Part shown: one piece after another, positions 1 through 64,000 of the stretch | Numbering within the stretch: the first letter of the stretch is position 1 | Layout: every line of letters begins with the position of its first letter | Origin: Methanobacteriota archaeon | GTDB taxonomy: Archaea > Undinarchaeota > Undinarchaeia > Undinarchaeales > Undinarchaeaceae | Direction: 5' to 3' | NCBI GenBank assembly: GCA_002687935.1 | Contig: NZBN01000006.1 | Coordinates: 4,144 to 68,143, forward strand | DNA: 64,000 nucleotides | The notes under the pieces: model-generated | Databases searched by the model: none | Told to the model about the DNA's origin: nothing | The model's input: the letters and a program-made list of their open reading frames with translations, nothing else | Translations under genes and position numbers: made by a program

Positions 1-61
1 TCATAAGCTCGTCGTCGACAAGGTCTTCCTTTTTCTTCTTGAATTTATCCAATAATCCCAT
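1..61 (-). CDS. 5' end of a CDS running off the left edge (MGLLDKFKKKKEDLVDDELM...)
   Basis: ATG at 61-59 on the minus strand and open to position 1. Only 20 codons are visible. The N-terminus resembles the MG-hydrophobic-basic starts at 43449 and 36096. Confidence 0.25.
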   Translation of the reverse strand, partial: MGLLDKFKKKKEDLVDDELM

Positions 62-98
62 AAGCAGAGTTTAGAATTATAACTTATAAAGTTGTTGA

Positions 99-452
99 TT
101 ACTTTGGGCTGTAGTTTGCGCTATCTCTGTCATAGCTCTCAAAAATTGAGAAGAAGATGAGTTGGGAATCACTGGGATTGAAAACTTTGTGAAAGTCTCC
201 TGGCGCTATTGTAACGACATCGCCTTTTTTGAAATCAATTTTTTCCTCGGCTACCTGGATTTGTCCTTCGCCTTCTAGGCAGAAATAGACTTCTTCAACA
301 CCTTCGTGGTCATGTCCGCGAGTTTCCTGTTTTGGATTCATATTTGTCAAGGAGAGTGTAAGATGTTCGAGTTTCATATCGTACAAATCGTAGCGCTCGG
401 TACTCTTAACGAGATTTGCGACATCTTTGAAGGTATCGAAATTGAATTTCAT
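99..452 (-). CDS. cupin-domain protein
   Basis: 117 aa. Cupin_2-like motifs: GHDHEGVEEVYFCLEGEG ... GDVVTIAPGDFHKVFN. Confidence 0.75.
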   Translation of the reverse strand: MKFNFDTFKDVANLVKSTERYDLYDMKLEHLTLSLTNMNPKQETRGHDHEGVEEVYFCLEGEGQIQVAEEKIDFKKGDVVTIAPGDFHKVFNPSDSQLIFFSIFESYDRDSANYSPK

Positions 453-725
453 TTCACTCTTTTGTTTCAGGTTTTTGTTATAATACTTTCGTTTTATTTG
501 ATTCTTATGAAATATAGTAGCATAATTATTCTGATGAGAAGAATGGCAAAAACTATTGAAGCAGTTATGAAAGAATTCCAGTTTAAGGAGAATCCTGCTA
601 GGAGAACAAGAACTATCGCCGCCAAGGAAGAATAGCGGAGTATTTTATTTGCCTTGTTGATATCCATTAGAACTTGTAAGAAGGGGAAATATAAATAGGA
701 TGCTGGGTAGATAAATTGCGCTTAG

Positions 726-809
726 GCGGGGGTGCCGGAGCGGTCAAACGGGCCAGGCTTAGGACCTGGTAGCTTAGTGCTTACGCAGGTTCGAATCCTG
801 TCCCCCGCA
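726..809 (+). tRNA. tRNA-Leu (anticodon TAG), long variable arm, no encoded CCA
   Basis: Acceptor GCGGGGG/CCCCCGC. Anticodon stem CCAGG/CCTGG with loop CTTAGGA. T-arm GCAGG-TTCGAAT-CCTGT. Long extra arm typical of class II tRNA. Confidence 0.9.
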
Positions 810-893
810 TCAAACTTTTCCTATTAAGAACTGAAATCGTAAATGATTAAGTTTATAAATAAAAAACTTTTAAGCGAGATTAAGGTGATAGCT

Positions 894-1049
894 ATGTTAG
901 ACAGAAGACAGACAGGTTGGTTGTTGGCTTTGGTTGGTCTATTATTTGGACTACAAGACCTAGGTCTACTAAGCCTAAGAGGCCTTGAGTTGTGGAGTCT
1001 GGTCGTCCTTGTCCTTGGACTTGGATGGGAAACTCTCCTCAAGAAGTAA
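894..1049 (+). CDS. possible small 2-TM membrane protein (MLDRRQTGWLLALVGLLFG...)
   Basis: ORF-track frame 843-1049, with an internal ATG at 894. Hydrophobic, and followed by a hairpin plus T12. No recognisable family. Confidence 0.25.
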   Translation: MLDRRQTGWLLALVGLLFGLQDLGLLSLRGLELWSLVVLVLGLGWETLLKK

Positions 1050-1072
1050 AACATCAAAAAAAATAGGAGAGA

Positions 1073-1104
1073 GGTCAACCTTAATGACCCAATTTTTTTT
1101 TTTT
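1073..1104 (+). terminator. hairpin GGTCA-N7-TGACC followed by a T12 run
   Basis: Stem at 1073-1077/1085-1089 and T-run at 1093-1104, immediately after the small ORF and abutting the hel308 stop. Oligo-T is the archaeal termination signal. Confidence 0.4.
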
Positions 1105-1107
1105 ATT

Positions 1108-3207
1108 TTAATAATCGTCTTTATCCAAGACAGTGAGTATTTTTTCAGCCGTCTTTTTTCCAATGAGGGAAGATATTTTTTCGACCCCGGATTTCTTTAA
1201 ACCTATTTTATCTTTTATACCAGCAGTGTAAAGTTTTCTGGCTCTGATTCGTCCGATTCCTCTGACAGAAACCAGAGGAAGTAGCTCTTTTTTCACTCCG
1301 TACTTGAGGCGACGCCTTAAAGTCAGAACTTGATGAGAATGTTGGTCTTTGTTTGTAATTCTTGAAATTTCAGAACTTGCGTAGAGGAGCCAGTCCATAA
1401 TATTTAATTTTCCTCTGAGAACTCCAGGCGGTACGGCGTATTTATCATATAGTACATCATCATGAGTTTCGTCCATCCATTTTCCGAAAATGTAAGCCTG
1501 TTTGAATGCGCGCTCGAGACCGTCTTCTATTTCCAAACTGTCCATTGCCAAATATATCTCGTCTTCTTCAGAGCGCCGAATTGCTCCGAGGGGGCGCATC
1601 TCAGCCGCATTGCAAAGCATAGTAAGCATTAGTTCCCCACTTATTTTACTCTCAGAAAGCATCTGAATTATTTCGAATGCAGTAAGGGGGTCCAGATAGA
1701 GTTGGGCAACTCTGAGCCCGAGCATTGTGCATCTGAGATTTTCATCTGCGTCATCCTCTATGAACCCCCATTCGAAGAGGTCGTCAAGTATTTCAGACAA
1801 TGTTGTTTCGAGATGGCTGACATCGGAATATTGGAAAACGTAGAAAGTTTTGTTATAGAATTCCACGAGTTTTTCCCTGGACCTCGGAGACTCTGCAATT
1901 AGACCGAGTGTGTGCATTCTCAGGACAGGCGCAACTCCGAGTTTTGAGGAAATTGGCTCAGGTCTTCCTTCAATATAGTGTTCCCAAAGTTCGTCGAACT
2001 CTTCCTGAGATGAAGCGATTAGTACTGCCTCCCCTTCTGTATCATATTTTGGCCGGCCTGCTCTACCGAACATTTGGTGGACTTCGAGAACAGGAATTGG
2101 CTCCATTCCGAAAGTTCCATAGCGCTTGTAATCTCTAATTATGACACGTTTTCCAGGTAAATTTACTCCGGCGGCAAGAGTAGGAGTAGAGCAGATTGTT
2201 TTTATTAAATTTGATTTGAAACTGTCTTCAATTATCTTACGCTGAGTGTTGTGAAGACCTGCGTGATGGAATGCCGCTCCTCCGCGAACTATTGTTGAAA
2301 GACGGACGCATTGTTTAGTTGGACTTTCGAGGACATTTAGAATTCTGTCCGCAATTCGTTCCAGTTCTTTTTTCTCCTTTGTTTTTAGGAGATGGACAAT
2401 TTTCTTTGATTGTTTTTCAGACTCAGCTTCTGCCGACCTTCTTGTGCTGACGAAGACGAGACCTTGGGCTCCTTTGTGGATTATATCAGTTGCCAAGGAG
2501 ATAGAGGGAGAACTTCCAGCTTCCAGCTTCTGGTCTGATTTTCCATTGAAGGAGATTTCATTGTTGAAGTAAACGCCTTTTGAAAGTTTTACCGGTCTGA
2601 AAGAAGACTCGACAAGCTTTGAGTCAAGCCACTTGGCAATCTCCTCGCTGTTTTCTATTGTTGCACTCAGAGCGAGGAATTGTGGATTTAATTTTTTGAG
2701 TTTTGTGGCAACTATTTCAAGCGTTGGTCCGCGATTTGCAGAATCAATAAGATGGACTTCATCGAGAACGACTATTCCAATTTTACCTATCCAAGAAGGA
2801 TGATGGCGCATTATAGAGTCCATCTTCTCATTCGTCATTATGAGAATATCGTACTTGTCCAGTTCGGAACCTGATGAATCTAGGTCACTTGTGGAAATGC
2901 CGATTTTTACAAGCTTTCCGTGTTTCTTTTTTAGTTCTTCGTATTTTTCTGATGCCAGAGCCCGGAGGGGGGCAAGATATATTGCTTTGTAACCTTGCTG
3001 AACTTTTGATAGCATTGCCAGCTCTGCGATGAGGGTTTTTCCTGACGCCGTCGGAATTGCAATAGTCATATTTTCACCGTCGAGAAGTCCGGCTTCAATT
3101 GCCTTTTCCTGTGGTTCGTAGAGTTCTCCAATTCCATCTTCCTCGATTATTCTAGTTATAGCGGATTCCATCACCGGATAACGTTTGGAGATTTCAGAAA
3201 GCTGCAT
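1108..3207 (-). CDS. hel308: Hel308/Ski2-type DNA helicase
   Basis: 699 aa. Walker A IPTASGKT, DEVH box, RAGRP motif VI, C-terminal winged-helix/ratchet/HhH-like tail (VRGIGRIRARKL). Confidence 0.9.
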   Translation of the reverse strand: MQLSEISKRYPVMESAITRIIEEDGIGELYEPQEKAIEAGLLDGENMTIAIPTASGKTLIAELAMLSKVQQGYKAIYLAPLRALASEKYEELKKKHGKLVKIGISTSDLDSSGSELDKYDILIMTNEKMDSIMRHHPSWIGKIGIVVLDEVHLIDSANRGPTLEIVATKLKKLNPQFLALSATIENSEEIAKWLDSKLVESSFRPVKLSKGVYFNNEISFNGKSDQKLEAGSSPSISLATDIIHKGAQGLVFVSTRRSAEAESEKQSKKIVHLLKTKEKKELERIADRILNVLESPTKQCVRLSTIVRGGAAFHHAGLHNTQRKIIEDSFKSNLIKTICSTPTLAAGVNLPGKRVIIRDYKRYGTFGMEPIPVLEVHQMFGRAGRPKYDTEGEAVLIASSQEEFDELWEHYIEGRPEPISSKLGVAPVLRMHTLGLIAESPRSREKLVEFYNKTFYVFQYSDVSHLETTLSEILDDLFEWGFIEDDADENLRCTMLGLRVAQLYLDPLTAFEIIQMLSESKISGELMLTMLCNAAEMRPLGAIRRSEEDEIYLAMDSLEIEDGLERAFKQAYIFGKWMDETHDDVLYDKYAVPPGVLRGKLNIMDWLLYASSEISRITNKDQHSHQVLTLRRRLKYGVKKELLPLVSVRGIGRIRARKLYTAGIKDKIGLKKSGVEKISSLIGKKTAEKILTVLDKDDY

Positions 3208-3230
3208 AACAATATATTTAATTATGATAG

Positions 3231-3761
3231 TTGATATCTTTAGCTATGGCAGAACTGTTTAAGGTTGCTGGAATTGAAATTGAAAGTCTCGGAAAGAAAG
3301 AATTGGAGGCGCTTAAGAGGGTACTGTCGGAAAATTCCAAAATTTACAAGAATATTCTTAGATATGCCGCAGAAGAGAAGGGGGAGAAAGTAGAGGAAAC
3401 AGAAGTTGATGTTCTTGAGGTCATTTCACATGTGTATAATGGCCTGCATGAGCACGATAAAATACGCTCAGAGCTTTTGAAAGTTTCCGCACAGGGAAAG
3501 GGAAAGAATAGGAAATTCTACTGCTATATAACACCGCATACATATATTTTGAAAGAAGGAGAATTAGAAGGACTGGAAAATTACCATATTCTCAGAATTT
3601 TTATAGAAGAAGGAGATGTAAAAATCTGGCTATATCTTCATAAGGACCAGAAGAGAAGAGACGAAAGGGAGGAAGACCACTTCATACTTATTTGGGATAT
3701 TATTAAAAAGAAATTGAATAGAGAGGGAATAAGTTTTCTTCCAGATAAATCTAACGAATAA
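3231..3761 (+). CDS. hypothetical protein
   Basis: 176-aa ORF filling the gap between hel308 and the next gene. No recognised motif. An alternative ATG lies at 3246. Confidence 0.45.
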   Translation: MISLAMAELFKVAGIEIESLGKKELEALKRVLSENSKIYKNILRYAAEEKGEKVEETEVDVLEVISHVYNGLHEHDKIRSELLKVSAQGKGKNRKFYCYITPHTYILKEGELEGLENYHILRIFIEEGDVKIWLYLHKDQKRRDEREEDHFILIWDIIKKKLNREGISFLPDKSNE

Positions 3762-4365
3762 TATCGGCGGCTGAGGTTCCTATCATTGTTGGAAGTGCGA
3801 CAACAAGAATTAATTTGACTGACTCAGCAAAGCTATGACCAGGTCCGACTATTCCGAAGAAGGTGTAAGTCACTGTAACAATTAGAAGTGAGAGAAGGTA
3901 GAATATGACAAATCTTTTTGGAAGGAGTTTGAAAATTATTTTTTGTTCTTTAATTTTCCTGTACTGTGAGAAGTAGAGTACCGAAGCTCCGGCGAAAAGT
4001 GTGAAAATAACAATAATGGAAACAAAGGCAGGATGCATTGCTTTTGCACCTTCTATAACAACTTCATGCCAGGCTAGAGAGCCCATACCTATAATTCCGC
4101 CTATGAAACCCCGGGAAAAATCTTTGAAGGTAAATTTTTCTATGATTGGATTGCTGAGTTTTCTAAGTCCTGCGAGCTCTTTTTCGAATTCTTCGAACTC
4201 GACTTTTTCCTCTTTCCTCTCAGTTCGGACAAGTTTTTCCAGTGTTTCTATATCTTCCTCAATCTTTTCTAGACCTTTCTGAGTCTCTGTTTTCTTCTTT
4301 GGTTTTTTAACGGCTTTTGGCATGGATGCTTCCCTTACCTGTTGGTATAAATCGCTGTATTTCAT
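3751..4365 (-). CDS. membrane protein with charged coiled N-terminus and about 4 TM segments
   Basis: 204-aa ORF. A start at the ATG at 4323 (MPKAVKKPKKK) would reduce the overlap with the upstream gene. Hydrophobic C-terminal half. Confidence 0.5.
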   Translation of the reverse strand: MKYSDLYQQVREASMPKAVKKPKKKTETQKGLEKIEEDIETLEKLVRTERKEEKVEFEEFEKELAGLRKLSNPIIEKFTFKDFSRGFIGGIIGMGSLAWHEVVIEGAKAMHPAFVSIIVIFTLFAGASVLYFSQYRKIKEQKIIFKLLPKRFVIFYLLSLLIVTVTYTFFGIVGPGHSFAESVKLILVVALPTMIGTSAADIIR

Positions 4366-6031
4366 CCAGCTTTATATGTTTTAGTTTTTCAGAATCAGAC
4401 TTTGATGCTTTTTTTATCCAGGAAGCCTTTGCTTTTTTTGCAATATCACCAGATTTTGTAGGACCTGGGATAATAACAGAGAAATATTTTGCCTGTTTTT
4501 CAACGCTTTTTTCCGGACCGCCTATGACCTGCCATTTCTTTGTTAAGCCGATAGCGATTTTTAATTCTGTATTTCTGAAGTAATTCTTCTTGCCTTTTAT
4601 CATAAAGGCCCCTTTTCCTATATGTTCTCCACTGGGAGCCGATTTTGAAACCTGAATAGGATTTATCCAGTATACATCAGAGGTTCCGAGACCTCTCTGC
4701 CATGCTTTTGAGTAAGATACTGCGAACTCCGCAGTTTCTTTGAGACTTGTTATTGGAACATCTTTGCTTTCTAGACCGCCAGTTTTGATGACGCAAAAGG
4801 GAGCTCCGGTGACATCGGCGTGGAAAACTAAGTCCTTAGGCTCTGTGTGTTTTTTGATTATTATTTCATTAGTAGTTGCATCTTTTCCGCCTATGATGAG
4901 GAAACCGTCCGAACTGATGAACCAACGGAATTTTTCATACCATTCTCTTTTTACAGGCTCTTTTAAGACGGGGGCTGTTTTTTCAGCTTCCTTTTTCGCT
5001 GAGCCTAGTTTTTTCTCAGTTTTTTTTATGGAATCCAGAAGTCCGTCAATTTTTCCCTTGGACTTTTTGGACTTTTCGTAAAGTTTCCCTGCTTTTTCGA
5101 ATTCTCCTCTTTTAGAAAGTTCATCTGCCTCTTTTCTGAAAGTTTTTGAATTAGAAAGGAGTTTTGAGACCTGTTCTTTTTGTTTTTTCAAAATTTTTAA
5201 CTGACGAATTTCTTCTTCACTTAGTTCTTCGGAATCGACAGAAAAATGTTTGTCAACTTCTTCATTGAAAGTTTTTAATTCTGATTTCTCAGATTTGTTG
5301 ACATTTATTGGATACGGTCTTCCATCTCTGATATGTGGTTTTGGGCTCGCCGCTTCTTTTAGAATTTTATCAATTGTCTTGTGAAGTAAATTGATGTCTT
5401 CTTTACTAAGGGAATCTGCTTGAGTAGTTTTGTCTATTTTAGCACGGATACAGAGTTCTTCTGCATATTCGCCGCCGAAATTAAGTTTTGTTGCTAGAAC
5501 TTTGACGAGCTCCTTTTTTTCGGAAAGTGTTTCTTTGAGTTCTTTTTCTGTAAGTTTTAGGGGATTCGAACTTTCAGGGGGGAATTTGTAGAGCTCATGA
5601 GGTTTTAGAGTTCGACCCTTCCATTTTTGGCGACGGAGAGGCATAAGTATTTTTCGTGATTCGTCAAGGAGCATAATATTGCCGTTTCTGAACATTTCGG
5701 CGACAAGAGTTCTCTGTTCTTTTCCACTGAAATGGAAAAGAAGGACTCTGTCAAAATCGTGCTGTTCAATTAACTGGAGTTTTGAGTTTCCGAGGTGCTT
5801 CCTGAGATGCATTGTAAATCCGCTCGGAGTTTTTGGAAATTTTGTGGAATAGTTTGTAAGGTATGTTCCTTGAAGACTTATTGCAAGAAGCTTCTGCCCC
5901 TGAAAGCGAAGGTATATGCGGTCACCTTTCTGGTAAATTTTTGAAACTCGACTTCCCTCAAGTTGTCTCAATTCTGAGGCTATTGAAAATATGTCAAGAG
6001 ACGATAGCTCTTTTTTTGGCATTATATTCAC
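4307..6031 (-). CDS. NFACT-family protein (RqcH/FbpA-like, ribosome quality control)
   Basis: 574 aa. The N-terminus (LSSLDIFSIASELRQL...KIYQ) is typical of NFACT-N. Central coiled coil. DUF814/NFACT-R motif DLVFHADVTGAPFCVIK. Confidence 0.8.
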   Translation of the reverse strand: MNIMPKKELSSLDIFSIASELRQLEGSRVSKIYQKGDRIYLRFQGQKLLAISLQGTYLTNYSTKFPKTPSGFTMHLRKHLGNSKLQLIEQHDFDRVLLFHFSGKEQRTLVAEMFRNGNIMLLDESRKILMPLRRQKWKGRTLKPHELYKFPPESSNPLKLTEKELKETLSEKKELVKVLATKLNFGGEYAEELCIRAKIDKTTQADSLSKEDINLLHKTIDKILKEAASPKPHIRDGRPYPINVNKSEKSELKTFNEEVDKHFSVDSEELSEEEIRQLKILKKQKEQVSKLLSNSKTFRKEADELSKRGEFEKAGKLYEKSKKSKGKIDGLLDSIKKTEKKLGSAKKEAEKTAPVLKEPVKREWYEKFRWFISSDGFLIIGGKDATTNEIIIKKHTEPKDLVFHADVTGAPFCVIKTGGLESKDVPITSLKETAEFAVSYSKAWQRGLGTSDVYWINPIQVSKSAPSGEHIGKGAFMIKGKKNYFRNTELKIAIGLTKKWQVIGGPEKSVEKQAKYFSVIIPGPTKSGDIAKKAKASWIKKASKSDSEKLKHIKLDEIQRFIPTGKGSIHAKSR

Positions 6032-6756
6032 TCCGCACTTGGAGTCCGTTTTTTGAGACCGAGGAACTCCAGCTCGTCATCCTCATCGGACTCGTCGTGA
6101 GCTTTCTCGAATTTATCTAGGAGAGGTATTGTATCCTGGACTTTCTCCTGAAGAAGTAGATTTTCCCATTCATTTGCGGACAGGTCTTTCTTTGCACGAA
6201 TTTCAGAAAGAGATATACCACGAGGTTTCTTTTGAAGTTTTTCTTCCTTTCTTGCCTTTATGTCAGTGAATTTTGTTTTAGCGGCGTCTATCTTTTCCTT
6301 CATATCACTTGCATCACCTTCTCCAAGATATTCTACAAGTTTGTAAGTCGTTGACAGCATTCTTGTGCGTTCGTAAGGATCTGCTTTTATGAGACCGCGA
6401 CCAAGAAGGTCTTTGACATAATCATAGACTCTGTTGCCGAAGCGCTGAACAACAATCGACTGTTTAACAGGTTGTTTGTATGCTATAAATGAGAGAACTT
6501 TTACGAGGGCGCGAGACATATCCATCTGAGGAGCAAATGCCTTGACCTTGTGGAGATAGGCACTATCTATATCCATTTTGTATTCTCCCAGTTCATGAAT
6601 TATTTCAAGAGGAGAATTGCGGGCTCCGTATTCAAGGACAAGTTCATCGAGAAGGAGGACTATTGTGGACTCGTCTGATTCGACTAAGTCAGCCAGTTCT
6701 TTTGTGTCCATTCGCCGCCCAGAGATGAAAAGTGCGGCCTCTAATGTTTTCTTCAT
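6028..6756 (-). CDS. scpB: segregation and condensation protein B (ScpB) with charged C-terminal extension
   Basis: The N-terminus TLEAALFISGRRMDTKELADL and the tandem winged-helix pattern are typical of ScpB. ATGA overlap with the downstream NFACT gene. Confidence 0.75.
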   Translation of the reverse strand: MKKTLEAALFISGRRMDTKELADLVESDESTIVLLLDELVLEYGARNSPLEIIHELGEYKMDIDSAYLHKVKAFAPQMDMSRALVKVLSFIAYKQPVKQSIVVQRFGNRVYDYVKDLLGRGLIKADPYERTRMLSTTYKLVEYLGEGDASDMKEKIDAAKTKFTDIKARKEEKLQKKPRGISLSEIRAKKDLSANEWENLLLQEKVQDTIPLLDKFEKAHDESDEDDELEFLGLKKRTPSAE

Positions 6757-6796
6757 GGGGTTACATTAATAAGAAGCGTATTTCTAATTTACTGAT

Positions 6797-7309
6797 ATGC
6801 GAGAAAGTGTATTTGTGGCACTGGAGAGAACCCTTCTGACTTTAGGCACCATAAGTCTATTTGTTTTTGTATATGGGCGAATCTTGGAAAGTCCTATACT
6901 TCTGGCTGCTTTCGCTTCCTCAGTCTTTACTGTATTCGGACACCCTGAATCAAAAATGGCTTCGACAAAGGCAGTTGTTGGAGGTCAGATGATTGGTGCA
7001 ATTACAGGATATGGAGTTTCATTAGTAATACCTGGTTTTACACCTCTTAGCGCTGGAGTAGCTGTTGCCACTGCAACGCTTTTCATGATATTGCTGGGAG
7101 TACAGCACCCTCCTGCAGCAGGAACATCTATGTCATTCGTTTATAATGCAGGAGGAGTGAGCACTGCCTCAAATTTCTGGATGGCAATAGTGGTTATATT
7201 GTCCCTGAGCTTGTTGAAAATAATATTTAGAGTTGGAGACTGGCTTCTTCATAGTACAGAGAAAAAGTGGGCCAATCTTCATAAATGGTTCGGAGAAAAG
7301 GCACACTAA
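6797..7309 (+). CDS. HPP-family membrane protein
   Basis: 170 aa, 4-5 TM segments, GVQHPPAAGTS motif. Confidence 0.7.
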   Translation: MRESVFVALERTLLTLGTISLFVFVYGRILESPILLAAFASSVFTVFGHPESKMASTKAVVGGQMIGAITGYGVSLVIPGFTPLSAGVAVATATLFMILLGVQHPPAAGTSMSFVYNAGGVSTASNFWMAIVVILSLSLLKIIFRVGDWLLHSTEKKWANLHKWFGEKAH

Positions 7310-7361
7310 CTTTTGAAGTTAAAACAAAGTATTTATTTAAGAAGTTCTAATCAGAGTTGAG

Positions 7362-8726
7362 ATGGGAGAACTGGAAGATTTAATACGTACTGTTTCCGAG
7401 AAGGTCGCTATCGGAGAGGATGAAGTTAAGAAGAAGGTCAAGGAAAAACAGCGGGAGCTTTCAGGTCTTGTCTCAGAAACCGGTGCCGCGTATATAGTTG
7501 CAAATGAATTGGGGGTAAAGACGAAGAACCGAATTATTGAGAGTACAGTTAGAATAGGTGACATTCTTCCTGAGATGAAGGCAGTTTCAGTTCTTGGCAG
7601 AGTAAAAGCAATTTCTCCAGCCAGGGACTTTGTGAGTAAGAAGGGAATCAAGGGCAAGGTTTCGAATATGGAGATAGTTGACAATACTGCAAGTATAAGG
7701 ATTGCAATATGGAATCAGAGTGATATAGACAAACTTGAGAGTGGTGTGATAAAGGAAGGTCAAATAATTCAAATTAAAAATGGTTATGTCAGAGAGGGTT
7801 ATAGAGGTGGATTTGAAATAAATGTGGGAAACAAGGGGAAGCTTGTTGAAAATCCTGAAGAGGTTAATGAGACGGAATTTCCTGCTGAAGATGAATTTAC
7901 CTCAGCACTTGAAATTGGAAAAATAGTTCCAGATTCATCTGTTAATGTTGTGGGAAGAGTCATACGGAATTTTGGTGTGAATGAATTTGAAAGAGACGGG
8001 AGAACTGGAAAAGTTGCAAATCTTGTAATAGGTGACAGTTCAGGAACGGCTAAGCTTGTATTGTGGAATGAGAAAGCTGAAAAATCTGTTGAGTTGGCAG
8101 TTGGGGATATTGTAAGAGTTGGTAATGGTTTTGTAAAGCAGGGGCAGGCCGGGCTTGAAATACAAGCAAATTGGGGAACTACACTTGTCAAAAATCCAGA
8201 AGGAGTTGAAGTTCCTGCTGCAGATGATATAAATTATACAGCCGGAAGTTCTAATAATGGAACTCCGAAGGAAAGGGTTGAGGCAAAGATTGCTGATTTG
8301 AAAGAAGGAGATAAATACAGGCAGGTAAGAGGTGCGATAGTGAATATATTTGGAGATAATTTCATTCATTTGATGTGTCCTGAATGTAATAAAAAAGTAC
8401 GAGAGGGTCAATGTGATAAGTGTGGCATTATAGAAAAACCTAATAAACTTCTTATCATAAACGGGACTATAGATGATGGGAGTGGTACAATATCTGTTAC
8501 TTTCTTTAGGGAAGCTGCAGAAAAATTGATTGGAGTCACTCCTGAAGAAATAAGCAGCAGTTCTGTCGATATAATAGCAAAAGTAAATGAAGCACTCGGA
8601 AAAGAGGTTGTTGTTGAAGGTTCTGTTAAGAGAAATGACTACATGGACAGAATTGAACTGAATGTTTATGAAGTAAAGCCAGTCGATGCCGTGCAAGCGG
8701 CTGAAAAAATGATAGGAAGTGTATGA
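7362..8726 (+). CDS. rpa: replication protein A (multi-OB-fold ssDNA-binding protein with zinc ribbon)
   Basis: 454 aa. Repeated OB-fold-like blocks (V.GRV...R.F.....G.V....I.D.SG...L.LW). [17 protein letters not shown] zinc motif in the last OB fold. Confidence 0.85.
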
Positions 8727-8736
8727 GGTAAGAAAA

Positions 8737-9834
8737 ATGGCAGATGAAAAAATAGAGGAAACTGAAGAAGAGAATAAGGATGAAGAATCCGCAACAGAAG
8801 AGTCGGAAAAGCCTATTGATGATGAGGAATCCCCTGTTGAAACTCCAGACGAAGTTGAGGAAATTGAAGAAGAGATAGAGGAAGAAATTGACGAAGATGG
8901 AGAAGAAAGTCTTGAGGATCTTGAAGGTATTGGACCTGCAACAGCTAAGAAGCTGATGGATGGAGGCTATTCAACTATAAAATCCGTTGCAACAGCAGCA
9001 ATTGGAGATATTACAGAGGCTGCCGAAATAAGCGAAGCTAAGGCGAAGAAGGTAATTACACTTGCGAAAGAGAAATGTAATATGGGTTTTGAGTCTGCAG
9101 AATCACTTCTTGTTAAACGGCAAGATATTGGAAAACTAACAACAGGCTCAGAAACTTTTGACACTCTGATGGCAGGAGGTCTGGAAACTCAGGCAATAAC
9201 AGAGTGTTATGGAGAATGGGGTTCTGGAAAGTCGCAGGTTGCAATGCAACTGGCTGTAACTGTTCAACTCCCTCTTGATAAAGGTGGTTTGGATGGAGAA
9301 GCTCTTTTTATTGATACGGAAAATACTTTCAGACCAGAGAGAGTTATGCAAATGGCTGAAGGAGTCGGTCTTGACCCCAAGGAGGTTCTGAAGAAAATTC
9401 ATGTAGCAAGAGCATATACATCTGATGACCAGATGCTTATGTCAGAGAAGGCCGCAGAGATGGTTAGGAACTCAAATATCAGACTTGTTATTGTGGACTC
9501 ACTAACTTCGCTGTTCAGAGCAGAATATGTTGGAAGAGGCACACTTGCAGCGAGACAGCAGAAACTTAACAGGCATTTGTCTACTCTGCACAAACTGGCA
9601 GATTTGAATAATTGTGTGGTTTATATTACAAACCAGGTTATGTCGAAGCCGGACATGTTCTTTGGAGACCCTACCAAGCCAATTGGGGGACATATACTTG
9701 GGCACAGTGCAACATTTAGAATTTATCTCAGAAAGAGTAAGGCAGGAAAGAGGATTGCCAGACTCGTTGACAGCCCAAACCTTCCGGACGGGGAAGCTGT
9801 GTTCAAGGTAACAGAAAACGGTCTTGAAGACTGA
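8737..9834 (+). CDS. radA: RadA recombinase with about 55-aa acidic N-terminal extension
   Basis: Hh[16 protein letters not shown]. Walker [10 protein letters not shown]. Walker B RLVIVDSL. The ORF track starts at 8719, and I prefer the ATG at 8737 (MADEK). Confidence 0.95.
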
Positions 9835-10010
9835 TGTTAAAAAATTCTAAGGGGCATCACCTAGTTGGAAGCTATCGACAACTCCGACTCCTTTCTCTTT
9901 TGTCTCATATTTTATGATTTCAACACACCTCAAGGGGCTTATAGGTGACGGTTTTGGTTATATATCTTTCCACCACAGACCATATATAATAAGCTGATTT
10001 AAGCAAATAT

Positions 10011-10949
10011 ATGGAGATATATCAGTTTGAGAAAGGTCATCTGAAAGAGGGGAAGAAGATTGATTTGAAAAAACCGACATGGATTGATTTGAAAAATCCT
10101 ACGGATGAGGATATTTCTATTGTTTCAAAAAAGTTGGACATACCGGGTTTCGTTCTTAGAAGCTATAGAGAAAGTTATAGACCAAGGGTTGAAATTTACC
10201 AAGATTATACTATTGTGAATATCAAGAGTCTCGCAACAAAGAAAGTCAGACCAACTAAATCTTTAAGGAAGAAGCAGATAACTTTTTTCATTTCAAAGAA
10301 ATTTGTTCTTACAATGCACAAGGGTGTGAAAGAAATAAACAATATAAAGGAGAAGGCTTTAGCTAAGGAGAATGTAAGGAGTTTCAAGAATCTGAATTTC
10401 CTTACCTACTCTATACTTGATGAAGTAATAGAGGGATTTGAGCCGGTTCTTGAGAGTATTGATGATCATATTGATAGGCTACAAGATCTTATCTTTTCAG
10501 AAGCTAAGCAAGAGCATTTAGAGGAACTTTTTGATCTCAAAAGAACTATGGTAAACTTCCATAAAGTTCTGTGGGCTCAGAGAGAGGCTGTTTTTGCTCT
10601 TAGCAGAGGAACGCCGGGTATTGACTCGGATAATATCATGTATTTCAGAGAACTCTATGACAGTATATTGTATGCTGTTGACAGAGAGGAGCTTTTGCGA
10701 GAAATGCTTGCGGAAATTCTGGATTCCTACCTTTCTGTGGTATCAAATAACATGAATGAAGTTATGAAAGTACTCACAGTTATAGCAACGATAATGCTTC
10801 CTTTGACTCTTATAACCGGAATATATGGTATGAACTTTAGGAATATGCCTGAGCTTTACTGGCAGAATGGATATTACATTACTCTTGGAATTATGGCAAC
10901 ACTTGGAATATCTATGTGGATGTATTTCAAGAAACGTGGATGGGTATAG
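10011..10949 (+). CDS. corA: CorA-family Mg2+/Co2+ transporter
   Basis: 312 aa. YGMNFRNMPE signature followed by two C-terminal TM segments. Confidence 0.9.
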   Translation: MEIYQFEKGHLKEGKKIDLKKPTWIDLKNPTDEDISIVSKKLDIPGFVLRSYRESYRPRVEIYQDYTIVNIKSLATKKVRPTKSLRKKQITFFISKKFVLTMHKGVKEINNIKEKALAKENVRSFKNLNFLTYSILDEVIEGFEPVLESIDDHIDRLQDLIFSEAKQEHLEELFDLKRTMVNFHKVLWAQREAVFALSRGTPGIDSDNIMYFRELYDSILYAVDREELLREMLAEILDSYLSVVSNNMNEVMKVLTVIATIMLPLTLITGIYGMNFRNMPELYWQNGYYITLGIMATLGISMWMYFKKRGWV

Positions 10950-11591
10950 ATGGCAGAAAAGCAGAAATTAGAAGAGCAATTACTCAGTCCTGACTATCTT
11001 GAAAGCAACGAGTGGAAGCTGATAAAGAAAGTTGAAGACTATGCTAAGGATAGATTGAATACTGTTGCTCATGGATTTGACCATACTGAGAGAGTTTTTC
11101 AGAATTCTTTGATAATAGGACTCACAGAGCATGCGGATCTTTTGACTTTGTTAACAGCGGCACTTTTGCATGATGTTGGAAGGGATATTGAGATTGCGAT
11201 TGGGGCAGATCATGCTGATGCTTCTGCTCATGAAGCAAAGGATTTTCTTAAGTCAGTTAATTTTCCGGTAGCAAAAATAAAGAGAGTTTTTGAGGCAATA
11301 CATGGGCACAGGTCTTCACGGGAAGGAAAACACGCATTTCTTGAGTCCAGAATACTTAGTGATGCAGATAAGATAGATTCTTTAGGGGCTATTGGAATTG
11401 CACGAGTTTTCACTTTTGGAGGAAAAATAAACCGAGATGTTCAGGATACTATTGTATATTTCAAAAAAAGGCTGGATAAAGTTATGATGCAGTTGCATAC
11501 AGACCGGGCGAAGCGAATGGCAGAGGAAAGGTATAATTACTGCGTCAGCTACCTGAAGAGAATTGAAGAAGAAACGGCGAATATAAAATGA
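10950..11591 (+). CDS. HD-domain phosphohydrolase
   Basis: 213 aa. H...HD pattern (HGFDHTERV, LLHDVGR, DADKID). Starts directly after the corA stop. Confidence 0.8.
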   Translation: MAEKQKLEEQLLSPDYLESNEWKLIKKVEDYAKDRLNTVAHGFDHTERVFQNSLIIGLTEHADLLTLLTAALLHDVGRDIEIAIGADHADASAHEAKDFLKSVNFPVAKIKRVFEAIHGHRSSREGKHAFLESRILSDADKIDSLGAIGIARVFTFGGKINRDVQDTIVYFKKRLDKVMMQLHTDRAKRMAEERYNYCVSYLKRIEEETANIK

Positions 11592-12139
11592 AAAAAATTA
11601 TTGCAGTTACTGGAATGCCAGGGGCAGGAAAAACTCTTGCCTGTGAATTTGCGAAAGAACGAGGCTATGCTGTGTTCTATGTAGGTGGTCTTACGAAAGA
11701 AGAGCTTGAGAAGCGCGGACTTGAAGTGAATGAAGCTAATGAGAGGGAAATCAGAGAAAGTTTGAGAAAGGAATTTGGAATGGATGTTTATGCGCAGAAG
11801 ATTTCTGAGAAAATTGCTGCTTCAGGAGAGGAAATTATTCTTCTGGATGGTGTGAGGAGTTTTGAAGAGTATGAATTTCTGAGGAATAAGTACGGAAAGG
11901 ACTTTTTGATGTTGAGTATTGTCGTTTCTCCTGATTTGCGCTATGAAAGACTTATGAGCCGAGAGTTTAGAGGTCTTAGTAAAGAAGATTGTGTGAGTAG
12001 AGATATGTCTGAAATACGGAATATTAACCACGGCAATACTATAGCAATGGGAGATTATTATATTGTTAATGATGGAAGCGACAAAAGCGAGTTCAGGGAA
12101 AAGGTAAATGAAGTTCTTAATAAGCTTGTGGAATCATAA
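11588..12139 (+). CDS. P-loop nucleotide kinase (UPF0200 / dephospho-CoA-kinase-like)
   Basis: 183 aa. Walker A GMPGAGKT at the N-terminus, LLDGVRS lid region. 4-nt overlap with the HD gene. Confidence 0.6.
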   Translation: MKKIIAVTGMPGAGKTLACEFAKERGYAVFYVGGLTKEELEKRGLEVNEANEREIRESLRKEFGMDVYAQKISEKIAASGEEIILLDGVRSFEEYEFLRNKYGKDFLMLSIVVSPDLRYERLMSREFRGLSKEDCVSRDMSEIRNINHGNTIAMGDYYIVNDGSDKSEFREKVNEVLNKLVES

Positions 12140-12183
12140 GAAACTTTATAAGGAAATAGATTATAGAAATAGAAGGGAGTAAG

Positions 12184-12441
12184 ATGGCAAGAATTCCATT
12201 TAAAGAAGTTCAAACAAAAACAGTTGTTTCAGAGGGCGGAAGGATGTTCGGAAAAGTCCTCGATATAACTGTGGATGTAGGAACTGGAGAATTGATTAAC
12301 CTTATTGTTGAGCCGACAAAGTATATACTGGCTCATTTTGAGGATTTGGTACGAGATAAGAAGGGAAGAATACTTTTGCCCTTCAGCGCAGTAACTGCTG
12401 TTGGAGACTTCGTTCTGGTAAACGAGAACGACGTTCTTTAA
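12184..12441 (+). CDS. PRC-barrel domain protein
   Basis: 85 aa. G..FGKV.D...D..TG.L..L.V ... pattern typical of archaeal PRC-barrel proteins. Confidence 0.6.
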   Translation: MARIPFKEVQTKTVVSEGGRMFGKVLDITVDVGTGELINLIVEPTKYILAHFEDLVRDKKGRILLPFSAVTAVGDFVLVNENDVL

Positions 12442-12460
12442 ACTTAAATTTTAAAAATAA

Positions 12461-12793
12461 TTAAGCTTCTAGTGCTTTTTCTAAGGTTTCTGAGAGACTT
12501 TCCTTTTGTTGGAGTCCCGTCATCTCTTCAATTATTTCGCCATTTTTGAATATTTTTATGTTTGGGATTCCCATGACGCCGTAAGATTCGGCAAGTTCTT
12601 TGTTTTGGTCTACATCTATCTTGTAAAATTCAACCTTGCCTGTATATTCTTCTGAAAGCTCATCGAGAATTGGTGTAAGAACCTTACAGGGACCGCACCA
12701 GGTAGCGAAAAAATCCACAAGTATTGGTGTAGAGCCCGGTGCATTGAGAATCTTCTCTGTAAAATCTGCTTCAGAGTCTATAATTTTCATCAT
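12461..12793 (-). CDS. trxA: thioredoxin
   Basis: 110 aa. WCGPC active site in the thioredoxin-fold context (VDFFATWCGPCK). Confidence 0.9.
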   Translation of the reverse strand: MMKIIDSEADFTEKILNAPGSTPILVDFFATWCGPCKVLTPILDELSEEYTGKVEFYKIDVDQNKELAESYGVMGIPNIKIFKNGEIIEEMTGLQQKESLSETLEKALEA

Positions 12794-12842
12794 AATATTT
12801 CTTCTTGGGAGGATTTTTTTATATGCTTTTCCTAAAAATAAT

Positions 12843-13775
12843 TTATTCAGTTCTTACTGTGTCTGCCAAGTCCTGAGAACTGTTGTTGAGATTAATTAGA
12901 TTTCGGAGAATTGGGCGTGTGTCTTTGTTTTTAGGAAATTTATCGTAGTTGATGTTTTTTCCCAAGGATATTGCCTCGAGAGCGAATGCTTCTTTCTTCT
13001 TGAAAAAACCCTTTGATGCCATTTGATTTAGTTCATATGAATTTTCTAAATAAGTTAGAACTTGTTTTTGTGTTGAAATATTTTTGAGTTTGAGGAGAGA
13101 CTCGGCGATTGATTGCAGACTGTCCCCCATCTGTTCTATAAATCTTGCGACAAGCCTGTAATCTATACAGTCGGAAGCGGAAATCTTTTCATTGTCCCTC
13201 AGGCTTGGTGTTTCGAGGATTTTTCTTATTTGTCTGATAATTAGAAAGTACAGACGATTTACTTCTTCATCTCGTTGAACTACATCTTTTAAGAGAGTTT
13301 TTGAACCTGTTTTTAGTGATTTTAATATATCTTTGTGCATAACAGAAACTATTGTGTACATCCTTCTGACTGATTTTGAAATGGAAATTTCAGCAGGATT
13401 TAGAAGATTATGAATAGTCATCGTATTAGAGGCCTCCTCCATTATTTCGTAGCCGAGGAGAAAGCGGAGGGTGTTCTTTAATTCCATTTTCCTTTTTTCA
13501 AGTGATTCTTTTCCTTCGAAAATTTTTACTATGTCGTAGCCAAGTAGGTACTTTTCTAGGAGATGGCGCTCAATGTTTGGACCTGATATAATTTCCACTT
13601 CACTTGGATTTTTTGAATTGTGTTCGCCTATTCTTACAGTGAGTGAACCGTCTCCGTTTTCAGATAAAGAAAGTTTTTCGCCCTTGCTAAGTTTTTGGCG
13701 ATTTATCCATTTCTTAGGGAGAGAAATGACATAGGTTGAGCCCCCTGTTTTCTGTATTTTTCTTAATTCAGCCAT
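12843..13775 (-). CDS. AbrB/SpoVT-domain plus PhoU-like regulator
   Basis: The N-terminus RKIQKTGGSTYVISLPKKWI is the AbrB-type swapped hairpin. The remainder is helical and PhoU-like. The ORF track starts at 13787, and I use the ATG at 13775 (MAELRK). Confidence 0.7.
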   Translation of the reverse strand: MAELRKIQKTGGSTYVISLPKKWINRQKLSKGEKLSLSENGDGSLTVRIGEHNSKNPSEVEIISGPNIERHLLEKYLLGYDIVKIFEGKESLEKRKMELKNTLRFLLGYEIMEEASNTMTIHNLLNPAEISISKSVRRMYTIVSVMHKDILKSLKTGSKTLLKDVVQRDEEVNRLYFLIIRQIRKILETPSLRDNEKISASDCIDYRLVARFIEQMGDSLQSIAESLLKLKNISTQKQVLTYLENSYELNQMASKGFFKKKEAFALEAISLGKNINYDKFPKNKDTRPILRNLINLNNSSQDLADTVRTE

Positions 13776-13862
13776 CAGACAATACATCTAGGAAAACTAT
13801 ATTCACTATATATTTTAAGGCTTTGCACAGGTATATAAACGCAAGATTCCAGTTCACTAAAG

Positions 13863-15017
13863 ATGGTAGTTGAAATTATAGAGCTTGGAAAGAAGAGAAT
13901 AAGCTTGGTGGGAACTGCGCACGTTTCCAAGAAAAGCATTACTGAAGTCAAGAAAATTATAACGAAGGAAAAACCTGATTCTGTTGCAATTGAGCTCTGT
14001 CCCGGTCGTTATGAGCAATTGATAAGTGGTGACAGCTGGCAGGATATGAAGATTAATGAAGTTTTGAAGAGTGGGAAGTCCCACATCTTGCTACTTCATC
14101 TGGTGCTGATGAATTTTCAGAGGAGAATTGGGAATGAATTGGGAGTAAAGCCAGGGGAAGAGATGTTAGAAGCTGCGAAATCCGCTGAAAAGGAGGGAAG
14201 TACTATTGTTTTTGCAGACAGACCAGTAGAACTTACCATGCAGAGAATGTTATCTATGATGGGTCTTAAGGAAAAGGCGAAAATTATGATGCATTTTTTT
14301 TCAGGTATGTTTGAAGCACAGATTGATGAAGAATTGATAGAGAAGATGAAGGAAAAGGATGTTCTTACAGAAGCAATTGAGACTTTGAGCGGCATTGCAC
14401 CATCGGCGAAGAGGGTTCTTATTGATGAACGGGATTCTTATATGGCCGCGAGAATTCTTGAAGCAGATGGAGAGAATATTGTTGCTGTTGTTGGAGCAGG
14501 GCATGTTGAAGGAATTAAAAAACTTCTTGAGAATGGAGTTCTTGTAAAAGTTTCAACACGAGCAAAGGTGCAAAAGAAGAAAATTAGTGGACTTAGGATT
14601 GCGATGTATGCCATACCTGCTTTGTTTTTAGGAATTATTGGATATGGTTTGTATAGTGGAGGCGCTGAGTTAACTCTTACTCTATTGTTGTGGTGGTTCT
14701 TGATAAATGGTACACTTTCCGCGCTTGGAACGGCTCTTGCGCTTGGGCATCCTATTACGATAGTGTCTGCTTTTCTGGTAGCTCCCTTTACTTCATTAAA
14801 TCCTATGATTGCGGCAGGATGGGTTACAGGCTATATTGAAGCCGTAGTAAGAGTTCCGAGAGTTCGTGATTTAGAAGGGCTTGGAAAACTTGATAATTGG
14901 AGGGCCTTTTGGAAAAATAGAGTAACCAGAATACTCCTTGTTGTTGTGCTTGCGAATGTTGGGAGCTCCATAGGAACTTTTGTTGCACTTCCTTATCTTT
15001 TAACCCTGCTTGGTTAA
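13863..15017 (+). CDS. TraB/PrgY-family protein
   Basis: 384 aa. GTAHVS and VVGAGHVEG motifs, C-terminal TM segments. Confidence 0.8.
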   Translation: MVVEIIELGKKRISLVGTAHVSKKSITEVKKIITKEKPDSVAIELCPGRYEQLISGDSWQDMKINEVLKSGKSHILLLHLVLMNFQRRIGNELGVKPGEEMLEAAKSAEKEGSTIVFADRPVELTMQRMLSMMGLKEKAKIMMHFFSGMFEAQIDEELIEKMKEKDVLTEAIETLSGIAPSAKRVLIDERDSYMAARILEADGENIVAVVGAGHVEGIKKLLENGVLVKVSTRAKVQKKKISGLRIAMYAIPALFLGIIGYGLYSGGAELTLTLLLWWFLINGTLSALGTALALGHPITIVSAFLVAPFTSLNPMIAAGWVTGYIEAVVRVPRVRDLEGLGKLDNWRAFWKNRVTRILLVVVLANVGSSIGTFVALPYLLTLLG

Positions 15018-15052
15018 AATAAGAGTTTAACTTTGAATTTTCTCGAAAACTT

Positions 15053-16246
15053 ATGCTAGAGACATTATTATTTGCAGGGCTTGGTTGTATTTTAGGAACT
15101 TTCACAGGCCTTGTTCCAGGAATTCATACGAATACACTTGCGATCATTATTGTAGGACTGGCGCCGAATTTAACGAAGTTTAACTCAATATCGATTGCAG
15201 CTCTTTTAATGTCGATGGGAGTAGTCCACACGTTTCTTGATTTTATTCCGAGTATATTGTTGGGAGTTCCTGAAGGAGAAAGTGCTCTGTCTGTTCTTCC
15301 TGGACATTCACTTTTGATTGAAGGGAGAGGGATTGAGGCAATTAGATTGACTGCGTTTGGAAGTTTTTCTGCTCTTTTGATAACTCTTATTTTATTTCTC
15401 CCTGCTCTGAAGATTATGGAGGCAGTCTATCCTTTGGTTCAAGGGAATATTTTATGGATTTTGATGGCAGTTGTTATTCTAAGTGTTTTGTCAGAAAAAC
15501 GAATTGTTCTAGCAACTATAATTTTTCTGGTTTCTGGTTTTTTTGGATATTTTACTTTAGAAGCTTCAGGAAGTCTAATTTTTCCTGCCCTTTCTGGGAT
15601 GTTTGGAATCAGTACTATGTTGATTAGTTTGAAAAGTCAAGCATTTCCACCTGAGCAGGAGTTTTGGAAAGGGAGGATAAAGAAAGAAGATGTGTTTAGC
15701 TCTTTTCTTGGAGCATTTGCTGGAATTTTAGTTAGTATATTGCCAGGTATTGGAGCGGCGCAAGCTACGTATATTGTTCAGAATGTTAGAAATACAGAAA
15801 GAGAGGACTTTTTGATTTCTGTTTCCGGAGTAAATACTGCAAATATTATTTTTACACTTGCAGTTATGCATACTGTTGGGAAGATGAGGTCTGGTTTAGT
15901 TATTGCAATAAAAGATATTTTTCCAGGAATTGGACTTGGGGATATTTTTGTACTTCTTGGTGTTATTCTATTTTCAGGGATTATTGCATACTTTCTGCAG
16001 GTGAAAATAGGTGAATTTGTTGCAAGGCGCTTGGGAAAAATTAGTGGGGAATCCTATAGAAAATTGACTCTTACGGTGATATTGTTTGTTGTAATTTTGG
16101 TTTTGATGATGACAGGATTCCGTGGGTTTGTTGTTTTAATAATTGGAACAGTAATCGGGTTTTTTCCGCCAAAACTTGGAGTCAGGCGAGCTCAGTGTAT
16201 GGGCTTCTTTCTGATACCGGTTTTGTTGTTTTATAGTAAGCTATAA
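15053..16246 (+). CDS. polytopic membrane protein (TctA/DUF112-like)
   Basis: 397 aa, more than 9 predicted TM segments. The N-terminal GLVPGIHTN and internal LPGIGAAQA motifs resemble DUF112. Confidence 0.45.
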   Translation: MLETLLFAGLGCILGTFTGLVPGIHTNTLAIIIVGLAPNLTKFNSISIAALLMSMGVVHTFLDFIPSILLGVPEGESALSVLPGHSLLIEGRGIEAIRLTAFGSFSALLITLILFLPALKIMEAVYPLVQGNILWILMAVVILSVLSEKRIVLATIIFLVSGFFGYFTLEASGSLIFPALSGMFGISTMLISLKSQAFPPEQEFWKGRIKKEDVFSSFLGAFAGILVSILPGIGAAQATYIVQNVRNTEREDFLISVSGVNTANIIFTLAVMHTVGKMRSGLVIAIKDIFPGIGLGDIFVLLGVILFSGIIAYFLQVKIGEFVARRLGKISGESYRKLTLTVILFVVILVLMMTGFRGFVVLIIGTVIGFFPPKLGVRRAQCMGFFLIPVLLFYSKL

Positions 16247-16282
16247 ATATGTAGTTAGGAGATAAATGGTGAGTTGTGGGAA

Positions 16283-16600
16283 ATGGGTAAAGAAGATATA
16301 ATTAAGAGAATTAATCGAATTGAACAAGAAGGGTTTGATAAAATTTCGTCTGCAGAAGCGAGAAAGGATATGAAACTTACTGAGGCAGGAAAATATGCGT
16401 CCGGGCTTCTTGAAAAATTTAATGAGAATTCCGTCACTTATGTACAGGAACGTATAGATACGGAGAGAAAAAATCAGATGAAGCGGGCAAGGAAGTCTGT
16501 TTCTGTGGCGGAGAAAAAAGCTGCCAAGCTTGAGGAATCGGCAAAGAAGAAGATGACGAAGGCGGTAGACTACATTTTTAAAGAATTTACGAGGGTTTAG
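16283..16600 (+). CDS. atpH: A-type ATP synthase subunit H
   Basis: About 105-aa charged helical protein at the head of the H-I-K-E-C-F-A-B-D operon. The ORF track uses TTG at 16274, and the first ATG is at 16283. Confidence 0.6.
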   Translation: MGKEDIIKRINRIEQEGFDKISSAEARKDMKLTEAGKYASGLLEKFNENSVTYVQERIDTERKNQMKRARKSVSVAEKKAAKLEESAKKKMTKAVDYIFKEFTRV

Positions 16601-16603
16601 CTT

Positions 16604-18454
16604 ATGATAAAGACCCCAGAAAAGATGTGCAAAGTCTCAATTGCTGGTTCTAAGCGAGTTTTAGAGGATACAATAAGAATATTGCACGAGAAGGAAGCAG
16701 TTCATCTTCTTGATTACGCCAAAACAAAGAGTGAAAAGGAGGGGGGAGTTTTTTCTATAGGAAATTCTTTAGAGAGGGCAGAGAATCTTTCGAGTGCTCT
16801 TGTAAAAGCACGATCTCTTATGCGTATATTGGGAGTTGAAAGAGTATCTTCAGCTCCTTCTTTGAAAGAGAGTGATAAAATAGTTGAAAAACGGATTGAG
16901 TGGCTACATTCCGTTGTATCTGGCCTGTTAGAGGAAATGGAGAAAATTCAGGAAGAACTTGTGGAAATTGAAATTGCTAGAGAGACTCTTAAGTTTGTTG
17001 AGATAATTGGAACTGAGGTTGAAATTTTAAAGGAATCAAACGAGCTTGCCCTTTATATGGGATTTGTAAATAGTGATCCTGAAGCAGCTCTAAGTGATTT
17101 GACGAAGCGGTTTGAGTTTTTTTCCGGAAAGATGCGAGGAGAGGTTGCGTTTGCTCTCTTTATTGAAAGGGAGAAAGGACCTGAGGCGTTGGCTGAGTTA
17201 AAAAAACTAGGATACAGGGAAATTGAATTTCCAGATAATCTTGAAAAATATGGAACAAGGAAGAAATTGGAAAGGACTGCAAAAAGTAATGAATTGGAAT
17301 TGCAGGATTTAAATAAGAAAATTACACGCTTTACTAGAGTGGAAGGTAAATTTCTGCAGAAGGCTGAGTATAGTTTGAAGAGAGCTAGTGAGAAGGCAGA
17401 GGCTCCTTTGCAATTTGCTATAAGTAATAATTCCTTCGTCATTGAAGGGTGGATACCTCGAAAAAGATATTCTTCTTTGGAGAAGACTTTGGTGACAGAG
17501 TTTAAGGATAAGATTCATATAGAATGTGAAGAAGCATCTGAAGAAGATGGTTTGACACCTCCGACGGAACTTATAAATCCAAAAATTGTGGATTCTTTTG
17601 AAGTTTTTATAGATTTATATTCCAAACCTACTTACAAGGAAATTGACCCGACCAATTTTATTTTCCTTACATTTCCATTATTCTTTGGTTTTATTTTAGG
17701 AGATGTGGGCTATGGATTCATAACACTTGCTCTCTTTGGATTTTTGAAAACGAAGATGAGGAGTGAAACTGGACGAGGATTAATGAATGCTTTGATACTG
17801 GCTTCTTTGGCAACAATTGTATTTGGTTTTGTATTTGGAGAATTTTTTGGTGTTGAACCCTATCACCCGCTGATACCGAGAGCCCATAATATTAACATGA
17901 TGCTTGGGATTTCACTTGTAGTGGGAATTGTTCATATAAATTTAGGATATTTACTTGGATTGATTAATGAATATAGAAAGGGGGGTATTGGTTATATGGT
18001 GCAACATACTGGTAGCTGGGTGTTTTTTGAGTTGGCAGCAATTCTTGTAATTTTGCAATATTTGGATATGTTGACATTTGCGTATTCAAATTATATTGTA
18101 TATGGTGTTCTTGTGGCCTCAATTGCACTTCTTTACAAAGGACATGGGATAATTGGTATTATAGAATTGCCAGCAATATTGAGTAATATACTTTCATATG
18201 CGAGACTTTTCGCAGTCGGGCTTGCATCAGTTGCTCTTGCAATGGTCATTAATGACTTTACTGGTGTTTTCTTCTCTGCCGGTGGTTTTGGGTATGTGGC
18301 AGGGACAATAACTCTAGTTTTAGGACATACGATAAATATATTACTTGGAATTCTTGGTGGATTCCTTCAGTCATTGAGGCTTCATTATGTTGAGTTCTTC
18401 ACGAAATTCTATAAAGGAGGAGGGGAGGCTTATCTGCCTTTCGGAAAAGAATAA
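16604..18454 (+). CDS. atpI: A-type ATP synthase subunit I (stator/a subunit)
   Basis: 616 aa. Soluble coiled N-terminal half, polytopic C-terminal half with the conserved LSYARLFAVGLAS (essential Arg) region. Confidence 0.9.
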   Translation: MIKTPEKMCKVSIAGSKRVLEDTIRILHEKEAVHLLDYAKTKSEKEGGVFSIGNSLERAENLSSALVKARSLMRILGVERVSSAPSLKESDKIVEKRIEWLHSVVSGLLEEMEKIQEELVEIEIARETLKFVEIIGTEVEILKESNELALYMGFVNSDPEAALSDLTKRFEFFSGKMRGEVAFALFIEREKGPEALAELKKLGYREIEFPDNLEKYGTRKKLERTAKSNELELQDLNKKITRFTRVEGKFLQKAEYSLKRASEKAEAPLQFAISNNSFVIEGWIPRKRYSSLEKTLVTEFKDKIHIECEEASEEDGLTPPTELINPKIVDSFEVFIDLYSKPTYKEIDPTNFIFLTFPLFFGFILGDVGYGFITLALFGFLKTKMRSETGRGLMNALILASLATIVFGFVFGEFFGVEPYHPLIPRAHNINMMLGISLVVGIVHINLGYLLGLINEYRKGGIGYMVQHTGSWVFFELAAILVILQYLDMLTFAYSNYIVYGVLVASIALLYKGHGIIGIIELPAILSNILSYARLFAVGLASVALAMVINDFTGVFFSAGGFGYVAGTITLVLGHTINILLGILGGFLQSLRLHYVEFFTKFYKGGGEAYLPFGKE

Positions 18455-18499
18455 ATAGAATGGAGAGAGACTCACAAGGTACGAAAAAGGAGGTATAGA

Positions 18500-18733
18500 A
18501 TGGCAGACGTTGGAACAGGACTTATTGCAATTGGTGCTGGCTTGTCACTTGGATTGTCAGCTATTGGAGCAGGAATAGCAGAAAAATCCATTGGAGCAGC
18601 AGCAGTTGGTGCAATGGTAGAAGATGAAAAACATTTCGGAAAAGCTCTTCTGTTTACGGTTATTCCGGAAACTTTGGTTATTTTCGGGCTTGTTATTGCA
18701 ATAATGGCATTGCAGCTCGCACAGCACGCATAA
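18500..18733 (+). CDS. atpK: A-type ATP synthase subunit K (proteolipid c, single hairpin)
   Basis: 77 aa. Two Gly/Ala-rich TM helices with the carboxylate in IPETLVIFGL. Confidence 0.9.
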   Translation: MADVGTGLIAIGAGLSLGLSAIGAGIAEKSIGAAAVGAMVEDEKHFGKALLFTVIPETLVIFGLVIAIMALQLAQHA

Positions 18734-18734
18734 G

Positions 18735-19298
18735 ATGGGACTTGAAGAAGTAGAGAAAGACATTCTCCAGAGGATTGAGTCTAAGTCTAAAGCTATAGAT
18801 AGCTTGGGAGAAAGGGAAGCAGACTCTATAATAGCTGAGGCTCGGGATGAGATAAAAAATCTGACAAAAAAGAGGAACTCAGAGCTTGAGAAGACTATTG
18901 AAGGTCTTGAAAAGAAGGAAACTGCTTTTTCGAATTTGCAGGCGAGGAAAATTAATCTTGATGTGAGGAAAAGGATAATGGAGTCAGCCTATTCTAAAGC
19001 TTTTGTAAAGGTAGAAAAGATCGCTATAGGGAAAAAACAGACTTTTCTGAAGGCTCTCCTTAAGAAAGGAAGGGGAGAGATTGATGCATTTGGTGTTTAT
19101 ACTAATGCAGAAGATAAGGCTCTTTTGAAGAAACTTGCACCGAATTTAAAGCATCTTGGAAATATTGAAACGAGTGGAGGATTTATTCTTGTTAATAAAG
19201 AAGGAAGTGTTCAAGTAGACTATACTTTTGAGACTATTTTTGAAGAAACGCAGAGAAGCTCTTTGAAGGGGGTGTCAGATATATTGTTTGGAAAATGA
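18735..19298 (+). CDS. atpE: A-type ATP synthase subunit E
   Basis: 187 aa. Long N-terminal helix plus globular C-terminus. Assigned by operon position. Confidence 0.8.
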   Translation: MGLEEVEKDILQRIESKSKAIDSLGEREADSIIAEARDEIKNLTKKRNSELEKTIEGLEKKETAFSNLQARKINLDVRKRIMESAYSKAFVKVEKIAIGKKQTFLKALLKKGRGEIDAFGVYTNAEDKALLKKLAPNLKHLGNIETSGGFILVNKEGSVQVDYTFETIFEETQRSSLKGVSDILFGK

Positions 19299-20329
19299 AG
19301 GTGAATAAGAAGTTTGCGGCGGGGCAGGGAGAAATAACTGGAGAGTATTATTATGCAGGAACGAGAGCAAGGGCAGGTATTGCAAAGAGGATCAAGGATC
19401 TTGATTATGAACGTTTTATTAAAATGGGTGTAAGTGAGATTGTAAAATTTTTGGAAGAGCGCGATTATAGAGAAGAAGTAGATACTCTTGGAATGAAATA
19501 TAGTAAAGTTGAATTGGTTGAGAGGGCGCTTTACCAGAATTTTGCGCAGGTTATTGACAGCATTTTGAAATATGTTCCAGCGCAGTCACCACTTATCACT
19601 TATGTTGAAAAATATGATATAGATAATATAAAGGCTATATTACGGGGGAAGAGTTCAGGAAGAGGGAATGATGAATTAGAACGGGTTCTTATTCCTGCAG
19701 GAAATTTGACAAAGGAATTTTATTCTAATTTAATTGAGAATACTTCGTCAGTAGCTGAGGTAATTCAGGCCTTGAAAATGACTCAGTATTATAGAATTTT
19801 GGCTGGACTTGATATAAAAGATATTGAAAGTCTGGAGGATGCTTTAGACAGAGCTTATTATGAAAAATTATTGGAAGCAGGGGAGGCAGATTTTGAATTT
19901 ATGGTCTTTGTAAAGGAAGAAATTGACATCAGAAATGCTGTAACTATTCTCAGACTCAGTAGGTCAAAAACAAAGACTGAGAAGAAATATTTTATTAGTG
20001 GAGGAAATATTACAATGAAAAATCTTGCAAGTCTTTCTGAAAAAGATTTGCCAGGTATGATTGATTTTTTCAAGAAGCAGAAATTTTGGAAATATGTAGA
20101 CGGTGGAATTAAAGATGTTGGGAAAATGGAAAATGGTTTGAGAAAATATCTTATGATGAGGAGTACAGTTTTATTGAGAGATTACAATCCGAATTTAAAA
20201 ACTGTATTGGGATATATTGTTGTTAAAGAAAGAGAAATGGCAAATGTCAGAATGATTGTCAGGAGTAAGCAGATGAAAAGCGTAGAAGGGGAGGTGCTTG
20301 TGAGGTCAGGGATGTACCTTGGAAATTAA
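19295..20329 (+). CDS. atpC: A-type ATP synthase subunit C (d-like)
   Basis: 344 aa. Assigned by operon position. 4-nt overlap with atpE. Confidence 0.8.
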   Translation: MKVNKKFAAGQGEITGEYYYAGTRARAGIAKRIKDLDYERFIKMGVSEIVKFLEERDYREEVDTLGMKYSKVELVERALYQNFAQVIDSILKYVPAQSPLITYVEKYDIDNIKAILRGKSSGRGNDELERVLIPAGNLTKEFYSNLIENTSSVAEVIQALKMTQYYRILAGLDIKDIESLEDALDRAYYEKLLEAGEADFEFMVFVKEEIDIRNAVTILRLSRSKTKTEKKYFISGGNITMKNLASLSEKDLPGMIDFFKKQKFWKYVDGGIKDVGKMENGLRKYLMMRSTVLLRDYNPNLKTVLGYIVVKEREMANVRMIVRSKQMKSVEGEVLVRSGMYLGN

Positions 20330-20330
20330 T

Positions 20331-20648
20331 ATGGAAATTTCAATAATTGGTGAAAGAGATTTCACACTTGGCTTCCAGTTGTGTGGAATAAAGAATATAC
20401 AAAATGTTGAGAAGTCAGATTATACTAACTTCAATAAGGTATTCACTGAGACTATAGAGAATTCTGATATAGGGATTGTTGTTGTTAATGAAACTTATTA
20501 TCAAAAAATGCCTATTCAGATAAAGAAAAAGCTTGAAAAACTGGTTTCTCCAGTTGTAGTTGCTCTTTCTGATGAAGATAGTGCAGGTGGCTCTGATTTG
20601 AGGACTTTGATAAAAAGGAGTTTGGGAGTAGACCTATGGAAAGAATGA
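20331..20648 (+). CDS. atpF: A-type ATP synthase subunit F
   Basis: About 105 aa. ISIIGERDFTLGFQLCGI is typical of subunit F. The ATG at 20331 follows the atpC stop. The ORF track uses TTG at 20319. Confidence 0.8.
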   Translation: MEISIIGERDFTLGFQLCGIKNIQNVEKSDYTNFNKVFTETIENSDIGIVVVNETYYQKMPIQIKKKLEKLVSPVVVALSDEDSAGGSDLRTLIKRSLGVDLWKE

Positions 20649-20687
20649 TAAAGTTTATTATTAAAAAGATGGGGGGTAGTGAATAAG

Positions 20688-22460
20688 ATGGCGAAGGGAG
20701 AAATTTACAGGGTATCAGGACCGGTTGTTGTTGCTAGAGGTCTTGATGCAAAAATGTATGATATTGTTAATGTTGGAGAAGAGGGTCTTCTTGGAGAGGT
20801 AATCAAGATAGACCAGGAAGATGTTGTTATACAGGTTTATGAGGATACGTCTGGAGTTAAGCCAGGGGAACCTGTAAAATCGACAGGAAGGCCGCTGGCA
20901 GTTCAGCTTGGTCCCGGACTTTTGACAAGTATTTATGATGGAATTCAGAGACCTTTGGAAGGTTTGAAGAAAGAAATGGGGGATTTCATTAAGAGGGGAG
21001 TTTTTATTGACGGGCTTGATATGAAGAAGAACTGGGACTTTAAAGCCTCTGTTAAGAAAGGAGATAAAGTAAGTGAGGGAGAAATTATCGGAACAGTTCA
21101 GGAAACTCCTGTTATAACACATAAAGTAATGGTGCCACCTGGAATGTCAGGAAAGATTCGGAAAATTGGTAATGGAAAGTTTACTGTAAAGGATACTGTA
21201 GCTGAGCTTGAGAGTGGAGAAAAAATAACAATGGCTCAGTACTGGCCTGTCAGGAAGCCAAGACCATATAAGGATAAATTAAGTCCAGATATTCCTCTGA
21301 TAACTGGTCAAAGAATACTTGACACTTTTTTCCCTATTGCAAAGGGAGGAACTGCTGCAATTCCTGGAGGTTTCGGAACTGGAAAAACCGTTACTCAGCA
21401 CCAACTTGCAAAGTGGGCAGATACTGACATAATTATTTTCATCGGTTGTGGAGAAAGGGGAAATGAAATGACTGAAGTTCTGGAAGAATTTCCAAAACTG
21501 ACAGATCCGAAGACTGGAAAACCGATGATGGATAGAACTGTGCTTATAGCAAATACATCCAATATGCCTGTAGCGGCAAGAGAGGCTTCGATTTATACAG
21601 GAATTACAATTGCTGAGTATTATAGAGATATGGGGTACGATGTTGCTCTGATGGCTGACTCGACTTCGAGATGGGCGGAAGCAATGAGGGAAATTTCATC
21701 TAGGCTTGAAGAAATGCCAGGAGAAGAAGGTTATCCTGCTTATCTTGCGGCAAAACTTTCACAATTCTATGAGAGAGCAGGGAGAGTTGAGTGTAATGGA
21801 AGGAAGGATTTTGGTTCAATTACAGTTGTTGGTGCAGTTTCACCCCCTGGTGGAGACTTCTCCGAGCCTGTTACTCAGAATACTCTGAGAGTTGCAAAGG
21901 TATTTTGGGCTTTGGATAGCAAGCTGGCTAATAAGAGACATTTCCCTTCGATAAATTGGCTCACATCTTATTCACTTTATACAAAGGGACTTGAAGACTG
22001 GTTCACAGAAAATATAGGAAAAGAATTTGTTGATAATCAGAAAGAAGGTATGGCACTCCTTCAGAAAGAAGCCCAATTACAGGAAATTGTGCAGATTGTT
22101 GGATCTGATGCTATACCTGAGAAGGACCAGATGGTTCTTGAAACTGCGAGATTGCTACGAGAGGGTTATCTTCAGCAGAACGCTTTTCACGATATAGATA
22201 CTTATTGCAGTCTTGAGAGACAGATGATGATGATGAAATTTAATCTTGAATTTGGAAGGCAAGGTCAGAGTGCAGTTGAGGCAGGGGTTTCTATTGAGAA
22301 AATTGCAGATATGGACAGTAAAGCGGATTTCTTGCAGTTGAAGTTTGTGAGTGAGAAGGAATTCAAGGCGAAATATGACAAAGTGACTGATAAATTGAAG
22401 ACAGAGTTTGCAAAGCTGATTAAGAATGTAGGCTCACTAAGTCAGGAGGAAACTAAATGA
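20688..22460 (+). CDS. atpA: A-type ATP synthase catalytic subunit A (no intein)
   Basis: Walker [11 protein letters not shown]. Non-homologous insert region. About 590 aa, so there is no intein insertion. The ORF track uses GTG at 20679. Confidence 0.95.
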
Positions 22461-23824
22461 AAGAGTATAAAACAATAAATCAGGTTGCAGGACCTTTGAT
22501 ATTTCTGGAGAAAACTCATGAGGTAGGATATGGGGAGCTTGTTGATATTAAACTTTCAAATGGTGATAGGAAGCGAGGGCAGGTCCTTGATACATCGAAG
22601 GATATTGTTGTCGTTCAGGTTTTCGGAGAAACTGTAGGGATAGATAAGAAAGCATCCGTTAAATTTACAGGAGAAACTATAAAGTTAGGAGTTTCTGGAG
22701 ACATGCTTGGAAGAGTCTTTTCAGGATTTGGAGTTCCTATTGATGGGGGACCTGAAATTATACCGGAGGACCGTTTGGATATAAATGGTGCTGCAATAAA
22801 TCCATATTCGAGGAGTCCGCCATCTGACTTTATTCAGACAGGAATATCAACAATTGATGGAATGAATACTCTTGTGAGAGGACAGAAATTACCTATTTTC
22901 TCAGGTTCAGGACTTCCGCATAACGATATCGCGCTTCAGATAGCAAGACAGGCGAAAGTTCCAGGTCAGGAAGGAGAATTCGCTGTTGTGTTCGCTGCAA
23001 TGGGAATAACGAATGAAGAGGCAAAATACTTTATCAAGGATTTTGAAGAAACGGGAGCGCTTGAACATGCTGTTGTCTTCCTGAATCTTGCGAATGACCC
23101 TGCTGTTGAGAGAATTATTACTCCGAGACTTGCATTGACTACAGCTGAGTACCTTGCTTTTGAGAAAGGGATGCACGTTCTTGTTATACTTACAGATATG
23201 ACAAACTATTGTGAAGCTCTGAGAGAGATTGGAGCTGCGAGAGAGGAGATTCCAGGGAGAAGGGGGTATCCAGGGTACATGTATACTGATTTGGCGAATT
23301 TGTATGAGAGAGCAGGTATTATACATGGAAAGAAGGGCTCAATTACACAGGTTCCTATATTGACGATGCCAGGAGACGATATAACTCATCCTATACCAGA
23401 TCTTACAGGGTATATTACAGAAGGGCAGATTGTTCTTGGAAGAGAATTGCACCGTTCAGGAATATATCCCTCTATTGATGTTCTTCCTTGTTTGTCAAGA
23501 TTGATGAATTCTGGAATTGGGAAGGGGAAAACACGTGATGACCATAAAGATGTTTCTAACCAATTGTATGCAGGATATGCAGAAGGGCGAGAATTGAGAG
23601 GTCTGGTTTCTATTGTAGGAGAAGAAGCCCTCTCAGAGAGGGACAGGCGATTTCTTCGTTTTGCAGAAGCATTTGAAGACCTTTTAGTTAGGCAGGGACG
23701 GGAAGAAAACCGCTCGATTGAAGATACTTTGGATCTTGGATGGAAGATGTTTTCCGATATTCTTGATGAGAAGGACCTTACAAGAATAGATCCTGAGGAA
23801 ATAAAGAAGCGTCTAAAAAAATAA
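22457..23824 (+). CDS. atpB: A-type ATP synthase subunit B
   Basis: 455 aa. Typical B-subunit blocks ([24 protein letters not shown]). 4-nt overlap with atpA. Confidence 0.95.
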
Positions 23825-23825
23825 G

Positions 23826-24440
23826 ATGACAGAGGACATAAAACCAACCAGATCTGAGCTAATAAAGCTCAAGCGAAAAATAAAACTGGCTAAAAATGGT
23901 TATGAACTTCTGAAGAAGAAGAAAGACGGACTTATCCAGGAATTCTTTTCAATTTTAGATGAGGTTAGGAAAAATAGAGAGGTTCTTGGTGGAATTCATA
24001 AAAAATCAGTAAATAGTCTTGAAGTGAGTAGGGCAATGGATGGAACCCTGGCAGTAGAGTCGGCAGCCTTCTCTGTTACAAAGAATCCGGATATAAAAGT
24101 GCAGCCGAAAAATATAATGGGAGTTTCTGTTCCAGAGATTGAAATTGTACAAGGGACTGTACTTGATGAAAGAAATTATGGGATTATAGGAAGTTCTAGT
24201 TATATTGATAATGTTGTTGATGATTACCAGGAACTTCTTGAAAAAATAGTTCTTAGCGCTGAAATGGAAACCGCAATGAAGAGGCTACTTCTTGAGATAG
24301 AAAAAACCAGACGTCGTGTAAGTGCTTTAGAATATATTGTTATACCTAGAATGGAAGGACAAGCAGAATTTATAAGATCCAGGCTTGAGGAATTGGAAAG
24401 AGAGAATTTATTCAAACTTAAGTTGATAAAGAAGAAGTAA
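23826..24440 (+). CDS. atpD: A-type ATP synthase subunit D (central stalk)
   Basis: 204 aa. The N-terminus IKPTRSELIKLKRKIKLAKNGYELLKKKKD is typical of subunit D. Confidence 0.9.
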   Translation: MTEDIKPTRSELIKLKRKIKLAKNGYELLKKKKDGLIQEFFSILDEVRKNREVLGGIHKKSVNSLEVSRAMDGTLAVESAAFSVTKNPDIKVQPKNIMGVSVPEIEIVQGTVLDERNYGIIGSSSYIDNVVDDYQELLEKIVLSAEMETAMKRLLLEIEKTRRRVSALEYIVIPRMEGQAEFIRSRLEELERENLFKLKLIKKK

Positions 24441-27400
24441 ATTTTTTCAGAGATTTTTGTTCTTTTGCTCCGAAGAGGGCGAGGATATTTTTATCAAAGG
24501 CATTAATTTCTTGTTCTAAGTAGGTTGATAAGTTGTATTTTTTTATTAAATCCTGAGAAATGCCGAGATATTTTTCTATACTTCCGCGATGAACTGTTAG
24601 AGTGAGATTTCCGTCACAATTAGCACAGCTTCCGCTCAGTGGTGGACGACGATATTTTGTATTGCACTTTGTGCACCTGACTTTTTGTTTTGAAAATTTT
24701 CTGAGATTTCCTTTTATATCTGGAAGGAAGTGGCTTTGAATTATTTTCTCTGCAACTATGTTTTCATTTACTGCAGATATTCTCTCGGCAAGATCCATTT
24801 GTTTTGCAAGTTTCTCCACCATTTGTCCTGAAGAATATACATTGAAATGGGCACCAAGTCCTATATCGGAGGTGTCGTGAGTAAACCCCCAACCAATGAA
24901 GGGATTTTCATCATTTACAACATCACGGACTCTCTTCATATCTACACTTGATGGTTCTGCAGTCCAAATTGTTGATTCATAGAATTTGAGCGAGTACTCT
25001 TCGACTATGTCCAAATCGTAGACTTCGTCATCTATTTCTAAGGGATTTAATTCATTGGTTACGACAAGAGGAGCATCCATTCTTCCTCCTCGTCTGTCAG
25101 GAAGTAATTCTCTTGAGAAATTTAGAAAAGCATCAAGAAGTAACATTATTGCATCTTCGTCGCCATCGCAGTCGCGTCTTTTGGCGTCGTGGAAGCAGGG
25201 ATGTGCGTATCCGACGCGGGCCTTTGTGAAGCCTATTACTCGACCTATTATACCTGTTGAAGTGTGAGGGGCAAGTGCTATTACATGACTTCCAATCATG
25301 TCGTCCCCTGTTTTTGCATTGTAGTAGGGCTGGAGACCATAATATTTTACAAGGAGGTCATCGACAAATTTTGATATATTTAGAAGGTATTCTCCTGCAG
25401 GGTTGTCTCCGTGGTTTGATAAGATTATGTCTTGAGGAAGGAGTTCAATTTCTTGTGAAGTTGAATTTACCTCCTTTCCGAAGCGGTCTTTTTGATAACC
25501 GAGTGCTTTCAGTTTTTCAAGTGAAATACCAACTTCCTTTGCTCTGAAGTGAGTAAGTGGGGCGTTTGTACTGTCGAATCTTATTGTACCGTCTTTGAAG
25601 GGGTAAACATTGTGGAGAGCTCTGAGCATTCCTTTTTCCAAGGGTTCGGGAATTTTGTTGCGACTACCCATACCGAGAACTCCCTTAAGAGGAGGGAGTT
25701 CCGGATTTCCAAGTTTTTGTGAGGCTTTTTCAAATATTGATTTTATATTGACCTGCTTTTTTTCGTGAGCCCGTGGAGGGATTTTACAGATTGGGCATTT
25801 TTCTTTTTTTGTCGCCCTTTTACACCGGGGACAGGTGGCAATTAATTCTGTTGATGAATCACAGACAGAACATTTTGGATACATTTCAGAACGGTTGCAG
25901 GCTCTGCAGTAGAATTTTGCAACATCTATAAGAACGCTTGGTGTTTTTTCTACTGTTTTTCTTAAGTCACGTATTCTTCCTTTTCTTCCGCCGGTTGGGA
26001 AGAGTGCGTGGATAGCCGGGACCATTTTACGGGGCTTTGCTTTTTCAGGCCTACCCATCCTTGCACCAATTGTTGTGGGAATTCTGTCCATGATTTTTGT
26101 TTTGCATAATTCATTTATGATTTTGAGAGAGGATTTGTGAGAAGAATTTCGTATTGCCTCTGTTGTTTCCAGTCCAATTGGGAGTTGATGGCGGAGTGCA
26201 TCAGAATGTTTAGTTATGATTATGTTTTCTCCAGAGATTTTGTGGAATATGCAGAGCTCTTCAAATATTTTTTTTATTTCTCGTGTGTTTTTCAAAGTAA
26301 TATCTCCAGAAGTAGGTGCTTTTTCTAGAGCATTTGATAAATGTTCTAGACCTTTTTTTGATATATGTCTCCAGAGGAAAGTATATTTTGGGTGGAGGGG
26401 AATCTCATACTTTTCCGAGAATTTTAGTGCTTCTTCAAAATTTGGTAAAGGATAAGGACGTTTTAATGCATCTGAATCCTCCTCAGGATTTTTTTCAAAA
26501 ATTTGTTTAGACCACCATTCTTCACAATATGAAGATGGGGGGAGTGGGTGGTTGTTTTCGACAAAATCGCCAGCTGATATAAGAATATCTCCTAGTTGTA
26601 TTATTTTTACTACCTCATCTCTTAGTTCGAGGGCTTTTTCTACTGTATCTACTTGGATAACTTCGCCAGAATCCAGCAAGACTGTCGGACCATTTATAGT
26701 ATCACAAGGAGTTACGATTGCCGCTTTTCCAGGGAACTCCAGCCTTATTTGAGTTCCAATTGCTATGAATTCATTGAGAATGTACATTAAAGCCGGGTTT
26801 AATGCTAGTGCTGCATAGCCGGTTGCACGGGTTCTTCCATAACGAAGAGTAAAGCCCCCTCTAGTGGAAGGAAACGCGAAAACCGGCCGTCCTGCAGGGA
26901 CTTCGTTCAGATATTTAGCATGTTGGGGGGCTTCTTTTTCTTCCTCTAAAAGCTGTTTTGCCCAAACTTCTCCTTCATCAACTGCTTTGTGAATTATTTT
27001 TCCGAGACTGGCAGCGCCTTCATTTGTGATATCGGATATCCATTCATGTTTTGGTATTTCCACTTTGAGGTGTTCACTTTTTGCTTTCTTTATTGCCAGA
27101 AGACCGTCAATCCAGCTCCAGTCAAGACCAAATTTTTCTTCAAGATGTTTCAGACGTTTGTGAAGTTTTGGAGCTTTTTGTGCTATTCCCTCAGCTAGGA
27201 CTAGACACATACCTCCTCTTAGTCTGTTTGTTTCAACACGAGGAAGGTCACGATAATTTGAAACCTCCACTTTTTCAGTTGGCTCTCCGTTGAGGCATAT
27301 TGGAACGTTTCTGATTATTGTTTCTATTTCGTTTTCAGAGGGTTTGTATTGTAGATGGACTCTGCGGTGATACCAATTAATCTCTTCAATGTAACGGCGG

Positions 27401-27915
27401 ACTTCGTCTTGTGTTGGTTTGAATTTACTGAGCCCGAGACATTTTCTAGTATAATCTGACATTACTACGGAAATGGCTTCTGCAGTTCCTCCTGCAGCCC
27501 GTATTGGACCTGCGTAATAGACAGAAAGATATTCTGTGTTATCAGGATTTCGTCCTATGGTAACTTTTGCTATTCCTTCGAGTGGGGCTGCAACTGCCCC
27601 TTGAGTTAGATAAGCTAGAGATGCCCGGATCGCATTGTCAGCAGCTGTTTCTCGGTCTGGCTCTAATTTGACTAACTCTTCTATAAGTTTGAAAGCTACT
27701 TCCTCTTCTACTTCAGTATTTTTTCTTATTTCTCTGATGAGCTTGGCAAGCCCTTTGAGTTGGAGCAGACCTTCAACTTTTTCTTCTACATTGGTTGCTA
27801 TGTATATTTCAGGTTCATTGGAAAAATCCAGTGCAGAGTTTCTTGCTTTTGAGGCTATATCAAACTCTTTCTGTGTTTGTTCTTTTATTGAATTTTTATA
27901 TTCAGATAGGTTCAT
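24418..27915 (-). CDS. polC: DNA polymerase II (PolD) large subunit DP2
   Basis: 1165 aa. Multiple Cys4 zinc modules (CRACNRS..CSVCDS, CPRCKR..CPIC, CTKCNTKYRR...CANCDG) and conserved DP2 blocks. The length is consistent with no intein. Confidence 0.95.
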   Translation of the reverse strand: MNLSEYKNSIKEQTQKEFDIASKARNSALDFSNEPEIYIATNVEEKVEGLLQLKGLAKLIREIRKNTEVEEEVAFKLIEELVKLEPDRETAADNAIRASLAYLTQGAVAAPLEGIAKVTIGRNPDNTEYLSVYYAGPIRAAGGTAEAISVVMSDYTRKCLGLSKFKPTQDEVRRYIEEINWYHRRVHLQYKPSENEIETIIRNVPICLNGEPTEKVEVSNYRDLPRVETNRLRGGMCLVLAEGIAQKAPKLHKRLKHLEEKFGLDWSWIDGLLAIKKAKSEHLKVEIPKHEWISDITNEGAASLGKIIHKAVDEGEVWAKQLLEEEKEAPQHAKYLNEVPAGRPVFAFPSTRGGFTLRYGRTRATGYAALALNPALMYILNEFIAIGTQIRLEFPGKAAIVTPCDTINGPTVLLDSGEVIQVDTVEKALELRDEVVKIIQLGDILISAGDFVENNHPLPPSSYCEEWWSKQIFEKNPEEDSDALKRPYPLPNFEEALKFSEKYEIPLHPKYTFLWRHISKKGLEHLSNALEKAPTSGDITLKNTREIKKIFEELCIFHKISGENIIITKHSDALRHQLPIGLETTEAIRNSSHKSSLKIINELCKTKIMDRIPTTIGARMGRPEKAKPRKMVPAIHALFPTGGRKGRIRDLRKTVEKTPSVLIDVAKFYCRACNRSEMYPKCSVCDSSTELIATCPRCKRATKKEKCPICKIPPRAHEKKQVNIKSIFEKASQKLGNPELPPLKGVLGMGSRNKIPEPLEKGMLRALHNVYPFKDGTIRFDSTNAPLTHFRAKEVGISLEKLKALGYQKDRFGKEVNSTSQEIELLPQDIILSNHGDNPAGEYLLNISKFVDDLLVKYYGLQPYYNAKTGDDMIGSHVIALAPHTSTGIIGRVIGFTKARVGYAHPCFHDAKRRDCDGDEDAIMLLLDAFLNFSRELLPDRRGGRMDAPLVVTNELNPLEIDDEVYDLDIVEEYSLKFYESTIWTAEPSSVDMKRVRDVVNDENPFIGWGFTHDTSDIGLGAHFNVYSSGQMVEKLAKQMDLAERISAVNENIVAEKIIQSHFLPDIKGNLRKFSKQKVRCTKCNTKYRRPPLSGSCANCDGNLTLTVHRGSIEKYLGISQDLIKKYNLSTYLEQEINAFDKNILALFGAKEQKSLKKFTSSLST

Positions 27916-29359
27916 TTTTGTAAAAATTTATTAGCTGCATTTCGCGGCTTTTCATATTTATTATAGGAAGATTTCCGGGTGTTGGTTCGTGCCCGCATAG
28001 TTCCTGGAAGTCTGTTTTACCCTGCCAAGTTCCTGAATTCAGCATTGTTACTCCGCGATAGTTCATAGCACCATTTGAATGAACATGACCTGTGTGAAAT
28101 ATATCTATATCACTTGGAATTACCATACTATCCTGTCCGCTTGTGACCAAATCGGAACTGTATATAGGAGATAGGTGTCTTTTTTTGAGTAGAGCCAGCA
28201 TAACTATTTCAGGGTGTTTGTAACCATCTTTGAAAGTTTTATCAGAAGCCACCATTGTATCTATGCTTGTTCCATGATAGAGTAGTGTGTTTAAACCACC
28301 CCCATCTGAGGAATGTATATTTACAAGAGAGGGGTTGCTGACCATTGTTACATTACTTAGTTCATTTAATTCAGGGGCTATGTCTTTAGTCAGAGGTGTT
28401 TGTGGTTGAGCTAGATGTGTGTAATCGTGGTTTCCGGGGCAAATTATTATTTCAATATTTTCAGGTATTTTTGAAAGGAGTTTTGCCGCTTCTGTATATT
28501 GTTTTGTGATGTCAGATTCGTAGAGGCCTTCTTTTTGATTGGGGTAAACACCAACACCATCGACTAAATCTCCAGCTATGAAAATGTAATTTATATTATC
28601 TGTTATTTCCCTTTGTATATCACTTTCAACATCTGAATTGAACCAATCGAGAAGGTCGTTAAACTCTTTTTTGAGAAATTTTTTACTTCCAATGTGTATG
28701 TCAGAAAGGAAGGCTGTATGGCTTGCATCAGAGAGTTTTTTCATGTGCCTTCCTGTTGGAAAGTCAGGTTGTATTATGTTGTTAGTAAAGAATATATCAT
28801 CTCCCATGCTTCCTTCAAGCGCTATTACTTCATCAAGGACTATAGGCGCTGCCTGTTTGATTGCCTCTGGGCTTGTAGTAATTGTTTTTAGAGTCCCTGT
28901 TGGATCTTCTAACTCGAGTATGACGCTATTTTTAGTTATTCTTTTGTCAGAAACTATTCCAATTAAACTGCATTTTTCCCCTTTTGCTTTTTCTGCATGA
29001 GCAAGGGACATGGTATTATTGGTACGTGTGGAAAGAATTTTTTTGAAATAGTTGTATCTTGCTCTGAAGAAATCAGAAATTGTTTGGAGACCGTCTACAT
29101 AAGGTGTTTTTGTGCAGTTTTGGAGTATGTTTACTTCTGTTTTAAAGGCTGAGCCAATTTTTCTTTCTGAAATTGATTGGGTTTTTGTGAAGTGTGTTGT
29201 TGTGATAAGAAATTCACCAGATTCTAGTTTTTTTATTGAATTTTCCAGTGCTTTTTTTGGCTCTTTTTGTTCAGCAATTAATCTGATAGCATCTGTTGTT
29301 ATCTGTAGGTTTTTTTCTATAACCAGTTTCAGTAGATCTTTCTGTAGTTTTATATTCAT
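27902..29359 (-). CDS. polB: DNA polymerase II (PolD) small subunit DP1 (3'-5' exonuclease)
   Basis: 485 aa. Calcineurin-like phosphoesterase motifs (SDIHIGS, GDLVDGVGVYP, CPGNHD, HTGHVH). 14-nt overlap with DP2. Confidence 0.9.
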   Translation of the reverse strand: MNIKLQKDLLKLVIEKNLQITTDAIRLIAEQKEPKKALENSIKKLESGEFLITTTHFTKTQSISERKIGSAFKTEVNILQNCTKTPYVDGLQTISDFFRARYNYFKKILSTRTNNTMSLAHAEKAKGEKCSLIGIVSDKRITKNSVILELEDPTGTLKTITTSPEAIKQAAPIVLDEVIALEGSMGDDIFFTNNIIQPDFPTGRHMKKLSDASHTAFLSDIHIGSKKFLKKEFNDLLDWFNSDVESDIQREITDNINYIFIAGDLVDGVGVYPNQKEGLYESDITKQYTEAAKLLSKIPENIEIIICPGNHDYTHLAQPQTPLTKDIAPELNELSNVTMVSNPSLVNIHSSDGGGLNTLLYHGTSIDTMVASDKTFKDGYKHPEIVMLALLKKRHLSPIYSSDLVTSGQDSMVIPSDIDIFHTGHVHSNGAMNYRGVTMLNSGTWQGKTDFQELCGHEPTPGNLPIINMKSREMQLINFYKNEPI

Positions 29360-29367
29360 GTTGGAGT

Positions 29368-30561
29368 TCAGAGTAATTCGCCACGAAGTATTTCGGATGT
29401 TTTTTCCAGGGCGACAGGTGTCATATCTAGTTTTATTTTTCTTGTTCTTCCGTATCGTCCTTTTGAGACGACGAGGGAATTTATGACACCTAACATGTCC
29501 AATTCCGATATTAGGTCGGAGACACGTCTCTGAGTTAGTGGCACAAGGCCTATTTGCTTGCAGAGGTTATGGTAGACTTCAAATACCTCCCCTGTAGCAA
29601 CTTCGTTTTTATTTAATTCTTTTAAGTAGATTATGCTGTAGAGTACTATTTGTGATTGGCGGGGTTGTGTTTTTACAATTTCGACAACACGATCAATGTC
29701 TATTTTGCGCATTGCTCTGTCGACATGTCCTTCATTTACCTTTATGTCTACATTTCTTTCTGCGATTTCACAGGCAACCCTGAGAAGGTCTAATGCTCTT
29801 CGCACATCTCCGTGTTCCTGGGCGGCAAGAGCAGAGCATTTTGCTATTGTTCCTTCTTCCAAAGAAGTTGGAGAAAGTGCTATGTCTGCTCTGTTTGCTA
29901 ATATGTCCTGAATTTGTATGGCATTGTAAGGAGGAAATACTAATTCTTCTTCTGATAGGCTGGATTTTATTCGTGGGTCGAGATTGTTTGTGAAATTTAG
30001 GTCGTTTGAAATTCCAATTATACTTACTTGTGCATTTGAAAGTTCTGTATTTATTCTAGTTAGGTTATAAAGAACATCTGTCTCGACAAGAGTGTCTATC
30101 TCGTCCAGAACAATAATAAATACCCCACCAGCTTTGTTTATTTCTCTAAGAAATATTTTATATACTTCATCTGTTGGCAAACCAGTTGCTGGAACATCTA
30201 CATCAATAAAACTTAGGAAACGCGCAAGAAGTCTATAGGGTGTATTTATTTTTTCCATTTTACAATTCATATAGAGGGTTTTAAGTGTTGTTTTTTGTTT
30301 TGTGGCCTTAGATTCTAGTTCCTGACAAACAAATTTAGAAACCAGTGTTTTTCCTGTTCCTGTTTTTCCATAAATAAATACATTAGATGGTCTGTCCCCA
30401 CGAAGCCCAGGAGCTAAAATAGCAGCTAATTGGTTTATTTGTTCGTTTCTGTGTGGGACGTTTTCAGGTGTGTATGCGTCTTGTAAGGCTTGTTTTGAAA
30501 TAAATAGTGATTGTTTACTTAGAAAGGAATCAAATAAATCTTCTAGTGTTTTTTGTTTCAT
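29368..30561 (-). CDS. cdc6: Orc1/Cdc6 replication initiator
   Basis: Walker A GKTGTGKT, Walker B IIVLDEID, sensor regions, C-terminal winged helix. The ORF track extends to 30837, but that stretch is the low-complexity origin. I start at the ATG at 30561 (MKQKTLEDLF...YTPENVPHRNEQ), with an alternative at 30582. Confidence 0.9.
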   Translation of the reverse strand: MKQKTLEDLFDSFLSKQSLFISKQALQDAYTPENVPHRNEQINQLAAILAPGLRGDRPSNVFIYGKTGTGKTLVSKFVCQELESKATKQKTTLKTLYMNCKMEKINTPYRLLARFLSFIDVDVPATGLPTDEVYKIFLREINKAGGVFIIVLDEIDTLVETDVLYNLTRINTELSNAQVSIIGISNDLNFTNNLDPRIKSSLSEEELVFPPYNAIQIQDILANRADIALSPTSLEEGTIAKCSALAAQEHGDVRRALDLLRVACEIAERNVDIKVNEGHVDRAMRKIDIDRVVEIVKTQPRQSQIVLYSIIYLKELNKNEVATGEVFEVYHNLCKQIGLVPLTQRRVSDLISELDMLGVINSLVVSKGRYGRTRKIKLDMTPVALEKTSEILRGELL

Positions 30562-30594
30562 ACCTACCCACAATATTTGCATAGGAAGTAAGGG

Positions 30595-30600
30595 TATAAA
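30595..30600 (-). promoter_or_regulatory. candidate TATA box (TTTATA on minus strand) for cdc6
   Basis: Lies 34-39 nt upstream of the ATG at 30561, which predicts a short leader. Confidence 0.3.
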
Positions 30601-30620
30601 TACCTTACTGGTTTTTCCAG

Positions 30621-30650
30621 ACCCACCCACCCCTTTGTTTCCAGTGGAAC
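30621..30650 (-). promoter_or_regulatory. ORB-like box 1 (minus-strand reading GTTCCACTGGAAACAAAGGGGTGGGTGGGT)
   Basis: Plus-strand core TTCCAGTGGAA at 30639-30649, with the G-string on the left side. A second GGTGGGG lies on the right at 30658-30664. Confidence 0.65.
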
Positions 30651-30831
30651 AGCCAGTTGGTGGGGCGGTGTTTTTTGTTTTAAGCCCGATTAGACCGCTT
30701 TTAGTGGTTTTGTAGTGTTTTTGTCTTGTTTTTATCTTATTAAAAAGTAGTTTAGTGGTCTTTTTTGTTTTATTTTTTGTTTCATGGGGTGTTTTGGTGT
30801 TGTTTCTTGTTTTTGGGTTCTTTTCTTCCCT

Positions 30832-30851
30832 TTCCAAAGGAAATTGGGGGT
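30832..30851 (+). promoter_or_regulatory. degenerate ORB-like box (TTCCAAAGGAAATTGGGGGT)
   Basis: Same architecture as box 2 (TTCC-N3-GGAA, 3 nt, G-string) with two core mismatches. Confidence 0.45.
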
Positions 30852-30863
30852 TTTGTTGTGATT

Positions 30864-30882
30864 TTCCAGTGGAAGTTGGGGT
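30864..30882 (+). promoter_or_regulatory. ORB-like box 2 (TTCCAGTGGAAGTTGGGGT)
   Basis: Exact TTCCAGTGGAA core at 30864-30874 followed by the GGGGT G-string. Confidence 0.65.
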
Positions 30883-30894
30883 TTTTTGTTTGGT

Positions 30895-30950
30895 TATATT
30901 ATATATATTTATTAACTATATAGATAATAAATAAATAAATAAATAAAACC
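30895..30950. repeat. AT-rich putative duplex-unwinding element with (ATAA)n microsatellite
   Basis: The sequence tatattatatatatttattaactatatagataataaataaataaataaataaaa is almost devoid of G/C. Confidence 0.55.
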
Positions 30951-31076
30951 GAAAGACCACAAACAAACAACAAAAAAAGGAAAATAAGATAGAAAAAAGG
31001 AAAACACACATAAAAATAAAAAAAAGTTCTATATGAAATAAAGGGGACTGAGACCTAAAAAACCATAAACAAACAA

Positions 31077-31556
31077 TTAACCATATGTTTTATGTGGCCG
31101 CGAAATATTAGACTCATTTACACCACTTTTTTTATGTTCTTTATCACTACTCACTTCTTTACCCAAACTACCTTTATTTGTAAATTTATCATCCATTTTT
31201 CTGGGTTTTTCTTTATATTTTAAACCAAGTACTCGCATAGCACTAAAAACAGAATCGGGTATTTCGATAACTAAATTTGGATCTAAGGAATAGTATTTTC
31301 GTGTGCTGGTACTTCCCCATGTATAATTTCCTTGTATTTGTTCTATTCCATATTCCTTAAATTCATCTTGTTGTACGCCTTTTTTCAAATGATAGTAAAT
31401 TTGCCGGGCTTCAAGTGGCTCAAAAGCCAGAAGATATACTTTATGTATTTCATAACCATAAGCACAACCAAGCGCTCCAAGTATCTGCTTTATTTTCTCT
31501 CGTATTGGGCTTCCAACAGGTCGTCCGCGACTGTCTTTCTTCGTTTCTAGAACCAT
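31077..31556 (-). CDS. PadR-like winged-helix protein with basic C-terminal tail
   Basis: 159 aa. The GYEIHKVY...IYYHLKKG pattern resembles the PadR/wHTH recognition region. The 3' end abuts the origin. Confidence 0.45.
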   Translation of the reverse strand: MVLETKKDSRGRPVGSPIREKIKQILGALGCAYGYEIHKVYLLAFEPLEARQIYYHLKKGVQQDEFKEYGIEQIQGNYTWGSTSTRKYYSLDPNLVIEIPDSVFSAMRVLGLKYKEKPRKMDDKFTNKGSLGKEVSSDKEHKKSGVNESNISRPHKTYG

Positions 31557-31726
31557 TATTGTCTATATGGATAATAAATAATAAACTTTATATATCTTCC
31601 CAAAACCCCACACAAAACATATTAATAAGCCAACTATCATTAATTTAGCCTGGATTTGAACCATAACACAGTTAGGCTGCGAATTAGGAAACGTGATGAA
31701 CTTTTTGTGGATCAGATTAAACTAGA

Positions 31727-33130
31727 ATGAAAGAATACACAAAACACAATAGAAAACAAAAACCCCAAAAAGGAAAAACAGACGCAGTAAAAAACCAAAA
31801 AATCGACCTCAGTTCTGTTGGCACCTTCAAAAAACTTGGAATAGCGGAGCCACTCTTAATGTCAATAGCAGAACAAGGCTTCGAAGAACCAACAGAAATA
31901 CAAGAAAAATCAATCCCTGCAGTTTTATCTGGTAAAGATTTAATGGCAAAGGCAGCTACAGGCTCAGGAAAAACACTATCTTTCGGTGCTGGCATAATCC
32001 AAAACACAGAACAGAAAAAAGGTCTTCAGGCACTTGTTCTTACTCCTACAAGAGAGTTAGCAATACAGGCAGCAAAGGCACTGAAAGAATTTTCAAAACA
32101 CAAATCCCTCAAAGTAACTGCAGTATATGGGGGGGTTTCAATAAGTAATCAAATACAAGCCCTTCGTCGTGTTGAAATTGCGGTTGCAACACCTGGTAGA
32201 CTTCTTGACCACATGGAAAGAGGCACAATAAACCTAGATTCTATCAACATACTAGTTTTAGATGAGGCAGACCGAATGCTAGATATGGGCTTCATAGATG
32301 ATGTCCAGAAAATAATCCGAGCCTGCCCAAAAAACAGACAGACCTTACTCTTTTCCGCCACACTCTCCTCTGGTGTAAAAAGACTTGCAAGAAAATATAT
32401 GAGAGACCCACAGGAAGTATTTGCCGAGTCTTTCGTAGACCCCACAAAACTGGAACAAATTTATTATGATATTGAGGACAGACTAAAATTTTCACTTCTT
32501 CTACATCTTCTCAAAAATGAAGAGTCAGAGCTCGTAATGGTGTTCTGCAACACAAGACGTTTTGTTGATTTTGTATCTAAACATCTAAATGAAAGAGGTA
32601 TAAACACAATGGCAATCCATGGAGGTTTCAGACAGGCAAAAAGAACAAAAACAATGGACAAATTTCATTCTCAAAACGTCCAAGTCCTTGTTTGCACAGA
32701 CGTAGCAGCCAGAGGTCTAGACATACCTATGGTTTCTCATGTCTACAATTTTGACATACCAAAAGAAAGCAATCAATACATACACAGAATTGGTAGAACA
32801 GCAAGAGCAGGCAAAGAAGGAAAGGTAATAAACATACTTGGAAGCCGTGACTACGAAAATTTCAGAAAAGTGAAACAGGAAGCAATTGGGGATATTCCCC
32901 GTGCAGAGCTTCCAGATTTCGAAAAAATAATTATACAAGTCCCTAAAGGCCGTCCAAACAAAACAAAATATGGTTCAAGTAATAGACGTGGTCCAAATAG
33001 AAGAAGTAGTTCTTACAGAGGCAGTTCACAAAGAGGAGGCTCTCACAGAAGAAGTGGCGGCTCAAAATCCTCCTCAAACAGACGCCCACAGAGAAGTTCA
33101 AACAGACCCTCATATAAGTCTAAAAGATAA
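31727..33130 (+). CDS. DEAD-box RNA helicase with Arg/Ser/Gly-rich C-terminal tail
   Basis: 467 aa. Q-motif region, AATGSGKT, DEAD, SAT, HRIGRTARAG. About 70-aa RS-rich tail. Confidence 0.9.
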   Translation: MKEYTKHNRKQKPQKGKTDAVKNQKIDLSSVGTFKKLGIAEPLLMSIAEQGFEEPTEIQEKSIPAVLSGKDLMAKAATGSGKTLSFGAGIIQNTEQKKGLQALVLTPTRELAIQAAKALKEFSKHKSLKVTAVYGGVSISNQIQALRRVEIAVATPGRLLDHMERGTINLDSINILVLDEADRMLDMGFIDDVQKIIRACPKNRQTLLFSATLSSGVKRLARKYMRDPQEVFAESFVDPTKLEQIYYDIEDRLKFSLLLHLLKNEESELVMVFCNTRRFVDFVSKHLNERGINTMAIHGGFRQAKRTKTMDKFHSQNVQVLVCTDVAARGLDIPMVSHVYNFDIPKESNQYIHRIGRTARAGKEGKVINILGSRDYENFRKVKQEAIGDIPRAELPDFEKIIIQVPKGRPNKTKYGSSNRRGPNRRSSSYRGSSQRGGSHRRSGGSKSSSNRRPQRSSNRPSYKSKR

Positions 33131-33170
33131 GTCCCAAAACCTTTAATATCAGAGAGACCACCTTCAAACT

Positions 33171-33590
33171 ATGCCAGCACCAAATGCACGCGAACTTGAA
33201 ACACAATTAAGATCAATAAAAAAAACCATATTTGGTGCTCTAAATCCTGAAACAGGAGTTCTGGATAATAAAATAATATTTGAACAGGGAGAAACTCTCA
33301 AAACCTGGTTAGGTGATTTCGAAACCCTCTATTTAAATGAAGCCGCTTCAAAACCAAGTAAAACAGCCAAACTAAAAAAAGAAGGAGAAAAAATTATCGA
33401 ATTTGGCTGGCATTGCTATGAAATCCTTGTGGAAGCAGACCTACAATCTGGTGGCGCATCAAATCCTTCTCGTCGCTGGGAACCAATAGAATTTGGGACG
33501 GTTTTGGGAAATCTCAAGGAACAAATTGTATCTAATTTCACACAATTAGAAAGCGACTACTCAACTTTTATTAAAACAATATTATTGTAG
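33171..33590 (+). CDS. hypothetical protein
   Basis: 139-aa ORF with codon style matching neighbouring plus-strand genes. No recognised motif. 9-nt convergent overlap with hef. Confidence 0.4.
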   Translation: MPAPNARELETQLRSIKKTIFGALNPETGVLDNKIIFEQGETLKTWLGDFETLYLNEAASKPSKTAKLKKEGEKIIEFGWHCYEILVEADLQSGGASNPSRRWEPIEFGTVLGNLKEQIVSNFTQLESDYSTFIKTILL

Positions 33591-35756
33591 AGAATATTTA
33601 GATTCTATAACACTTCTTATTTCACTAGCTTTTTTCTTTCCTATTTTCTCAACAGCCATTAACTCTTCCTCACCTGCAGTAAATACTCCACTGACGCCAC
33701 CAAATTCCTTCAAAAGTCTCTTGGCGAGAGAAGGTCCGACATTTGGAAGACTTTCTACAATATACTGCTGAGTTTCTGCAAGAAGTCTTGGCCTTGCCCC
33801 ACTCCTCAGCCTTATTTCTCGCTTTTCATCAATCTGTTCTCTCTTAGCAATTTGGTGTATATACGCCGCAGTGTCCGAAACATCCTCACTCGTTACTATA
33901 GGAAGTTGAAAATCAATAGCTATTGTCGAAATCATCCCTCTTATAGCGTTTGGATGCAAATTCCTCTTATTGTAAAGTCCACTTCCTTCTACTATCAATA
34001 AAGGCCTTTCAAAAAGAGAGCACAAAGAAGTCACCTGATCCATCAATCTCCCATCTACAATTGATTGCAGAAAATCATCAACACACTTTCTCTCAACCCC
34101 TACTCTATCAGAAAGTTGGAAATCTGCAACATCTAATTGCTTCAATTGAATTTCACATCCAAATTTTGACAAAGCTTTCAAAATACCTGAACCAGATTCC
34201 CTTGAATCAGCAATAACAACTATCTTTTCCCCATTATTTTCAGAAAAAGTACCAAGAGTCTTCTGAGCTGCTGGTTTTAAATCAACTCCTCCTAAAGCCC
34301 GAACCATCCCCTCTTCCTTCTTTTTTGAGCTCCAATAATATGCTTCATCTCTAGTCCCCTTTGACATCAATATAAACACATTCCCTGGAGAAGTTCTTGC
34401 AGTCCTTCCACTTCTCTGTATGCTCCGTATAGCACTCGGAACTGGCTCATAAAAAATAACACTCTCAACAACAGGAATATCCAAACCTTCTTCGCCAACA
34501 GAAGTTGCCACAAGAACTCTAAACTCACCTTTCTTAAATTTCTCAATCTGACTTATCTGAACTTTCTGACTCTGCCCTTTTGTTCGTCTTCCTGTCTGTC
34601 CGATAAGCTTTCCTACCGAAATTCCTTTCTCTATTAAAAAATCCACAATATTATCAACACTTGCTCTATAATTAGCAAAAACCAAAGCCTGCCCACCAGT
34701 ATTTGAAATTATTTCATACAATTTCTCCATCTTGGGGTGCTCAAACCCTACCTTGGCAAGACTATCAACTTCAGCAAAACACATTTTCATTCTCGGATCC
34801 GTTCTCAACCTTTGAGCTGCTTTCGTCGGATCGTTCTTAAGTTTTCTAAAATATTCCTGCAGAGGAACAATTCCCTGCGTCTCCAGAAGCTCCTGCGCAT
34901 AATAAACCTTCATAGCCCCTGCGGCAATTGACATATATTTATACAAATCAGGATTCTCTGCCGCATCCTTCGCCAAAGCTCCTTGCAATTTCAACAAATC
35001 AAGCTTCTTCACATACTTACTATTTCCTAAAAGCTCGGAAGCTCGCAAGCTTGCAATATTTTCCTTGAATACTTTATCAAGTGCCTCCTTCATCCGCATA
35101 AATTCTCTTGGCAAGTCAACATATACCCATTCCATCTTTCTTTTTCGGACATATGGCGCAACATCCTCATGCTCCCTACTCCTATACTCAATCTTTTCCA
35201 AAGAAAGCTCCTTACAAATTTTCTCAATATCCTCTTTCCGACTTCCCGGCGATGCAGTCAAAGCAAGAACTCTGGAAAATCGGGACTCCTCCATATATTT
35301 TTCAGCAATAAATGAATAAGGATATTCTCCAACCGCGCGATGAGCTTCATCAACAATTAAAAGCGAATAATCTTCTAAGGATAGAGTCTTCGACAACAAA
35401 TCATTTTGAATAACTTGAGGAGTTGCGAAAATAAACTGCGCATCATTATAAATCACCTTTCTCTTATCTGGTGAAATTTCTCCTGTCAGTGACACAAACT
35501 CATCGTCTCCAAACACAAAGGCATTCTCCCACACCTGTCTATGTTGTTCAACAAGAGGTTTCGTCGGAGCAACAAAAAGAACTCTCCCTTCTGGATGTTT
35601 TCCAAGCCTCTGCGCGGCTAAAAGAGCGGCAACAAAAGTTTTTCCTAAACCTGTCGGAAGCACAACTAATGTATTATTTTTTGCAGCAGTCCCCAAAATA
35701 GTCTCTTGATAGAGTCTCTTTTCTATTACTCCTTCTTTCAAAAACCCACTTCCCAT
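33582..35756 (-). CDS. hef: Hef helicase-nuclease (XPF/ERCC4 family)
   Basis: 724 aa. PTGLGKT, DEAH, helicase C motifs. ERCC4 nuclease block (VIADSRE...GVERK). C-terminal HhH2. Confidence 0.9.
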   Translation of the reverse strand: MGSGFLKEGVIEKRLYQETILGTAAKNNTLVVLPTGLGKTFVAALLAAQRLGKHPEGRVLFVAPTKPLVEQHRQVWENAFVFGDDEFVSLTGEISPDKRKVIYNDAQFIFATPQVIQNDLLSKTLSLEDYSLLIVDEAHRAVGEYPYSFIAEKYMEESRFSRVLALTASPGSRKEDIEKICKELSLEKIEYRSREHEDVAPYVRKRKMEWVYVDLPREFMRMKEALDKVFKENIASLRASELLGNSKYVKKLDLLKLQGALAKDAAENPDLYKYMSIAAGAMKVYYAQELLETQGIVPLQEYFRKLKNDPTKAAQRLRTDPRMKMCFAEVDSLAKVGFEHPKMEKLYEIISNTGGQALVFANYRASVDNIVDFLIEKGISVGKLIGQTGRRTKGQSQKVQISQIEKFKKGEFRVLVATSVGEEGLDIPVVESVIFYEPVPSAIRSIQRSGRTARTSPGNVFILMSKGTRDEAYYWSSKKKEEGMVRALGGVDLKPAAQKTLGTFSENNGEKIVVIADSRESGSGILKALSKFGCEIQLKQLDVADFQLSDRVGVERKCVDDFLQSIVDGRLMDQVTSLCSLFERPLLIVEGSGLYNKRNLHPNAIRGMISTIAIDFQLPIVTSEDVSDTAAYIHQIAKREQIDEKREIRLRSGARPRLLAETQQYIVESLPNVGPSLAKRLLKEFGGVSGVFTAGEEELMAVEKIGKKKASEIRSVIESKYSLQ

Positions 35757-35844
35757 AACACTATCTTGTTTTACATTCTATATATTTTAGTGCATCCTCA
35801 AAAACTATATAAGACCTACAATACTTCAGTAGTCGGTCACTATC

Positions 35845-36063
35845 ATGAAAAAATCGGTTCAAAAAAAACACGAAAAAACATTACCTACTTGGATGACTAC
35901 ACTTTCTAATAAAATTCTTCCCCCTCTCTTTTTCTTTTCCCTGGCAGTTCTAACTCTTCATTTGATGCCCCTCGCCGGAACAAAGGTTCTCAAACTCAAT
36001 CTCGGAATACTCTCAATAACTTCCTCAACAATCTCTTTTTATCTCACTATTCTCCTTCTCTAA
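35845..36063 (+). CDS. possible small membrane protein
   Basis: 72-aa ORF in an otherwise 340-nt gap. Basic N-terminus plus two hydrophobic segments. C/A-ending codons fit local plus-strand genes. Confidence 0.25.
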   Translation: MKKSVQKKHEKTLPTWMTTLSNKILPPLFFFSLAVLTLHLMPLAGTKVLKLNLGILSITSSTISFYLTILLL

Positions 36064-36095
36064 AACTTTATAAACATACTTGAATAATCTTTAAT

Positions 36096-36596
36096 ATGGG
36101 AGTCCGGGTACTATTTGGTGGAATTTTTAAAAAAATAAAAGGACGTTTTTCCGACGAAGATGATTTAGATGATGAAATTGGAACATCTGATGATCTTGAT
36201 GATGAATTATCTGATGATGAATTATCTGATGATGAATTATCTGATGATGATTTAGATGAGGATCTTGATGATGAAGAGTCACCCCTACAAACAATTCCTC
36301 AAACCCCAACAAAACCTGAACTACTCCCTTCTCTTGAATCTCAAAAAGAAGCCTCACTACCACAAACTCCACAAAGTTCTACTACACCACAAGATTCCGA
36401 AAAAATAGAGACAGAGTTGGCAACCATAAGAACTAAAATAGATTTACTGGAATCTCATCTCCAGAATATAGAGAGTAAAGAAGCATTATACAAATCTGAG
36501 GCAGACCGCTATATGCAATACCTCACATATATCAGCGACAAACTTGACAATTTGGCAAGGGAGCACACTGAAATAGAAAGGCTAGTTCGTCAATAA
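36096..36596 (+). CDS. acidic repeat protein (DDELS repeats) with C-terminal coiled coil
   Basis: 166 aa. D/E-rich N-terminal half, Pro/Gln/Ser linker, heptad-like C-terminus. Confidence 0.5.
   Translation: MGVRVLFGGIFKKIKGRFSDEDDLDDEIGTSDDLDDELSDDELSDDELSDDDLDEDLDDEESPLQTIPQTPTKPELLPSLESQKEASLPQTPQSSTTPQDSEKIETELATIRTKIDLLESHLQNIESKEALYKSEADRYMQYLTYISDKLDNLAREHTEIERLVRQ
36198..36242 (+). repeat. 3 x 15-bp perfect tandem repeat GATGATGAATTATCT (encodes DDELS x3)
   Basis: Read directly, with degenerate copies on both sides. Confidence 0.9.
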
Positions 36597-36598
36597 AT

Positions 36599-37195
36599 AT
36601 GCCAAGACGTAAAAACGAAGCTATCAGGGTCTCAAAGAGAAGTCTTTTAGCATTTTCTCTGGCTATTATTGGAATTATTGCATTCATTGTTCTTCTTCCC
36701 TTTCTAAAATGGGCTTCTCATGGAAGATATATGATTCTCCTTATAATTTTCCTTGCCATCTTCATAACTCGCAGGGCAGATTCCTGGAAAGTTGGAATAG
36801 AAGTATTCTACCTCTCAGCCTTTTTATTAGCATATACTTACAATCTATTCGTATCACTCGCCATATCTTTCTTTGCCTTCTATTTCGTCGTAAAAACAAA
36901 ACCTTCTGAGGGAGCAGGAATAGTAATTCACAGTATAATGGTCACAATACTTGCCACGACTGCGAGCGTTTTATCGGGGCATTTTGGAACAAGTTTGTCA
37001 CAAACACAATTCTTTTGGTCCACATATATCTCCATACTTATTATTATCTGGTTGGATGCTATAGTGGTATTCTTTTCTGCACCTGTTCCCCTCCCTAAAA
37101 ATATCATAACACACTCTATGGGTAGCTTTGCTAATTACTTAATAATCTCAAAAATAGGCTATCCCCTCTTCCTATACCTTCTCAGCCTGCAGTAA
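36599..37195 (+). CDS. polytopic membrane protein, unknown family
   Basis: 198 aa, about 6 hydrophobic segments. Starts 3 nt after the acidic protein gene. Confidence 0.5.
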   Translation: MPRRKNEAIRVSKRSLLAFSLAIIGIIAFIVLLPFLKWASHGRYMILLIIFLAIFITRRADSWKVGIEVFYLSAFLLAYTYNLFVSLAISFFAFYFVVKTKPSEGAGIVIHSIMVTILATTASVLSGHFGTSLSQTQFFWSTYISILIIIWLDAIVVFFSAPVPLPKNIITHSMGSFANYLIISKIGYPLFLYLLSLQ

Positions 37196-38512
37196 TTAGC
37201 GAGCTCTGATTATTTTATCAATCTGCGTTTTCACAGAACCAATATAATTTTTTGGATCGAGAACTTCAATAAGTTCTTCTTCAGAAAGGTGTTCCCTTAT
37301 CTTGGGTTTCTTCTTCAAAACTTCCATCAATTCAATATCTTTTTTAGAGCTCTCCAATGAAGCCTCTCTAATAATTGCATGTGCTTTATCTCGCTCCATA
37401 CCTTTCTCAACAAGCTTCAACATAACCGCTTCTGACATAAAACGCCCCTTTGTTAGCGTTATATTTCGATGTATTTTATCAGGGTAGACATTTAGACCCT
37501 GCATTATCTGTGTTGTCTCTTCTATAACAAAATCCGTCAAAATAAAAGTTTCCGGAAAAATTATACCCTCACAACTGGAATTTGTTAAATCTCTTTCATG
37601 CTCAAGTGGAATATTCTCCAGAGCCGGAATAATGTTTGACCTTAGGTATCTGACAATCCCTGTAATTCTCTCCGACCTCCCGGGATTTCGCTTCTGAGGC
37701 ATTCCTGCGCTCGCAATTCGCCCCTTCTTAAAAGGCTCTTCCAATTCTCCTATCTCAGTTCTCTGCATGTTCCTTATTTCTTTTGAAATTTTCTGAAGAG
37801 TCTGTCCTATCATAACTAAGGTAAAAATAACATCGGCATGTCTATCTCTCTGAATAACCTGTGTTGTCGCTCTAGAACTTTTCAGTCCAAATTCCTTCAT
37901 TACTAAATCTTGTATTTTTGCAGCATTTTTCCCGAAACTTGCTCCTGTTCCAACAGCGCCTGTCATCTTACCATAGTGTATATTTTTCTTAGAGTTGTCT
38001 ACCCTTTCCAACTGCCTGTCAATTTCACAGGACCAAACCGCAAACTTAAAGCCCAAAGTCGTTGGAACTGCGTGCTGTCCATGAGTCCTTCCTATTATAA
38101 TCAAATCTCTATACTGCTTTGCCATATCCAGAAGAACCAATCTCAAATTCTTAAGTCTTTTCTCAATTACACTTAATGCTTCTCCAAAAATAAGAGCCCA
38201 CCCAGTATCAATTATATCATAAGATGTTGCTCCAAGGTGAACATATTTTCCATATTCTCCTGATTTTTCGGCCAAGGCAGTTGAAACTGCAAGAATTCTG
38301 TGCTGCAGCTCTTCTTCTAACTCTCCAATCCTTTCAAGCTTTATTGTTTTCAAATTGGCATTTTTCCCAATAATATCTGCCGCTTTCTTAGGAATATTTC
38401 CAACAGATGCTTGCGCTTTTACGAGAGCTACCTCTATAGAAAGCCATTTCTCAAGAATATGTTCTTCGGAGAAAATTTCCTCCATTTCCTTTGTTGTATG
38501 TATATTTTTCAT
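37196..38512 (-). CDS. purB: adenylosuccinate lyase
   Basis: 438 aa. Fumarate-lyase signature SAGMPQKRNP and typical PurB N-terminus. Confidence 0.95.
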   Translation of the reverse strand: MKNIHTTKEMEEIFSEEHILEKWLSIEVALVKAQASVGNIPKKAADIIGKNANLKTIKLERIGELEEELQHRILAVSTALAEKSGEYGKYVHLGATSYDIIDTGWALIFGEALSVIEKRLKNLRLVLLDMAKQYRDLIIIGRTHGQHAVPTTLGFKFAVWSCEIDRQLERVDNSKKNIHYGKMTGAVGTGASFGKNAAKIQDLVMKEFGLKSSRATTQVIQRDRHADVIFTLVMIGQTLQKISKEIRNMQRTEIGELEEPFKKGRIASAGMPQKRNPGRSERITGIVRYLRSNIIPALENIPLEHERDLTNSSCEGIIFPETFILTDFVIEETTQIMQGLNVYPDKIHRNITLTKGRFMSEAVMLKLVEKGMERDKAHAIIREASLESSKKDIELMEVLKKKPKIREHLSEEELIEVLDPKNYIGSVKTQIDKIIRAR

Positions 38513-38578
38513 ATGGATATTACCTTATTTTAAAAACCCAAAACAAGGCACATATACTTACATATGCTGACATAGCTT

Positions 38579-39148
38579 TTAAATCTTTACACCACTAAAT
38601 ATCCAGAAAGCGATGCCCATTGCCCCAGCCCAAACTCTCCAGTCCCATTTAAAGACTTTTTGTCCATCAAGCGGATAAATTGGTATAAGATTAAAAATTG
38701 CAAGGAAGGAGTTCACATAAGCCCCAATCCATCCCAAAATTGCCAAAAAGTTATTATTTGTATACATAAAGGACATAAAAAATACTGCCAGAAGAACATT
38801 TATCATAGGTCCAACAACAGCAACCAAACCAACATTTCTATCTGAATGTCTAACCCGGCCTCCAAAATAAACAGCACCCGGAGCTATAAAAGTCCATCCA
38901 AAAATCGACAGGAAGGCCGCAAATATAAGTCCCTCCTTCCACATCTTATAGTGCGCATGATAGCCTTTTTTCTGCGCCATAAACTTATGCCCCAATTCAT
39001 GCAATATAAACCCTGGACCAATTGCAAGAATTGCAAAAATAAACATCATAGGACTTCTCATTGAAACTGCTACAACAGCTGACATAACAAGAACGGAAAT
39101 ACTAAGATCCTGCAATTCCTGCTGTGTAAATCTTCCTCTCAAATTCAT
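38579..39148 (-). CDS. M50-family (site-2 protease-like) membrane metalloprotease
   Basis: 189 aa. HELGH in a TM helix and the NLIPIYPLDG second motif. Confidence 0.8.
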   Translation of the reverse strand: MNLRGRFTQQELQDLSISVLVMSAVVAVSMRSPMMFIFAILAIGPGFILHELGHKFMAQKKGYHAHYKMWKEGLIFAAFLSIFGWTFIAPGAVYFGGRVRHSDRNVGLVAVVGPMINVLLAVFFMSFMYTNNNFLAILGWIGAYVNSFLAIFNLIPIYPLDGQKVFKWDWRVWAGAMGIAFWIFSGVKI

Positions 39149-39230
39149 ATTGTTCCTTATTTTCTCTGTCTTATACTTTTTCCGACAAACTATTTAAACA
39201 AGAACCACTTAGTGAAAATTGGGAGAAATA

Positions 39231-39554
39231 ATGACAGTAACAAACTTGACAAACCTCACAGGAAAGGACGTTTACACACGCGGCGCTGAATACGTCGGAA
39301 AGGTGGAAGATGCAATGCTTGACACCGAAAAAGGAAGCATTTCCGGCTTTACAATTTCTATGGCTCCTGAAAGTTTCCTCTATAAAACACTTTCACAAGG
39401 GGAACAGGGAGTAAAGAAAAGCGTTCTAATCCCTTACAAGGAAATCCTTGCCTGCAAAGACATAGTCCTAGTAACAGCACCAAAACAACTACTTCCAAAA
39501 CAGGCTGAAGAAGAAGACCACGACGAGTCTCCAATCCCCGGTCTAATAGATTAA
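39231..39554 (+). CDS. PRC-barrel domain protein with acidic tail
   Basis: The ATG at 39231 is preceded by GGGAG. The ORF track uses TTG at 39219. The G..V....G...G.V.D...D...G.I..F pattern is PRC-like. Confidence 0.6.
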   Translation: MTVTNLTNLTGKDVYTRGAEYVGKVEDAMLDTEKGSISGFTISMAPESFLYKTLSQGEQGVKKSVLIPYKEILACKDIVLVTAPKQLLPKQAEEEDHDESPIPGLID

Positions 39555-39621
39555 TTTATTTATTTTTCATTAACAGCGCTAGCGCTGATTCTTCTCAAAT
39601 AAGGGGATTCACCCCAAAAAC

Positions 39622-40032
39622 TTAGTTTGCCTGTTCTTCTTCGTTTTCAGTCGTTTCTTCTTCAACTTCTTCATCAGCTACAGGCTCTTCAGGAACAACT
39701 TCTTCAGCCGGTGCCTCTTCTTCATCAGCTACAGGCTCTTCAGGAACAACTTCTTCAGCCTCAGAAGATTCTTCAACTGGTTCAGCTTGCGCCGAAACTT
39801 CGCCTGCCATTTCTTTTACCTTGGTGCAGATAAAATCTACAACCTCTGGTGCGAGCGGAACAGCAAAGCTTTTCTTGAAGCGCTTGCTTCCGTCAGGAGC
39901 GTAATATCCGCGCGAAATCGCCACGAACTCATTGCTGCCTTCTTCAGCAACAGCTTCCTTTCTTGCAACTTCTATGAAGTTGTTGTTTCCAAATTGTATT
40001 TCTTCTGTTTTCAGTGTTTTGAATTCTACCAT
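39622..40032 (-). CDS. PC4/YdbC-like putative ssDNA-binding domain fused to an acidic repeat tail
   Basis: The N-terminal 75 aa fit the PC4 pattern (IQFGNNNFIEV...EFVAISRGYYAPDGSKRFKKSFAVPL). The C-terminal half is E/P/V-rich with a duplicated 17-aa unit. Confidence 0.45.
   Translation of the reverse strand: MVEFKTLKTEEIQFGNNNFIEVARKEAVAEEGSNEFVAISRGYYAPDGSKRFKKSFAVPLAPEVVDFICTKVKEMAGEVSAQAEPVEESSEAEEVVPEEPVADEEEAPAEEVVPEEPVADEEVEEETTENEEEQAN
39666..39760. repeat. two exact 44-bp copies (39666-39709, 39717-39760), period 51 bp
   Basis: Read directly. Encodes the EEVVPEEPVADEE duplication in the acidic tail. Confidence 0.9.
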
Positions 40033-40169
40033 TGTATTTTCCTCCGTGTATGGAAACTAATCTTTTAAAATGCTCAAAAAAGACAATTCTAGTTTAATCA
40101 GTTTCCCTTTGCAATCTATGACTGTTTTATCTTGTTCTTAAGCTTTATGTATGACTTGATGAAGGTGAC

Positions 40170-40445
40170 TCAGCGCCTGAATATTTTTTTCAAGGTCTTG
40201 ATATCGTATCCTCTGGAACGTTCATCAATCAGTTGGAAAAGTCCTCCCTGCGCAACCATTAAACCAGCAATTGTAGCTCCTCCGGCTGCCCACATTGCTT
40301 GTCCAAAACCCCCTTCCTCAAAACCCATAAGAAAGGTTGCCATCAATATCCCACTTACACTTATTGTGGAACCAACAACAATCATAAATGAAGACCACCC
40401 AAAAGTCCCCGGCTCCAGAAAGATCACTCTCTCCAATTCTATCAA
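40170..40445 (-). CDS. small 2-3 TM membrane protein, start uncertain
   Basis: 91-aa ORF starting at TTG. An internal ATG gives about 71 aa. Gly/Ala-rich hydrophobic core. Confidence 0.35.
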   Translation of the reverse strand: MIELERVIFLEPGTFGWSSFMIVVGSTISVSGILMATFLMGFEEGGFGQAMWAAGGATIAGLMVAQGGLFQLIDERSRGYDIKTLKKIFRR

Positions 40446-40553
40446 ATGCAGGTCTTAGCTCAGGAAATACTTCATACAATTCAACAAGACCCTTGACTAA
40501 TTTCTCTACACTTTCTTCAAAGCCTTATCTATCTTCTTTGGTCATAGCCTCTC

Positions 40554-42017
40554 CTACAAAGTTCTCAAAAACTCGGAAATAACATGGACTCCTGCCCCAG
40601 TTCCCCCAAGCCCGAAATATGGCTTCGGTTCCGTCGTCCAGGCAGTCCCTGCAATATCAAGATGAACCCACTTACTTTCTCCAACAAAAGCCTCAAGGAA
40701 GGCCGCAGCACTCAGAGAACCTGCTTCACCCTTTCCTGAACCAATATTTTTAACATCTGCAATTTTACTTTTCACCATTTCTCTATAATCCTCATGAATC
40801 GGCATCTGCCAGACCTTATCCCCTGTTCGTTCTCCAGCCTTTTTCATTGTATCCATATGTTTCTGAGAGTTTCCAACCATTCCACTGTAAGTTGAGCCAA
40901 GCGCAACAACAACCGCTCCAGTCAAAGTTGCAATATCTATAATTATTTCTGATTTCATCTCAGCTGCATATCCTAAAGCGTCAGAAAGAACAATACGTCC
41001 TTCAGCATCAGTATTAAGAACTTCAATTGTTTTCTTATTATAAGATTTTATGATATCTCCCGGTAAATAAGCAGAAGCACTCGGTCGGTTCTCAGCACAG
41101 GCCATCAATCCAATAAGATTTCTCTTCAAACCACTCTTGGCAGCAATTCTTATTATCCCAAGAATTGCAGCCGCTCCTGACATATCAAATTTCATTTCAT
41201 CCAGAGCTCTCGACGGCTTTATTGAGATTCCACCCGTATCAAATGTTATTCCCTTTCCCACCAAAATAACAGGTTTCTCTCCCTTCTTTCCTCCATTATA
41301 ATCAAGCTGAATCAGTCGCGGTTCATTGACACTACCTCTACCAACTGCCAAAATTCCATTCATTCCCTTCTTCTCAAGTTCTTTCTTTCCTAAAACAGAA
41401 ACCTTTAATTTCAGTTCTTTTCCCATTCTCTGAGCTTCGCTTGCAAGATATGCAGGCGTAACAACTGCAGGCGGAAAATTCTGAAGCTGCCGAGTATAAT
41501 TTATTGACTCAGCTACAAGAAGACCATAATCAACACTATTCTTATCTCCAGAAAGTATAGAAACCGCTAAGCTCTTCTCAATATCTTCTTTTGTAACATA
41601 ATCATCAAAAACATAGTCTGCAAGAACACAGGCCTCGGCGAGAGCATGCGAAACATCACTCAATTTCTCCTTGCACGAGGGTATGGAGATTGCAAGAGAT
41701 TCTGCTTTCAAAGCCTTCGCAGATTTGACAGCTAGTCCTCCATAATTTCTCACATGGTCAAGTTCAAACTCTTCCTTCTTTCCGACTCCTATCAGAAGGA
41801 GACTCTCAGCTGCAATCTTTCCATAAGTCTGAAACACATAAGTCTCTCCACGCTTACCTGAAAACTTTTTAAGCTTAATTATCTTTGAAATGGTGCTTCC
41901 TAAACTACTGTCAATTTTCTGCAATTCTTTTGGAAGACCTACACCTTCAAAAACAGCAAATGTAAGAACTTCAGCCTTTGCCTTTCCCAGAATTTCTCCT
42001 GCAACTTTGAGCTTCAT
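40554..42017 (-). CDS. pepA: leucyl aminopeptidase (M17)
   Basis: 487 aa. NTDAEGR signature and metal-ligand blocks (VGKGITFDTGG). Confidence 0.9.
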   Translation of the reverse strand: MKLKVAGEILGKAKAEVLTFAVFEGVGLPKELQKIDSSLGSTISKIIKLKKFSGKRGETYVFQTYGKIAAESLLLIGVGKKEEFELDHVRNYGGLAVKSAKALKAESLAISIPSCKEKLSDVSHALAEACVLADYVFDDYVTKEDIEKSLAVSILSGDKNSVDYGLLVAESINYTRQLQNFPPAVVTPAYLASEAQRMGKELKLKVSVLGKKELEKKGMNGILAVGRGSVNEPRLIQLDYNGGKKGEKPVILVGKGITFDTGGISIKPSRALDEMKFDMSGAAAILGIIRIAAKSGLKRNLIGLMACAENRPSASAYLPGDIIKSYNKKTIEVLNTDAEGRIVLSDALGYAAEMKSEIIIDIATLTGAVVVALGSTYSGMVGNSQKHMDTMKKAGERTGDKVWQMPIHEDYREMVKSKIADVKNIGSGKGEAGSLSAAAFLEAFVGESKWVHLDIAGTAWTTEPKPYFGLGGTGAGVHVISEFLRTL

Positions 42018-42040
42018 AAATCCAAATATGGCTCAGCCCT

Positions 42041-42793
42041 TTATATCTTTTTCAACCACTCGCCAAAGTCAATTATTCCATGCTCAAATCCCTCAATTGC
42101 AATCGGTGTTATTGAAATTTTTCTCTCATCATGTAAAGTATAAATATCTGTTCCTGGCTCTTCCGTCGGTTCTATTACCCCCCCAATAACATAAACACTG
42201 TCCTCAACTTCTTTCAAGAGTGGAGTAACATATTCTTCCCCAAGCCTCGTAACTTCAATTCCCTTCGGTTCTCCAATCGGAACATTAACATTAAGCATTT
42301 TAACATCTCCTGGCAGTCCCTTTTCAATAATCCCAGAAACGAGCTTCTTCACAATTTTCTGAGCTTCCTCAAATAAATGATTCCCCTCCATATTATGCGC
42401 TTCCTCCGGTGTCGCTTCAATACTCACTGCAATCGAAGGAACTCCCAAATTCGCCGCTTCAAACGCGGCGCCACAGGTCCCTGAACGCATCAATGCATGT
42501 ATCCCCAAATTCGCACCAATATTTATTCCTGAAACCACAAGATCAACATCTTTCACAAGCTTCGTCATTCCTATAAAAACACAGTCTACTGGCACACCGT
42601 CTACAGAAAAATGATTATCATCTTTCTTATGGACTCTGACAGGACTTCCAAGTGTAAATCCTCTCCCTGTAGCACTCTTCTGGCTCGAAGGCGCAACAAC
42701 AACAACCTCTCCGAGCTCTGACATAGCCTCTTCAAGTGCCTTAATTCCCGGCGCATCTATCCCGTCATCATTTGTAACCAATATTTTCTTCAT
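42041..42793 (-). CDS. surE: 5'/3'-nucleotidase SurE
   Basis: The MKKILVTNDDGIDAPGI N-terminus starts at the ATG at 42793. The ORF track starts at GTG 42823. Confidence 0.9.
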   Translation of the reverse strand: MKKILVTNDDGIDAPGIKALEEAMSELGEVVVVAPSSQKSATGRGFTLGSPVRVHKKDDNHFSVDGVPVDCVFIGMTKLVKDVDLVVSGINIGANLGIHALMRSGTCGAAFEAANLGVPSIAVSIEATPEEAHNMEGNHLFEEAQKIVKKLVSGIIEKGLPGDVKMLNVNVPIGEPKGIEVTRLGEEYVTPLLKEVEDSVYVIGGVIEPTEEPGTDIYTLHDERKISITPIAIEGFEHGIIDFGEWLKKI

Positions 42794-42828
42794 AATCGAC
42801 CTAGTTTCCGCTTCTATTAACACTTTGC

Positions 42829-42901
42829 TCTCACATCTTTGTGAGGATTAAACGACCTTTCCTCAGAAAAGTCGGTCGATTCAGCCTCAGCATAGCGGTT
42901 T
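42829..42901 (+). repeat. direct-repeat copy A (about 73 bp) beginning with palindrome TCTCACA-TCTT-TGTGAGG
   Basis: Collinear blocks shared with 45773-45844: TCTCACA, TGTGAG, TTAA.C, GACCTTT, AGAAAGTC, CAGCATAGCG.TTT. Lies 36 nt upstream of the surE ATG. Confidence 0.7.
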
Positions 42902-43072
42902 GCAGAGAAAATCATCAAAAACCTATAAATCGAAAACCAATAGCCTGCGCCCATCTCTCACCTTTCACCCTTCTCCTCAAATTTCAGCCATTTCCTCAAG
43001 CTTCCTCTCACATTTCCAATTTCCTATATTATTCTCCATATCTCACTACCTAAAAATCCAAAAACATCAATC

Positions 43073-43086
43073 TATGTCTCACATTT
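43073..43086. repeat. left arm of 14-bp inverted repeat TATGTCTCACATTT
   Basis: Exact reverse complement of 45616-45629. Confidence 0.8.
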
Positions 43087-43381
43087 ACACCTTTTACACC
43101 TATATTTCCTCCTCACAGCTCACACAGACAGCAGATCCATTCTCAAAACACTCAAAATCTCCAAACATCAAAATAAAAGCGAAAAAACATCTCTCACATT
43201 CGAGACAATTCCCTTGGAGGGCCCACCTCTAAAAACGCCTCAAAGCTCCTGAAAATCCGGCTCTCTAGAAGTTTCCTTCAAATTCCAATAAAAATCTACA
43301 ATTTTACACGAAATCCCTCAAAATTATCCGTCATATATGTAAACAGGACATAAGCTACCGATTTACTTAAAATATTAATAC

Positions 43382-43405
43382 GTCACCTTACATGTCACCT
43401 TACAT
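43382..43405 (+). repeat. 2 x 12-bp tandem repeat GTCACCTTACAT in the promoter region of the 43449 gene
   Basis: Read directly. Lies 44-67 nt upstream of the ATG at 43449, just before the AT-rich TATA-like tract. Confidence 0.8.
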
Positions 43406-43448
43406 AATATTCCTAATATATTTATACTATAAACCGCTATGCTTAAGC

Positions 43449-44054
43449 ATGGGAATATTCGACTTCATCAAGCCAAAAAAGAAGAAATCCGTAAAGAAAG
43501 CGTCAAGTAAAGGGAAGACCCGTAAACCCACGGGTCAGAAGCGTCTCCAGACAAAGGCGACACAAAACTCCCTACAGACTCACCAGATACCGAAAAAAAG
43601 AGCAAATATAGTCGTAATCGACCCAAAAATAGAAGCAAAAACCGAAATAGAAGACCCACTTATCTCAATTTCTCGGCAACTCACAAAAATCCAGGACGCT
43701 CTCGAAAAAAGCCACACCACTATACAAACCGGCATGCAGAGCCTCAGAGACGATCATCACACAATCATAGAACGGCAGGTTACGCCCGATAATGTGGCAG
43801 AAGCTTTCGAAAACCACAAGCGAGAACTCGAAACTGAGAAAACAAACATAGAAACTGAGCTCGATATACTCGAAATTGATCAGAAAATACTTGATTCTCT
43901 CAAGGAAAAAAAGCTCCGCAGCATAACGGTTTCTGAAGAATTAAACCTCTCCCGGCAGTACACGGCCTCAAGACTCTCTCACTTAATAGATTCAGGCTTT
44001 GTAAAGCGCACGAAGCGCGGCAGAAGTGTATACTACTCGCTAATTACTTCGTAA
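43449..44054 (+). CDS. hypothetical protein: basic N-terminus, coiled coil, C-terminal winged helix
   Basis: 201 aa from the ATG at 43449 (MGIFDFIKPKKKK). The C-terminus LRSITVSEELNLSRQYTASRLSHLIDSGFVKRTKRGRSVYYSL is wHTH-like. The ORF-track start at 43392 lies inside the tandem repeat. Confidence 0.55.
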   Translation: MGIFDFIKPKKKKSVKKASSKGKTRKPTGQKRLQTKATQNSLQTHQIPKKRANIVVIDPKIEAKTEIEDPLISISRQLTKIQDALEKSHTTIQTGMQSLRDDHHTIIERQVTPDNVAEAFENHKRELETEKTNIETELDILEIDQKILDSLKEKKLRSITVSEELNLSRQYTASRLSHLIDSGFVKRTKRGRSVYYSLITS

Positions 44055-44091
44055 AATCTTCTAAAAACAAGGCTAAGCCTCACAAATAGGC

Positions 44092-44205
44092 CTAGACTCC
44101 CATCTTACGCTTTCTGTGGGCTCTCTTCCTTCGTCTAATCTTCTTTTTGACCCACTTCCAGCGCTGCCTACCCTTTTTCTTCCATTTTCTTGGCTTGCTC
44201 TTCAT
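44092..44205 (-). CDS. rpl41e: ribosomal protein eL41-like mini-ORF (37 aa, [37 protein letters not shown])
   Basis: Not in the ORF track (under 60 aa). Extremely basic. The [19 protein letters not shown] pattern matches my recollection of archaeal L41e sequences. Confidence 0.55.
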
Positions 44206-44331
44206 AGATGCTCTCCTATCCTTATGCTCGCTTATATCTTTTTGTATTTTTCAAATCTTCCATATAATATACCTTCAAAACATACTATTTAATCCACATT
44301 TTTCAAACAGTATCTTCTCAGAACCCTAAAA

Positions 44332-44844
44332 TTATCTCTCACGTTTTCCTTCCTCAACTATGGCGCTTGCTCTCGCTTTTGCGGTTTCAACAATACTCTC
44401 ATACTCTCTCGCAAGATGCCCAAAGAACTTTGAAAACTGAGTACTTGGCCTTATAATATTTTGGTAATGCTTCTGCGTCGATTTGGAGTGATGGAAGCGC
44501 CGCCTCTCGGTTTTCACCATTCCGACTCGCCTCAACCTTGGTAATATCACATTATAAAATGTCGCCTTCGAAAAATTATTATCCCTTAGAAATGCGCCGA
44601 CCTGCTCACCCTCTAACTCAAGCTCTTCAAGAAGAAGCGCCATAAATGCTTTGGAAACTTCATAATATTTCGCTTGATACTGGTCTGGAAAAACAATCTG
44701 CAATATCTGCTCCATCTCAAGCCGGACATTCTGACCGTACTTCCACTGATCTCGGAGCTTTCTAATGTCAGACAGCCAGAGAGCTTCCTTACTTGGTATT
44801 CCCCGCGAAGCAGGCTGCATACCACTATGATGTTTTTCTGCCAT
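44332..44844 (-). CDS. hypothetical protein (possible winged-helix core)
   Basis: 170 aa. The FYNVILPRLRRVGMVKTERRR segment is wHTH-wing-like. No firm family. Confidence 0.45.
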   Translation of the reverse strand: MAEKHHSGMQPASRGIPSKEALWLSDIRKLRDQWKYGQNVRLEMEQILQIVFPDQYQAKYYEVSKAFMALLLEELELEGEQVGAFLRDNNFSKATFYNVILPRLRRVGMVKTERRRFHHSKSTQKHYQNIIRPSTQFSKFFGHLAREYESIVETAKARASAIVEEGKRER

Positions 44845-45044
44845 AGTTCCTCCTAATGCCTTGGACTATTTAACTTTAACCAAATTCGGCTTCTAAAAAA
44901 CCAGCGGTCTATTATAATGGTGTGCTGCTGGAAATCTCAGTGCTGGAGGCTTGCCCAGGCGCTTGAAGTTCCAAAAAAGCGCCTAAAACAGAGTTTTTAA
45001 CAAAAATATAGGGCTCCCAGACCCAATAAAGCGAAAAAATCTAT

Positions 45045-45061
45045 AACACCATAATGGTGTT
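45045..45061. promoter_or_regulatory. perfect 17-bp palindrome AACACCAT-A-ATGGTGTT overlapping the stop of the 45060-45413 gene
   Basis: Read directly. The half-site ATAATGGTGT recurs at 44914-44923. Confidence 0.5.
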
Positions 45062-45413
45062 ATTCTGCTTCTCCTTCAGAACCTTCAACAACACTCTCTA
45101 CTGGAAGCATTCTCTTCGGAATTCTCCTAGTCAGCAGTATCTCAAACTCATCAGCCAGGTCCTTACCGTGATCTGTCAGCTCAACAAACTTAGTCCTTCC
45201 CTCTTTATTAAAGGTGACTAAGCCGAGCTCCTCCATCTTCATAAGAAGTTTTACAGTGTGAGCATAGGTGCAGTCTATCTCTTTTGCGAGCGCAAGAGCA
45301 TAAGGCTTCTCACCCGAGCCAATACTGACAAGAAGCCTTGCCGGCTTCGGCCGCAGAAAAAGATTCTCCAGCGTCGCTTGATGCTGGTTTTCCTCGAGTG
45401 TTTCTGTTCCCAT
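45060..45413 (-). CDS. small winged-helix (ArsR/MarR/TrmB-like) DNA-binding protein
   Basis: 117 aa. The wHTH pattern is PYALALAKEIDCTYAHTVKLLMKMEELGLVTFNKEGRTKFVELTDHG. Confidence 0.6.
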   Translation of the reverse strand: MGTETLEENQHQATLENLFLRPKPARLLVSIGSGEKPYALALAKEIDCTYAHTVKLLMKMEELGLVTFNKEGRTKFVELTDHGKDLADEFEILLTRRIPKRMLPVESVVEGSEGEAE

Positions 45414-45615
45414 GTGAGGATTTAAGTTTCGGTTCCTATTATACTTTATGCATTTTCAGAATATACTTTTCAAACACTATATTAAAGAAATCATAATTAA
45501 AAAATAGATTTTCAAATAAAACCTGAGTCCGAGAAACGAAAGTTTCGGGAAAACCAGTAGCTGTAGAGCAAGTAAAAAACAGCGTGCATATACTTCCTAT
45601 ATACATCGAAAAGCC

Positions 45616-45629
45616 AAATGTGAGACATA
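45616..45629. repeat. right arm of 14-bp inverted repeat (AAATGTGAGACATA)
   Basis: Exact reverse complement of 43073-43086. Confidence 0.8.
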
Positions 45630-45772
45630 AGTCAAGCAGTTTATGTGTTGAGTCGAAGAAGCTGGAGAGCTCTGAAGCCCGGCGCAGCGAGAGTCCAGCA
45701 AAATCAGAAGCACGAAATGCTTTGTGAGAGAAGAATCGAAAAATATAGCTTCCAAAAGCTCTGACAGAGGAA

Positions 45773-45844
45773 TCTCACAAAAATGTGAGACTTAACCCGA
45801 CCTTTTCCAAGAAAGTCAGTTTTTCAAACGCAGCATAGCGATTT
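45773..45844 (+). repeat. direct-repeat copy B (about 72 bp) beginning with perfect palindrome TCTCACA-AAAA-TGTGAGA
   Basis: See copy A. About three quarters of positions are identical by eye, with 1-3-nt indels. Confidence 0.7.
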
Positions 45845-45861
45845 AAAATATCATAAAAACT

Positions 45862-46119
45862 CTACTCAGCTTCATAAAGATGCCTCCAAGCCGGCATCTT
45901 CCTCAAATGTTGATTGACCACTTCTTGAGCTTCCGTAGTTCCTATATCATCCCTACTGACAGCAAAATCTACCATCCCCTTCTTTATTTCCTCAAAACTA
46001 TTCAAATTTCCGTCTCCATCTGTACAAAAATCACAGTATGGATTGCCCGCAAAGCCGCCACCGTGGTTCTTTTCGCTATGCATCGGCCTGTTACAAGATT
46101 CACAGGGATTTCCTTCCAT
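45862..46119 (-). CDS. putative zinc-ribbon protein
   Basis: 85 aa. The CESCNRPM...NPYCDFCTDGDG pattern resembles the putative zinc-ribbon family seen in anaerobes. Confidence 0.55.
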   Translation of the reverse strand: MEGNPCESCNRPMHSEKNHGGGFAGNPYCDFCTDGDGNLNSFEEIKKGMVDFAVSRDDIGTTEAQEVVNQHLRKMPAWRHLYEAE

Positions 46120-46170
46120 GAAACATCATAAACCATTAACATTTATATCACTTCCTCCCTATCATCTTCT

Positions 46171-47442
46171 ATGATTGATATCAGCCTCCTCAGAGACAAT
46201 CCTGAGCTTTTCAAGGACGACCTCCGCAAGAGAAAAGAACCACAAAACATAATCGACGATGTCCTAAAACTCGACAAGGAATGGAGAAATCTTCTTACAG
46301 ACCGAGACAATCTCAAAGCAGAGAGGAACACGGTAAATCTTGAGATAGCGAAGCTCAAACAGGCCAAAAAGCCAGCAGAAAAGGAAATAAAGGCAATGCA
46401 AGCTATCGCTTCAAAAATCAAGAAGGCAGATGAAAAAACCGAGAAAAAACTCACAGAACGTGATGAACTTCTCTACACACTCCCAAATTTAATGCACGAT
46501 TCCGTCCCCCCTGGAGAAGACGACAAGGACAATGTAGTCATAAAAACAATCGGGAAAAAAACTACAATAAAAAAACCCCTAGACCACATAGACCTTGGTT
46601 TGAAACACAATCTTTTTGACACAGAAAGAGCCGCAAAAACTTCCGGGGCAAGATTCTACTTCCTAAAAAACGAAGGCGCCGAACTTGAAATGGCTCTTGC
46701 TCAGTACGCAATGAAAACCCTCATAGAAGAGGGTTTTACTCCAATGATTCCACCAGTCTTAGTAAGAGAAGAGGTAATGTACGGCGTCGGTATGCTTCCC
46801 AAGTCCAGAAATGAGATTTTCAAAATAGAAAATGAAGACCTCTACCTCGTTCTTACAGCAGAGCACGCCATCGGCGGCTACCTAATGAATGAAAGCTTCG
46901 AAAAGACAGAGCTTCCAATTCGTCTCGCTGGTCTTTCAAGTTGCTTTCGCACAGAAGCGGGAAGCCACGGTCGAGACACAAAAGGAATCTTCAGAGTTCA
47001 CCAGTTTCAAAAAGTTGAGATGTTTTCATTCACAGAGCCCGAAAAGTCCTGGAAGGAACACGAAAAACTCCTTGCAGTAGCCGAAAAACTGGTAAAGGAC
47101 CTCAAAATCCCTTACAGAGTTGTAAACATCTGCACAGGAGATTTGGGAAATATCGCATCAAAGAAATACGACATAGAAGCATGGCTTCCTGGACAGGGCA
47201 AGTACAGAGAAATAATTTCCTGCAGTAATTGCACAGACTACCAGGCACGTCGACTCAATATCAAATACAGACCCCAACCCGGAGATAAGGGAATACCTAT
47301 CCACACCCTTAACAGTACAGCTCTAGCCCTCGGAAGAACAATCGTCGCAATTCTCGAAAACCACCAGCAAGCAGATGGAACAATAAAAGTTCCAAAAGTT
47401 CTTCATCCCTACATGTCAACAAAAGTAATTGGCAAGAAATAA
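46171..47442 (+). CDS. serS: seryl-tRNA synthetase
   Basis: 423 aa. N-terminal coiled-coil arm. Class II motifs (FRTEAGSHGRDTKGIFRVHQF, GRTIVAILENHQ). Confidence 0.95.
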   Translation: MIDISLLRDNPELFKDDLRKRKEPQNIIDDVLKLDKEWRNLLTDRDNLKAERNTVNLEIAKLKQAKKPAEKEIKAMQAIASKIKKADEKTEKKLTERDELLYTLPNLMHDSVPPGEDDKDNVVIKTIGKKTTIKKPLDHIDLGLKHNLFDTERAAKTSGARFYFLKNEGAELEMALAQYAMKTLIEEGFTPMIPPVLVREEVMYGVGMLPKSRNEIFKIENEDLYLVLTAEHAIGGYLMNESFEKTELPIRLAGLSSCFRTEAGSHGRDTKGIFRVHQFQKVEMFSFTEPEKSWKEHEKLLAVAEKLVKDLKIPYRVVNICTGDLGNIASKKYDIEAWLPGQGKYREIISCSNCTDYQARRLNIKYRPQPGDKGIPIHTLNSTALALGRTIVAILENHQQADGTIKVPKVLHPYMSTKVIGKK

Positions 47443-47464
47443 AAATTCTCCACGTTTGAGCGAA

Positions 47465-48082
47465 ATGAACAATCAGGAAAAATTAGAGCAGATACGGAAA
47501 AACATTCTTGAAAACACAAACTTGGCTCTCAGAGAAAGCGCCGCAAATCTCGTCTTCGGAAAAGGAAATTCAGATGCTGAAATACTTATAATCGGCGAAG
47601 CTCCCGGAGAAAAAGAGGACTTACAAGGAATTCCTTTCGTCGGCAGAGCCGGAAAAGAGCTCGATAAACTTCTTCACATGATAAATATCTCTCTCGAAGA
47701 GGTTTACATCGCTAATATTCTAAAATACAGACCTCCAAAGAACCGAGATCCGAAGCAAAGCGAAATAGAAGAACATACTCCTTACTTAATAGAACAAATA
47801 ATGGCAATCCAGCCAAAAGTGATAGTAACTCTCGGCAATTTCGCAACAAAATTCGTCCTCGCCGGCTTTGACTCAAATAAAATGAAGGAAATAGAGGGAA
47901 TCGCAAAAGTCCGAGGAACTCCAGTCAAAATTTCTCTTGGCAACAGCAAATTCACAGTAATTCCAATCTACCACCCCGCTGCTATACTCTATAGACCTGC
48001 CTGGAGAGAACAGCTGGAGAAAGATTTCCAAAAAATTGGACAAGTTCTCCAGGAAAAAGATAAGTACCGTGGTGAACAATAG
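47465..48082 (+). CDS. udg: family-4-like uracil-DNA glycosylase, cysteine-free
   Basis: GEAPGEKED and PFVGRAG motifs, HPAA near the C-terminus. Starts at the ATG at 47465. The ORF track uses TTG at 47429. Confidence 0.8.
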   Translation: MNNQEKLEQIRKNILENTNLALRESAANLVFGKGNSDAEILIIGEAPGEKEDLQGIPFVGRAGKELDKLLHMINISLEEVYIANILKYRPPKNRDPKQSEIEEHTPYLIEQIMAIQPKVIVTLGNFATKFVLAGFDSNKMKEIEGIAKVRGTPVKISLGNSKFTVIPIYHPAAILYRPAWREQLEKDFQKIGQVLQEKDKYRGEQ

Positions 48083-48087
48083 AAATT

Positions 48088-48189
48088 ATGAGTATTGACC
48101 TGCTTGCCTACGCAATATTTTCCGGAAAATTAATTCTCTTCGTCATATTTTTCGCCATAGGACTCTCCTTTCTCAAATTATTCAAATAA
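48088..48189 (+). CDS. possible 33-aa hydrophobic mini-protein (MSIDLLAYAIFSGKLILFVIFFAIGLSFLKLFK)
   Basis: Unlisted ORF filling the udg-downstream gap, with a single TM-like segment. No other support. Confidence 0.2.
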   Translation: MSIDLLAYAIFSGKLILFVIFFAIGLSFLKLFK

Positions 48190-48199
48190 AAAGAAATTA

Positions 48200-48547
48200 T
48201 CATTTCTGCAAGTGCTTCGGATTTTCCTTATGGTGAGTTCTTAAACCACCACTAAACTTCTTAGGAATATGCTTTAGTTCATGTATCAAAACATTATCCT
48301 GCCTCTCTTTCGAAAGCTTGTCATATCTTTCAGAGAGAACTTCTATAACATAACGTGGCGGCATAAAGAGAGCCATCTGCCAAATTTTCGGAAAACTCCA
48401 GATTCTAGCCAATATTCTCTCTGATTTTGAGCCACGGCTCCGGAAGCAATATATTTTGCTTGGATCCACATTTGCAAAGCCCTGCTCCGCGATAAGCTCA
48501 ACAAGTCGCCTTTTCACATCAGGAGCCGGCTCATACGCAATAACCAT
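48200..48547 (-). CDS. small predicted Zn metallopeptidase (HExxH)
   Basis: The LIHELKH motif, with further His residues downstream. Starts at the ATG at 48547. The ORF track uses TTG at 48562. Confidence 0.5.
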   Translation of the reverse strand: MVIAYEPAPDVKRRLVELIAEQGFANVDPSKIYCFRSRGSKSERILARIWSFPKIWQMALFMPPRYVIEVLSERYDKLSKERQDNVLIHELKHIPKKFSGGLRTHHKENPKHLQK

Positions 48548-48600
48548 AAAAGCAATTAGCAATACTGAAATATATAAGTGAGGAATCTATAGTCCTAGCT

Positions 48601-49641
48601 ATGGTAGCAGCTTCAGACTTAATATTGGCGGCTGGAAATGAATACATACAATCCGCATTTTATGCGATGCTTACTGTCTTTGCCGCAATAGCTATGCGAT
48701 ATCTTACCGGAACACTCCTTGGAACCTTCCTTGGAAAGTTTGGCAGAGGCCGCGTCCTCGTAGCCAAAGTTGGTTCAATTCTTTCATTCATTATTCTCCT
48801 CTTCGGTCTCAGCGCGTCACTCTCACCACTCACAGTACTTGCACCTTATCTGTTACTTATCAATAAAATAATCCACACAATAATTGTTATAATTGCTATC
48901 AGAGTTGCAATGCTACTCTCCGACAAGGCAATAGACCGCTGGATAAAGAAGTGGGCTGAAAAATCAGAGGACACGACAGATGACCAAATAATCGCACTCC
49001 TTCACAAACTGACAAAAGCTATTGGAATAATAATTGCAGGTGTAATAATTCTTGATGTATGGGGGGCAGATATAGGTCCTCTACTAGCATCTCTGGGAAT
49101 CGCCGGTCTTGCAATCGCCTTCGCTATGCAGAGCACCCTCGGAAATCTCTTCGGTGGCGTTTCAATTATAGTCGACCGCTCTGTCAGACCAGGAGACGTA
49201 GTCGAAATTGACACAACAATGGGAACTGTCGAGGACGTCGGACTTAGAAGCACAAGAATAAGGACTTTCACAAATGAGCTTATCGTCATACCAAACGGAC
49301 AGGTAGCCGATGCAAAAATCATAAATCACATTCTCCCAAGCAAGAGAGTTCGACTTGACATCCCCCTCGGCGTTGCATATGGCAGTGATGTAGAAAAAGT
49401 CAAGAAAACAGTTCTCAAATCACTTGAAGGAATTGATAATGTCCTAAAAGAGCCAAAACCAATGGTAAGGTTCACCAATATGGGAGACAGCGCCTTGGAA
49501 TTCAAAGTTTACATTTGGATAAACCGTTTCCAGAACAAATTCCTTGTAAAAGACATTGCAAATACTACAATTTACAAAGCTCTAAACAAAGCAAAGATAG
49601 CAATACCATTCCCACAGATGGACGTGCATCTTAAAAAATGA
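48601..49641 (+). CDS. mscS: MscS-family mechanosensitive channel
   Basis: 346 aa. N-terminal TM segments, pore helix followed by the beta domain (GDVVEIDTTMGTVEDVGLRSTRIRT). Confidence 0.85.
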   Translation: MVAASDLILAAGNEYIQSAFYAMLTVFAAIAMRYLTGTLLGTFLGKFGRGRVLVAKVGSILSFIILLFGLSASLSPLTVLAPYLLLINKIIHTIIVIIAIRVAMLLSDKAIDRWIKKWAEKSEDTTDDQIIALLHKLTKAIGIIIAGVIILDVWGADIGPLLASLGIAGLAIAFAMQSTLGNLFGGVSIIVDRSVRPGDVVEIDTTMGTVEDVGLRSTRIRTFTNELIVIPNGQVADAKIINHILPSKRVRLDIPLGVAYGSDVEKVKKTVLKSLEGIDNVLKEPKPMVRFTNMGDSALEFKVYIWINRFQNKFLVKDIANTTIYKALNKAKIAIPFPQMDVHLKK

Positions 49642-50435
49642 GCCCAAATAACAAGGCAGAGGATTTTATGACAAAGAATCCGGAGACTATAAGTCCGGAT
49701 GCAGTCTTAGAAGAGATTCTTCCTAAAATGAAAGAAAGAAGACGTGACGGTCTTCTCGTCGTCAAGGGAAAAAACCTAGTCGGCATACTATTTTACGTTG
49801 ACACACTTCTTCAGAGTCCAAAAACAAAGGTCAGTGAAGTAATGGAGAAGAAAGTCGTTGCGGTCCCTCCTGAAATGGATATGCAGGGTGTTGCAAGACT
49901 GATGTTCAGAAGGGGTTTTTCACGACTCCCTGTCGTTGATGAAAAAGGAAAACTTCTCGGACTTTTAAGAAACTATGATGTCATAAGAGCAAGTATAGAG
50001 CGCGTAACTCCTAGAAAAATAGAAACAACAAAAAAAATGATTTCCAGCGTCCACAAAATTGAAATATCTATAAAGAAGGATGAGATAAAAATTGAAACTC
50101 TCTTACCAACCCAGTCCAAAGTATACCTTGACGAACTCAGAGCCCGAGAATACGAACTACAAAAGGGACTTGCAGAACCAATTCTCATTATCAGAAATGG
50201 CTCCAGGGAAATTTTAGTCGACGGTCATCATCGTGTTGTCGCTGCTACAAATCTCGGAATCAAAACCATGAAAGCCCATGTTATAATCCCTGACAAAGAA
50301 ATATCACTCGGTCTTGAAAAAAGCGCTGCAAAACAGGGCCTCAAAAGTGCAAAAGATATTGAAATTGTCGATGGATATTCTCCTTATGCCTTGCCTCTAG
50401 TTCTCGAAGACGGCGAGGTGAAAAAACTTGTCTAA
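49638..50435 (+). CDS. CBS-pair domain fused to ParB/sulfiredoxin-like domain
   Basis: 265 aa. The N-terminal CBS pair is followed by a C-terminal ParB-N-like box (ILVDGHHRVVAA). Confidence 0.65.
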   Translation: MSPNNKAEDFMTKNPETISPDAVLEEILPKMKERRRDGLLVVKGKNLVGILFYVDTLLQSPKTKVSEVMEKKVVAVPPEMDMQGVARLMFRRGFSRLPVVDEKGKLLGLLRNYDVIRASIERVTPRKIETTKKMISSVHKIEISIKKDEIKIETLLPTQSKVYLDELRAREYELQKGLAEPILIIRNGSREILVDGHHRVVAATNLGIKTMKAHVIIPDKEISLGLEKSAAKQGLKSAKDIEIVDGYSPYALPLVLEDGEVKKLV

Positions 50436-51177
50436 ATTTTCCATCCTCTACCGAGAGGATACTGCATCACTAAACATTTTCGAGCATTGCTCAGAAATAG
50501 GTCTCAAAGACCTCTGTTTAAAAGTTGAAAAAGAGGTAATGTTCATAGATGAGCCTAAGTCCTCAGCTGAAGTTTTCATAGTGGCTTCCAGTCACTTCAG
50601 TTCCGCAGGAAACCCAGCTCTTGTAACACATCCAACAGGAAACTGGGGTAAAGCAGAACTTGGCGGAGAAGAACGAAATCTCTCCTACACTTATCCAGCC
50701 GGTCAGAAAAAAGGTCTACAACAGTTTGCTCAAAATCCTTTGGAAGGCTTCGAAGTATCTATGGAAGTTACTCATCACGGTCCGACAAAGTGGAAAAAAC
50801 CATTATTTTTCATAGAAATAGGAAGCTCAGAACGAGAATGGAAAATAAAAAAGGCCGGTGAGCTAGTAGCATCTGCAATTTCAGAAATAATAGACGACTC
50901 TGATGAATACGACAATGCAGTAGCTTTCGGTGGAACACACTACTGTCCCAGCTTCAACAGAATACAAATAGAAAACCCCAATATTGCAATAGGACATATT
51001 GCCCCCAGATATGCTTCTGAATTTCTCACGGAAGAAATAATTTTAGAAGCAGTTACAAAAAGCAGTGCAGAAATTGCAATAATTGACTGGAAGGGTCTCA
51101 AAAGTGAGGCACGAAAAAAAGTACTTTCAACACTCGAAGCCTCTGGAATAGAATGGAAAAAGACTTCAGAACTGTAG
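50428..51177 (+). CDS. dtdA: D-aminoacyl-tRNA deacylase, archaeal type (DTD2)
   Basis: 249 aa. The MEVTHHGPT block is typical of DtdA. The apparent start is TTG. Confidence 0.7.
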   Translation: MSKFSILYREDTASLNIFEHCSEIGLKDLCLKVEKEVMFIDEPKSSAEVFIVASSHFSSAGNPALVTHPTGNWGKAELGGEERNLSYTYPAGQKKGLQQFAQNPLEGFEVSMEVTHHGPTKWKKPLFFIEIGSSEREWKIKKAGELVASAISEIIDDSDEYDNAVAFGGTHYCPSFNRIQIENPNIAIGHIAPRYASEFLTEEIILEAVTKSSAEIAIIDWKGLKSEARKKVLSTLEASGIEWKKTSEL

Positions 51178-51210
51178 GTTTTTATACAGGGAGAACCACC
51201 CAATATCTGC

Positions 51211-51283
51211 AGCCCCGTGGTGTAGTGGTCAATCATACCGGGTTTTGGTCCCGGCGACCTCGGTTCGAATCCGAGCGGGGCTA
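51211..51283 (+). tRNA. tRNA-Gln (anticodon TTG)
   Basis: Acceptor AGCCCCG/CGGGGCT. Anticodon stem CCGGG/CCCGG with loop TTTTGGT. T-arm CTCGG-TTCGAAT-CCGAG. Confidence 0.9.
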
Positions 51284-51288
51284 TTCAA

Positions 51289-51531
51289 ATGAAACTGTAC
51301 ATATACGAAACATGCCCCTACTGTATGAAAGTTAGAACTGCAATGAAGGAGCTTGGCTATGAGGAAGGAAAGGATATACTTCTTCTTGATGCCAGTCAGG
51401 AAGAAAATGCAAACAAACTCGTCGAACTCGGCGGAAAGCTCCAAGTTCCCTTCCTCGTAGATGGGGAAAGAATGATGTATGAAAGTTCTGCCATAGTGGA
51501 GTATCTTCGTGAAAAGAAAAATCAAAATTGA
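51289..51531 (+). CDS. grx: glutaredoxin-like protein
   Basis: 80 aa. CPYC active site at residues 9-12 and GG..VP near the C-terminus. Confidence 0.85.
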   Translation: MKLYIYETCPYCMKVRTAMKELGYEEGKDILLLDASQEENANKLVELGGKLQVPFLVDGERMMYESSAIVEYLREKKNQN

Positions 51532-52603
51532 TGTAGAGGTTATATGGGACGCTGTAGAAATGCCCAAGCCTCTCCGAACGCACTGCAAAACTGTCAAAAA
51601 AAGCTGTGACAAAGTCATAGAGACCTTAGAAGCCCGCGGAATTTATCCTGACAAAGAAATTGTAAATTATGGTGCTCTTCTCCACGATGTCGGAAGAGTC
51701 ATAGACGGTGGCGTAAGACAAGGACTTGAGGGTTACAATATACTTCTTGAACTCGGCGTCCCCGAAGAAATAGCACTCTGTGCAAGAAACCACGTCGGTT
51801 CTGGAATCCCAAAAGAGGAAGCAGTTGAAAAAGGACTGCCTGAGGAAGATTTCATACCTGAAACACTTGAGCAAAAAATAGTCGCCTATGGCGACAATCT
51901 TGTGGCCTTTGACAAAATAACAAACTATTCTGAATTCAGAGCCGGTTTTGTAGAAAAATTTGGAGAAGTTTCAACACAGGTTGCAATGAGCGACCTTCTC
52001 CACTCTGAATTGACTGATTTCATAAGTCGTGATGAAATGCTAAATATAGAAAAAGCCGCCGAAATTCCAGTCCGCCAGCTTATGGACAATGTTGGAAAAG
52101 AAATCGCCAAAATTATAGATGGAAAATTCAGTGTCGAAGGGAAAAACATAGAAATTTACTGCGGTCCGGGAAATAATGGAGGGGACGGTTATTCAGCAGC
52201 ACTCTATCTTAAAGAAAAAGGTGCAAATATTGAAATTTTATCCTTTGGAAATCCAAAAAGCCCAGAGTCAAAGGACTTCAAAAGTTTATCGCTTGAAAAA
52301 AACATAAATCTCGCACTAGTTCTCAATTCAAAAGACCTTGCAACACCAGAAGCAGACATAATTATTGACTGCCTTCTCGGAACTGGATTAGAGGGTCCTG
52401 TAAAAGAGCCAATAAAGAGCGCAATATCTAAAATAAACAATTCAAGTGCAGTCATCGTCTCTGTCGATGTACCTTCCGGAATAGGAAGCAAAGTCCACGT
52501 AAATCCTGATTTGACTCTTGCTCTTCACAAAATAAAAAGAAAAATGGTCGGCTTCGGAAAAGTCGGCGATACATTAATCCTCAACATGGGAATTGAAAAC
52601 TAA
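51509..52603 (+). CDS. HD-domain protein fused to YjeF_N (NAD(P)H-hydrate epimerase) domain
   Basis: The N-terminal half carries LLHDVGR...NHVGSG...YGDNLV (HD, TIGR00295-like). The C-terminal half carries YCGPGNNGGDGYSAA (YjeF_N). An alternative ATG at 51560 avoids the overlap with grx. Confidence 0.7.
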   Translation: MKRKIKIDVEVIWDAVEMPKPLRTHCKTVKKSCDKVIETLEARGIYPDKEIVNYGALLHDVGRVIDGGVRQGLEGYNILLELGVPEEIALCARNHVGSGIPKEEAVEKGLPEEDFIPETLEQKIVAYGDNLVAFDKITNYSEFRAGFVEKFGEVSTQVAMSDLLHSELTDFISRDEMLNIEKAAEIPVRQLMDNVGKEIAKIIDGKFSVEGKNIEIYCGPGNNGGDGYSAALYLKEKGANIEILSFGNPKSPESKDFKSLSLEKNINLALVLNSKDLATPEADIIIDCLLGTGLEGPVKEPIKSAISKINNSSAVIVSVDVPSGIGSKVHVNPDLTLALHKIKRKMVGFGKVGDTLILNMGIEN

Positions 52604-53277
52604 TTTTTCTCAGAAAGAACATACAAATCTTCAAAAAGATTTTCCTGAGACAGCTTTATTCTACTTTCATTTGCCAGATGTAAAAGAGGCATTAGAGTAT
52701 TTATCATATCTTCCCTGTTCTTGGAAGGTAATAGCTCATCAAAGTGTATTTTTCCTCCCTCACTTTCCATTATTTTCTTATAGAGTGCCTCTATCTGCTC
52801 AGTTATATCAATTTCATCAAAAACCAGAACAAAGGGCTCTATCTTCACTTTCTTCTCTTTAGGTCTCATAGAAACCTCCAATTTCCCTATAAGGTCTTCA
52901 AGCGTTACCTTTCTGAGATGCTTTCTCTTAGTGATTAAAGTAAGAAGAGGAACTTCCTCACTCGGTCCGCTCTCTTCTTCTTCATCTCCAAACAAAAAGT
53001 CTTCATCACCACTAAGAAGCTCCTCATACGCTTCCCTTTCTTCAGCATCAACTAACCTGTCTGATTTCATCCTAAGAAGAATAGCCGCCGCCAAAAGAAG
53101 TCTTGCCGGAACCTTGAGGTCAAACTCTTTCATCTCGTTTATTCTTTCTGTATATTTTTCAGTAAGCCGAGATATGTCAATATCCCAGGGGTCCAGATTT
53201 TCCGAGCGCACAATATCCAGAAGAACATATTCCCAGGCACGTTCACTCTGCAATATCTGATCCAGATTAAGTTCCAT
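52600..53277 (-). CDS. scpA: segregation and condensation protein A (kleisin ScpA)
   Basis: 225 aa. DPWDIDISRLTEKY and LLLAAAILLRMKS blocks. 1-nt TAATG overlap with smc. Confidence 0.8.
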   Translation of the reverse strand: MELNLDQILQSERAWEYVLLDIVRSENLDPWDIDISRLTEKYTERINEMKEFDLKVPARLLLAAAILLRMKSDRLVDAEEREAYEELLSGDEDFLFGDEEEESGPSEEVPLLTLITKRKHLRKVTLEDLIGKLEVSMRPKEKKVKIEPFVLVFDEIDITEQIEALYKKIMESEGGKIHFDELLPSKNREDMINTLMPLLHLANESRIKLSQENLFEDLYVLSEKN

Positions 53278-55766
53278 TAATTAATTTGTCCTCCTTTCTC
53301 ATCCAATTCACTCATATCCATTCCAACCAACTGGGAGGTTCCTCCGTCAGTCATTGAAACACCAAATAATCTGTCTGCTTTCTTTATGACTGCATTATTA
53401 TGACTAACCAGAAGCACCTGAGAGTCCTTCATAATATCTGTCAGAAGATTTATGAATCTCATGGAGTTATTTTGGTCAAGAGCGGCATCAACTTCATCCA
53501 GAACATAGAAATGTGCAGGTTTGTATCTCTGTAGGGCGAAGATGAAAGCCAAGGCAGTTACAACCTTTTCTCCGCCGCTAAGAAGTTCTAAACCTGTGAT
53601 TTTTTTCCCTGCAGGACTTGCCTTTATATTCAGTCCTCCGGAAAGCGGGTCCTCCCCATTTTCAAGATAAAGTACTCCTTCTCCATTTACAGAGAGTCTC
53701 GGGAAAATTGCACTGAATTCCTCAGAGACTTTGTCGAAAACTTCCATAAAGACTCCTTTCTTCTTTAACTCAATTTCTTCTATAAATTCAAGAACCACAT
53801 TCCGTTCTTCCTGGAGTTTTGTAAATCGCTCATTGAAAGATTCAAAATCCGCAAAAGACACTTTATAGAGCTCTATGGCTTTCATATTAACAGGCTCTAT
53901 TTTTTCCATCTGCCTTTTTATTGCAGAAAGACTCCTTTCCATCTTATCAGCATCTATCTCCTGCATTTCCCTCCCCTCAAATTTCTGCATACTTATCTGC
54001 AAATCAGTAAGCCCTGCATCAACTCTGGCCTTTTCTATCCTCAAATCCCCAATGGACCTACGAATATTATCTCTCCGGGAAGAAAACTCATCCCGTTTAA
54101 GCTTAAGGCCGTTTATATTTTCCTGGAGTTTCTCCCTCTCTTTCTGGAAACCTTCAAAATCCTGTCCAAGTTGTTCAGACTGAACTTTCTTATGTTTCAG
54201 TTCTTTCTCATTTTCTGAAGTTTGAAGCTGTATTTCACCAATCTCGTCCAATAATTTATCCCTACTTTTTACATATTCATCTATTTCTGAGCTTGCTGTT
54301 TTTCGCCTTCTCTTAAATCCACCAGTTATTGCTCCGCTTTTCTCTGCAACATCTCCGTCGAGCGAAACCATTCTAAGCTTTCCAACAAGACCACGCACTT
54401 CCTTTAATCCACTAACAATGTAGGTATTTCCAAGAACATAACTGAAAACATTGCTGTAGCGTTCGTCAAAACTTACGAGCTTTCTTGCAGGACCAACTAT
54501 CCCATTCCCACTTCTTGGTTCTGGCCTGGGTCCCTTCACCTTATTAATCGGAAGGAAGGTGGCTCTTCCCATTTTTTCATCTTTCAGGAACTTGACACAG
54601 CTTATTGCAATGTCTTCATTTTCAACGACAATAAAATTATTCCTACTTCCAAGTGCTGACTCAATAGCGACCGCATATTTCTGGTCTACTGTAAAAAGCG
54701 AACCCACAGTTCCGTGAACTCCGTCTATCTCATCCTTCAGTGTATCACAGAGAGCACTCGTCCTTTCACCACTCATTGACTGGAGTTTTGCTATAAGCCC
54801 GTCAAGATGGGATATTTCTGACTGCTTTGACTCAATCTTATTCTGATTTATTGATATTTGTCCATTAAGATGCTCAATTTCAGTTCGTATATTTACTCTA
54901 TCTTCTCCGCCCTCTGTTATGAGTTTTGAATCTATATCAGAAAGATGAGCCTCCTTACTTTCAAGCTCAGTACTGGCCTTAGAAAATTCAGTCTCTGCTT
55001 CAGATAATTTCCCCTCCTCTCCTCCTAACTTTTCCTTAAATCTAGCCTCTTCCTTCTCAATATTCTTGAGTTTCGTATAAAGAAGATTAGCTTCTGTTTC
55101 AACAAGCTCTTCCTTTAGCTCAAGATAAGTTTCAGCATCTTCCTTCTCAGTTTTCAGACTACTCAAATGCTTCTTACGTTCTCCCATCACAATTATGAGC
55201 TCCTTAACTCGTGATTCCACAACATCAAGATCTTTCAGAGCCTTCAATTTCTTATCATCGTACTCGGATATCCCTGAAATGTCATCCAAAATCTGGCGCC
55301 TCTCCACAGGATCCATATCAATAAAATTCGTAACATCTCCTTGCAAGATTATATTGTGCCCGTCCGGGTCAAAATCGGAGAAGGACAGCAAATCAACAAT
55401 CTCAGTCCTCGTAACTTTCTTCCCGTTTATTCTGTAACTCATCGTCCCTTTCTGAGTCAGTCTTCTGCTGATACAAACTTCATCTTCATCATACGGGAGT
55501 TTCTTCGCTGTATTGTCAAGAATCAGAGAAACTTCAGTTTTTGCAGCTGGCTTCTTCCCCTTCCCTCCATTGAAAATCAACTGGGTAAGTTTTCCAGCTC
55601 TCATAGATTTTGCAGAGGTTTTTCCAAGAACAAAACAAATTGCATCACTAATGTTTGATTTTCCGGATCCATTCGGACCGACTACTGCTGTAAAACCTTT
55701 AGAAAGTGGAATAGACAATCTCTTGTCAAAAGATTTGAAACCCTCAAGCTCAAGTCGTTTTATCAT
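53277..55766 (-). CDS. smc: SMC protein with unusually short coiled-coil arms (829 aa)
   Basis: Head N: GPNGSGKSN. Hinge: about aa 345-500, ending GAITGG. Head C: LSGGEKVVTALAFIFAL and YVLDEVDAALD. Each arm is only about 175-185 aa. Confidence 0.85.
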   Translation of the reverse strand: MIKRLELEGFKSFDKRLSIPLSKGFTAVVGPNGSGKSNISDAICFVLGKTSAKSMRAGKLTQLIFNGGKGKKPAAKTEVSLILDNTAKKLPYDEDEVCISRRLTQKGTMSYRINGKKVTRTEIVDLLSFSDFDPDGHNIILQGDVTNFIDMDPVERRQILDDISGISEYDDKKLKALKDLDVVESRVKELIIVMGERKKHLSSLKTEKEDAETYLELKEELVETEANLLYTKLKNIEKEEARFKEKLGGEEGKLSEAETEFSKASTELESKEAHLSDIDSKLITEGGEDRVNIRTEIEHLNGQISINQNKIESKQSEISHLDGLIAKLQSMSGERTSALCDTLKDEIDGVHGTVGSLFTVDQKYAVAIESALGSRNNFIVVENEDIAISCVKFLKDEKMGRATFLPINKVKGPRPEPRSGNGIVGPARKLVSFDERYSNVFSYVLGNTYIVSGLKEVRGLVGKLRMVSLDGDVAEKSGAITGGFKRRRKTASSEIDEYVKSRDKLLDEIGEIQLQTSENEKELKHKKVQSEQLGQDFEGFQKEREKLQENINGLKLKRDEFSSRRDNIRRSIGDLRIEKARVDAGLTDLQISMQKFEGREMQEIDADKMERSLSAIKRQMEKIEPVNMKAIELYKVSFADFESFNERFTKLQEERNVVLEFIEEIELKKKGVFMEVFDKVSEEFSAIFPRLSVNGEGVLYLENGEDPLSGGLNIKASPAGKKITGLELLSGGEKVVTALAFIFALQRYKPAHFYVLDEVDAALDQNNSMRFINLLTDIMKDSQVLLVSHNNAVIKKADRLFGVSMTDGGTSQLVGMDMSELDEKGGQIN

Positions 55767-55815
55767 TTTAACAAGGAATCAGTAGTTAGTGATGGCTTAA
55801 ATCTCTTATTGGAAG

Positions 55816-57129
55816 CTAAGGTGTGAGCCTTTTCAGGTCTCTCGGAAAGAGAACAGTTTCTCGTACATTTTCCACTCCAGCTATAAGCATTGTAAGCCTG
55901 TCAACACCTATTGCCCAGCCAGCATGGGGCGGCATTCCATATTCGTAGAATTTTATTATATCTGCAAATTCCGCAGGATTAAGATCTTTCGCTTTAAGGT
56001 TTTCTATATATTGCGCCGCTTCGTGAACCCTTCTTCCACCTGAGGATATTTCAACACCCTCCATAAACAAGTCAAATCCATAGGAGATTTTTGGATTGTC
56101 TTCACGGTGCGCTATATAGAATGGTTTCATATCCATAGGATAATCGTGAACAATAACTGGACCCTTAAAATGGTCTGTTATCATCTTTTCATGTTCCCTG
56201 CTAGTATCGTCTCCCCACTTAATTTTTACTCCCTGTTTATCAAGAAACTCTACAGCCTCATCATATGTAATTCTCTTAAATGGAATTTTAGGAATTTTTA
56301 TCTTCTGTCCTAACATCTCAAGCGCTTCCATCTGCTTCTCTGAAACGTCAGAATAAATTCTATTAATTACCCCTTCTAAAATTTCCCAAGTGTCTTCCTC
56401 TGTTGCAAAACCTAGTTCAATATCCATTTGTGTAACTTCGGAAAGATGATGTATGGTGTCTGATGGTTCAGCCCTAAAAACATGCCCAATTTCAAAAACT
56501 CTTTCAAAACAGGCAGTCATCAATTCCTTGTAAAGTTGAGGACTCTGTCTCAAAAAAGCCTCTTTATCATAATAAGATACTGGAAAGAGTGCCGCCCCTC
56601 CTTCTGAAGCCGAGGCAATTATTTTAGGAGATTCAATTTCCATAAGTCCCTGCTCAGTAAAATACTCTCTTGCAGATTCAAGAATCTGATTTCTTATTTT
56701 GAAAACAGCAACACTCTTCGGCTTCCTCAGGTCAAGAACTCTTGAATTCAGCCTAGTGTCAAGATCTGAAGGAGTTTTTTCAGTTATCTCAAGAGGAAGT
56801 GGGGTCTTTGATTTGTTCAAAACAAAAATTTCCTCTGCCAGAACTTCAACTCCCCTGTTCGTTTTCGTGCTCTTCTTTATTTTTCCTTTAATTGCAATTA
56901 CATCCTCTCTGTTCAGTTCCTGCGCAATTTCAAAAGCCTTCTTCGTCTTTGAAAGAAAAGTTACTTGACAGTCTCCACTTCTGTCGGAAAGAACAACAAA
57001 AACCAGATTTCCAAGAAGCCGTATTTCTCTTGCCCAGCCCATAAGCACGGCGTCTTTTCCGTCCATAGCTGGAACTATTTCAGAAGCATAATGCGTCTTT
57101 CTGAGTTTCCCTATATTGTCCAAGTCCAT
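55816..57129 (-). CDS. aspS: aspartyl-tRNA synthetase (archaeal type)
   Basis: 437 aa. N-terminal OB fold. Class II motifs (FRAEPS, GGRRVH, GWAIGVDRL). Confidence 0.95.
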   Translation of the reverse strand: MDLDNIGKLRKTHYASEIVPAMDGKDAVLMGWAREIRLLGNLVFVVLSDRSGDCQVTFLSKTKKAFEIAQELNREDVIAIKGKIKKSTKTNRGVEVLAEEIFVLNKSKTPLPLEITEKTPSDLDTRLNSRVLDLRKPKSVAVFKIRNQILESAREYFTEQGLMEIESPKIIASASEGGAALFPVSYYDKEAFLRQSPQLYKELMTACFERVFEIGHVFRAEPSDTIHHLSEVTQMDIELGFATEEDTWEILEGVINRIYSDVSEKQMEALEMLGQKIKIPKIPFKRITYDEAVEFLDKQGVKIKWGDDTSREHEKMITDHFKGPVIVHDYPMDMKPFYIAHREDNPKISYGFDLFMEGVEISSGGRRVHEAAQYIENLKAKDLNPAEFADIIKFYEYGMPPHAGWAIGVDRLTMLIAGVENVRETVLFPRDLKRLTP

Positions 57130-57395
57130 TAGATATTAAAGAAAAGAACCCAAGTGAAGAGCCAGAAGCTTACAAAGGGATAGAGCGCATTTGCAAGCCA
57201 CCACTTCTTGGTATACTCCACTTCAGGGTAAAGAGTTGGTATAAGCCTTGAGCTGAGTTGCGAAGAAGTCGCCAGTAAAATAATTGCCATAAGGAATGTA
57301 GTCATCCCTCCTCCCATTAAATTAGAAGTAAAACCTGCAATAGTTCCAAGTCCTACATGCACCAATGCCGTTTTCTGCTCTACTCCAAATTTCAT
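57129..57395 (-). CDS. small 3-TM membrane protein
   Basis: 88-aa ORF translationally coupled between rnhB and aspS (ATGA and TAATG-type overlaps). Confidence 0.4.
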   Translation of the reverse strand: MKFGVEQKTALVHVGLGTIAGFTSNLMGGGMTTFLMAIILLATSSQLSSRLIPTLYPEVEYTKKWWLANALYPFVSFWLFTWVLFFNI

Positions 57396-58051
57396 TTGTA
57401 TTCTCCTAAACTTTTCTGTGTCTTAGCTTCCAAGTGTACTGAAACAGTTTTCCAACTGTGCCTAACCCACTCAGGAAAGCTATTATGTTCATTAATCCAG
57501 CGTGTTAAAAACTCTTTCGTTAGAGGGTCACTTGGATAACCACTTCCAAAATCACCTACTTCTTCCTTCAATTCAGAAATAGCCTCCTCTCTCGCTTCTT
57601 TTGCAAGTATTGAAGCGGCACTTACTATAGGATATGTCGAATCTGCCTTATGCTCAATAACAAGCTTCGCTTCAACACTAAGATGCTTTGCAAGTCTTCC
57701 TTGATATTTTAAAGGAGTAGTATCAACTGCATCAATAAAAACAGTGTCTGGCTTGAGATTATTTATTATCTTAGAACTTTTGATTGCCTCGAGTTCGTTG
57801 AGATTTATTCCAACTTCCTTCGAACTGTCAATTTCTGCCGCAGAAACTCTTTCAAGCTGAGAATCCGCCAAAATTTGAGGCAATTTCTCGTGTAATTCCC
57901 CCCTCTGTTTGTGACTCAACAATTTAGAATCTCTAACTCCAATTTCTCTTAATTTTTCTTCGTCCTTCTCATCTATGAGAGCACCGGCAATAATTAAAGG
58001 TCCTATTACAGCACCTCTTCCTGCCTCATCTATCCCCATAATTCTTTTCAT
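57392..58051 (-). CDS. rnhB: ribonuclease HII
   Basis: MKRIMGIDEAGRGAVIGPL starts at the ATG at 58051. DSK and AASILAK blocks. The ORF-track start at 58108 adds 19 unlikely residues. Confidence 0.9.
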   Translation of the reverse strand: MKRIMGIDEAGRGAVIGPLIIAGALIDEKDEEKLREIGVRDSKLLSHKQRGELHEKLPQILADSQLERVSAAEIDSSKEVGINLNELEAIKSSKIINNLKPDTVFIDAVDTTPLKYQGRLAKHLSVEAKLVIEHKADSTYPIVSAASILAKEAREEAISELKEEVGDFGSGYPSDPLTKEFLTRWINEHNSFPEWVRHSWKTVSVHLEAKTQKSLGEYK

Positions 58052-58223
58052 AGAAATACTTCGATGGAATAGTTTAAATATAATAGTAGCCAGGTTCAAA
58101 AGAAGCAAATGCTTTCAGAAACACCTAAATCAAAGCGATAATAGAATTCAACTGGTTTTAAAGTGTTCGCTGGTTTTTCAGACCTTTCCACTCTACTCCG
58201 AGTTTTACTCAAAGGAGGTAAAA

Positions 58224-58391
58224 ATGACAAAATGCATCGAATGTGAAGCAGAAATAAGTCTGCCAGAAGGCCTTGGAAAAGGAAGTGATGTCATCGACTG
58301 CCCAGAGTGTGGAGTCGAGCTTGAAGTAGTCAATGCCGAAAGCGGAGAACTAAGGGTTGCTGAAGTTGAAGGCGAAGACTGGGGACAATAA
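58224..58391 (+). CDS. lysW: LysW-type amino-group carrier protein (55 aa)
   Basis: AGGAGGT lies 5 nt upstream of the ATG. Zinc ribbon CIECEAE...CPECG. Acidic C-terminus ending EGEDWGQ, as in the LysW ...EDWGE tail. Confidence 0.7.
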   Translation: MTKCIECEAEISLPEGLGKGSDVIDCPECGVELEVVNAESGELRVAEVEGEDWGQ

Positions 58392-58487
58392 ATGCTACGT
58401 GTAGGTTTCCTCTACTCCAAGATAAGACCTGATGAAAAACTGCTCCTGAAGAATACATCGAGTGGAAATTTACAGAAATTTTATTGA
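58392..58487 (+). pseudogene. 31-codon remnant of lysX/argX (RimK-type ATP-grasp ligase) N-terminus
   Basis: MLRVGFLYSKIRPDEKLLLK... matches the characteristic LysX start (..ILYDRIRPDE..L). It starts directly after the lysW stop and terminates after 31 codons. Confidence 0.45.
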
Positions 58488-58536
58488 TATTCTAACCAAA
58501 ACCGTTAAATAGACAGTCCATCAGAGACTTTTATCT

Positions 58537-58611
58537 AGCGGGATGGGGCAGCTTGGAGTGCCCGTCGGGCTCATAACCCGGAGGTCGATGGTTCAAATCC
58601 ATCTCCCGCTA
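58537..58611 (+). tRNA. initiator tRNA-Met (anticodon CAT)
   Basis: Starts AGCGGG with an A1:U72 pair. Three G:C pairs (GGG/CCC) close the anticodon stem around the loop CTCATAA. T-arm GATGG-TTCAAAT-CCATC. Confidence 0.9.
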
Positions 58612-58627
58612 CTAAGGTCATACTATT

Positions 58628-59185
58628 ATGCCAGAGAAAATCCAGGTAAAAGTGCCTGATTCGTGGATACATTTTTCTAAAGCAGGAGTCTCAATTCTCA
58701 TTATGCTCCTCCTTGTCAGGCTCGGATTCGGAGTAACCTGGAGCACACTTCTCACCATATTAGCCTATATCGCTGCGGGTATGCTCTCAAGACTCCCTGT
58801 CAGATATGGCGGCTCTCCAGTCGCCGGTATAGAACTTGCTACAACTCTGACAATTATTAGCTCAATACAATACGGTCCAATGGCTGGCTCAATAGTCGGC
58901 GCTTTTTCATACGGCCTTCCTATAATGTATACAAGAGAATCTCCAAGTGATGTTTTTGTCGGAACTCTTGGCTACATTGTAATAGGACTTTTTGCAGGCG
59001 GTCTCTACGGAATGCTCGGAAACCTCGCGATGACAGCTCTTGTGATAGTTATTCTATATGACTTAATTGAAAATCTCATATACCTCACAATAGGCCATTC
59101 ACTAATAGGTTGTATAAAATTCTCAGTAATTCACATACCTTCAGTCTATTTAATAACTAAATATCTCGGCGCAATTCTCCTTTAA
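58628..59185 (+). CDS. polytopic membrane protein, unknown family
   Basis: 185 aa with 5-6 hydrophobic segments. Confidence 0.45.
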   Translation: MPEKIQVKVPDSWIHFSKAGVSILIMLLLVRLGFGVTWSTLLTILAYIAAGMLSRLPVRYGGSPVAGIELATTLTIISSIQYGPMAGSIVGAFSYGLPIMYTRESPSDVFVGTLGYIVIGLFAGGLYGMLGNLAMTALVIVILYDLIENLIYLTIGHSLIGCIKFSVIHIPSVYLITKYLGAILL

Positions 59186-59196
59186 AAAAACTGAGA

Positions 59197-59210
59197 GGGG
59201 CTTTCGCCCC
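59197..59210. terminator. GC hairpin GGGGC-TTTC-GCCCC between convergent genes
   Basis: Read directly. Flanked by an A-run on the plus strand, which is a T-run for the minus-strand MC1 gene. Confidence 0.35.
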
Positions 59211-59220
59211 AACTCCTAAA

Positions 59221-59511
59221 TTATATCTTGTTTATTCTCTCAACTCCAGACTTTCGGACAACCGGTTTCTTAACCTTTGCAGGTAGCCAGCTTGGTCTGT
59301 TTTCTGGTGCGTTAACGACCGTTACTGAGCCCTTGAAACAGTGGACTGAGTAAGTTCCGTCCTTATTTCTGCGTCCCCGTTCTCTTAGCATAATGCTGGA
59401 GTTTCCACGAGTTGCAGCCTTAAGAGCAGCCTGTCTTGGTGAAGAGCCACTGAAAACGTGCTCTGTATCACCACTCTTGTTCCTTAGAACATAGTATTTC
59501 TTTTCTGCCAT
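59221..59511 (-). CDS. chromosomal protein MC1
   Basis: AEKKYYVLRNKSGDTEHVFSGSSPRQAALKAATRG...RERG...NRPSWLP matches the MC1 family pattern. GGAGGTG lies 6 nt upstream of the ATG at 59511. Confidence 0.8.
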   Translation of the reverse strand: MAEKKYYVLRNKSGDTEHVFSGSSPRQAALKAATRGNSSIMLRERGRRNKDGTYSVHCFKGSVTVVNAPENRPSWLPAKVKKPVVRKSGVERINKI

Positions 59512-59647
59512 AATTTCCACCTCCTATGACTTACCGCATGATAGCGGTTTTGAACAAAAACTGTTATGGGCTACCTCTTTATAAGTATATCGATTAGAAA
59601 AAAATCTAAAATGAAACGCAAGATACGGGTTTTCCAGAAAATTTCCC

Positions 59648-59977
59648 CTAATTTTGCAATGAAAGTATTGCCTTTGCTATATCATTCCCAGAGTTCTTAA
59701 GAGCTTCACGAGCTGCATCTTCAGAAACACCAGCCTGCTGAACCACCATTTCAATATCAGAATCGCTAGGTTCTACCTCTCCTTCAGAAACTGTCCCTGA
59801 TATCTGAAAACTGTCCTGACCTTGCATATTCATCTTCGCAACTTGAGGTTCACTAATTATTATCTGACCGCCATCTCGAAGCTTTATGAGAACTTCCTCA
59901 GCGTCAATTTCATCGACGCTCATACCCATTCTCTTCATGGCTTTCTCAAGCTGTTTTGGATTTAGATTTGGAAGCAC
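59648..59977 (-). CDS. nac: nascent polypeptide-associated complex protein (NAC + UBA)
   Basis: 109 aa. The N-terminus NPKQLEKAMKRMGM, the NAC beta-barrel and the C-terminal UBA-like region (AREALKNSGNDIAKAI). Confidence 0.85.
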   Translation of the reverse strand: MLPNLNPKQLEKAMKRMGMSVDEIDAEEVLIKLRDGGQIIISEPQVAKMNMQGQDSFQISGTVSEGEVEPSDSDIEMVVQQAGVSEDAAREALKNSGNDIAKAILSLQN

Positions 59978-61361
59978 TCTTTTTCACCCCTTTCTTCTTT
60001 ACAGCTGATTTTTTCCCAGTCTTTTTATCCTTTACTACAGCTTTTGGTTTTAGTGTTTTTCGTTCTGCCTCAGCTTTTTTAGGAGTCTCAGAAACAGAAC
60101 TTGCGCCTGTTTTCTCCCGGTTCTTCTCGATTATATGCCTCAAAAAGGTATAATCCATCGCAAGGACGCCAGGTTTCTTCTTCAGGAATCTTGGCTTTAT
60201 TGAACCAATTATAAAATTTATCCCCTTATCTGATGCATTTGTTACCATCTTCTGTTCAAGAGGTCCATCTACAAGGATTCCTTGGAACTGACCCTCTGAA
60301 AGATTATTGACAACTTCGTTCAAATCTCCTTTAGGAATACTTCCAACCTTCTTGAATTTTGAGCCTGTTTGCTTCAGAAGAAAAGCGTCTCCACTTCCCC
60401 TAAAGTCATCTGTGACAAGCTTGTTAAGAGCTTCCATTTCAGGACTTATTTCGATCTGAGGTCTTGGTCTGTCCTCTCTCCTTCGGTCTCTGTCACGTCC
60501 CCGCCCATTTCTTCTATCATCCCTTCTTGGTGAACGTTCTTTTCCAAGGAATACATCAAGAGGAACTTGGTTTCTAAGAGCTTTCAGAATTTCTTTCTGT
60601 GTAATTTCTTCTACTTCAGTTCCATTAGGGGCAACTGAGACTGCTGATATATCTACAAGATTCTTCAGAGCCTTCAATATCAAAACTCCTCCACGGTCAC
60701 CGTCCAGGAATGCAGTTATTTTCTTTCCTTTAGTTAGCTCCTTTAGTGACTCAGGAACTTTTGTTCCTCCAGTACTCAAACAATTCCCGATTCCACATTT
60801 TAGAAGGTTTAGAACATCTGCCCTTCCCTCTACAAGAATGATTTCATCTGAGCTCTCTATATCAGGTCCGCCTGCAAGCTTGTCAGGTCCATAATCTCTT
60901 ATTTCACCTGTCTTTATTGCAGTTTGAACCATAGAAGATAATTCCTGTGATTCAGGAACTCCAGCTCCAAGCTTCTCTAGAAGTGTCTTGGCTCTGTCCA
61001 CAACATAGTCTCTCTTTGAAGACCTCACGTCTTCAATAGCTTCAACAGTTATAGTAGAATTACTTGGGCCTATTCTTTCAATTGTTTCAAGACCGGCCGC
61101 TATTAATGCGGTATTTTCTTTACTCAAAGAAGTTGGAATTTCAATTTTTCCTGTTGTTTTGCCGTCTTTAATTTCCAGCTCAACCTCTATTCTCCCAATT
61201 CTTCCGTTCTTTTGAAGTTCGCGAAGGTCAAGGTCTTCTCCGAGCAGACCCTCTGTCTGTCCAAAGACTGCACCGATTACATCAGGACGCTCAACCACTC
61301 CAGTAGTGGAAATTTTAGCGCGAACCATATATTTTATTGCTGCTACTCCGATTTTTGCCAT
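59946..61361 (-). CDS. dnaG: archaeal DnaG primase/exosome-associated TOPRIM protein with R/D-rich insert and Lys-rich tail
   Basis: MAKIGVAAIKYMVRAKI...VFGQTEGLLG N-terminus from the ATG at 61361. TOPRIM motifs ILVEGRADV and LDGDRGG. The ORF track extends to 61481, overlapping the next gene. Confidence 0.85.
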   Translation of the reverse strand: MAKIGVAAIKYMVRAKISTTGVVERPDVIGAVFGQTEGLLGEDLDLRELQKNGRIGRIEVELEIKDGKTTGKIEIPTSLSKENTALIAAGLETIERIGPSNSTITVEAIEDVRSSKRDYVVDRAKTLLEKLGAGVPESQELSSMVQTAIKTGEIRDYGPDKLAGGPDIESSDEIILVEGRADVLNLLKCGIGNCLSTGGTKVPESLKELTKGKKITAFLDGDRGGVLILKALKNLVDISAVSVAPNGTEVEEITQKEILKALRNQVPLDVFLGKERSPRRDDRRNGRGRDRDRRREDRPRPQIEISPEMEALNKLVTDDFRGSGDAFLLKQTGSKFKKVGSIPKGDLNEVVNNLSEGQFQGILVDGPLEQKMVTNASDKGINFIIGSIKPRFLKKKPGVLAMDYTFLRHIIEKNREKTGASSVSETPKKAEAERKTLKPKAVVKDKKTGKKSAVKKKGVKKSASKSKSKTA

Positions 61362-61414
61362 CGTTTTACCTCTTTTTCGGGTAGCGCTCAAGAGAAAAGT
61401 ATTCTGAAGACCTT

Positions 61415-61711
61415 TTAGAGGTCGTTCTCCTGTTCTTTCTGTCGTTTTCCGGGGGAGAAAGTAGATATTACTTCTTCCCACCTTGAGTCTGACTCCAGCA
61501 CCTTTATCTTCGAGGTGCCACCCGATATGATGTGAATGGAAGGCTTCCTTCCAGTTGATTTCCGTATGGTTTTTTTAAGAAACGAAAGGAGTTCCTTGTT
61601 TGCCTTTCCATCTCTCGCTTCTGATTGAACCCACACAGTGAGTTCATGAGATCTGATCACCTCTGCTCTCTGGCTTGGCGACCGCGGCTTTACTTTTACA
61701 GTAAACCTCAT
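61415..61711 (-). CDS. DUF167/YggU-family protein
   Basis: 98 aa. The V.V.P......V.........V.....A..GKAN..L..FL pattern. Confidence 0.65.
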   Translation of the reverse strand: MRFTVKVKPRSPSQRAEVIRSHELTVWVQSEARDGKANKELLSFLKKTIRKSTGRKPSIHIISGGTSKIKVLESDSRWEEVISTFSPGKRQKEQENDL

Positions 61712-61718
61712 GATTAGT

Positions 61719-61800
61719 ACCCAACTCGTTGCTAACTCCCAATTTCATAGACTGGCTAAGGCCGTCCTCCATTGAGTAACCCTCGCAACGAGAATTGGGT
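61719..61800. other. 82-nt rod-like inverted repeat (possible structured RNA or leader)
   Basis: ACCCAA+CTCGTTGC (61719-61732) pairs with GCAACGAG+TTGGGT (61785-61800), giving 14 bp with a 2-nt bulge. The interior can extend the helix (ACTC/GAGT, AAT/ATT, GAC-GGC/GCC-GTC). Confidence 0.3.
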
Positions 61801-61860
61801 ATGAATTAGTCGGATTACTACTATAAATAAGTATTTTTGAGCCTGTTTAAAAATCTAAGC

Positions 61861-62424
61861 TCAGTCAGAAGATGTTGCACAGGACCTGCATATAAGTCCG
61901 CTTCCAACTCTTACAATCTCCTCTGCAAAGTTTCCACAATTTTCACAGTTTCCGGAAGATGTCTCTCCAAGATATTCATTAACTCCATCAAGCTTTATAG
62001 ACACAATTTCCATCAATAATTCAAGCTCAGATGGCGCTATCTTGGCTATATCTTCAGAAGTTACTATTCCTTTTAATTCATCATTCTCAACAACAGGCAG
62101 TTTCCTTATTTTATTAGAGCCCATTACTTTTGCCGCATCTATTATACTAGAATCTGGAGAAATTGTGAACAAAGGCTTCGACATAACCTCCCCTACTTTC
62201 GTAGAGTCCATATCTGTAGCATTTGCAACAAAAATAACAAAGTCATGCTCTGTAACTATTCCTAGTGCTTCACTTCCTTCTACAACTATAACCGCTCCAA
62301 TATCCTTATCTCTCATAAGTTTGGAAGCCTCCAAGAGAGAACTCTCCGGACTTATAGTTATAACTGGGGATGTCATAGAATCTCTTACAGAAACATCTGC
62401 TGATTTCAAGTCCTTTGCTGCCAT
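61861..62424 (-). CDS. CBS-pair protein with C-terminal zinc ribbon
   Basis: 187 aa. Two CBS repeats followed by CENCGNF...CRSC. Confidence 0.7.
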   Translation of the reverse strand: MAAKDLKSADVSVRDSMTSPVITISPESSLLEASKLMRDKDIGAVIVVEGSEALGIVTEHDFVIFVANATDMDSTKVGEVMSKPLFTISPDSSIIDAAKVMGSNKIRKLPVVENDELKGIVTSEDIAKIAPSELELLMEIVSIKLDGVNEYLGETSSGNCENCGNFAEEIVRVGSGLICRSCATSSD

Positions 62425-62520
62425 ATCTCCTCAAAATAATTAACTCCTGCTACTATAAAACCATTGTCTTAATATTTTTTTTAAAAAAGCTTTTTAGGCA
62501 GTTTAACATAAGATTAGTTT

Positions 62521-63009
62521 ATGATTCTTGGAAATTCTGAGATAAAGCGTCTGATTAGGGATGTAAAACTCATAGAAGCTCATGAGGAAAAAAACGTACA
62601 GGGAGCGGGCGTTGACTTCCGGGCACGGACTTTTTACAGACCTGCCGGCGATACAAAAGTTCACAAAGAGAGTCGAACCCTTCCTGAAATAAGCGAAATA
62701 GAAGGCGACAAAATTACCCTGGCTCCAAATGAATTGATTCTCGTCGAAACTATGGAAAAAGTGAATATGCCCTCAGATATAGCAGCAAGGATACTCCCTC
62801 GTTCAACTCTCTGTCGCTGTGGCGTTTACCTTCTTACAGCATTCGTTGACCCTGGTTTCAGCGGGCGTCTTACGGTTGGTCTGAAGAATATGTCAAATCA
62901 CAGTTTCGAGCTCGAGAAAGGGGCAAGAATAATGCAGATTATGTTTGAGAAGACTGAAGGTGACACAGTCGACTATGCCGGAAGATATCAGGGTGGAAAA
63001 GTAGTATAA
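62521..63009 (+). CDS. dcd: dCTP deaminase / dUTPase-superfamily protein
   Basis: 162 aa. FVDPGFSGRLTVGLKN block typical of Dcd. Confidence 0.8.
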   Translation: MILGNSEIKRLIRDVKLIEAHEEKNVQGAGVDFRARTFYRPAGDTKVHKESRTLPEISEIEGDKITLAPNELILVETMEKVNMPSDIAARILPRSTLCRCGVYLLTAFVDPGFSGRLTVGLKNMSNHSFELEKGARIMQIMFEKTEGDTVDYAGRYQGGKVV

Positions 63010-63210
63010 TCAGCGTTTTGCAAGGACAACATCTTCCTTTCTTACTGTTTTTCTTTTTGCATGGCTGGCATAAGATACAGCCTTTCTCGCAATCTCAAGT
63101 GTTTGTTCTTCTACAGTGTCTCTTAATCTTTCAGCAGCATCCTCTGAAACACGTCCTGCTCCTGCTTTTTTCAAAAGACGCTCAAAAGGAGCAATAGGAA
63201 GTTCTGCCAT
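63010..63210 (-). CDS. archaeal histone (HMf family)
   Basis: 66 aa. [24 protein letters not shown]...[11 protein letters not shown] histone-fold pattern. Confidence 0.9.
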
Positions 63211-63280
63211 AATCTTATATTGGAAAAAACTGTTAAATACTTGTCGGAATTGTTAATAAGCTCCCTCTCCAATTCATTTT

Positions 63281-64000
63281 ATGTTCGGATACCTAGCTCT
63301 CGCAGTACTCATTTCCGGTTCACTAATCGGAAGCTGGACAGACATAAAAATACGTGAAGTTTCCAATTGGCTGTCCTTCGGTTTAATATTCTCAATGCTG
63401 GCAATCCGTCTTGGTCAAGGTCTATATCTTGGGCAGTATGGCTATCTCTTTGAAACTGCAAGCGCAGGACTATTTTTCCTGGCTCTTGGAGTTATTCTTT
63501 TCTATTCTGGTCAGTGGGGCGGCGCAGATTGGAAACTCTTAACTGCATATGGTATAGGTTTCGGTTCATTGTGGGGAGAGTTCCATCCAATCTTCGAACC
63601 TATCTGGCCCTTCTACTTAACACTTTTAATGAACATACTTATTGTCTCAGTTCTTTACACACTACCTCTCGCTCTTTTCTACGCTTTTAGAAACAAGAAA
63701 GTTTTGGCAAAATGCAGAAAGGCAGTGGGAAGAAATGAAAATTTAGCTATCCTATTAGGTTTCGGAGTTTCCGCCATAGCAGTATTCTATACAGGAGAAT
63801 CCGTCTTATGGGTATTCGCAGTTCTCCCCCCCCTCTATGCACTTTCAAAATTCCTTCACCCTATTGAAAGCACCTATCTTACAAAACTTAAGACAATAAA
63901 TGAGCTCGTCGAATTCGACATCCCCGTAAAAGATTTAAAAGTCGCCGGAAAGCTCATTATTTCTTCAAAAGGACCAAATGGAATGACACCTGCGAATCTT
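63281..64000 (+). CDS. A24-family prepilin/preflagellin peptidase-like membrane protein (3' end off window)
   Basis: Open frame from the ATG at 63281 to the window edge (240 codons, not in the ORF track). First Asp motif SWTDIKIREVSN, second motif GGADWKLL. Confidence 0.6.
   Translation, partial: MFGYLALAVLISGSLIGSWTDIKIREVSNWLSFGLIFSMLAIRLGQGLYLGQYGYLFETASAGLFFLALGVILFYSGQWGGADWKLLTAYGIGFGSLWGEFHPIFEPIWPFYLTLLMNILIVSVLYTLPLALFYAFRNKKVLAKCRKAVGRNENLAILLGFGVSAIAVFYTGESVLWVFAVLPPLYALSKFLHPIESTYLTKLKTINELVEFDIPVKDLKVAGKLIISSKGPNGMTPANL

Follow-up and report, generated by a model that had tools for sequence, protein, structure and literature searches.

A natural hinge-bearing Smc with half-length arms in Undinarchaeota and Aenigmatarchaeota

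The length of SMC arms is regarded as mechanically tuned, a view built largely on engineered proteins of B. subtilis. The 64,000-nucleotide stretch of Undinarchaeota DNA analysed here (the window) carries an smc gene that raises the question of whether an Smc with arms of half the canonical length is a genuine member of its family and what holds the arms at that length. The gene occupies positions 53277-55766 of the minus strand and encodes 829 aa plus a stop codon in an uninterrupted ORF. An initial annotation made from the sequence had already described this frame as unbroken, giving no strand, and had reported intact head motifs and an intact hinge. Every motif it named was located in the sequence: Walker A (GPNGSGKSN, aa 30-38), the end of the hinge (GAITGG, aa 478-483), the signature motif (LSGGEK, aa 729-734) and Walker B (YVLDEVDAALD, aa 754-764). 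Pfam agreed, with SMC_N spanning aa 1-811 and SMC_hinge (PF06470, 105.8 bits) covering aa 348-456. Walker A, Q-loop, signature, Walker B and H-loop make up the full ABC-type ATPase set, and residues K36, Q142, G482, G483, S730, G731, G732, D757, E758 and H789 were invariant in an alignment of 58 sequences.

Architecture of the arms

The protein is divided into five segments, all encoded on the minus strand. Sequence, alignment, AlphaFold2 and Foldseek define the N-terminal half of the ATPase head (aa 1-166, 55269-55766), which contains Walker A and the Q-loop residue Q142. The N-strand of the arm (aa 167-346, 54729-55268) follows from model helices and heptad periodicity, and the hinge dimerisation domain (aa 347-490, 54297-54728), with G482 and G483, from PF06470, the alignment and structure matches. 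The C-strand of the arm (aa 491-665, 53772-54296) was delimited by model helices and hhalign. Sequence and alignment define the C-terminal half of the head (aa 666-829 and the stop codon, 53277-53771), which carries the signature motif, Walker B and the H-loop residue H789.

In the single-chain AlphaFold2 model, the N-strand helix extends over aa 167-346 (180 aa) and the C-strand helix from aa 491 to about 665 (about 175 aa). The initial estimate of 175-185 residues per coiled-coil segment was therefore correct. Using one measuring method for both, an arm strand of about 180 aa was found here against about 350 aa in canonical SMCs; at 0.1485 nm per residue, this corresponds to an arm of about 26-27 nm compared with about 52 nm. 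Hydrophobic periodicity at 3.5 residues had a power of 2.5-7.2 in the arm segments and at most 0.5 in head and hinge controls, indicating that the arm signal is beyond chance.

Neither strand is modelled as one continuous helix. The N-strand is made of helices at aa 167-285, 288-331 and 334-346, and its break at aa 286-287 is Pro/Gly-rich, indel-prone and kept across the short class of proteins described below. The C-strand is made of helices at aa 491-530, 538-596, 606-623 and 630 onwards, with one break at aa 531-537 and joint-like breaks within aa 597-629, the head-proximal joint. This joint contains a PVNM motif (aa 624-627) that is common to long forms, and hhalign placed aa 602-665 on long-form residues 961-1024 with 99.5% probability. 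In its head, ScpA-binding neck, head-proximal joint and hinge, the short Smc follows the canonical form.

Comparison with profiles of full-length proteins pointed to the part of the arm that is missing. The short Smc matched positions 2-331, 509-673 and 837-1164 of the TIGR02169 profile, and when whole profiles of the short and long classes were aligned with hhalign, the big gaps fell next to the hinge; aligning arm sub-segments gave the same gap placement. On these alignments, about 170 residues per strand appear to be absent from the central to hinge-proximal arm relative to full-length archaeal SMC. The model of the long reference breaks at residues 378-380 (N-strand) and 798-802 (C-strand), both within the region absent from the short form, which would thus include the mid-arm break of the long relative. 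Alternatively, each strand may have undergone two deletions of about 85-90 aa flanking a retained mid-arm break, since the spacing of helix breaks in the short and long models fits this equally well. Alignments of coiled coils are ambiguous.

Length classes, distribution and origin

Across 152 short-class proteins, the median arm length was 182 aa for the N-strand (sd 3.8) and 180 aa for the C-strand (sd 2.8), despite sequence identities down to 33-40%. Long-class arms measured 350/344 aa and those of a middle class 237-253 aa, and no arm between 190 and 230 aa was found in the sample of 301 proteins. The tight arm length and the missing intermediates therefore indicate constraint rather than drift. 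The short class lies two steps under the canonical length in a series of roughly 350, 250 and 180 aa.

A comparable series was described by Buermann et al. 2017 (Mol Cell 65:861, PMC5344682), with arm modes of 341 and 238 aa, a possible minor mode of 163 aa and a period of 91 aa, on a scale defined by the mean head-to-hinge linker (344 in B. subtilis). The class found here is also discrete, and its steps (about 100, then about 70 aa) mirror the 341/238/163 series. On a single scale this Smc measured 180/177 aa and that of Staphylococcus 350/355 aa; rescaled to the Buermann scale, the former comes to about 170 aa. It is plausible that the short class is the 163-aa mode, although this is unproven because the arm lengths measured here exceed those on the Buermann scale by 6-18 aa; the text of the paper and its supplement leaves the organisms behind that mode unnamed. 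The shortfall per strand relative to canonical arms, 166-174 aa, equals 1.8-1.9 times the 91-aa period, which is no clean integer. Functional tuning of arm length had been invoked initially to mark this protein as exceptional. The short class agrees with the multimodal distribution (PMC5344682) and is no contradiction of tuning.

The survey covered the window's phylum, Aenigmatarchaeota, Nano/Woesearchaeota and Micrarchaeota. Within the window's order of Undinarchaeota, each of the 13 genomes carried the short form, and in Aenigmatarchaeota nearly all of 146 hinge-bearing species had open frames of 795-880 aa. Cluster members of 10 divergent representatives of the short and middle classes gave hardly any taxon names other than Aenigmatarchaeota. 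The initial annotation had regarded an intact half-length condensin as unusual and had proposed a survey of SMC lengths in related lineages. The intact protein and the halved arms held up, but the case is not an isolated one: the short class is common in the clade, being fixed in the window's order and the usual condition in Aenigmatarchaeota. Neither a description of the class nor its assignment to DPANN archaea, Undinarchaeota or Aenigmatarchaeota was found in the searchable literature. Collectively, these results describe a short arm that is ancient, fixed and constrained in length, and that one Undinarchaeota order shares with Aenigmatarchaeota.

It is unlikely that this state is a neutral by-product of genome or cell miniaturisation, with an exact length that is untuned and mechanistically meaningless. 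Small genomes do go along with it: the short form occurs in DPANN archaea whose genomes span 0.4-1.9 Mb, and SMCs are shortened too, to about 960-980 aa, in other reduced lineages such as uncultured Bacilli and Mollicutes. However, SMCs of about 1100-1230 aa are retained in Nano/Woesearchaeota (68 species, genomes of 0.5-2.1 Mb) and in Micrarchaeota (40 species, 0.5-1.3 Mb; this tally includes the unpublished genome G270, of which the result is independent). Short arms are thus not forced by small genomes and, since sister lineages of equal genome size keep full-length arms, arm length is separable from genome size. The arm sd of only about 3-4 aa at 33-40% identity and the empty interval of 190-230 aa also speak against an untuned length. 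Compared with a relative 88% identical in sequence, dN/dS was 0.03-0.07 wherever computable, the C arm giving 0.07, which again argues against neutrality; for the N arm, dS was too saturated for the ratio.

In an LG+G4 tree, the short proteins of Undinarchaeota and Aenigmatarchaeota grouped together, with SH-aLRT values of 81 for head plus hinge and 93 for the full alignment. A quick C20 tree of head plus hinge gave a four-way polytomy among DPANN groups. Two rival groupings survived AU tests (p 0.10 and 0.22), so that one origin and two are both compatible with the data. Tentatively, and with somewhat more doubt than confidence, we propose that half-length arms arose once, when a common ancestor of Aenigmatarchaeota and the Undinarchaeota order lost about two superhelical periods of the coiled coil, and that two deep archaeal lineages have kept them at about 180 +/- 4 residues ever since. 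If so, the class would confirm on evolutionary grounds that SMC arms are quantised. It would also represent the shortest hinge-bearing condensin in nature and a ready-made system for relating arm length to the reach and step size of DNA loop extrusion.

Family membership and integrity of the locus

The total length of about 830 aa is similar to that of other SMC-superfamily ATPases with naturally shorter arms, such as Rad50 or arcadin-4, and the genome encodes a second SMC_N protein of 812 aa. It is nevertheless highly improbable that the protein is Rad50, arcadin-4, the archaea-specific SMC-related protein (ASRP) or an SMC5/6-like paralogue. It scored 783.2 bits with the NCBIfam model TIGR02169 (SMC_prok_A), in three stretches and above the equivalog cut-off of 729.4, compared with 106 bits for ASRP (cut-off 300), at most 57 bits for Rad50 models (cut-offs of at least 700) and 41 bits for arcadin-4 (cut-off 860). 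Its apex is a true SMC hinge and not a zinc hook, the gene is coupled to scpA, and trees place the protein inside canonical archaeal SMC, within a DPANN clade. The Rad50/arcadin-like protein of this genome is the second one, of 812 aa. In agreement with the assignment to Smc, the best Foldseek match was 5XEI, the head and joint of Pyrococcus yayanosii Smc (E 1.8e-40), and the hinge matched structures 4RSJ and 3NWC (Pyrococcus hinge chains) and 1GXL. A PF02463 search of the whole genome recovered smc and one Rad50-like gene and no others, making smc the sole hinge-bearing SMC in this genome, a MAG of 11 contigs estimated to be 86.6% complete.

The sequence of the locus was compared with Logan contigs, as opposed to raw reads, from other sequencing runs, a comparison in which a minor longer allele could go unseen. 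The stretch was present in 20 runs from 15 studies. A contig of 10,731 nt from an independent run covered positions 52600-55900, differing by 8 substitutions and showing neither gaps nor joints, and the accuracy of the assembly, which had been raised as a concern, was borne out by this independent contig spanning smc without indels. Contigs from four independent runs tiled or spanned smc free of indels, joints and foreign insertions. The identical 829-aa protein was found on 4 contigs, and an 829-aa homologue, 88% identical, in two other MAGs; a search with the single protein returned only two close relatives, the wider set coming from an alignment-based scan. Coiled-coil genes are of low complexity and the window comes from a MAG of 11 contigs, but a collapse between repetitive coiled-coil segments that shortened a normal smc of about 1170 aa has a negligible likelihood and is refuted for practical purposes by these contigs and homologues and by more than 150 homologues from many assemblies with arms equal in length within about 4 aa.

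The complex and its relation to known SMC systems

The kleisin gene scpA (225 aa; PF02616, 63 bits) lies at 52600-53277 on the minus strand, next to smc as is usual in archaea, and its start overlaps the smc stop codon. The overlap reads TAATG in the sequence, which bears out the translational coupling proposed at the outset; NCBIfam ScpA models matched scpA below their own cut-offs. A homologue of scpB (242 aa) was found at 6028-6756 on the minus strand, 47 kb from smc-scpA in the same window, with 89 bits for PF04079 (cut-off 27.4) and 61 bits for TIGR00281, below the cut-off of 89. In archaea, ScpB frequently fails to bind its ScpA partner (PMC7055376), and the complex may thus be built from Smc and ScpA alone.

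The short Smc is thus a real and probably functional variant of Smc-ScpA(B) in arm length. We are largely confident that the gene encodes the genuine and functional Smc of this organism, forming with ScpA, and possibly ScpB, a ring whose arm strands have about 180 residues each. Homology predicts that the short Smc hydrolyses ATP, dimerises, forms rings and extrudes loops. ATP-driven head engagement would open a smaller lumen between the short arms, and DNA capture or loop extrusion would proceed as in canonical Smc-ScpAB, presumably with roughly half the reach per cycle owing to the smaller lumen.

Among the closest known systems is the canonical archaeal Smc-ScpA(B), for example of Pyrococcus/Thermococcus (TIGR02169; 5XEI, 5XNS, 4I99, 4RSJ). 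Head motifs, joint, GG hinge and antiparallel coiled coil are common to both, as is the arrangement of an adjacent scpA and a remote scpB; the strands differ, with about 180 aa here and about 350 aa there. A natural hinge-bearing Smc with half-length arms, conserved within a few residues in hundreds of species and accompanied by full-length sister lineages at equal genome size, supports the existence of discrete allowed arm lengths. With it, short and long Smc, at 26 nm versus 52 nm, could be compared for the step size of loop extrusion, for rod formation and for how head and hinge communicate. The advance is incremental: the 2017 survey had already caught sight of the length mode, and databases list these proteins as SMC.

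Among engineered Mini-Smc proteins of B. subtilis, the functional shortened constructs that could be found in PMC5344682 have arms of 253-267 aa only, whereas arms of about 170-180 aa occur here in nature, as an ancient class that has become fixed in entire lineages. Intermediate-arm SMCs of about 920-980 aa (Leptospira, uncultured Bacilli/Mollicutes and G001, a genome of the window's phylum) have a hinge and symmetrically shortened arms, as does the short Smc. The intermediate arms measured, from G001 and an SMC of uncultured Bacilli, were about 240-253 aa and lie one step down, while the short Smc lies two. Sussfeld et al. 2025 (Environ Microbiome 20:65, PMC12153180) described SMCs from ocean bacteria that are likewise naturally shortened with intact heads but have lost the hinge, unlike the short Smc, which retains a canonical one (PF06470, 105.8 bits).

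A short-armed Smc with intact heads and hinge

The smc gene is an unbroken reading frame of 829 codons at 53277-55766 on the minus strand; its position, continuity and product length were those of the initial annotation, which gave no strand. The 829-aa Smc contains the Walker A motif, the Q-loop glutamine, the LSGGEK signature, Walker B and the H-loop histidine, and its hinge terminates in GAITGG. Pfam SMC_N wrapped over residues 1-811, with SMC_hinge at 348-456. The NCBIfam equivalog for archaeal-type Smc, TIGR02169, scored 783 bits (cut-off 729) and aligned in three stretches (profile positions 2-331, 509-673 and 837-1164). The nearest solved structures were head/joint and hinge fragments of Pyrococcus Smc, and the top Foldseek match was 5XEI.

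An AlphaFold2 model built from 58 homologues (mean pLDDT 79.8) placed N-strand helices at aa 167-285, 288-331 and 334-346, the hinge at aa 347-490, C-strand helices at aa 491-530 and 538-596, and a joint-like interruption at aa 597-629, after which a last helix continued into the C-terminal head. Averaged over the alignment, hydrophobicity followed a 3.5-residue periodicity in all arm segments; the same test detected none in head and hinge.

Arm lengths were measured in 301 SMC proteins as the linkers between matches to HMMs for the N-head, hinge and C-head, made from the alignment. The 829-aa Smc has an N arm of 180 aa and a C arm of 177 aa. Median N and C arms were 182 aa (sd 3.8) and 180 aa (sd 2.8) in the short class (n = 152) and 350 and 344 aa in the long class (n = 143); Staphylococcus Smc measured 350 and 355 aa. 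Both arms spanned 237-253 aa in a small middle class, and no arm of 190-230 aa was found among the 301 proteins. With each residue adding 0.1485 nm, the arm would extend ~26-27 nm, versus ~52 nm for the long class. Motifs, Pfam, TIGR02169 and arm measurement thus confirmed the earlier proposal of a short-armed Smc with intact heads and hinge.

Distribution and origin of the half-length arms

The genome carrying this gene (0.67 Mb, 11 contigs, estimated completeness 86.6%) belongs to a GTDB phylum, Undinarchaeota, in which TIGR02169 matched all 17 genomes (0.6-1.1 Mb). SMCs were ~829-849 aa or ~905 aa in the 13 genomes of the order Undinarchaeales; the ~905-aa proteins have arms of 179/178 aa, the same as the 829-aa form, plus a C-terminal tail. 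This tail, ~75-100 aa located after the head, was seen in Undinarchaeales SMCs of ~890-910 aa (L013:548-3334 in genome G012, and homologues P0018, P0020 and P0022-P0026). Among the four genomes of the phylum outside the order, three encode SMCs of 961, 1001 and 1101 aa and the fourth only a contig-end fragment. The hinge-bearing 961-aa protein (L011:562-3447, genome G001) has arms of 253/245 aa, the one-step-shorter class, so that all three arm classes are present inside one GTDB phylum.

Hinge matches were found in 146/151 Aenigmatarchaeota genomes (0.4-1.9 Mb), with SMC frames nearly all of 795-880 aa. In the Nano/Woesearchaeota phylum (68/71 genomes, 0.5-2.1 Mb) frames measured 1143-1230 aa once intein-bearing and contig-cut genes were left out. 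Micrarchaeota frames (40/41 genomes, 0.5-1.3 Mb) were mostly 1100-1206 aa; this tally includes one unpublished genome, G270, without which the conclusion stands. Approximately 26 short-class members occurred among the best 150 cluster representatives (50% identity clusters). Given the long SMCs in the small genomes of the last two phyla, short arms are lineage-specific among DPANN archaea, and a small genome alone is no simple explanation. The half-length Smc, initially regarded as unusual, is so against textbook SMCs but not inside its own order or next to Aenigmatarchaeota.

A quick LG+G4 tree of the full alignment placed short Undinarchaeota as sister to Aenigmatarchaeota (SH-aLRT 93), each clade having a support of 100. 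With head and hinge alone, support for the pairing was 81 under LG+G4, and the C20 mixture model left a polytomy in place of the pairing; AU tests did not reject alternative groupings. Arms of nearly the same length that align between the two groups with almost no gaps favour a single origin of the half-length arms, which we consider somewhat the likelier history. Strong convergent constraint would equally yield both features of the arms.

Extent of the shortening and integrity of the locus

Three approaches were concordant on which arm parts are retained: the TIGR02169 match, sub-segment hhalign, and an alignment of the complete short-class profile to a profile of 40 long archaeal SMCs. In the numbering of a full-length archaeal reference, hhalign matched the head-proximal N-strand (short 167-285 to long 169-284, 99.6%), the joint (602-665 to 961-1024, 99.5%) and the segment preceding it (538-596 to 896-953, 96.7%). 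Approximately 170 residues per strand are gone, roughly long residues 331-505 and 727-895, a region containing the mid-arm breaks of the reference model (378-380 and 798-802). The short class has a conserved break of its own, Pro/Gly-rich and indel-prone, 40-60 residues below the hinge, where positions 286-287 pair with 531-537. Because coiled-coil alignments are promiscuous (other hhalign matches reach 46-79%), the arms could alternatively have been shortened by two deletions of ~85-90 aa each, flanking a retained mid-arm break.

Buermann et al. (2017; PMC5344682) describe natural arm-length modes of 341 and 238 aa, possibly also 163 aa, and engineered B. subtilis arms that are functional only in length windows ~91 aa apart. 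The three classes found here (~347, ~248 and ~181 aa) repeat the steps between these modes, shifted by 6-18 aa through differing domain boundaries. The loss of 166-174 aa per strand equals 1.8-1.9 periods of 91 aa, near two but not exact. A full-length Smc rod makes seven arm-arm contacts (Diebold-Durand et al. 2017, PMC5526789); a half-length rod would have to make fewer. The searchable literature yielded no account of DPANN archaea with a half-arm Smc that keeps its hinge, and the hinge-less oceanic SMCs (Sussfeld et al. 2025, PMC12153180) are a distinct phenomenon.

An artefactual origin of the short smc was ruled out by identical or near-identical records and independent contigs across the locus. 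A protein identical to the 829-aa Smc was recorded on 4 contigs; two further MAGs, under the labels Undinarchaeales and UBA55, have a homologue of 88% identity, also of 829 aa. The smc DNA was near-identical in 20 runs from 15 studies (marine, seawater, vent). One contig of 10,731 nt, assembled from an independent run, covered 52600-55900 with 8 substitutions and 0 gaps, and contigs from three further runs tiled the locus with no indels or joints. The initial concern over assembly accuracy was thereby settled at the level of assembled contigs, a comparison that rare variants in raw reads could escape. Against the 88% relative, dN/dS was 0.025 for the N-head, 0.057 for the hinge, 0.066 for the C-arm and 0.049 for the C-head; the values are upper bounds as overall dS was saturated, too much so in the N-arm for an estimate. 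These values indicate that smc is under selection. The 829-aa Smc is a real, lineage-fixed length variant of Smc-ScpA(B), with function predicted from homology.

Partners and other SMC-like proteins

As initially described, smc and scpA overlap at TAATG, which joins the smc stop to the start codon for a 225-aa ScpA; the gene 49 nt upstream of smc, also on the minus strand, encodes an archaeal aspartyl-tRNA synthetase. A 242-aa ScpB homologue is encoded at 6028-6756 (minus strand; PF04079, 89 bits) and fell under the cut-off of the NCBIfam ScpB model. About 80 of its residues lie outside the Pfam ScpB domain, and the upstream ORF of 574 aa (4307-6031) ends in an overlap with the scpB start. In archaea, scpB is typically remote and ScpB often does not bind ScpA (PMC7055376), so the Smc complex may here be binary.

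Apart from Smc, the genome encodes a single SMC_N protein, a hinge-less Rad50/arcadin-like ATPase of the SMC superfamily (812 aa; contig C2, L099:1468-3906, plus strand). Its Rad50 (195 bits) and arcadin-4 (146 bits) scores were far under the cut-offs, and the genes on either side encode a DUF63 membrane protein and an amino-acid permease rather than Mre11.

Seven Aenigmatarchaeota SMC frames measured ~1350-1400 aa, and P0118, an Aenigmatarchaeota-like homologue of this size, contains Pfam intein-splicing and LAGLIDADG domains. Genes ~500-550 codons above their kin (P0118, P0124, P0131 and others) were observed in Aenigmatarchaeota (G069, G098, G106, G091, G147, G043, G156) and Nano/Woesearchaeota (G227, G232, G233, G204), with the insert at approximately residue 35, the Walker A region. 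The domains of P0118 indicate that the overlong SMCs carry inteins in the Smc P-loop, in short- and long-arm lineages alike.

The 1001-aa SMC of Undinarchaeota genome G003 (L012:546-3551), sister to the 961-aa SMC of G001, aligned to TIGR02169 only at profile positions 3-498 and 684-1164. Pfam SMC_hinge was undetected in it, suggesting a DPANN SMC whose hinge is missing or replaced. A Gaiellaceae MAG (Actinomycetota) encodes an 835-aa bacterial SMC-like protein (L028:3495-6002) whose heads are intact and whose hinge matched only weakly and in part (27 bits, aa 376-429), together with a second SMC fragment at a contig end; the 835-aa protein resembles the hinge-less actinobacterial SMCs published in 2025.
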